A stretch of 63,284 nucleotides of DNA, filler included, from Octopus bimaculoides (lineage: Eukaryota), in NCBI RefSeq assembly GCF_001194135.2. It is 4 parts of 3 records of this genome, joined end to end, with 100 filler letters (N's around TTAATTAATTAA, not from the genome) between each part and the next. Parts side by side here need not be neighbours in the genome. Positions count along the whole stretch, not along the records: positions 31,954 to 53,407 come from NC_068981.1; 3 more parts are not named here. The stretch is one strand, 5' to 3'. How positions within the stretch are numbered: position 1 is the first letter of the stretch; every line of letters begins with the position of its first letter. The position numbers were made by a program, and so were the translations under genes. Below are positions 1 through 63,284 of the stretch, one piece after another. Below the pieces are notes generated by a model. The model ran no database searches. It was not told the DNA's origin and was given only the letters and a program-made list of their open reading frames with translations.

Positions 1-1191
1 ATATTCATGTAAATATGTATGTATATAAAAGTTCAATTAAAGGTTAAAACCTCATTAAGGGATAATATGATCCAATGAATATACTGGTTTATTACCTATT
101 ACCAGAAGTGTTGAATATTACATCTGATATTCAAATGTAAAGTAATTTGATAAACCACGGTTTATATATTTTTTGAAGAAAATAAGAAAATAGAGATAAT
201 TATATTAATAATTATTTATTAATTACAAAATTGGACATCATCTATGACAGCTGTTTCTATTCAAGGACTTAGAAATTAATTAGTATAATTAAAAACATTT
301 TAAAGTCGAATCTCATCTGAGGTGGAAAAAGATATGACCTTACATTTTCATATTATTGTGTGTTGAGTGTGGGGAGCAAAACCACTAACTGATAAATGTT
401 TTGTACAAAGAACATGGTATAAGCTTTACAAAAGGTGGTAGTATATTTATCGAAGTTATTACAAAAATGAAAGCAAAAATAAAGAATAAGATATGGTAGT
501 AAAACATATACATCTCTAAAGTATAATTAATTATCAAATGAAAGCAATTGTGAATGTGGTTATAAAAATATAGGTAGTAATATATTATGGGTAGTTAGTA
601 ATATTATTAAGTAAGCAGTATGTTAATTAATGTTGCAGTGAACCAATAAATAATTATGAATAGAAAAATTAGGGAGAATATATAGGAAAAATAGTTTGTN
701 NNNNNNNNNNNNNNNNNNNNNNNNNNNNNNNNNNNNNNNNNNNNNNNNNNNNNNNNNNNNNNNNNNNNNNNNNNNNNNNNNNNNNNNNNNNNNNNNNNNN
801 NNNNNNNNNNNNNNNNNNNNNNNNNNNNNNNNNNNNNNNNNNNNNNNNNNNNNNNNNNNNNNNNNNNNNNNNNNNNNNNNNNNNNNNNNNNNNNNNNNNN
901 NNNNNNNNNNNNNNNNNNNNNNNNNNNNNNNNNNNNNNNNNNNNNNNNNNNNNNNNNNNNNNNNNNNNNNNNNNNNNNNNNNNNNNNNNNNNNNNNNNNN
1001 NNNNNNNNNNNNNNNNNNNNNNNNNNNNNNNNNNNNNNNNNNNNNNNNNNNNNNNNNNNNNNNNNNNNNNNNNNNNNNNNNNNNNNNNNNNNNNNNNNNN
1101 NNNNNNNNNNNNNNNNNNNNNNNNNNNNNNNNNNNNNNNNNNNNNNNNNNNNNNNNNNNNNNNNNNNNNNNNNNNNNNNNNNNNNNNNNNN

Positions 1192-1230
<39 letters not shown>

Positions 1231-1734
1231 TAAATAAATGAATAAATATCTGTATGTATATGTATATATGTATGTATAGAGTGTTTGAAGTGGTGTACAA
1301 ATATTGTGTACTGAGAAAAAAAAAGAAGCAGTCAGAATCTTGGATAATTCCTTATCAACACTTCCGTCCGTTTATCGAACTTGTCAAGACAAAATCGATA
1401 TATAAGAATATTCACAAACACGTATATTCTAATAAGAATATGCATAAAGATGAGCTAATATGAATGCAATGAAGTACAAGGAAACCACTGGACTAAATAC
1501 GCATATCAACATTCGTACATGTAGGATCGATGTACGAATATTGCCCCTCCCCTAAAATCGCCGAACCTGTGCCAAAATTTGAAACGGACATTCGTACATA
1601 TTTGTGTATATTCTTTTAGTTTTCAGTCTTTTGAGAACTAGACTCAACACCACATTTTTAGTATGCTCTTGTTCTTTCTTAAGGATAAAATATGTATGTC
1701 CGAACATGTTATTTGCTATTTCTTCCATCAGGTC

Positions 1735-2027
1735 TTACTCTTTACTCTTTTACTTGTTTCAGTTATTTGACTGTGGTCATGCTGGAGCACCGCCTTTAGT
1801 TGAGAAAATCGACCCCAGGACTTATTCTTTGTAAGCCTAGTACTTATTCTATCGGTCTTTTTTGCCGATCCGCTATGCTACGGGAATGTAAACACACCAG
1901 CATCGGTTGTCAAGCGATGTTAGGGGGGGGGGACAAACACAGACACACAAACACACACACACACACACACACACANNNNNNNNNNNNNNNNNNNNNNNNN
2001 NGGGGGGGGGGGACAAACACAGACACA

Positions 2028-2073
<46 letters not shown>

Positions 2074-2253
2074 CACATATACAGATATACGACGGGCTTC
2101 TTTCAGTTTCCATCTACCAAATCCACTCACAAAGCTTTGGTCAGCCCGAGGCTATAATAGAAGACACTTGCCCAAGGTGCCACGCAGTGGAGCTGAACCC
2201 GGAACCATGTGGTTGGTAAGCAAGGTACTTACCACACAGCCACTCCTGCGCCT
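1735..2253 (-). mobile_element. SINE family A (tRNA-like head + CORE-like segment + internal microsatellite + 3' module), full length
   Basis: Reverse complement of head aggcgcaggagtggctgtgtggtaag...ggttccgggttcagctcc (A/B-box-like) and gcaccttgggcaagtgtc (CORE-like), then (CA)n, then the 3' module ending ggcggtgctccagcatg...ctgaaacaagtaaaag. Matches other copies in the window. The link to the octopus OR1/OR2 SINEs is recalled, not verified. Confidence 0.9.
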
Positions 2254-2412
2254 ATATTTTTGCTTTTGTATTTTCATTTTGCTGGGGCACAAGACTATAC
2301 ACAAATATGTACGTATATCAGTTTGGCACAGGTTCAGCAAATTTAGGGGAGGGATAAGTCGGTTACATCGATCCTAGATGTACGAATATTAAGATACGTA
2401 TATAGTGATATG

Positions 2413-2730
2413 TGGAGGCGCAATGGCCCAGTGGTTAGGGCAGTGGACTCGCGGTCGGAGGATCGCGGTTTCGATTCCCAGACCGGGTGTTGTGCGTGTT
2501 TATTGAGCACAATCACCTAAAGCTCCACGAAGCTCCAGCAGGGGGTGGTGGCCACCCCTGTTGTACTCTTTCGCCCCAACTTTCTCTCACTCTTTCTTCC
2601 TGTTTCTTGAGTAACGCTACGATGGCCTGCCGTCCCGTTCAGCTGAGGGGAACACATACGCCATAGAAACCGGGAAACCGGGCCCATGAACCTGGATAAG
2701 CTTTAAAAGGGCGAAGAAGAAGAAGATTTA
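2413..2730 (+). mobile_element. SINE family C, tail type 1
   Basis: Head ggaggcgcaatggcccagtggttaggg...ggtttcgattcc (A box TGGCCCAGTGG, B box GGTTTCGATTCC), shared with 23566 and 27523. Ends gaaaccgggaaaccgggcccatga...(gaa)n. Confidence 0.88.
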
Positions 2731-3121
2731 ATCCTATAGCCTGCAGCTATTTCATAGCGTTCATATTAGCTCACAGTATTTCAGTTATACTTTGGAGTTT
2801 TGAGCACTCTGTATCTAAAACATATCCATGGATCGAACCAAGTATTCCCGTACACATACACTAATACACTCACACATACATACAGCTATGTGTATGATTT
2901 TATGTTAACATATTATTTCTATCAACGTTTGAATACACATATATTATATGATTTATTTACTTTGGTTTCACTCTAGCATGCCTTAAATATAGCGAAGCAT
3001 ACTTGAAATTATAGCAAGCTGTAAAAACTACACTGTTTCTGGTGAACAACATTTTGACGTTTTATTGCTTGATCTTATTATGGAGTTTGTAAACAAAGAA
3101 CATATCTTCCCTGTGGGATAG

Positions 3122-3245
3122 CTAATGTGTAATCTCAACATATGTTACTCGTAAAAGGAAAACGGGTGAAAGTACATTTACATACATACGTACATGCATG
3201 CACACATACGTACATACATGCATGCCTACATATATACATGCATAT

Positions 3246-3276
<31 letters not shown>

Positions 3277-3482
3277 CATGTATAGGTACGTTATGCATAT
3301 ATGCATTATGTGTGTTATATGGAGATATCTGTCGATATGTACACACATACACACATGCGTATGCATCCATGGATATCCCTATATAGCACACAAAATACAA
3401 ATATGCAAATATATATATCTGTATATATATTCAAATTATATATATGCATACACACACAGAAATTTATATCTGTATATAATCA

Positions 3483-3552
<70 letters not shown>

Positions 3553-3745
3553 ATGTGTATATATATATATTATGTACATATATGTATAGAAATACATATA
3601 TATGTGTGCGTATAAATTTTGCTCATATATACAGACACAAACATACATATATACATATGTATATATANNNNNNNNNNNNNNNNNNNNNNNNNNNNNNNNN
3701 NNNNNNNNNNNNNNNNNNNNNNNNNNNNNNNNNNNNNNNNNNNNN

Positions 3746-3778
<33 letters not shown>

Positions 3779-3800
3779 GTATATATGTATGCATTTATAT
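3122..3800. repeat. Compound (TA)/(CA)/(TACA) microsatellite tract with gap
   Basis: Directly visible; source of the HT/CV/IY pseudo-ORFs. Confidence 0.95.
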
Positions 3801-5040
3801 ATGTATATCTGTGTTTTTATTGAGGGAAAGGATAAAGAGAACGCCAGGATTAAAATAATTATTATTGTATTTTTATAGCGTTTATTAAGGCTATATTGAG
3901 ATTGTAATAAATCTTCAATATTCTATGTGCAGAAAACTAATGTCAGTTTACCCAACTTGTCTTCCCACCGCTCATCATCATTCTGACTGAGCTTCATCCC
4001 TGGATCAGTGTAAGCCAATGATAGCAACCTGGCATATGGAGTGTTGCTATGCGTTCTCAGTCCTCCGCTATCTTAAGACGTTTAGTCATGTTGACCTTGT
4101 TGGAGGGGAACGGTAATACGGTGGCCTACGAGAAGGGTTTGAATTGCATTTTCAAGAGTGCTTTCAGAAAATGAATCCCAACGCCACGAAGAAACATTAA
4201 TGGCTACGTTTTCTAAGATAATCTATTTAAAAACGCTGTCATTCGATCTAATAATAAAAATTACCTTACCATCTGGGCCCAAACCCAAACAATTTATTTA
4301 TTGTCAGATGATGATTTCACCACATGTACACAGTAAATTCAAAGATCATTATTCTCAACTACTAAAAAAAAAAAAAAGAAAAAACGGGAGCCAATTGTGT
4401 TTTTATTCATAATAAGAGAGCAAGCTTTACTAAGACTTATTATAGGAGGAAAATAAATGGGAAACGCTGGAGAGGGAGTTCGACAAAAAATCGTTTGATA
4501 ATATCAAGGAGTGGACTGTTAAGGTGAATAAGTAAAAATGACCGAGAAAAATATCCGAACAGAAATCCTTGATATCCAATCTGTTGAGAGCAGATGACAC
4601 CTAATAATGATGATACATAATTCTAGGTATAACTATCTATTTCTGTGTTTGATTCGTTGTAGTTAGACCCTTGCTGTGTACAGTGTTAAGCTAGTTCAAA
4701 CAGTCTCTTACGTAGTAACATGACACATCTTGGTTTGATACATCAACGATACTAGCAAGAAGACTGAATATGTCACCCGATTGAAGACCACAGTTTGACA
4801 CCACGGGTGTCTTTACGCAGTCAGTCTAGGTCTTCAATTTGAAGATACCTTCGTTCTTCCTACCTGGCAACAGTCTCAAGCCCCTACAAAGGGCATCACC
4901 TTAGCTCTTCACTAAAAGTTAAAACATATCTATGCTTTCTAAGATGGTGATTAGGGGCAAATTCATTTGCCATTCCTAGCTTTTCAAGCAACAACGTATA
5001 TGGTCTATATCTGTCTCATTATTAACAGAGCAAGATTAAA

Positions 5041-5230
5041 GCGGCGAGCGGGCAGAGATGTTATCACGCTGGGCAAGATGCTTCGCGGCATTCGTCCGCC
5101 TTTACGTTCTGAGATCAAATTCCGCCGAGGTCCTTTCGGGATCGATAAATTAATTACCAGTTGCGTATTGGGGTCGATCTAATCGACTGTCTCCCTCCGC
5201 CAAAATGTTGGGCCTTAGTGTAAAAAAGAT
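5041..5230 (+). mobile_element. SINE family B (Meta/MESC-like central domain), internally deleted
   Basis: gcggcgagcgggcagag...ttctgagatcaaattccgccgaggtc..tttcgggatcgataaattaattaccag...gggcctt. Lacks the gactttgcctttcat segment seen in 35157-35367. Confidence 0.85.
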
Positions 5231-6024
5231 AAGAGAGTGAGAAGAATATTATAGAAATTGTTACTTTACACTGTTTCTTATATCACACAACAGCCAAGAT
5301 GTCTTCCATCTTCATATTTTACAGTTTCCCATACACTCTTACAACATCCGGTACACATATTGCACAAAATGTTTCTCTTATATTTCTCGTGCTTCCTTTT
5401 TTGCTCTTTTTCGTTTCCTTAAGATTGGAACACTTCTGGTTATGTGACTTAATTTTCTGTAATCATTTATCTATTATTGTTCTTTGAAAAACATTTTTAT
5501 AATCCAAAATGTAGCCGAATTATAATCATCTTATCTTTTTATAATTCGTGTCTAACTTACTCCTCATGATTATAGTTCAATGTTGGTTTTACAAAATTTT
5601 TTTAGCTTGTATTCTTTAATTCTTTATCTTCTGCTATTATCTTCTGGTTTCAGTCATTTGACTTTGTCCGTGATGGCGCACGACCTACAAGAATTCTAGT
5701 CGGTTAAATTGACTCGAGTGTATGTTTCAGTTTGGTACTTCTTTTATCGATTTCTAACTGTCAAAACGCTAGCCTACGGGAGATAAAGGAACTAAAGATA
5801 AATAGTTGTTGGATGAGTGTAGACATAAATACAGACAGTCGCATACGTACAAGCACATATCCATCCAAACTTACACATGCACACAGACACTCACAAACAT
5901 ATATGCACAAATACATACACACGATATATATATATATATATATCGTGNNNNNNNNNNNNNNNNNNNNNNNNNNNNNNNNNNNNNNNNNNNNNNNNNNNNN
6001 NNNNNNNNNNNNNNNNNNNNNNNN

Positions 6025-6077
<53 letters not shown>

Positions 6078-6324
6078 CTATATATATGTATCAATACATG
6101 TGTGTATATGTGTGTATGTATACACAGATATTTCAAAAGTAAAAAGATAACTCTAATTACATTGTTTCATTAGTATGACGCCCGAATGGGTTAAACCATT
6201 AAAAAACTGCACAAGGCATGTCTACTAAATCCTAGATTAAGTATTATTTAAATGCCGCAAATGACATTATTTTATTTTCTAGAAAGAAATCTTTCAAAAA
6301 TGATAGTGTCTGTTTACTTTTGAG

Positions 6325-6355
<31 letters not shown>

Positions 6356-6499
6356 TGTATGTATGTATGTATGTATGTATGTATGTATGCATGTATGAAT
6401 GTATCTATCTATCTATCTATCTATCTATTTATCTATCTATCTACCTATCGATCTATCTATCTTTTTATCTACCTATCTAATGACCCACGTACCTACCTA

Positions 6500-6690
6500 G
6501 AGAATGAGTACTATGCTACAAAATTTAGGAGGTTATAGTCGAGTAAATATACACTTGTACTCTCCTGGTACTCGTTTCATAAATATCAGAAAAATGAAAG
6601 GCAAAATCCTTTTCGCCAGGAAGTGAACTCACAACGCAAAAGCACATAAATAAATATTATAAAGCGTCTTGTTGGGCTCTGTAATGCTTC
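6500..6690 (-). mobile_element. Older, decayed SINE B copy lacking its first ~14 nt
   Basis: Reverse complement reads agaagcattacag...gcgttgtgagttcacttcctggcgaaaaggattttgcctttcat...gagtaccag and aligns loosely to SINE B. Confidence 0.6.
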
Positions 6691-6922
6691 TTATTTCTTT
6701 ACTGCCCAGAAGGGGCTACACACAGAGGGGACAAACAAGGACTGACAAACGGATTAAGTCGATTACACCGACCCCAGTGCGTAACTGGTACTTATTCAAT
6801 TGACTCCGAAAGGATGAAAGGCAAAGTGGACCTCGGTGGAATTTGAACTCAGAACGTAAAGACAGACGAAATACCGCTAAGCATTTCGCCCGGCGTGCTA
6901 ACATTTCTGCCAGCTCGTCGCC
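6691..6922 (-). mobile_element. SINE B, full length, alternative (T-type) tail
   Basis: Head ggcgacgagctggcagaaatgttagcacgccgggcgaaatgcttagcggtatttcg and central gcctttcatcctttcgg. Tail aatccgtttgtcagtccttgtttgtcccctctgtgtgtagccccttctgggcagtaaagaaata. Confidence 0.9.
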
Positions 6923-7059
6923 TCTTTAATGCTTCTGCCAACCCTCCACCCTTATATATGTCTGTATATTGAAAACATTCTTTGCTTCACTTTACTTTTA
7001 TAACTCTTCACCGTTTACGACAGTTATTCTCTTTGCATACATTACTAATTTGCCACCAC

Positions 7060-7560
7060 ATACTTCCTTTGATATTCAGCCACTCACCTTCTGTTTACCC
7101 TCATCAGGTATCCTCATGGATCGTTGTGTCGTCCTTATACATTCGTTGTATTTTAGATCTGTCCAATATTTGATATTAATCGTCCGGTCTTTAGCTTTTC
7201 CCCCTTTCTCTGTTGCCCTTAATTTTACCCTTTTTAAACGGTCTGTGCAGTGAATTTCTTTTCTAATTAATTATCCAAAATATTTTAGTTTCCTTTCTTT
7301 GAAGGTCTCCATTAACATGTTCTCATTTTTTACCATTTATCATTAGTTTTAGGTTGTCTCCATGTTATTCTCAAAACTCTTCGATCTGCTTTCATCTCAA
7401 AGGCTTGTAATCTCTTTGATAATACTTTTTAATATCCATTTTAAATCCACTAAAGCGAGTGAAACTTGCTCAACACTTTAATAATATTTTTCTATTTTAG
7501 ATTTCAATGTTAGTTAATATTTTCAACTCTTTTTTTTTCAAAGACACTCTCGCTGTATCA
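7060..7560 (-). pseudogene. RTE-clade LINE ORF2 C-terminal remnant
   Basis: Minus-strand frameshifted translation gives LQAFEMKADRRVLRITWRQPKTND, FKERKLKYFG and KGKIKGNRERG, typical of RTE RT C-termini (AFEM.C.RR.LRI.W; RKL.YFGH; GK..G.R.RG). Confidence 0.75.
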
Positions 7561-8468
7561 TTGCTTCTTTTGATTCTTACTCAATTTCTTTCTTTTCTGA
7601 CTTACAAAACAGCCATTTCACTTGGTAATTCACCTTGAACTTCCATGCTTCTTCTACCTGTTTTTTCCACCGCGTATTCTTCAAATCGAAATTTTCAATG
7701 CTACGAAATTTTAAAATATTTTGCCTGACGGATAATTTTGCTCGAAACGTCCGGCTTTCTTAGGAATGTACGAAAATTTGCCAAGTTTATTTACTTAGGG
7801 ACTTTTGCAGGCAGGGACCATCATTAGTTTTTGAGGATTGTGGTTTATAACCGAGTTGCCGATATAAATTCACAACTTCATTCTTTTTATGTAAACCACA
7901 AAAAAATCTCCACACATTATCATAAAAGCAATGAATATTATCTTGCTGACGAGTNNNNNNNNNNNNNNNNNNNNNNNNNNNNNNNNNNNNNNNNNNNNNN
8001 NNNNNNNNNNNNNNNNNNNNNNNNNNNNNNNNNNNNNNNNNTATATATATATATATATATATATATGTTTTGTAAACAACTTACACATGCAAGTGCTACC
8101 AGTCGAAAGCTCCACTTAGGGGAAGCCAGTAAGTATATGGGGTCATCAGAAGAGAATGCCTCGCGTCGGCCCATATCACTGACATGAGACCCTGTTTGCT
8201 AGGTCAACTGGTTAACAAATATAGTTCAATGTTCTTCTAGCCATCGCTCATCATCTCTTTTTAGCCAAATCCAGTGGTTAGCCTTTTCTACTGTAATTTT
8301 GATATCAGGCATGGTGGTATTTATTTTACGATGAGTTAGGCCTAACGATAACAACAGTCGCCTCACACATATACACATATTTATATACGCATACATATAT
8401 GTGCACATAAATATGTGCGTGGAATATTATATATATATATACATACATACTTACATACATTCATAGAT

Positions 8469-8533
<65 letters not shown>

Positions 8534-8619
8534 CAATCATACATACGTATATATATTGACGTAAAATATTTCAATGCACTGAATCATCAACATATTATTT
8601 CTAGCAGAACTTTCACTGT

Positions 8620-9970
8620 CTCAGACATAGCAGCAATAAATGAAGCGAATCACTACCTGCAGTTGACCGTCGCCTTCACTCTAACTAACCTCTGGAAAAA
8701 TTCTTTAGACATGCTGTATATCGAAACACTTCTTATCCAAATCTGTCAGTCCAGTTTTCAAAAAAAGGAAACAAGTCTCTTGCTGTTAACTATCGCCCAA
8801 TCTCACTTACCTCGCACATCATCGAATTGTTTGAAAGCTTGGAGAGATCAAGGATAACTGGCTTCCTGAAGAGTGACAGTCTCCCAAATTCCAACCAGCA
8901 AGGCTTCGGTTGCGGCAGAGACTGCCTGACACAACTTTTACATCGCATCAATGATGTCCTCAAAGGTTTGGGATCAAGTCTGAAATCTAATGTTATATAT
9001 CTTAACTCCAGCAACGCCTTAGGCAAAGCTGATCATAACATTCTCCTGTTAAATTATACAGTATTTGAATCTGAGGTAAACTACTTGTGAACAGAACCCA
9101 ACAAGTTCTGATAGATCGAATCTACTCAATTCCTGCAAATATCAATACTGTTTTGAGCCTATTTCACTTTATAGTCGATATAAAAAACATCTCAAATGTC
9201 AACAAGTATAACAAAATAAAATTATTCACCGATATCAATGGAGAAGACGACGGAACTAAACTCCATTCTGATCTACATGCTCAGAGTCAAAAGGGCGGAC
9301 AAAAACAACATGCTGTATTTAACTTTGGAAAAGAGACTGCCCCCAAACAATCATATTCCTTTTCTTCAAAACTACTCTTGATATCAAATAATATAGAATA
9401 ATATAGAAATAATATCAAATAATATAGAAATCATATAGAAATAATTGTTGGATCACCAAAATTTTCTGTTCCAGAGAGCCAGATGTCATTATTCATCTCC
9501 CCGCTTCTTTGTACGGCTACAACTAGAACACTGCTGCCTCCTGTTATCTTTCCATACGAAACAAAAACATTACGAGATCTGAGGTACCCTATAGAGCAAT
9601 CTGTATAAAAATTAAAGGCTTGACTGAGCATCATTATTGAGACCGCCTTAAAAGGTTGAATCATTATTCTCTCCGACGACGCCGTGAACGGTGTCCCATT
9701 TGCATAACGTGGAAAATATAGCACCAGCATTGTTCAGAAGACACTGACAACAAATTCAGAATTCCTCCAAGGCCCACAACACATAAATACACTGTTACAC
9801 AGTTACTTTTTCTCAACGAGCTCTGTTCTACTTTACATTATCTCAGAACAAACAAGGAAAAGAGCACATCACATTCAAGAGATATCTGGACAGATTTCTT
9901 CAAGAGATATCAGATAAGCCACTTTAGCGGGGTACATCTCAGTCAACAACAACTCATAACTTAGATAATC
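8620..9970 (+). pseudogene. CR1-like LINE reverse transcriptase remnant
   Basis: QQGFGCGRDCLTQLLHRINDVLKGLGSSLKSNVIYLNSSNALGKADHNILL resembles the RT motif QHGFR.GRSC.TQLL...D.IYLDF.KAFDKV.H..LL. Many stops and frameshifts. Confidence 0.8.
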
Positions 9971-10089
9971 CATGGCATCACATAACTTAAAAGACAACTT
10001 AGCAGGTTGTCAGGAAGTGTTATTAAGTTAGACACGTACGCCGGGTTTATCGGAAGAAGGCAGTTCACGGTGAAATTTCAAATTTAATT

Positions 10090-10147
<58 letters not shown>

Positions 10148-10180
10148 ATCTATCTATCTTTCTATCTATCTATCTATCTT

Positions 10181-10214
<34 letters not shown>

Positions 10215-10215
10215 A

Positions 10216-10258
<43 letters not shown>

Positions 10259-10378
10259 CATCCATCCATCCATCCATCCATCCATCCATCCATCCATCTA
10301 TCTATCTATCTATCTTTCTATCTATCTATCTATCTATCCATCTATCTATCCATCTATCCATCCATCCATCTATCTATC
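10090..10378. repeat. (TCTA)n/(TCCA)n tetranucleotide array running into a gap
   Basis: Directly visible. Confidence 0.97.
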
Positions 10379-12019
10379 NNNNNNNNNNNNNNNNNNNNNN
10401 NNNNNNNNNNNNNNNNNNNNNNNNNNNNNNNNNNNNNNNNNNNNNNNNNNNNNNNNNNNNNNNNNNNNNNNNNNNNNNNNNNNNNNNNNNNNNNNNNNNN
10501 NNNNNNNNNNNNNNNNNNNNNNNNNNNNNNNNNNNNNNNNNNNNNNNNNNNNNNNNNNNNNNNNNNNNNNNNNNNNNNNNNNNNNNNNNNNNNNNNNNNN
10601 NNNNNNNNNNNNNNNNNNNNNNNNNNNNNNNNNNNNNNNNNNNNNNNNNNNNNNNNNNNNNNNNNNNNNNNNNNNNNNNNNNNNNNNNNNNNNNNNNNNN
10701 NNNNNNNNNNNNNNNNNNNNNNNNNNNNNNNNNNNNNNNNNNNNNNNNNNNNNNNNNNNNNNNNNNNNNNNNNNNNNNNNNNNNNNNNNNNNNNNNNNNN
10801 NNNNNNNNNNNNNNNNNNNNNNNNNNNNNNNNNNNNNNNNNNNNNNNNNNNNNNNNNNNNNNNNNNNNNNNNNNNNNNNNNNNNNNNNNNNNNNNNNNNN
10901 NNNNNNNNNNNNNNNNNNNNNNNNNNNNNNNNNNNNNNNNNNNNNNNNNNNNNNNNNNNNNNNNNNNNNNNNNNNNNNNNNNNNNNNNNNNNNNNNNNNN
11001 NNTAGAAATATAAGACAAATTCAGGAGACGTACGAATATTAGTGAAGCCATTATTTAAAACATCCATCTTATCGTGGGGCCGAAAAAAAAACCATCCTGA
11101 GTAATAACAGTGTTTAGGCTCAGGTTTTTTTTACAAGCCCTTGTCAGTGCGAAATATTTCAACGTTGATGATGGATGTCGTTTAACAGAAAATCACTTGA
11201 TTGTGACCTTTTGGTAAATACATAAAATAAATATCTTAAATTTATGAGAAAGTAAATAAATTCATCGCTAGACAAACATTAAGTAGACAGACAATCGTAA
11301 ATCATCTTATTTGTACAAAATGAGCTTTGTAATATATAATCATCTGAAAATCTTTTCTTGTTTACTCTAAGACTTAAGGCAAACACTTTGGTAAAGTTTT
11401 TGCGATAAATATTTCTAATTCTATTTTAATGGTGTCATTTGGAGAGACAGAATTAATCTCTCTTCATCCATCGAATCTTCGAACCGGTTTCAAATCTTGA
11501 TTGTAACTTGTTTAATTCACGTAAATAATGATCTTGTTGAAACTTGAATGTAATAACTCGAAAGAAACCTTTATGTTTTGCAACCACGTGGTTCCGTTGT
11601 ATGTTTGTTGTGTGTGTATGTGTGTGTGTGTGTGTGTGTGTATGTGTGTGCGTGCGTGTGTCATTTTCTGCATTTTCTCCCTACATCGCTTGCTAACCGA
11701 TGTAGGCTTCTGTACGTCTCTGTGACTTAGTGATCTGACAAGAAGATGACGATATAATAGGTACCAGTCTTGAAAAACAAACAAAAAAGAATACTTGGAT
11801 CAATTTGTTCGACCAAAACACTTCAAGGCGGTGCCCTAATATGGCTGCAGTTAAAGAAAACGTTAAAGGTGCCCTAACATTGCGCTAAAAAATAAATCGT
11901 TAAAAGTGGGGGAGAATGTGTTGACTATAGGTTCTGATTATTTGGATAAAGTAGGGAAAGCACAAAGGGTCTTTTTCTCTAACCATGGTCATTGTAAATC
12001 TAATAATTTCCTTGAGGAA

Positions 12020-12254
12020 ATTTTAGTCGAATGAATCGACCCACAACTTATTTTTTAAAGGCTGGAACTTATTCTAATGGCACATTCTTTTGCTGGACCG
12101 CTAAGTTACGGGGACGTAATTAACACCGACACTGGTTGTCAAGCAGTGGTCGGGGACAAACACACACGCAGACACAAGCACAAACGTATACATACATCAG
12201 ACACGCACACGCACGCGCGCAAACACACACGCACACGCACACGCACACGCACGC

Positions 12255-12285
<31 letters not shown>

Positions 12286-12449
12286 TACGACTGGCTTCTT
12301 TCAGTTTCCGGCCAACAAATCCATTCACAAGGTTTTGTTCGGCCTGTCGCTACAGTAGAAAGTATTGCCCAAGGTGTCCCGCAGTTGGACTGAACCCAGA
12401 ACCATGTGGTTGGGAAGCAAGCTTCTTACCTCACATCCACGCTTGCGCT
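12020..12449 (-). mobile_element. SINE A, near full length with internal (CA)/(CACG) microsatellite
   Basis: Both SINE A modules flank the microsatellite at about 12170-12286. Confidence 0.85.
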
Positions 12450-12619
12450 TACAGTTGCAAATTATTATTGAAACTATTTTTGTTTTCCATTCCCATATTT
12501 AGTTCATTTCTATTTCCAGCTTTTTACATTTACGTGCTTTGTTTCCTTTATATCTGTTTCATCTAGAGACACATTATCGTCTATTGCAACTGATATTTCA
12601 ACCGAAGTACACATTATTT

Positions 12620-25340: not shown

Positions 25341-26208
25341 GGGCTTCGTATATTTTACCCCAGTGTCACTTTGATGGCATGCACTGCTCTCTCACTCAAT
25401 AATAATAATATTAATGATAGTAATAAATTACCCCGATGTAGAACCAAACAGTGGCTCTTGTGGCTTCTTAACTGATTAGAAGTGTTATCATGTACATTGT
25501 TTTCTTTTGGCATAAAAGATAGGTTACAGCAAATATTCTGCTCAATACTACAGATTTGCTTGTTAGTTGCTTGACCTTAAACAGTTGATCATGTCCCTTA
25601 GTGACTGTCGATATGTGCATCTCTGATTACGAGCATAAGTAGTGGGAGAGCATCATAGTCATGTGTTCAGAGGAATTCTTAGGGGCTTGGATAATCACCT
25701 TTGGAAACAGCTTTAAACAACCCTTATTCAAGGACATTTTGAGAGGGATGGGCTACTCGACCTGAAGAAAATTCTAATTGGGCCCCAACTGCAAGGTTAT
25801 GTGCTGTTTATCTTGATATGAGATCACTATATCGCGAACATATGGTTGGGATGCATATGCCTGGTGTACCCTTATCAGACGCGTTGTCATGATGGGTATG
25901 CTGGGATCCGTATATTTTAAGCCAGATAGAATTCTCTTCAGGTTGAGTAGCCCGACTCCCTCAAAAGGTCCCTGAATAAGGGTTGCTTAAGGATGTTGAA
26001 CAACACACCCATGTTTCTAAAGATGAAGTATCCAAAGCCAAATGAATTCCTGTCAACACATGGCTATGACACTCCTCTACTACTCCTGCTCATGATCAGA
26101 GATGCACATATCGTCTGCCACTAAGGAACATGCTCAACTGCTTAAGGTCAAACAACTGGCAAGCAAATCTGTGATATTAAGCAGAACATTTGCTGGAGCC
26201 CATCTTTT
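25341..26208. repeat. Unclassified (AAT)n-associated interspersed repeat: tandem tail, direct copy and inverted partial copy
   Basis: 25514-25776 is inverted to 25925-26208 (roughly 80% identity by eye). ggg..cgtatatttta occurs at 25341 and again near 25900. Bounded by (AAT)n/(ATT)n. Confidence 0.75.
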
Positions 26209-26543
26209 ATTATTATTATTATTTTATGTTTGACTTTTGTTTTGCATTTGTACAAGTTGGATCCAAGTCTCACCCAGAGACCTCAAGAGACAACAAGTTA
26301 GAAGTTCATGTAGGTGTTATGCCTAGGGTACCATATATTTGGATTTGTACAGTTTTGTTCAAGTGAATGTTTAAGAAACCATAAGNNNNNNNNNNNNNNN
26401 NNNNNNNNNNNNNNNNNNNNNNNNNNNNNNNNNNNNNNNNNNNNNNNNNNNNNNNNNNNNNNNNNNNNNNNNNNNNNNNNNNNNNNNNNNNNNNNNNNNN
26501 NNNNNNNNNNNNNNNNNNNNNNNNNNNNNNNNNNNNNNNNNNN

Positions 26544-26573
<30 letters not shown>

Positions 26574-26576
<3 letters not shown>

Positions 26577-26710
26577 CGGGCTTCTTTCAGTTTTCGTCAA
26601 CCCGGATTGGCCCGAGGCTTTCGTAGATGACGTTTGTTCAATATGTCACGCAAAGGAAATGAACCCGGAACCGTGTAGTTGAGAAGCAAACTTCTTACAC
26701 ATAGCCAAAG
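26574..26710 (-). mobile_element. SINE A 5' module
   Basis: gacgggcttctttcagttttcgtc...gaacccggaaccgtgtagttgagaagcaaacttctta. Confidence 0.75.
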
Positions 26711-27013
26711 CACGTATGTAAAAAGTTTCAATAATCTCCAATGAACTGACGTTTGAAATATATGATCATTGGGAAGACAAAATTACATCCAGGATGTTGT
26801 AAGAACTTTTATAAGACGACACCCCAATCCATTTACAGAGATTAATGGGACTGTTCTGATTTTTTTTCTAGTTTTCTCGTGAATCTCGTTTAAAGTTAAG
26901 AATGATTTGATATTGTTGATAGATGTACGGCCACTGTTGAAAAACAAGCGACAAGGATGCTATATTAATGTCAGGGGACGTACGATGACTAAAACTACTA
27001 TGACACATTATTG

Positions 27014-27052
<39 letters not shown>

Positions 27053-27082
27053 CATCCATCCATCCATCCATCCATACATACA

Positions 27083-27118
<36 letters not shown>

Positions 27119-27522
27119 TACACATACATATGCATATATGTGTGTTTATGTATGTACTTTAATATGTATCTATCTATCTATCTAGTAAGCGGTCATATTC
27201 CGATGAGACCAATAAATTTTAGATCTGCTCAGCAAATAACTGCATATTTAAAAAATGAAAACCATTTCGAGCATACATCAGAATAGATTTCTCCAGTATA
27301 TTCCCACATTTTCAAAACCATTTACTCAGTCACAGAAGGATACCATCTACATCAGACTCCTCCGTAATCTAGTGAACATACTTCACCTTCTATATATACT
27401 AAAGACTCTTGCCCTTATTGATCTCGACAGATAACTTCTAAATTTCCATACTGGACCACCAAAAATTACTTATATTAATCACAGATACACACATTATTCT
27501 GATAAGTAGTACATACACGTAG

Positions 27523-27622
27523 TGGAGGCGCAATGGTCCAGTTGTTAAGGCATCGGACTCACGGTCGTAGGATCGCGGTTTCGATTCCCAGACCGGGCGT
27601 TGTAAGTATTTACTGGGCAAAA
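27523..27622 (+). mobile_element. SINE C head, 3'-truncated
   Basis: tggaggcgcaatggtccagttgttaagg...ggtttcgattcccagaccgggcgttg. Confidence 0.85.
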
Positions 27623-27629
27623 TTCAAAG

Positions 27630-27788
27630 CAACTGTATTTAACAAATAAAAACTTAAACTAATGAACCCATTATTTTGCTGATTTTACATGAATGGCTAC
27701 CCCATTATCGCCCCAATTTTCTTCAACGCCCTCTGGGAACTTTCCACTGCCCCCGGGGGAGCAATACCACCCACTTTGGGAACCACTG
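27630..27788. mobile_element. hAT-Charlie-like terminal fragment
   Basis: Ends cccactttgggaaccactg, the reverse complement of CAGTGGTTCCCAAAGTGGG, a typical Charlie-type TIR. The second TIR and an 8-bp TSD were not found. Confidence 0.5.
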
Positions 27789-27869
27789 GTTTAAGTGACG
27801 CAGTAAGTGTTACGTCTCTTCTAACGTCACGCACGAGAAAAATATCTTGAATATCCTCTGTATTCTAGA

Positions 27870-28026
27870 CATAGGTCCTGAAATTCATTACCATGAACCT
27901 GGTGCTCAACTGGCATTCATTTCTTCGACTACAAAAGGATGAAATGTAGGGTTAATCGTGGCGGCATTAAAGACGGAAGAATTGCTGCTAAGCATTTTCT
28001 CCGGCGTGCTAACGTTTCTGCCAGTT
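27870..28026 (-). mobile_element. SINE B, decayed
   Basis: caactggcattcatttc...aaaggatgaaatg...ctaagcattttctccggcgtgctaacgtttctgccag. Confidence 0.75.
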
Positions 28027-28084
28027 AGAAGGCTTAATGCTATCGTAAATATTAAAATGGACTACTTCATAAAACATAAAGGTG

Positions 28085-28210
28085 AACATGTGTGAGTCTT
28101 TGTGTCTGTGTTTATCCTCACCCATCATCACTTGCCAACCGATATAGGTGTGTTTACGTTCCCGTAACTTAACGGTTCAGCCAAAGATATCGATAGAATA
28201 AGTGCCAGGC
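28085..28210 (+). mobile_element. SINE A 3' module, truncated
   Basis: tgtgtctgtgtttatcctc...gtaacttaacggttcagccaaagatatcgatagaataagt. Confidence 0.75.
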
Positions 28211-28734
28211 CAAATGCCGCTCACATCTTGGGCGTCTGTAGAATTGTCAGGCCTGTTACGACGAACAGAGAAGGAGAAGCCAGCCCCACGAGATTTCAGA
28301 GATCATGAAGTGAGCGTCGTCCACCCAGGTGGATGGAAAACTTTGAAACAGAATGGAAGGACGGTGATCTTTAGACCAGGGAGACGTGTGGAGGAACGAA
28401 GAAAGCCATCCGGGCTGGGACCAAGGGGGAAATGATGTCACGTTAAGAAGCTATGCATTTGAAAAGCGTCTTTCTTCGTCAAGACTCTGAGGTAAACGGA
28501 CCTGTGGACCGAATTTCTGAACGATAATAGTTTCGGGCCAGAAGTTTTGGTAAGGTACGCTTGTAGGTACGTTCAGCAAGTTTTTTTCTGATCCTGGTTC
28601 AGTGTACTATTTTCCAAAGTTCGTCTCGAGTTAAAAACATTTTTATTTTACTGTGTGTTTGTGTATGTGTGTGTGTGTGTGTGTTTGTGTGTGTGTTTGT
28701 GTGTGTTTGTGTGTGTTTGTATATGAATATACAC

Positions 28735-29477
28735 AGGCGTGGGAGTGGCTGTGTGGTAAGTAGCTTGCTTACCAACCACATGGTTCCGGGTTCAGTCCCA
28801 CTGCGTGGCACCTTGGGCAAGTGTTTTNNNNNNNNNNNNNNNNNNNNNNNNNNNNNNNNNNNNNNNNNNNNNNNNNNNNNNNNNNNNNNNNNNNNNNNNN
28901 NNNNNNNNNNNNNNNNNNNNNNNNNNNNNNNNNNNNNNNNNNNNNNNNNNNNNNNNNNNNNNNNNNNNNNNNNNNNNNNNNNNNNNNNNNNNNNNNNNNN
29001 NNNNNNNNNNNNNNNNNNNNNNNNNNNNNNNNNNNNNNNNNNNNNNNNNNNNNNNNNNNNNNNNNNNNNNNNNNNNNNNNNNNNNNNNNNNNNNNNNNNN
29101 NNNNNNNNNNNNNNNNNNNNNNNNNNNNNNNNNNNNNNNNNNNNNNNNNNNNNNNNNNNNNNNNNNNNNNNNNNNNNNNNNNNNNNNNNNNNNNNNNNNN
29201 NNNNNNNNNNNNNNNNNNNNNNNNNNNNNNNNNNNNNATATTTATATACATATATATGTATGTATGCATGTGTGTATATGTTAGTGTGTCTGTGTTTGTC
29301 TCCCCCAACATCGTTTGGCAACCGATGCTGGTGTGTTTAGGTCCCCGTAAATTAGCGGTTCGGCAAAAGAGACCGATAGGCTTACAAAGAATAAGTCCTG
29401 GATTTGATTTGCTCGACTAAAGGCGGTGCTCCAGCATGGCCACAGTCAAATGACTGAAACAAGTAAAAAAGTAAAAG
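28735..29477 (+). mobile_element. SINE A, full length; internal microsatellite collapsed into a gap
   Basis: Head at 28735; 3' module 29285-29477. Confidence 0.9.
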
Positions 29478-30593
29478 AGAGAGTATGCATTTTTTTATGT
29501 ACACGCACATATGATCTAAGATATGTACGATATTAAGAGATGAATTTTGCAAGCCTTTTGACAGGGTAGTTCCTTATATTCACAAATATTTTGAGAGACC
29601 GATAGAGACATGTTAGTATTAAAACCTCTCTACTTCTCTATATAACCTCGTGAGAATAACAGAAATAGGTATTGCAAGGAAGTGAGCAAGGGTTATAGTT
29701 TCCATCCACCAAAATCTTACAAGACACACATATACAAACAAACGCAACCTCTCGTAAAAGTGAACTCGTGCACTGAAACACACATATACAGAGACCATGC
29801 AGCTTCGTGTATGCGTGCGTGTGTGCATGTGTGNNNNNNNNNNNNNNNNNNNNNNNNNNNNNNNNNNNNNNNNNNNNNNNNNNNNNNNNNNNNNNNNNNN
29901 NNNNNNNNNNNNNNNNNNNNNNNNNNNNNNNNNNNNNNNNNNNNNNNNNNNNNNNNNNNNNNNNNNNNNNNNNNNNNNNNNNNNNNNNNNNNCTCTCTCT
30001 CTAATTCTCATTCTCTTTCTTCCCGCCACCCCACGCACTCTTTCACACACTATCTCTCTCACGCACAAACATGCACACAGATATAGATATTCCCATTTAT
30101 TTAGTCGTATGATCTCAATATTTCAATGCGTTCTTGTTCCATAGAAGATTGTATTTCTGCATTACGAAACCCATCACACGCTCATCTTACGTTACAATAC
30201 AATACACCGAACAGCAGTATCTCTTCTCTTTTGTCCTTCGACGACAATAATTGTATGTTCGACAAAATCTTCGAGAATGTTACCTCCGGTCATACACTGC
30301 GTTTCAACTATTCATCTTCACACGCAAACCTTTCTCTTTAATTTTCACCATCTTCATTTGTATTATATTTTCAATGCTTCAGTATTTTGCTTTACAAATA
30401 CGCCAACGAGATGAATGTAAAGGATTTGTTGTCAAGGTAGCTTAATATTATTATCTGTCGGACTACTGGCCTTGCACCCCCATCCCCCCGGATCAAGTCC
30501 TACTAATGTATTTTGCCCCTCATCCACAAGCTTCTCCCACAAATAATTTTTATTTTTTTGGCGGGTGCCCCGAGGAAGAATCTATTTCATACG

Positions 30594-31075
30594 TCTTTTC
30601 CTTGTTTCAGTCATTAGACTGCGGCCATGCTGGGGCACCAACTCGAAGAACGTTTTGTTGAATGAATTGACTGCAGTACTTATTTATTTTTTTTAAGCCT
30701 CGCATTTATTCTATCAGGTGACCTTGCCGAACCGCTAGGTTACCGGAACGTAAACACACCTACAGCGATTGTCAAACGATAGTGGAGAGCAAACACAGAC
30801 ACATACAGTTATATATATATATATATATNNNNNNNNNNNNNNNNNNNNNNNNNNNNNNNNNNNNNNNNNNNNNNNNNNNNNNNNNNNNNNNNNNNNNNNN
30901 NNNNNNNNNNNNNNNNNNNNNNNNNNNNNNNNNNNNNNNNNNNNNNNNNNNNNNNNNNNNNNNNNNNNNNNNNNNNNNNNNNNNNNNNNNNNNNNNNNNN
31001 NNNNNNNNNNNNNNNNNNNNNNNNTTATATATATATATATATGTATATGTACAGACACAGACACAGACACACATA

Positions 31076-31124
<49 letters not shown>

Positions 31125-31480
31125 GGTGGTTGTCCACTCCTTAAACAGAGTTTGACCACCTCCTGCACCTACACCTTAGCCCTTTCATGGCGTCTGATGT
31201 GGCTTTTTAAACCAGACAGTGTTTTGAAAAAACACCCACATAGATTGCACCTCCGATTTGCACTACCAATACCTGCAAGTAAGTTCTGCTCATTGTGGAT
31301 CCTAACATATTTATACACATATATATACACATATATACACATACATTTTCGTTCACCGAATCCACTTTGGCCGGACGGAGGATATCGTAGAAGACACTTG
31401 TGCAAGATGCCACGCAGTAAGACTGAACCCGAAATCATATGGTTAGGAAGCAACCTTTGTACCACGCACCCATTCCTGCA
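30594..31480 (-). mobile_element. SINE A interrupted by a microsatellite, a gap and a LINE-tail fragment
   Basis: 3' module 30594-30805; 5' module 31345-31480. Confidence 0.8.
31126..31305 (-). pseudogene. 5'-truncated fragment encoding one C2H2 zinc finger; probable RTE-type LINE 3' end
   Basis: ...RRCNLCGCFFKTLSGLKSHIRRHERAKV* (C-x2-C-x3-F-x5-L-x2-H-x3-H at 31187-31249), followed by a short UTR and (TA)n. Confidence 0.6.
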
Positions 31481-31760
31481 CCTAATATATCGATTTCTTT
31501 TTGGCCGATTTATATTGTACACCTTCAATGGATTATCATATTGTGTCCCGTTTAGATATGATTCTCATCACAAACGAACGGGAGACTCTGTAGCATTTTA
31601 CGCAACGTAATAGAAATAAGAAATGACTCTCAACTGCCACGCAATCGCTTCTTGCTATCTTAAGAATAAACGGAAAAGCATAGAATGATCATGTTTACAA
31701 CGGTTTCGATCGTGGATCTGTTCGATCAGCACTATCATAATACTTATACTCTTCATCGCC

Positions 31761-31853
31761 TCTTCTTCTTCTTCTTCTTCTTCTTCTTCTTCTTCTTCTT
31801 CTTCTTCTTCTTCTTCTTCTTCTTCTTCTTCTTCTTCTTCTTCTTCTTCTTCT
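31761..31853. repeat. (TTC)n pure array
   Basis: About 31 uninterrupted units running into a gap. Confidence 0.98.
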
Positions 31854-31953
31854 NNNNNNNNNNNNNNNNNNNNNNNNNNNNNNNNNNNNNNNNNNNNTTA
31901 ATTAATTAANNNNNNNNNNNNNNNNNNNNNNNNNNNNNNNNNNNNNNNNNNNN
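31854..31953. other. Artificial scaffold linker N44-TTAATTAATTAA-N44
   Basis: The identical 100-bp construct recurs at 53408-53507 and 60276-60375. Confidence 0.95.
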
Positions 31954-31986
<33 letters not shown>

Positions 31987-32699
31987 ATTAGAAGATATGT
32001 TAACCTCGTGAAGAGATGGTTGCATCCAAGGAAATATTGGTTTAATACCTAGTATTGTTGGGGAATGAAATTCCCAAAGAACAATAAGTATATATTAAGC
32101 ATATAGTTTATATCCAGTTAAAAGAAAAGAAAATGGAGATAAGGATGTTAATTATTTATCACTAGAAGAGAAACCCGGCCTTGCTCGGAATTAAAATAGC
32201 ATAGTTTTTTTTTATTGTTTTACTTGTTTCGGTATTATAACCCGATTTCATTCGGGTCGACTCTGGCCACATTTTAAAGATGAGGAATTCCTAAAAAAAA
32301 AAAAAATGTTATTAAAAATTGGTAATGAAAAAAAGCATGCCAAATGTTTAAACAGTCTTTGAGAAGCGATTGGAGAAACCACGCGGATGCAGATGTGAAG
32401 GACAAAGAATGACGGGAAAATGCCGGAAAAGAACAAAACACCGATCAGATCACTGCACAAAACTGAAATAGTATAATACGACTGTACTTACAATGTTTGG
32501 ATACAATATGTAGTCACACCCAGCCTAATTTTGCAGAATCAGTGTCGCGACGTGAACCCATGGGTTGGGATTTTGACTCACAGAGGTGGCCAGGTTGCAG
32601 AGGAGGCCAGCGACGTGAAGAAGGTGGATGCAGTTGGGCTAAAAAATTGATAAACTGACAATGACTCCAGCGACATGAAGAAGGTGGATGAAGTTGGGC

Positions 32700-32835
32700 T
32701 CCCATAACATAGCGGTTCGGCAAAAGACACAGAATAAGTACTAGGCTTACAAAGAATAAGTTTTGAAGTTAATTTGTTCGACCAAAGGCGATGCTCTAGC
32801 ATGGCCGCAGCCAAATGACTGAAATAAGTAAAAGT
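32700..32835 (+). mobile_element. SINE A 3' module
   Basis: gcggttcggcaaaagac..agaataagtactaggcttacaaagaataag...gcatggccgcagccaaatgactgaaataagtaaaag. Confidence 0.85.
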
Positions 32836-33234
32836 GCATATTATATATATATAATCTGGAAAATGATATGAGCAACATCACCTCGTTTTACGTACATATC
32901 ACCAAAATGGCAATGTGCAGCAGATGGCTCTTGTGCCTCTGGGAAGTCGCAAGATAACATCTCAGAGGCTGTTAAGTACCAAGGAACATAACTCTTGACT
33001 TTATCCTTGCTCAGTTCGTTTCGTCTTTTTCACAGTAACCACAAACAGGTTATTTTTTTACCCCGAACAATAGAGAGCAGTCGCCATATTTTCTTCCATA
33101 ACTGCCAACTCTGAAGAGCACAGGATTACATAATCGGGCTGTTATATGACAATTCATTGATACCCCAGTGCGAAACCGATTGGTAAGATCGGCCCTAATG
33201 GATATATAATATTGTTCACTTCGATTAATATACA

Positions 33235-34006
33235 AATATTCGGGGCTAATGCTGTTTCGTAACCCTCCTTGAAAAATTCATTTTTTCGAAAAAAATTTTT
33301 CGGATTCCTATGTTTTAGATGTCGGAGATTACGAATATGCAAAAAAAAAAAAAATTAACTCCCCCCACCACTACCACCCCTCTCCCTTAAAATTTTGAAC
33401 TTTTTCAAAATTTTAAATTCAATAAGCATACAGATAAGCGTATAAAAAGATCGATAGATAGATGTGAATGTCTTCCTGGAGCTAAAAACAACAGTAATAC
33501 GGTATTCTATAGGACCGCCACATTTAGTTGACAAATATATTTTATGAATAAACGGACAGCGATAAATAGACAAATAAATAAATGGATGAAAAAGCTGTTC
33601 AAAATTTAAAATTGGGGGAGGGAGTGAAATTTGAGCCCCTTATTAAACTTTATAACATTAATTATTAAACATCAATGTTTGTTTCTCATAAAATGGTGTA
33701 TATTCAATTTATATTAAATTCTTATTTACGATTGTTTTAGGCAAACACAAGTAAAACGTAAATTCTTTTCACTTTAATGTTTTTGTCTGTATTTAATTTC
33801 GATTTGCATATGTTCAATTCGCTGCGATCTCTTTAAAGTAAACAAAATAAAAAATTTAAATTGGGGGTGGTAGGGGGTGAAATTTTTGTTTTTGTTTTTT
33901 TCATATTCGTAATCTCCGACATCTAAAACGTAGGAATCCGAAAAAAAAATTTGTTTTAAATGCATTTTTCAAAGAGAGGTGCAAGACTGTATTAGTCCCA
34001 AATATT
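33235..34006. mobile_element. Non-autonomous DNA element with ~160-bp inverted arms, superfamily unresolved
   Basis: 33235-33398 is inverted to 33850-34006. The core cggattcctatgttttagatgtcggagattacgaatatg matches the reverse complement of 33902-33940 with 1 mismatch in 39. Confidence 0.7.
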
Positions 34007-34593
34007 CTTTGTCAATGTTGTTTTAAAAGTTCGATCGACTAATCTTAATGAACTTATCTTCATTTGTTTTGTTGTTTTAAACTTTTAACCCCCCCCCCTT
34101 AAGGGAGTTTTGATTGCTTGAATAATTTATGGAACATTTTTCAACTCTCAATATCACATCATATATAAAATAAGAGCTCGTCGTAAATGTATTTACTAGG
34201 CAGAACGCTCTCCTAAGATGTACATCTCACAGGTATATTAATAATATATGCACACTTCTGTCTGTACGCGTGCATTCGTGCTTGCCTGTGTATATCGATG
34301 TTGTTAACTGGTATATATCGATGAATGATGTAAACACAGCGAAAGACCATCAAAGTTACTGCACCAACTTACAACCACTCCCTATTCACTGTTAGGGTTA
34401 GAAATACTGTGAACCAGTGATTGGCCCTTTGGAAACCTATACCCAACGACGATAGAAATTAGAATAAAGATATATAATTAAATTAAATTAATTCTTTTGT
34501 ACAAAAAGAAACGGGGAAAATAATATAACTAGTATGAAATTATGCTTTGATCTATAAAAAGATGTATTTGCTGTAACCTATCACTATTATTGT

Positions 34594-34800
34594 TCTTTTC
34601 TACTCTAGGCACAAGGCCCGAAATTTTGGAGGAGGGGGCCAGTCAATTAGATCGACCCCAGTATGCAACTGGTACTTAATTTATCGACCCCGAAAGGATG
34701 AAAGGCAAAGTCGACCTCGGCGGAATTAGAACTCAGAACGTAAAGACAGACGAAATACCACTAAATATTTCGCCTGGCGTGCTAACATTTCTGCCAGCTC
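34594..34800 (-). mobile_element. SINE B, full length, standard tail
   Basis: tctactctaggcacaaggcccgaaatt...gaaaggatgaaaggcaaagtcgacctcggcgg...ctgccagctc. Confidence 0.93.
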
Positions 34801-35093
34801 ATTTTCGGTGACTCCTCCTGTAGTTTATACATACCACGTCTTTGCTCTTTGTAGGTTGTAGTTTCCGCAGTGCGCCCAGTGGATAATTCTTGCAACATTG
34901 TCATGACGTCTTTTGCATTCGCGTTATTATTATAATCCTTTTGGGGTCAATTAAATAACCAGTCGAGTGCTGGGGTCGATAAAAATAAAAATTTAATCGA
35001 GTAGACCCGTCCTAAAAAATTTCAGTCCCTTGTCTATAGCAGAAAGAACCACTGCTAGTACTACTACCACTTCTATTACAGAAAATAATAATA

Positions 35094-35134
<41 letters not shown>

Positions 35135-35156
35135 AATTATTATTATTATTATTATT

Positions 35157-35367
35157 GAGCTGGCAGAATAGTTTGCACACCGAGCAAAATACTTAGGGGC
35201 ATTTCGTCTGTCTTTACGTTCTGAGTTCAAATTCCGTCGAGGTTGACTTTGCCTTTCATCCTTTCGGGGTCGATAAATTAAGTACCAGTCAATTACTGAG
35301 GTCGATGTGATCGACTTACCCCCTCCCCACAAATTTCAGGCCTTGTGCTTATAGTAGAAAGGATTAT
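35157..35367 (+). mobile_element. SINE B, full length, standard tail
   Basis: gagctggcagaa...gactttgcctttcatcctttcggggtcgataaattaagtaccag...ggccttgtgcttatagtagaaagg. Confidence 0.93.
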
Positions 35368-37107
35368 TATCATTATGATTATTATTATTATTGATTTCGT
35401 TAGGAACCGGTTCGAGAACAACGCAGAAATATTTTAGTAAAGAAAAAAAAGATACTAAAAAACTAAATATGGTTGCTCTAAACTATTACATTCCACGCTT
35501 TATAGCTGCTGACAATCACATATTTATTTGCTACACCTTAACAGGCTTTCCTAACTACAGTAATGTTAGAAAACAGATTGGTTGATATGCGTCTCCTTCC
35601 ACGGCCACAAACCATAACCATCCAGCCACCTAACCACACAGGCATAGCTGAGTAAAGGTGAAAAAGAAAAAAGAAAGCAAAAATATTCCTTGATCAAATC
35701 AACGCATAATATTATTGCAATACGCTTTGGAAAATATCTAGTGAACAGTGTCATGTGGATTGAGAGAGAGAGAGGGGGGAAGAGATGGTGTACTGAAGAA
35801 TAGTCAGGGAGAGTGGCTGGTAGTAGCGGTGGTGGTGATGGTGGGGGTGGTTAAAGTAAAAGATGGAAACAATGAAGCGAACAACGAAGTAAATATATAT
35901 ATACGAGTGGCAGGCGAGGACAGAAACAAGTAGACAAAGACAGGGAAAAGACAAATGCAGTGACATAAAATAAATACAGGGGACAGTAAGGAAAAAAATA
36001 ACTGGAAGAGAGAGAGAGGGGGTGGATAAAGGGAGGAAGAGAGAGAGAGAGAGAAACACACTGCATGAATATCGTGACTTTGAATATTTTACAACGTGCT
36101 ATTTAGAAAAAGTTTGCCGGAAATGGGAAGACGACATTAAACCGCAACAGCATAGGAAAAATCAAGAGATTATGGAAGTCGATTTTGGTGAACAAAAAAA
36201 AAAAAAAAAAGNNNNNNNNNNNNNNNNNNNNNNNNNNNNNNNNNNNNNNNNNNNNNNNNNNNNNNNNNNNNNNNNNNNNNNNNNNNNNNNNNNNNNNNNN
36301 NNNNNNNNNNNNNNNNNNNNNNNNNNNNNNNNNNNNNNNNNNNNNNNNNNNNNNNNNNNNNNNNNNNNNNNNNNNNNNNNNNNNNNNNNNNNNNNNNNNN
36401 NNNNNNNNNNNNNNNNNNNNNNNNNNNNNNNNNNNNNNNNNNNNNNNNNNNNNNNNNNNNNNNNNNNNNNNNNNNNNNNNNNNNNNNNNNNNNNNNNNNN
36501 NNNNNNNNNNNNNNNNNNNNNNNNNNNNNNNNNNNNNNNNNNNNNNNNNNNNNNNNNNNNNNNNNNNNNNNGGAGGAAACAAAATAAGAAAAAAAATACA
36601 TAATGGACGGAAAATGTTAATATTTCTCGTTTTTTTCTTCGTTGTTTTATTTTATTTTTCATCTCGTGGAATATAAAATATTATCCAACAAAGAAGAGAA
36701 GAGAATTAATTCAAATATGAACACATCACAATTGATTAAACATTCCAAATGGAAGGAGAAATATCATTTTTTTTCTATTATCCCTGAATATTTGTTTTTC
36801 TAACAGTCATAGAGCGCTTCTGTTTATACACCGTTCTATGGTCCTACAGTATCGATGTTATTTTGGAAGTAACTCCTTGTAATGTTACTACCGTATCACC
36901 AAGGAGAAAGACATTCATGGCCGCCGTTCATATTCATTGAGTTATAAATCTTACATACGACATTTTATATACCTTTCTCTAGTCATTCGCGCGTTTATTC
37001 GTCTATTCGTTGGTTTATTGTTTTGTTTATACGTATACATAGACACGCACATATATATATATATATACATACATAGAGAGAGACAGACACACACACANNN
37101 NNNNNNN

Positions 37108-37159
<52 letters not shown>

Positions 37160-37254
37160 GCATTTACATACATGTATACGTACACACGCAAATATTCATA
37201 TACATACATACAGATACACACAAATACATATACATGTATATTTATATATGTATC

Positions 37255-37495
37255 TATCTCCTTTGCTGAACCGCTAGATTGCAGAGACATAAACAAATCA
37301 ACACACAAATGCAAACACACACAAATACATACATATACATACGACAGGCTTCCACATAGTTTTCTTCTAAGTTCATTCACAAGGCATTGTTCGGCCCAAG
37401 GTTATAGTAGAAGACACTTGCCCAAGGTGCCACGCAGTGAGACTGAATCCAAAACCGGTGGAAAAGCAAGCTTCTTAACCACACAGCTATGCTTG
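37255..37495 (-). mobile_element. SINE A, partial 3' module + microsatellite + 5' module
   Basis: tttgctgaaccgctag...; acgacaggcttccaca...gacacttgcccaaggtgccacgcagtg. Confidence 0.8.
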
Positions 37496-37884
37496 TATTT
37501 GTGTGTGTCAAAAATATAAGAAACAGAGATAGATAAAAAAAAATGTATAAAGGGCACAGATACAAACAACAAAGGAAGCGAACCCCTATACATACACAAA
37601 CACACAGTAACTTCACAGACACTATCAACAACGCGACCAACAATGACAGCAACAACAGTGGCAACAACAACTACCGCGATGGCAACTGCGTGGGCGAACA
37701 CAAACACAGATACAAGAACGGTACCAAAAGTTGGGGTCAAGGGCAGAAGCAGCGGCAACGGGGGGATGGGACGGTTAAAGTGCTACTAAGAACGAGACGC
37801 ACATACATACATACGCATGCGCATATAAGGATATACATCATTGAAGAACAGAATCAGATACATTGCGGAACTGTTATTTAACGA

Positions 37885-38030
37885 GTTAAATATCTATGTG
37901 TCTATCACGCGAAGAGACATCTGCACCGTCGGATGCTCCTGAACCAGTTAAGTATCCCACTCGTGAGGGATCGATGCTAGATGCGTCAAAACAATTGAAG
38001 TGATGAATAAATATCTCCTATCTTCCATCT
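37885..38030 (+). mobile_element. Short repeat carrying a decayed hammerhead-like motif (same family as 56850-56970)
   Basis: gacatctgcacc..ggatgctcctgaaccag...gatgctagatg..gtcaaaacaattg is shared with the reverse complement of 56861-56966. Confidence 0.65.
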
Positions 38031-38043
38031 TTCATTTACCATA

Positions 38044-38930
38044 CGTGGTCTAATCAATAAGTATCCGGACTGTTGCCATAGCAACGAAGCTAAAGCACCC
38101 AGAGTAAAGCCGCTTGACACAGATTGACCTTAAGCTCTGCTGTGTATGCGCAGTAAGTTTTAACGTTCTAGCTCACTTCTGATATTTACAGCAGTGCTTG
38201 GAAGGAAAGTGTGTACCCTGTGATCGGCGCATTGAATATGAGAAAGTTGAGCAGAGAATCTACATCAAATCTTGCCAAAAGCTTGATTATACCTGCTCAG
38301 AGGCCTACGCAAAATTTTCAAATAGTTTTCAACGTTCTCGACACAATTAGGGAGTTCTTGTGCAATTGAAACTCGAGTGTCTTTTTGGTCAGCTGAAAGC
38401 AGCTTAGGCACAAACTTGGCAGACACGCCTCTTATACCCAAATCTTCAGTGATAATGGAATGAACTGAAGCGTAACTAATCTGCGCATCCTCTAATAATT
38501 CACGGATGGTGATTCGACGATTCCCCTCACAGCTGCACGCACATCTGCGAGGTTTTTCTCAGATCTGCTGGTTGCGAGTCTCCCAGAACTTTCGTCAATA
38601 TCGACATTTTTTCAGTCATCTTAGAAACGTCTGAACTACTCGGATACTTGTGTGCAGCTCATACACTCCTCTCCATATACTTTCTGCACCTTTACGCAGG
38701 CCTCCGAGCAGGTATCGCCTGACAACTTTCTCTGCCTTGATCAATGCAACGAGCACACGCTACACTTTCCTTCCAAGCACTACTGTTGACTGCGGCAGTG
38801 AACTAGTGCGTTAAAACTTAGCGCGCATGCACAGCAGAGTTTAAGGTCAATCTTTGCCAAGCAGCTTCACTCTGCGTGCTTTAGCTTCGTTACTATTGCA
38901 ACAGTCTGGATACTTATTGATCAAATTTCG
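38044..38930. mobile_element. Foldback mariner made of two inverted 5' ends
   Basis: TA|cgtggtctaatcaataagtatccggac... on the left; ...gtctggatacttattgatcaaatttcg on the right, with TA at 39190 once the nested MITE is removed. The minus strand encodes DTCSEACVKVQKVYGEECMS...RRITIREL...SAKFVPKLLSADQKDTRV (mariner HTH and WVP-like linker). Confidence 0.88.
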
Positions 38931-39180
38931 GGTAATATTCAAGTTCAGGGGGGTAAAAAAGTAAATAAAAATATTCAAGGGAAATAACTGAACGACTTAC
39001 CAGTATTATCCGTTTTCTTCTAGCGGTTTATAAATAAATCACACCCTAACCCTAACGTCAATCAAATCACGTGTGTGATTTATTTATAAACAGATGTACG
39101 GAGAATACTGGTAAGACGTTCAGTTACTTCCCTTGAATATTTTTATTTATTTTTTTACCCCCCTAAACTTGAAGATTACC
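38931..39180. mobile_element. 250-bp palindromic MITE, GGTAAT...ATTACC, 9-bp TSD caaatttcg
   Basis: TSD at 38922-38930 and 39181-39189 is exact. Arms are near-perfect for ~80 bp and continue to ~110 bp. Central ccctaaccctaac. Merlin- or Mutator-like by TSD length. Confidence 0.9.
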
Positions 39181-39258
39181 CAAATTTCGTATACAGAACG
39201 AACACTGTAAAGGTGACCGTGCTTTACCAGTAAGCTACCAAGTATAAACCAGTCGTTT

Positions 39259-39289
<31 letters not shown>

Positions 39290-39294
<5 letters not shown>

Positions 39295-39560
39295 GTGGGC
39301 TTCCACACAATTTCCGTCAACCAAATTCACTCACAAAGCACTGAATGATCCAGAGCTATAGTAGAAGTCACCTGCCTAAGGTACTGCGCAGTGGAACTGA
39401 ACCCGGAACCGTGATTACAAAGCGCGAGCTTCTTACTCAGTCCAATGCCTTGAACTGGTACTCTGTTTTATCGGCCCAAGAAAGCTGAAGGACAAAGTTG
39501 ACCTCAGCGAGATTCTGAATTCAGGACGTGATGAACGAGGACAAATACTGCAAGACATTA
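39290..39560 (-). mobile_element. Adjacent decayed SINE A 5' module and SINE B fragment
   Basis: gggcttccacacaatttccgtc...gaacccggaacc; then actggtactctgttttatcggccc...aaagttgacctcagcgagattctgaattcagg. Confidence 0.75.
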
Positions 39561-40059
39561 AAATGGATGAATCTTTAGAACGTCTATGATTCATCCATTT
39601 TGATTTCCTGAGAAAGGAGGGGCACATTAGTTGGTCATATTGAAATACGTTCCATCAAAGTAATACAGGATTAAGCAACAACATTAAAGTTACTGTGTTC
39701 GGAGAGTTAATAGGATTTCTCATATAAAAACGCGCTGTGCAAAGTGTTACTATTTGACTGTAGACAGATATAGACATACGACAACAAGAACGTCCGTATA
39801 TGAATGCATCTAGGTGTGTATACTCTATATATGGTACTGGTTTGTTTTTTGTTCGTTTGTTTTTCAGAAAGAACATTAAGAAATTAGTGTTTTTTAATAA
39901 GTTTCATGTAATGTAACTGATAGTTCAAGAGAGAACAGCTTCGGATTACCAGCTGAATGATCGGAAAAGTGCAACTCGAAGTACTAAAATTATGAACCTT
40001 TTCAGTTATATCTTCAAGAATATTCTACAGCTATACATTGAATGATCCAGTAATTTATT

Positions 40060-41155
40060 CCTTCTCAGTGATTCAGTACACATCCAATAACCCAAAATAC
40101 CCACCCAAACTTAGATATGTTAAACTATCTCCCGAAAACAGTCAACAAAAATGCTTTGATAGTATCTTTCAACGTAGTGAATCCCGAGTCAAACATCCCT
40201 CACGACTTAGGAATTGAGGCCATTAAATTCTGGTTGGATAATTATGCAGGTGAACTTCCCTAATGCATGAAAAAATTTTCTAATAGGATTAAAATTTATT
40301 ATAGAAAATAATTACTGAAATTGCAATGGGAATGAACACAGCTTTTCCCACTCCCACACTTAGCGAATCTAGTTATGGGCTATCTAGGGATTTACATTAT
40401 ACAAAAATTACTAAGAAAATAGGGAAACTCTTTTTTCATATACATACGAGAAAACTGGAAAAAAAACATCTCGTAGATTGCTTCATTCTATGAAATGAAA
40501 GCGCAGAAAAACTAAAAGAATTTGAAGCAACCCTCAATGGAATTAATGAAGTTATTCAATTCACCACAGAATACAGCCATAACCAACTCCCATTTTCAGG
40601 CATCTTTATAAAGAGAATCAACAACCAAATAGAAACGGTTAACAATAAACCTACGGATTTCAAACAATCATCATCCATTCAACTTACGTCATTCGTGACA
40701 CACCAGAAGAAATGTCCGTTACAACCAAGCCAGAAGGATCTGCACGATATTATCCGCTACAAACATCCGTGACATAAGACTCCAAGAACTGAGAGATACA
40801 CTCCTTGACAGGAATTACCCACCAACCTTAATCGATACGAGAATACAACGAACCAAGATATTTTGTATCCATTAACTGAAACAAACAAAAAGAAATAAAT
40901 CGAAATCCTAGCATACATTTCTGCTTACAATCTCAAAAACAATGAGGCCTACATTATATTCCAAAATATAACGTTACTGAACAAAGACCCCAGGCTGAAC
41001 CAAATCCTCCAAACAAAGAGTAGAACAACCCAAATCAATGAAAAAATACTAACAAAGGCCTAACTTCACACAATGACAGCAGGACCAATAATAAAAAATA
41101 TAGAAGGCCCAACTGTGGTATACGTTTTAATCTGACAGAAGGACCAGGGAACCGT
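40060..41155 (+). pseudogene. Penelope-like element RT and start of GIY-YIG region, decayed
   Basis: LIVSFNVVNPESNIPHDLGIEAIKFWLD, IAMG...LANLVMGYL, IQFTTEYSHNQLPF, KPTDFKQ, NQARRICTI, LDRNYPPTLID, RPNCG: motifs in the order expected for a PLE RT. Confidence 0.85.
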
Positions 41156-41159
41156 TTCA

Positions 41160-41497
41160 AACAAGCCCCCCCCCCTCACAAAAGTTTCGGGCCTTGTGCC
41201 TAGAGTAGAAAAATAAATATTTGGCAGCGAGCTGGCAGGGGAGGGTGGTGAACCCTGCTGTACTCTTTCACCACAACTTTCTCTCGCTCTTACTTCCTGC
41301 TTCTGTTGTGCCTGTAATTCAAAGGGTCAGCCTTGTCACACTCTGTCACGCTGAATATCCCCGAGAACTACGTTAAGGGTACACGTGTCTGTGGAGTGCT
41401 CAGCCACTTGCATGTTAATGTCACGAGCAGGCTGTTCCGTTGATCGGATCAACTGGAACCCTCGACGTCGTAAGCGACGGAGTACCAACAACAACAA
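41160..41497 (+). mobile_element. SINE B tail followed by a chimeric SINE (B head fused to C body and tail type 2)
   Basis: gggccttgtgcctagagtagaaaa; then ggcagcgagctggcag|gggagggtggtgaaccctgctgtactc...gacggagtaccaacaac. Confidence 0.85.
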
Positions 41498-42151
41498 ACA
41501 GCTATAGACAACGGAGAGAGTCTAATATTCATGAATGCTTGCTCAGTTGCCCATGCTGAAGGTTTGGCTTTCGGAGGACGATTTACTCAGAGCTAAAAGG
41601 ACGTTTCAATACAGTGATCTAACAAGATTATGTCTCGTACAGTTCTGATCGGATCTGTATGTTACTTAAGACATTTAGATTGGTCTGTCTGGACATGGTT
41701 AAGTGAAATTCTATAAATATTCCACGATGAAGTATCTAATATTTTGTTACGTCTTCTGAGATTTAGTTCTAAAGGTATTTCAACTTTTCTAAAAGTATCC
41801 AGTTCTAAAAATAACTGAACTGTTCTTGTCAAAATAAACACAATATTACTGTTTCCTTCTGTCAGCAACACAAATAAATAGTTTCAAAGTATTTCATACT
41901 TTCCTATAAATATAAGTGACATATCAATAATTCTGTTTTGTATGTATGTACTGCGTGTACAGGGATTATATGTTTCCGTCAGATTTTCTAAATATGTCGG
42001 AAAATGTGTTTAAATTATCTAGAAATTCGTTCTGTCCCTGAAATAAACAGCCGAACGTTATTCTTGTAAATCTAAGAAAAATGTTCAGTGAAATCGTAAA
42101 AGCAAGTGAATTATTGTTTTTCAAATCCTCGCTAAGTAAAGATGTTATATA

Positions 42152-42351
42152 CCGTATTTAACGGTATAAAAAAAAATAAACGCACAGGCAAATTAGACGC
42201 ACCCTAATTTCAGCAGTGCATATTCAAGCAAAAGTGAGTGTCTGGTACAACATTAGCTTATAGGAAGCCCAACGTCGCTCATAGGACCCGGGGTAATCTT
42301 TTGAGACATCTTTTGCGATAAAAAGTGTGTCGTATATGCCATCAAATACGC
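42152..42351. mobile_element. Tc2/pogo-like MITE with TA TSD
   Basis: TA|ccgtatttaacggtata...gacgcacc and gtgtgtcgtatatgccatcaaatacgc|TA form imperfect TIRs of the CCGTATTT class. Confidence 0.65.
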
Positions 42352-43418
42352 TAGAGTACAGAATGAGATATATTGTGTAGCGATTAAAATGCAGAAGAAA
42401 TAGAAAAAATCTTTAAATTGACTTAGAAAGAAATTCAGATATTTTTAAAGCTGGTAGCAAATACTTTGTGTCTTTGTTGTCACTGTTGCTTTCATTATAC
42501 AAACTGAACACTTTATGGAGATCCTACAAGTTAAATAAACTTTTTACACTGAGTCGACATTTATTTTTTTCCTTGTTAAAATTGTTTCGTTATTGTTGAA
42601 AAGAATGGTTGTTATAGAGTTATATGTATTTTATAAAAATTTTCTTATCGAATTTCCTATCTTTGGTGTCAGTAGACGAACTTTCAATCATTGTTTATTA
42701 TGTCTTTCTGACAATGAGAAATACTTGTCTGAAAAGGGGAAAATCATACAATACAAAACGAAAAAGGAAAAAGCAACTTATAGTGGAGACTATCCTTTCA
42801 TTCTTGTCACAATATAACTAAATTGTCTAGATAGATGTGTACATATATCTAGATATACGTATATTACTCACACACACAGACGTATATATATATATTCGGC
42901 TTACCTTGAGAATTTGGTTAGCTTTCATCAATGTACTCCGATGGTAAATATGGCGTGATTGGGTAGTAAACTTATCGTTTGCTTCTTATCATTTGAATAA
43001 AAGCAGATGAGAACCGAAAATTATCAAAGCATAGACGAGCGCAATGGTGGAAAGAGAAATGAGAGATTTCAAAAACAAAAATACAATGAAAAATAATAAG
43101 AAAAAGAGAGAAAATGTGGAATAAGAAAGAATATGACGCCACTGGAGATTACAAATTAGATATATAGACAGACCGATAGACAGATGCAGTTAGATATAAA
43201 TACATAGGGATAGAGACAAGCAAAAAGACACGACCAGATATATAGGCATAAATTCGTAGATAAATGTTTAACACAAAAGGGACAATACAAAAGAGAAAAC
43301 TAATTCGATCGCCCACTAGTTATTAGATAACTTGGAAATGAATTTAGTGACTACATTCCTACAATAGTAAACTTATAGTTATATATAGAATTACTGCTTA
43401 ACAGTAACTTGTTTAATG

Positions 43419-43486
<68 letters not shown>

Positions 43487-43569
43487 TTTTTAATAATAGT
43501 TCCCTCTAACCGCTAACAATCCTAAATACTGCACGCACCACCCTAGATTGTCTCCTATTGATTTATTGG

Positions 43570-43683
43570 TGAGCTAACAGAATCGTTAGAAAAAAGTGTT
43601 TGCTCCGGTTTCTAAGATTCTGAGTTCAAGTGAGGTCAACTTTGCTTTTTTTCTCCCTTCGATAAATGAAAATTATCAGTCAA
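43570..43683 (+). mobile_element. SINE B, decayed, running into a gap
   Basis: gagctaacagaatcgttag...ttctgagttcaagtgaggtcaactttgc. Confidence 0.7.
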
Positions 43684-44466
43684 NNNNNNNNNNNNNNNNN
43701 NNNNNNNNNNNNNNNNNNNNNNNNNNNNNNNNNNNNNNNNNNNNNNNNNNNNNNNNNNNNNNNNNNNNNNNNNNNNNNNNNNNNNNNNNNNNNNNNNNNN
43801 NNNNNNNNNNNNNNNNNNNNNNNNNNNNNNNNNNNNNNNNNNNNNNNNNNNNNNNNNNNNNNNNNNNNNNNNNNNNNNNNNNNNNNNNNNNNNNNNNNNN
43901 NNNNNNNNNNNNNNNNNNNNNNNNNNNNNNNNNNNNNNNNNNNNNNNNNNNNNNNNNNNNNNNNNNNNNNNNNNNNNNNNNNNNNNNNNNNNNNNNNNNN
44001 NNNNNNNNNNNNNNNNNNNNNNNNNNNNNNNNNNNNNNNNNNNNNNNNNNNNNNNNNNNNNNNNNNNNNNNNNNNNNNNNNNNNNNNNNNNNNNNNNNNN
44101 NNNNNNNNNNNNNNNNNNNNNNNNNNNNNNNNNNNNNNNNNNNNNNNNNNNNNNNNNNNNNNNNNNNNNNNNNNNNNNNNNNNNNNNNNNNNNNNNNNNN
44201 NNNNNNNNNNNNNNNNNNNNNNNNNNNNNNNNNNNNNNNNNNNNNNNNNNNNNNNNNNNNNNNNNNNNNNNNNNNNNNNNNNNNNNNNNNNNNNNNNNNN
44301 NNNNNNNNNNNNNNNNNNNNNNNNNNNNNNNNNNNNNNNNNNNNNNNNNNNNNNNNNNNNNNNNNNNNNNNNNNNNNNNNNNNNNNNNNNNNNNNNNNNN
44401 NNNNNNNNNNNNNNNNNNNNNNNNNNNNNNNNNNNNNNNNNNNNNNNNNNNNNNNNNNNNNNNNNN

Positions 44467-44502
<36 letters not shown>

Positions 44503-44508
<6 letters not shown>

Positions 44509-44655
44509 AAATCGAAATTGCCTGTACAGGTGCACGGCGTGCAATACGTCAGATGTCGAAGTGATTGCAAAGTAACGTGAGATGAAGTGTTTTGCTCAAG
44601 AAAGCACAAAGCAACGATCGGGCTGAGAATCGAAACCACAATCGCAAGTTCAACA
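44503..44655 (-). mobile_element. V-like SINE head/body variant
   Basis: Reverse complement gtggtttcgattctcagcc...cttgagcaaaacacttcatctcacg (B box plus ttgagcaa.acactt). Confidence 0.6.
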
Positions 44656-45059
44656 CGATATTATTTTTTAATGAAATATTGTATTCTATATATTAGAATT
44701 TTCAAAAAATATCAGAGATAATAAAATATCCCAATTATTTTACGATGCAATCAAACACTGTCTACATAATTAAGAATTAGCGATTTTATATAAGAAAGGC
44801 ATCTTCGCTACCTCCTATTCCCAAGTCCAAATTGTAGAGGAGACAATAATACTTCTCTTTCACCAATTCTAAGTTAATTTTAGTCTAACATCCCAACAGA
44901 GTAGATAATATAAATATCGGTACTATATTATGATAAATTCAATTCATTTTACAACTCTTACACACAAAAAAATAATCAATATTAGGGAGACGGCTACAGC
45001 TTTCACAACAGGCATTTTAAAATCAGCCATGTTTCTGACTAAGTTTTATATGATTTTGA

Positions 45060-45330
45060 TTCAACGGTGGTCAAAAGTTTCCTGAGCAGCGCCAAATGAA
45101 AATAATCGATAAAGTGACGTGTTATAGATTTTGGCAATAATTCGAGTACGGCTGAAGCTGAAGCAAACGTGTTTGTGTGAAAACTTTTCAGACGGTGATT
45201 GCGATGAGGTAAGCCGTAGAAACTAGAAATTCAACGAGTCATCACCGAAGATTTCTACGTTATATAGAGCAGCTGATGCCAAATAAACCAGGTAGAACCT
45301 TTCCGTCACTAGATTACATCTAGAAGAGAA
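45060..45330 (+). pseudogene. Possible mariner 5' remnant
   Basis: ggtggtcaaaagtttcctg (TIR-like), then RVIDFGNNSSTAEAEANV and FSDGD, weakly like a mariner N-terminus. Confidence 0.35.
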
Positions 45331-45460
45331 GGGCGAATAGGACAAAACATTCTGCAATTTGTATTGCTCCCCACTGTTTGTTAACTGTCAGGCAGACACA
45401 GTGGGAGAGAAGGCTGTACCTTCGAATTACAGGCACAGTCCACGCGACAAACAACTAGAC

Positions 45461-45842
45461 GTGACTGTGTGGAAAGAAGCTTGCTTCCCAACTACATGGT
45501 TCCGGGTTCAGTCCCACTGCGTGGCACCTTGGGCAAGTGTCTTCTACTATTGCTTCGGGCCAACCAATGCCTATGAGTGGATTTGGTAGGCAGAAACTGA
45601 AAGAAACCTGTCGTGTTATGTGTGTGCCTTTGTGTCTGCATTTGTCCCCCACCACCGCTTGACAACCGGTGTTGGTGTGTTTACGTCCCGTAAATTAGCG
45701 GCTCGGCAAAGGTACCGATAGAATAAGTAACTAGCGTAAAAAATAAAGTACTGGGGTTGGTTCATTCAACTTAAAATTCTTCAAGGTGGTGCTCCAGCAT
45801 GGCTGCAGTTTAATGACTGAAACAAGTAGAAGATCAAAAATA
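45461..45842 (+). mobile_element. SINE A, compact copy with an unexpanded internal microsatellite
   Basis: 5' and 3' modules joined by only gtcgtgttatgtgtgtgcctttgtgtctg. Confidence 0.9.
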
Positions 45843-45850
45843 AAGATTAT

Positions 45851-45988
45851 ATTCTTTTCTACTCTAGGCACAAGATCCGGAATTTTGGGGAAGGGGGCCA
45901 GTCGATTAGATCGACCCCAATGCGCAACTGGTACTTAATTTATCGACCCCTGAAAGGATGAAAGGCACGGTCGACCTCGGCGGAATTT
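45851..45988 (-). mobile_element. SINE B 3' half
   Basis: tctactctaggcacaag...gacctcggcggaattt. Confidence 0.9.
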
Positions 45989-46112
45989 TTTCATTTTTAT
46001 ATAACTTTCATCTCATTTACATTCGTTTTATGTTTTTTGTCCCCACTGTGGTCTTGTCTGTCCTTGTGATGTCTCCATCTATGTTTAGGGCTTTATGCCT
46101 AATAAAGAAATC
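45989..46112 (+). mobile_element. Orphan T-type 3' tail
   Basis: ttgtctgtccttgtgatgtctccatctatgtttagggc...aataaagaaatc; similar to 47830-47918 and 48045-48104. Confidence 0.7.
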
Positions 46113-46252
46113 AGTATTTCGTCTGTCTCTACGTTAGTTCAAATTCCGCCGAGGTCGACTTTGCCTTTCATCCTTTCAGGGTCGATAAATTGAGATCTAA
46201 TCGTTTGGCCCACTCCCCAAAGAATTCAGGCCTTGTGCCTAGAGTAGAAAAG
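46113..46252 (+). mobile_element. SINE B 3' part starting at the gtatttcgtctg site
   Basis: agtatttcgtctgtctctacg...ggccttgtgcctagagtagaaaag. Confidence 0.9.
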
Positions 46253-46330
46253 TATATATTTATTTATTCAGGACGGTGAGCTAGCAGAAACGTTAACACG
46301 CCGTGCGAAATGCTCAGCGGTATCCCGTCT

Positions 46331-47918
46331 CTGTGAAGTTAATACATGGGGATTTTGAATAGATTTTGTGCTGCTCTGCAGTGGTTTGGGTGTTTACGTG
46401 TGTAGTTTGTTTGAGCTTTCTTCTCTCGTAAGAGAAGAGACAGCTGGTTGAAGAATGTCTGAAGACAGTTATAGTTACTCAGACATGTCATCGTCCGAGG
46501 AGAGGTTGCTGGAGGCAGTTAAGACAACAGACTAGAAACTGATGAAAGAGAAGCGGAATTTTGCTGATGTAGCAAGGTGTAAGGAAACAGAAGTGGATAT
46601 CAGGGAATTCGGAAGACACAAAGAAGAAATGAACCGAGATGGGTTTGAAGTGAAGCTGTCGCCCCCGCAAGAGGTTAAAAACGGAATAAGGGAAAAGACG
46701 ATACTCTATCGAGCCTTTTCGCTAAATAAAGGAAGAATAGACGTCGCCACGACAGAACAAATAGAAAAGACGTTTTAGCAGATTTTGGAAGACATAATAT
46801 ACTTGACTAGAGGTTCAACATTTGGAACAGTAGAAATGAGGGTTCGTAATGCAGCAGCAGCAAGGAAACATGCAGCGTCGACAATTCGGAGCGAAGAAGT
46901 GGTGCTGTTGCCCACGTATAGAGGCATGAGAGCAACAAGGGTCACAGTTGAAGGAATCCCACCGGAGATTGATGTGACCTGAGTGGCAGATGCGGTCCTC
47001 TTTGGTAATGAGGACAATATAATGGTGCTCCAGGCCAAGAAAAAAGAGTGCGTCAACTGGAGATGTCAATCACTGGAGATGATAGTCCAAGGTTCAAAAG
47101 AAATGATGGAAAAGATTACGGAAACCATAATTATGGAAGAAACAATTATGACTGTCAGGGCGGAAGGAAGAGTTCCACGCTGCTTTAAATGTGGCCTGAA
47201 GGGACACATAAGAGCAGAATGTACATCAAAGCCAAGAAAACAGCGACCAGAAAATACGGAAGAGAAGATAGAAGAGAGCCGCAGAAAGGAAGTAACCGAA
47301 AAAGAAAAGGAAGTAGCGGAAACAGGAAAAAATAAATGGCAAAATGTAACAGCAAAAAAATGAAAAAAGACAAGTGAGCTAAACTGTAACCCACATTCCA
47401 CACCCTCTCAGACCCACCCACTCCCTGCAGACACTAGGCCTATCCATTCCCATCCGACACAAAAACAAGAGACAAACACATACAAAGAAACCCAAAACCC
47501 CTCCTGTTAAGGGATATGGCGGAATGGGACATAAAGTGTATTGGAACTGCGGGGTCTGATAATGTGGAGGAACATCACTTGTGTGTAATACCAGATAAGA
47601 AGCAAGAGGAAAAATTAGAAGAGTATATGGTTGGATTTTGTTTTTGGGAGGTGGACTGCAGCTGGAGTTCATTCCCAGGATTTACTACGTACGATGGGTG
47701 GTCGGAGGAAACGGGTATCGATGTGTTAGAAGGTTCAGGAATTAAAAAGTAGAAAATGAGGCCACTCGTGGGTGGGGCGAGTGGTTCCATTTCCATTTTA
47801 TCATTTTCATGTCTTCATACGTTATAACATTCATTTCTATTTTTTTTATACATGTTTTATGTCCCACGTGTTTTGCTTGTCACCTCTATGCATAGCCCGC
47901 ATGGGTAATAAAGAAACT
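46331..47918 (+). mobile_element. ORF1-only non-LTR retroelement (Tx1/L1-like ORF1; no endonuclease or RT)
   Basis: Bounded by a degenerate 12-bp duplication ggtatcccgtct / ggtatttcttct. Carries a gag-like ORF1, a T-rich 3' region and an aataaagaaa end. Confidence 0.8.
46455..47363 (+). pseudogene. Retroelement ORF1 with CX2CX4HX4C zinc knuckle; one frame with three internal stops
   Basis: Track ORFs 46542, 46785 and 46983 are all in frame with ATG 46455. Motifs LPTYRGMRATRVTVEGIPPEI and VRAEGRVPRCFKCGLKGHIRAEC, followed by a K/E-rich tail. A possible frameshifted extension lies at 47516-47752. Confidence 0.85.
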
Positions 47919-60375: not shown

Positions 60376-61129
60376 GCCCTAGGACCTGTGCTGATCAAGG
60401 AGAGGACAGTGCTTTGTTTAGAAGCAACACTCTTTTTTGTGTCAGTAGACCAAGGAGCAACACGCTCTTCTGCGTCACTCATGACCAAGAGCTGCACTTT
60501 CCCTTCGTCCTTAGCTCGACGTACGAAGAGAATCTTTCTTCTTTTCTAGTCAGCACCATACATTCTTTACTCTTTCACTCTCTTCTGACAGCAACCTCTA
60601 CACTATCAACTACTAACCAGCGAGCCAACCGTGTTGCCACTATCACTTGAATTGCTGCGGTGTCTTTAACTACCTGTCGGGCAAACGAATATATACATAT
60701 ATATATTTCTTCTTCCTTGGTGTTGATTCTTCAATGTTCACTGGGTACTCCGACGCGAAAACCTTTAAGCCTTACATCTATACGCTACATTCAATATTGG
60801 GCTACATCATATCGACGTGATATGGAATCTCACATTCAGCTCGCTACAAATACTTCAAGTTATCTTGTTATTCCGAATACTTGCGTCTGACAAACGGTTA
60901 CGTTGAGTAACAGTTGGTAAAGATTTTTGCAACCTCAATATAAAATTTTACTCTTCTTTTGGTATTAAAGTATAATTTTCTCAACCTTGTTTTTGCACTT
61001 ACCTGCTCACATGTGTAGTGTGTGTGTATAAATATATGCATAAATACATACACATACACACACATACATACGTACATACATGCATATATACTGCATACAT
61101 AACCTTAAATACATGCCCAAAGAAATCGC

Positions 61130-62176
61130 ACGGCTCTACTGCATTGTATTACCAGATAAAAGGATGAGCGTATATGAGCAGAAGACCATGCATGGATACG
61201 TTAGTAGAAAGCTCCTAGATGATAGTAACATTGATCATCATCAAAAGAATTTGTTAATGGATCAACAACCGGATTACTACTTCCCACTCTGAAGGGCATG
61301 CATTTGCAATCCAGGAACAGGAAATATCAACGAAATACCTGATGCATAAAAGGGACAGTGATGCAGGGAAAGCAGTAAAATGTGACAATCGATGCAGACA
61401 TTGTGGAGTTAACACCGAAGATATCACCCACAGCAGTTGTCCGGAAATGTCATCATAATATTATCTACCGATGAGACATAATGTTGTAGCTAGGACACAG
61501 TATAACGCATTCGTCGAAAAGATAACCCTGAGGACAAAGAAACAAGAACCTACAGTATAGTGGAAGACATAGCTACTCATACTAAAAAGGAGTACAGTTG
61601 GAATGTCCCAGTGAAAATCTCAATAATATGTGAACACAATAGACTTGATATAATGTTTTGGGATAGAGAAGTGAAACTGTGTACAGTTTTGGAAATCAAC
61701 TGCCCAGCGGATGTTAACATAAAGCTGAATATCAGTGAAAAAGAAAATTCCTACGCTGAACTATTGAGAGATCTGCAGTTACTCTATCCAGATAACAAGT
61801 TCATGTTTATACCTGAACTGGGATATGTAACATTTCCCAAATAACAATCTTGAGAGATTAGGCTTCCCAAAACCAGAAAGGAGAAAGCTGATTCGAAGAT
61901 TACAGATCCAAACCATCAGGAATTGAAAAATCTGTAAAACTTTCCAGAAGTTTATCATTTATGTATATATGAGCATGTCTAGATATGCAAGTATATGCAT
62001 GCGAAGACATACATGAAACAAAACATACAAATCTGTACGTATACATACATACATATATACAAACAAAAATACCCTGTTGTTGACGTTGAAATTCCAATGA
62101 AGGAGCCTTGGATCTAGTTTAGAAACCGATTCTTTCTCTACTGGCAAGGAATCTTGAAATAAAACTGAGTAATAAT
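61130..62176 (+). pseudogene. R4/Dong-clade LINE 3' end (CCHC + restriction-like endonuclease), 5'-truncated
   Basis: EGHAFAIQEQEISTKYL, DNRCRHCGVNTEDITH.SSCPEMS, RHNVVAR, HNRLDIMFWDREVKLCTVLEINCP (PD..D/E motif decayed), ELGYV; followed by a 3' UTR. Confidence 0.85.
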
Positions 62177-62641
62177 ACACCTTCCTACATACATATCTAC
62201 CTACCCACCTACCTACCTACCCACCTACCTACCTACCTACTTACCTACATACATACATACATACATACATACATGCATACCTACATACCTACATATTTGT
62301 GTATACATGTATATACATATATGTAAACGGGCAGATAGAGGCGATTAAAAAGCCTGCATTAGAGATATTGAGAGAGGAGAGAAATGGTCAAGTGTGGATG
62401 TAGGGGTTAAAGCAATTATGTACAACTTGTCGGGTGCAATGAAAAGAGAAACAAAGTAGAAGCAGTCTCACAGAAAAACTGGTCAAAAGATACAGGCGAA
62501 ATACGATTTGAAATGTATTAGAGAACGTTCAAAGAATTCAAACAATTCAAACTGGGTACAATAATTTAAAGTGTAAACATTAATACCAAACTTAGAGGAT
62601 CTTCGGCTAAAACTATATATACACATATCTATCTGTCATTT

Positions 62642-62687
<46 letters not shown>

Positions 62688-62761
62688 NNNNNNNNNNNNN
62701 NNNNNNNNNNNNNNNNNNNNNNNNNNNNNNNNNNNNNNNNNNNNNNNNNNNNNNNNNNNNN

Positions 62762-62819
<58 letters not shown>

Positions 62820-62837
62820 ATATATATTAGCTATAGA

Positions 62838-63036
62838 GGTAATATTTATTCCCACTTATACGTGGAAGTTCTGTTAGAATAAATTTTACTGCCGTGAGGA
62901 TTTATCTCCCCGTTAGCGATATAAACAAGCGTCTACTTTGCACCAAACGCCTAAACGAGAGTTTCTGTCGTGGTATCTATCGCAGTAAAGTTTTTTCTAA
63001 CAGAACATCCCCGTTTAATTGGGAATAAATATTACC
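62838..63036. mobile_element. MITE with ~55-bp TIRs beginning GGTAATATT
   Basis: ggtaatatttattcccacttatacgtggaagttctgttagaataaattttactgc is inverted to gcagtaaagttttttctaacagaacatccccgtttaattgggaataaatattacc. No TSD visible. Confidence 0.75.
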
Positions 63037-63038
63037 TA

Positions 63039-63075
<37 letters not shown>

Positions 63076-63083
<8 letters not shown>

Positions 63084-63174
63084 ACGTTGACCACTAACGT
63101 GGACATTCAATGTGGACATAACGTGAACATTCTAGCACATTGAATGTCCACGTTAGTGGTCAACGTTATATATA
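63076..63174. repeat. Perfect 39-bp inverted repeat with a 21-nt loop
   Basis: 63076-63114 is the exact reverse complement of 63136-63174. Confidence 0.95.
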
Positions 63175-63284
63175 AAAATATACTTTAATCCCCTGAGGTT
63201 GCAGATATTGTTTCTGAATCTCTTTGATTCTTTAAATGTGCTAGCTTCCTGGTAATTAATCGATATTAATTAATATATGATTTT

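What the first reader, a model, noticed from the sequence alone, without database searches (positions are those of the whole stretch)
46331..47918. ORF1-only Tx1-like retroposon inserted inside SINE B
Seen: a 1588-bp insert splits a SINE B at ggtatttcgtct, duplicated degenerately at both ends (46319-46330, 47919-47930). It encodes one gag-like ORF1 (46455-47363, single frame, three stops, CFKCGLKGHIRAEC knuckle), a possible frameshifted extension (47516-47752), a T-rich UTR and an aataaagaaa end. No endonuclease or RT is recognisable. Known: Tx1-clade LINEs have such ORF1s and are often sequence-specific (Xenopus Tx1L targets another transposon), and mammalian HAL1 is an ORF1-only L1 derivative. 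Inference: a HAL1-like non-autonomous family that targets a SINE.
Basis: partly seen in the sequence, partly recalled or inferred. Interest (0 to 1): 0.85.

Follow-up and report, generated by a model that had tools for sequence, protein, structure and literature searches.

The report
ORF1-only LINE inside an octopus SINE
A 1.6-kb octopus mobile element that keeps only the RNA-binding gene of a Tx1-like LINE sits inside a SINE at a short sequence where relatives also insert, making it a new variant of known retrotransposon behaviour, not a new kind of element.

Summary
At 46331-47918 a 1588-bp insert splits a SINE, with a 12-bp duplication of SINE sequence at both ends. It has one decayed ORF1 with a CCHC knuckle, a T-rich 3' UTR ending aataaagaaa, and no endonuclease or RT.

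Related octopus DNA shows what it is. The ORF1 belongs to a cephalopod LINE group whose full-length members carry ORF1 (tandem RRMs plus CCHC) and ORF2 (APE, RT, zf-RVT), and end in the same 3' tail.

Three more ORF1-only elements of 1.6-1.75 kb, two with intact ORFs, occur in O. sinensis and O. vulgaris. The architecture therefore recurs.

The tail is also the 3' end of the host SINE subfamily (SINE B'), and a tail subtype matches ordinary SINE B.

Five of about 13 tail-to-flank junctions begin (A/G)GTAYTT. Four are at SINE B position 43, and three have target-site duplications (chance about 1e-11). The other ORF1-only copies lie elsewhere, so this is a shared hot spot, not strict specificity.

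Verdict: a HAL1-like, probably Tx1-clade, non-autonomous element. The clade has not been tested by phylogeny. Interest is moderate.

The parts
46254..46270 (+). 5' copy of the outer 17-bp target-site duplication, ATATATTTATTTATTCA, flanking the whole SINE B'/insert composite
   Evidence: Read directly. It is identical to 48105-48121 (17/17) and sits exactly at the SINE 5' end.
46271..46330 (+). Head of the host SINE (SINE B' subfamily). Its last 12 nt, 46319-46330 (ggtatcccgtct), are the 5' copy of the inner target-site duplication.
   Evidence: Alignment to intact SINE B copies.
46331..46454 (+). 5' UTR of the ORF1-only element
   Evidence: Significant local similarity to the 5' UTR of a related element at L014 9740-10000 (score 35 against a shuffle maximum of 31).
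46455..47363 (+). Decayed ORF1: type I ORF1p with a tandem-RRM core and one CCHC knuckle at about 47178-47228. Three internal stops, no frameshift.
   Evidence: - Translation.
- Pfam zf-CCHC.
- Homologues are only cephalopod; 613 cluster representatives have E<=1e-3.
- AF2 model of homologue P0004 (core pLDDT >90) matches tandem-RRM proteins in the PDB.
47364..47752 (+). Former linker and C-terminal part of ORF1, now out of frame. Includes the 78-aa ORF at 47516-47752.
   Evidence: Collinear DNA alignment with the intact 463-aa ORF of L030 2666-4057. Protein similarity is only marginal.
47753..47918 (+). 3' UTR ending in the group's canonical tail. Candidate hairpin: GCCC 47895-47898, loop 47899-47902, GGGT 47903-47906, followed by AATAAAGAAAct.
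   Evidence: - Tails A, B and C are mutually significant.
- Tail HMM hit, E=1.7e-8.
- blastn to the 3' UTR of the L030 ORF1-only element: 71% over 132 nt, E=2e-7.
- Covariation of the stem.
47919..48042 (+). Body of the host SINE B' from consensus position 43. Its first 12 nt, 47919-47930 (ggtatttcttct), are the 3' copy of the inner duplication.
   Evidence: The subfamily-diagnostic strings CGCTACG, ATTAAATAAGTA and GATTTAATCC are shared with L030 420-649, and in slightly variant form with L029 5990-6164 and 18017-18230.
48043..48104 (+). LINE-type tail that forms the 3' end of SINE B' (tail C)
   Evidence: - Tail HMM, E=9.6e-11.
- The same junction, SINE position ~163 joined to a ~63-nt tail, recurs at L030 588-649, L029 6103-6164 and L029 18185-18230.
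48105..48121 (+). 3' copy of the outer 17-bp target-site duplication
45989..46112 (+). Second, 5'-truncated copy of a diverged tail of the same group (tail B), joined to another SINE B at the same position
   Evidence: - Local alignments against tails A and C.
- HMM, E=5.3e-9.
- 79% identity over 128 nt to L014 12284-12164.
46113..46252 (+). SINE B from consensus position ~43 (agtatttcgtctg...) to its 3' end, downstream of tail B
45853..45988 (-). Inverted, 5'-truncated SINE B (positions 74-208) directly upstream of tail B. Its origin is unresolved.

Best explanation
The insert is a non-autonomous, ORF1-only derivative of a cephalopod LINE group. That group is of L1/Tx1 type.

**The group.**
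- Its autonomous members encode a type I ORF1 protein (tandem RRMs, one CCHC knuckle, a charged linker and a small C-terminal region).
- They also encode an ORF2 with an AP-endonuclease, a reverse transcriptase and a zf-RVT domain.
- They end in a conserved tail, ...TGTCCCCTCTrTGTTTAGCCCCTTGTGGGyAATAAAGAAAT, with no poly(A).

**How the ORF1-only element moves (inferred).** It keeps the 5' UTR, ORF1 and the 3' UTR with the tail. Its RNA is therefore copied in trans by the ORF2 protein of a full-length relative, by target-primed reverse transcription starting at the tail.

**History of this locus (shown by sequence).**
1. A SINE B' landed in ATATATTTATTTATTCA, giving a 17-bp TSD. SINE B' is a SINE B subfamily whose last ~60 nt are this same LINE tail.
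2. The ORF1-only element inserted into that SINE at GGTATTTCGTCT, giving a 12-bp TSD.
3. ORF1 has since decayed (three stops, reading frame lost after the knuckle), so this copy is dead.

**Target choice (shown as a statistical preference; the cause is inferred to be the endonuclease).** Elements carrying this tail often insert so that the duplicated target begins (A/G)GTAYTT. SINE B offers that heptamer at position 43, and in antisense near position 120. That makes the very abundant SINE a hot spot. The preference is not exclusive.
For: **Anatomy and both TSD pairs.**

**ORF2 is absent.**

**Homologues are cephalopod only.**

**Full-length relatives.**
- L013 (O. vulgaris) is a tandem array of ~5.28-kb units with ORF1, a 1132-aa ORF2 (Exo_endo_phos, RVT_1, zf-RVT) and the tail.
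- Further full-length copies are in L015, L016 and L030.

**ORF1-only relatives.** L030 2495-4185, L029 9459-11066 and L031 ~9925-11650. The first two are collinear with the window element over their full length.

**ORF1 fold.** AF2 gives mean pLDDT 78.8, with the core above 90. The top PDB matches are tandem-RRM proteins (NONO/SFPQ, Prp24, raver1), probability about 1.

**Shared tail.**
- The tail HMM finds 17 tails.
- SINE B' recurs four times.
- The SINE B 3' end matches the L031 tail: score 28-30 against a shuffle maximum of 23-26, 0/1000.
- Stem covariation: 90.5% of cells paired against 70.5% in shuffles, 15 double-sided changes, and at most 49% when the partners are slid.

**Target preference.**
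- Junctions at window 47918/19 (TSD 12), window 46112/13, L014 9529(-) (TSD 11, in a diverged SINE B), L030 649/650, and L029 6163/64 (TSD 6-7, in an inverted SINE B at GGTACTT).
- RGTAYTT occupies 5e-4 of positions in 124 kb of octopus DNA. Four or five of 12 junctions then gives P of about 3e-11 and 2e-14 respectively.

**Literature.**
- Tx1-clade elements often prefer specific targets, including other transposons, and their SINE partners share the target (PMC4494074).
- Type I ORF1p fits Tx1 (PMC5203782).
Against: - **Small, biased sample.** Only four ORF1-only elements and about 13 junctions were available. The loci were reached through ORF1 gene models, not a genome census.
- **Divergence.** The ORF1-only elements are very diverged: window against L030 or L029 is 35-36% amino-acid identity, no closer than to the full-length L013. 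Common descent of the ORF1-only state is unproven.
- **Hot spot not seen in the others.** None of the other ORF1-only copies sits at the SINE hot spot.
- **Possible non-independence.** Some tail|GGTATTT junctions may be copies of a composite and not independent events. L030 420-815 is flanked by a single ~17-nt TSD (read from the sequence). Window tail B lacks a SINE head upstream.
- **Post hoc motif.** The heptamer was defined after seeing the data.
- **Inner versus outer TSD.** The inner TSD (9/12) is more decayed than the outer (17/17), which mildly favours movement of the composite as a unit.
- **Clade.** Assignment to Tx1 rests on domain content, elimination and literature, not on an RT tree.
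- **Hairpin.** It is thermodynamically unremarkable (z = -0.3 to -1.2), and for two tails the MFE structure uses a different pairing.
Confidence: 0.8

Rival explanations
1. The recurring tail|GGTATTT junction does not reflect target choice. Either composites (element plus downstream SINE B part) are transcribed and retrotransposed as units using the SINE's own 3' end, or the reverse transcriptase copying SINE B RNA stalls at position 43 and jumps to the 3' end of a tail-bearing RNA. On this reading the window composite arrived ready-made.
For: - L030 420-815 (SINE B' followed by SINE B 43-208) has no SINE head upstream and is flanked by one ~17-nt repeat, AATATAAGAAyGwAAA (read from the sequence).
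- Window tail B plus SINE B 43-205 is a 5'-truncated unit with no head upstream.
- The window composite has a perfect 17-bp outer TSD but a decayed 9/12 inner one.
Against: - Three junctions have the expected short duplication of SINE sequence on both sides of the insert: window 12 bp, L014 11 bp, L029 6-7 bp. Template jumping does not produce this.
- The L029 case is in an inverted SINE at a different position that carries the same heptamer.
- The inserted elements differ: an ORF1-only element, two diverged tails, and SINE B'.
- With ~7% decay, 0 mismatches in 17 AT-rich bases is not very unlikely (about 0.1 by my estimate).
Confidence: 0.2
2. The window element is a unique internal deletion of an ordinary full-length LINE copy. 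The deletion arose at this locus or during one retrotransposition event, and there is no ORF1-only lineage.
For: - Internal deletions with other breakpoints exist: L014 9763-10670 joins half of ORF1 directly to a tail.
- The window ORF1 is no closer to the other ORF1-only elements than to a full-length one.
Against: - Three further elements in two other species have the same layout: a complete ORF1, then within tens of bases (about 500 in L031) a 3' UTR and tail. Each is flanked by a repeat; the L031 one may be the start of a neighbouring LINE rather than a TSD. L030 and L031 have intact ORFs.
- The window 3' UTR matches that of the L030 ORF1-only element but not the full-length units in the same locus.
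Confidence: 0.07
3. The ORF is a gag remnant of an LTR retrotransposon or endogenous retrovirus, or a processed pseudogene of a host CCHC protein, that happens to lie in a SINE.
For: The CCHC knuckle gives weak hits to retroviral nucleocapsids (E above 1).
Against: - The repeat scan of the piece listed no long direct repeats flanking the insert.
- The fold is tandem RRM, not capsid.
- Homologues sit directly upstream of APE-RT ORF2s.
- The element has the group's 5' UTR and tail, and a TPRT-type TSD.
Confidence: 0.02

Closest known systems
HAL1 (half-L1) of mammals
   Same: A non-autonomous LINE derivative that keeps the LINE ends and encodes only ORF1p. HAL1 arose several times independently (PMC5753468). 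That matches the recurrent but diverged ORF1-only elements seen here.
   Different: - HAL1 derives from mammalian L1 with a type II (Transposase_22) ORF1p and a poly(A) tail.
- This element has a type I ORF1p (RRMs plus CCHC) and a specific non-poly(A) tail.
- Its host is a cephalopod, and it shows a sequence hot spot for insertion.
Tx1L of Xenopus, and Tx1-Mar with SINEU of crocodilians (Tx1 clade)
   Same: - APE-type LINEs with a target preference for another transposon.
- In crocodilians the SINE partner shares the LINE's target preference. The working criterion there is a given target in more than 20% of flanks (PMC4494074).
- Here about 5 of 13 flanks share a target, and SINE B' uses the same site.
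   Different: - The target here is a SINE, through a short heptamer, not a DNA transposon.
- The preference is looser.
- Membership of the Tx1 clade was not tested by phylogeny.
- The inserted copy lacks ORF2.
Stringent-type LINE/SINE pairs that share a 3' tail stem-loop, such as eel UnaL2/UnaSINE1 (from my own knowledge; general principle cited in PMC4494074)
   Same: SINE and LINE share a specific 3' tail with no poly(A). A short stem with compensatory changes precedes an A-rich end.
   Different: - These pairs belong to a different clade (L2).
- Recognition of the tail by the RT is not shown here.
- The stem is only 4 bp and thermodynamically weak.
L1-Tx1 families annotated in Octopus vulgaris (PMC13282606)
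   Same: Same host genus. Among the LINE subdivisions in that paper's table of recently active insertions (RTE, Dong-R4, CR1, L1-Tx1, Hero, R2), L1-Tx1 is the only one that fits an APE+RT+zf-RVT ORF2 with a CCHC ORF1.
   Different: The main text of that paper does not mention ORF1 or non-autonomous elements, and discusses neither SINE targeting nor LINE arrays (term search). I could not compare sequences with its library.

Membership tests
Tx1 clade / L1 group non-LTR retrotransposons | ORF2 with an N-terminal AP-type endonuclease followed by a reverse transcriptase (plus a C-terminal zinc-binding motif) | tested here: met
   Met for the full-length relatives: L013 ORF2 has Exo_endo_phos 1.9e-15, RVT_1 8.2e-31 and zf-RVT 5.4e-9. 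The window element itself has no ORF2, as expected for a non-autonomous derivative.
Tx1 clade / L1 group non-LTR retrotransposons | RT-domain phylogeny (RTclass1-type) places the element in the Tx1 clade | not tested
   - No reference RT set was available.
- Indirect evidence only: the named ORF2 hits include one auto-named 'Transposon TX1 149 kDa protein'.
- L1-Tx1 is the only L1-group superfamily listed for O. vulgaris.
Tx1 clade / L1 group non-LTR retrotransposons | Type I ORF1p: at least one RRM plus a CCHC knuckle | tested here: met
   - CCHC is present, though Pfam scores it just under cut-off (20.6 against 20.8 bits).
- The AF2 model of a homologue matches tandem-RRM proteins.
- Definition taken from PMC5203782.
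Tx1 clade / L1 group non-LTR retrotransposons | Target sequence preference (one target type in more than 20% of flanks, the criterion of PMC4494074) | tested here: met
   About 5 of 13 junctions begin RGTAYTT, four of them at SINE B position 43. The sample is small and biased, and the junctions may not all be independent.
Tx1 clade / L1 group non-LTR retrotransposons | Hallmarks of target-primed reverse transcription: variable TSDs and 5' truncation | tested here: met
   TSDs of 6-20 bp, and 5'-truncated copies of 58-130 nt.
HAL1 (half-L1) | LINE ends retained and only ORF1p encoded | tested here: met
HAL1 (half-L1) | Derived from mammalian L1 with a Transposase_22 (type II) ORF1p | tested here: not met
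   There is no Transposase_22 hit. ORF1 is RRM plus CCHC, and the host is a cephalopod. The element works like HAL1 but is not a member.
HAL1 (half-L1) | Amplified in trans as a multi-copy family | tested here: inconclusive
   Four flanked ORF1-only elements in three species, but at 35-48% amino-acid identity. One further gene-model fragment is 90% identical over 40 aa (P0003). No census was possible.
SINE-LINE partnership through a shared 3' tail | The SINE 3' end is homologous to the LINE 3' end | tested here: met
   - SINE B' carries a ~63-nt tail in four copies.
- The SINE B end matches the L031 tail, 0/1000 shuffles.
- It was not significant against the window's own tails.
SINE-LINE partnership through a shared 3' tail | A conserved 3' stem-loop | tested here: inconclusive
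   Covariation is positive. Folding energies are not better than shuffles, and there is an alternative pairing. The rows are related, so few events are independent.
SINE-LINE partnership through a shared 3' tail | The LINE ORF2 protein mobilises the SINE or ORF1-only RNA | not testable with these tools
   This needs a retrotransposition assay.
LTR retrotransposon / retroviral Gag | Flanking LTRs and a capsid-nucleocapsid architecture | tested here: not met
   The repeat scan listed no long terminal direct repeats around the insert. The fold is tandem RRM. Only the knuckle gives weak nucleocapsid hits, E above 1.

The most novel reading that the evidence does not exclude
ORF1-only elements form an old, self-sustaining parasitic lineage of a Tx1-like LINE in octopods. 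They keep ORF1 under purifying selection (L030 against L029, dN/dS about 0.2). The same LINE group, through two tail subtypes, is the driver of the SINE B and SINE B' expansions that dominate octopus genomes. Its endonuclease prefers a heptamer inside those SINEs, so LINE, half-LINE and SINE pile into each other and into tandem arrays.
Probability: 0.3. Interest if true: 0.6.

Novelty: new variant of a known kind. Interest (0 to 1): 0.45.

Why it matters
SINEs and LINEs are the largest repeat classes of octopus genomes (11.6% and 12.9% in O. vulgaris, PMC13282606). I did not find a described LINE partner for these SINEs in the papers I read.

This locus and its relatives point to three things:
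- A concrete partner group, identified by the shared tail.
- Half-LINE (ORF1-only) parasites outside mammals and outside L1 proper.
- A simple, testable target rule (GGTAYTT) that would explain the nested SINE/LINE clusters and tandem LINE arrays.

There is also a practical point. ORF1 fragments of this group are fused into many octopus gene models, so recognising them would clean up annotation.

Tried and rejected
1. **Finding octopus DNA in metagenome collections.** A protein-pattern scan found no relatives. A junction-pattern scan gave 12 chance hits with no SINE B in them.
2. **Exact look-ups of the closest gene models.** P0001 and P0002 are not on record, so no DNA of the window's own subfamily could be fetched.
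3. **Window tails as homologues of the SINE B 3' end.** Not significant. The link became significant only with the L031 tail subtype.
4. **Mapping the ORF2 deletion breakpoints.** I looked for a 3' UTR motif in L013. By eye it looked plausible, but a search of the whole unit put the best hits elsewhere and they were not significant. I make no claim about breakpoints.
5. **Splicing at the GGTAAGT motif as the origin of the ORF1-only form.** Rejected, because the motif is retained in the ORF1-only copies.
6. **dN/dS with the window ORF1.** Synonymous sites are saturated.
7. **Short Logan contigs (L017-L028).** They end inside the element and say nothing about the 3' structure.
8. **Sequence search of the PDB with an ORF1 profile.** Only the knuckle matched.
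9. **Rfam on SINE B.** No hit.
10. **Pfam on the decayed coding-like stretch 39.9-41.2 kb.** No hit.
11. **Twin priming as the cause of the inverted SINE next to tail B.** It does not fit the order of the segments.
Full report
**Source and setting.** The piece (31954-53407) is AT-rich animal DNA full of SINEs, microsatellites and scaffold gaps. Every protein relative of the ORF is cephalopod, and the closest are Octopus bimaculoides gene models. I take the source to be an octopus.

**Observation.**
- I aligned the flanks of the insert with two intact copies of the SINE (35156-35363 +, 34594-34801 -).
- The SINE head stops at 46330 and the SINE resumes at 47919.
- The 12 consensus bases GGTATTTCGTCT are present on both sides, as ggtatcccgtct and ggtatttcttct. 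This is a target-site duplication (TSD) of SINE sequence, somewhat decayed.
- The insert is 1588 bp.
- ORF1 (46455-47363) is in one frame, with three internal stops and the knuckle CFKCGLKGHIRAEC. Pfam zf-CCHC scores just under threshold.
- tblastn with a related 1131-aa ORF2 finds no endonuclease or RT remnant anywhere in the piece.
- The 3' UTR is T-rich and ends aataaagaaact.

- The SINE plus insert (46271-48104) is flanked by a perfect 17-bp repeat, ATATATTTATTTATTCA (46254-46270 and 48105-48121).
- The host SINE does not end like ordinary SINE B. It ends in a ~60-nt sequence related to the insert's own 3' end (tail C, about 48043-48102).
- About 1.8 kb upstream, a 5'-truncated, diverged copy of the same kind of tail (tail B, about 45989-46112) abuts another SINE B at the same position (...aataaagaaatc|agtatttcgtctg).
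- The three tails are mutually similar beyond all shuffles.

**Relatives.**
- The word-indexed protein search gave only three O. bimaculoides models.
- A profile search of the representative library gave 613 proteins with E<=1e-3. The named ones were from O. vulgaris, O. sinensis, O. bimaculoides and Argonauta. Several are chimeric gene models fused to host domains.
- Fetching DNA around some of them was decisive:
  - L013 (O. vulgaris) is a head-to-tail array of ~5.28-kb LINEs. Each has a 5' UTR, an ORF1 of about 470 aa, a 1132-aa ORF2 and a 3' UTR ending ...ttgtcccctctttgttggccccttgtgggtaaataaa.
  - That ORF2 has Exo_endo_phos, RVT_1 and zf-RVT.
  - L015 and L030 (O. sinensis) and contig L016 hold further full-length copies.
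- So autonomous elements with a homologous ORF1 and the same tail type exist.

**ORF1-only relatives.** tblastn finds no ORF2 match inside any of these three elements.

| Locus | Species | Length | ORF | Flanking repeat |
|---|---|---|---|---|
| L030 2495-4185 | O. sinensis | about 1.7 kb | intact, 463 aa, then 3' UTR and tail | 16-bp TSD, GGATGTGATATAATGA |
| L029 9459-11066 | O. sinensis | about 1.6 kb | 384 aa, then frameshifts | ~20-bp duplication of SINE B positions ~9-29 |
| L031 ~9925-11650 | O. vulgaris | about 1.75 kb | intact, 379 aa, ~500-nt UTR, tail | ~20-bp repeat by eye, possibly the start of a neighbouring LINE |

- The window element, L030 and L029 align collinearly end to end.
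- The window's 3' UTR hits the L030 ORF1-only element (71% over 132 nt, E=2e-7) but not the full-length units in the same locus.
- L014 9763-10670 (O. bimaculoides) is a different deletion form, with half of ORF1 joined directly to a tail.
- The proteins are far apart. The window ORF1 is 35-36% identical to L030, L029 and L013 alike. L030 against L029 is 48%, with dN/dS about 0.2 at saturated dS.
- The ORF1-only layout therefore recurs, and in some copies it is coding-competent.
- Whether it arose once or several times is open.
- My attempt to map common breakpoints onto L013 failed objective tests.

**ORF1 protein.**
- An AlphaFold model of the intact homologue P0004, using a 67-row alignment, is confident in the core (pLDDT above 90 for about residues 70-280).
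- Its best PDB matches are all tandem-RRM proteins: NONO/SFPQ/PSPC1, Prp24 and raver1 (E from 2.5e-4, probability about 1). Global TM-scores are low because the domain orientations differ.
- With the knuckle, this is a type I ORF1p. That type is described for plant L1 and for Tx1-like elements of non-mammalian animals (PMC5203782).
- The window's 78-aa ORF (47516-47752) lies where the C-terminal region of intact ORF1s lies. It has only marginal protein similarity to them.

**Tail and SINE partnership.**
- A profile of the tails finds 17 tails in about 145 kb of octopus DNA.
- The consensus is ...TGTCCCCTCTrTGTTTAG-CCC-CTTGT-GGG-yAATAAAGAAAT.
- A 4-bp stem around the CTTGT loop is paired in 90.5% of cells, against 70.5% in shuffles and at most 49% when slid. 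Pairs 2 and 3 are flipped together (C-G to G-C) in tail B and in SINE B.
- Predicted folding energies are not better than shuffles, and two tails prefer another pairing. I treat the stem as a candidate only.
- 'SINE B'' is SINE B positions 1 to ~163 joined to a ~63-nt tail. It recurs in the window, at L030 420-649, and at L029 5990-6164 and 18017-18230. The window and L030 copies share the subfamily-diagnostic strings; the two L029 copies carry them in part or in variant form.
- The 3' end of ordinary SINE B matches the tail of the L031 element (AGGCCTTGTGCCTAtAaTAaAgAGAA; 0/1000 shuffles).
- I infer that both SINE variants use this LINE group's machinery.

**Target sites.** I read every tail-to-flank junction. 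Five begin with the heptamer:

| Junction | Flank begins | TSD | Target |
|---|---|---|---|
| window 47918/19 | ggtatttcttctg | 12 bp | SINE B' position 43 |
| window 46112/13 | agtatttcgtctg | none seen | SINE B position 43 |
| L014 9529 (-) | ggtatttaacc | 11 bp | diverged SINE B; head present upstream; 78-nt insert |
| L030 649/650 | aggtatttcatctg | none seen | SINE B 43-208 |
| L029 6163/64 | aggtactt | 6-7 bp | inverted SINE B, at a different position |

The other junctions lie elsewhere:
- unique sequence (L014 12164, 15-bp TSD)
- AT-rich sequence (window tail C; L029 18230)
- an (ATT)n microsatellite (L015)
- SINE B position 9 (L029 11066)
- unclassified sequence, perhaps the start of a neighbouring LINE (L031 11650)
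- the very 5' end of another LINE, which gives tandem arrays (L013, L014, L030).

RGTAYTT starts 5e-4 of positions in these sequences, so 4-5 of 12 is about 1e-11 or less.

Caveats:
- The motif was defined after the fact.
- The loci are a biased sample.
- Some junctions may be inherited within composites. L030 420-815 has a single outer TSD, and window tail B lacks a SINE head.

Even so, there are three TSD-bearing cases involving different inserted elements, one of them on the other strand of the SINE. This favours a real, non-exclusive sequence preference.

**Mechanism.**
- Shown: the anatomy, both TSD pairs, the absence of ORF2, the existence of autonomous relatives and of ORF1-only relatives, the shared tail, and the enrichment of the heptamer.
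- Inferred:
  - The ORF1-only RNA is reverse-transcribed in trans from its tail by a relative's ORF2 protein.
  - The endonuclease causes the site preference.
  - SINE B' arose when a 5'-truncated LINE tail became the 3' end of a SINE B transcript.
- Order of events here: SINE B' inserted first (17-bp TSD), then the ORF1-only element (12-bp TSD), then decay.
- The alternative, that the composite moved as a unit, is mildly favoured by the perfect outer and decayed inner TSD. It is not required.

**Comparison and novelty.**
- Functionally this is a HAL1 analogue: an ORF1p-only LINE derivative. HAL1 itself arose repeatedly (PMC5753468). It is not a HAL1 member, because the ORF1 type, tail and host differ.
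- Preference of Tx1-clade LINEs for other transposons, and SINE partners sharing that preference, are known (PMC4494074).
- L1-Tx1 families are annotated in O. vulgaris (PMC13282606). The main text of that paper does not mention ORF1-only forms or SINE targeting.
- I therefore rate it a new variant of known kinds, of moderate interest.
- Tx1 membership remains to be tested by RT phylogeny.

Noticed in passing
window 45853-46252: An inverted, 5'-truncated SINE B (positions 74-208) abuts a 124-nt LINE tail, which is followed by SINE B 43-205. The pair forms an inverted repeat with a ~148-nt spacer. I found no TSD for it, and neither twin priming nor simple nesting explains the order of the segments.
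   Followed up: partly
window 39900-41215: An A-rich, decayed coding-like stretch. By eye it has motifs reminiscent of a Penelope-like RT, but there is no Pfam hit. It ends in a 45-nt copy of the SINE B 3' end at 41168-41213, so it may be another element sharing that tail, or a heavily truncated SINE.
   Followed up: partly
L013 1-13026; L030 2495-20850: Full-length LINEs of this group stand in head-to-tail arrays. Each tail is joined directly to the first bases of the next 5' UTR. In L030 the units differ (64-96% ORF2 identity to L013), and one unit is ORF1-only. This suggests repeated insertion at LINE 5' ends rather than tandem duplication.
   Followed up: partly
L014 9763-10670: An internally deleted element in O. 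bimaculoides: 5' UTR and about 190 codons of ORF1 joined directly to a ~100-nt tail. It is followed immediately by the 5' end of a LINE of another subfamily.
   Followed up: partly
L013 2050-2062; L030 4026-4036; L029 10900-10910; L031 ~11150: The end of ORF1 and start of ORF2 carries GGTAAGTGATG, which contains a consensus-like 5' splice donor (GGTAAGT). It is retained in the ORF1-only elements.
   Followed up: no
proteins P0003, P0023, P0049, P0106, P0117: Octopus gene models fuse ORF1 fragments of this LINE group to host-type domains: ISXO2-like transposase, LDL-receptor class A, C2H2 fingers, WD40 and astacin. These are either annotation artefacts or exonised transposon fragments.
   Followed up: no
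L017-L020 (Logan contigs from runs SRR11869384-94): The same ~1.7-kb contig, with an intact 294-aa ORF1 followed by an A/C-rich non-coding stretch, was assembled independently from several sequencing runs. It may be an expressed or multi-copy ORF1-bearing element of an unidentified cephalopod.
   Followed up: no
window 45456-45550 and 50908-51002; 45783-45839, 32785-32841 and 51511-51567; 41337-41483 and 48445-48591: Other repeat families in the piece: a tRNA-like SINE head (GGTTCCGGGTTCAGTCCC), a second SINE-like family, and a 147-nt pair at 90% identity.
   Followed up: no
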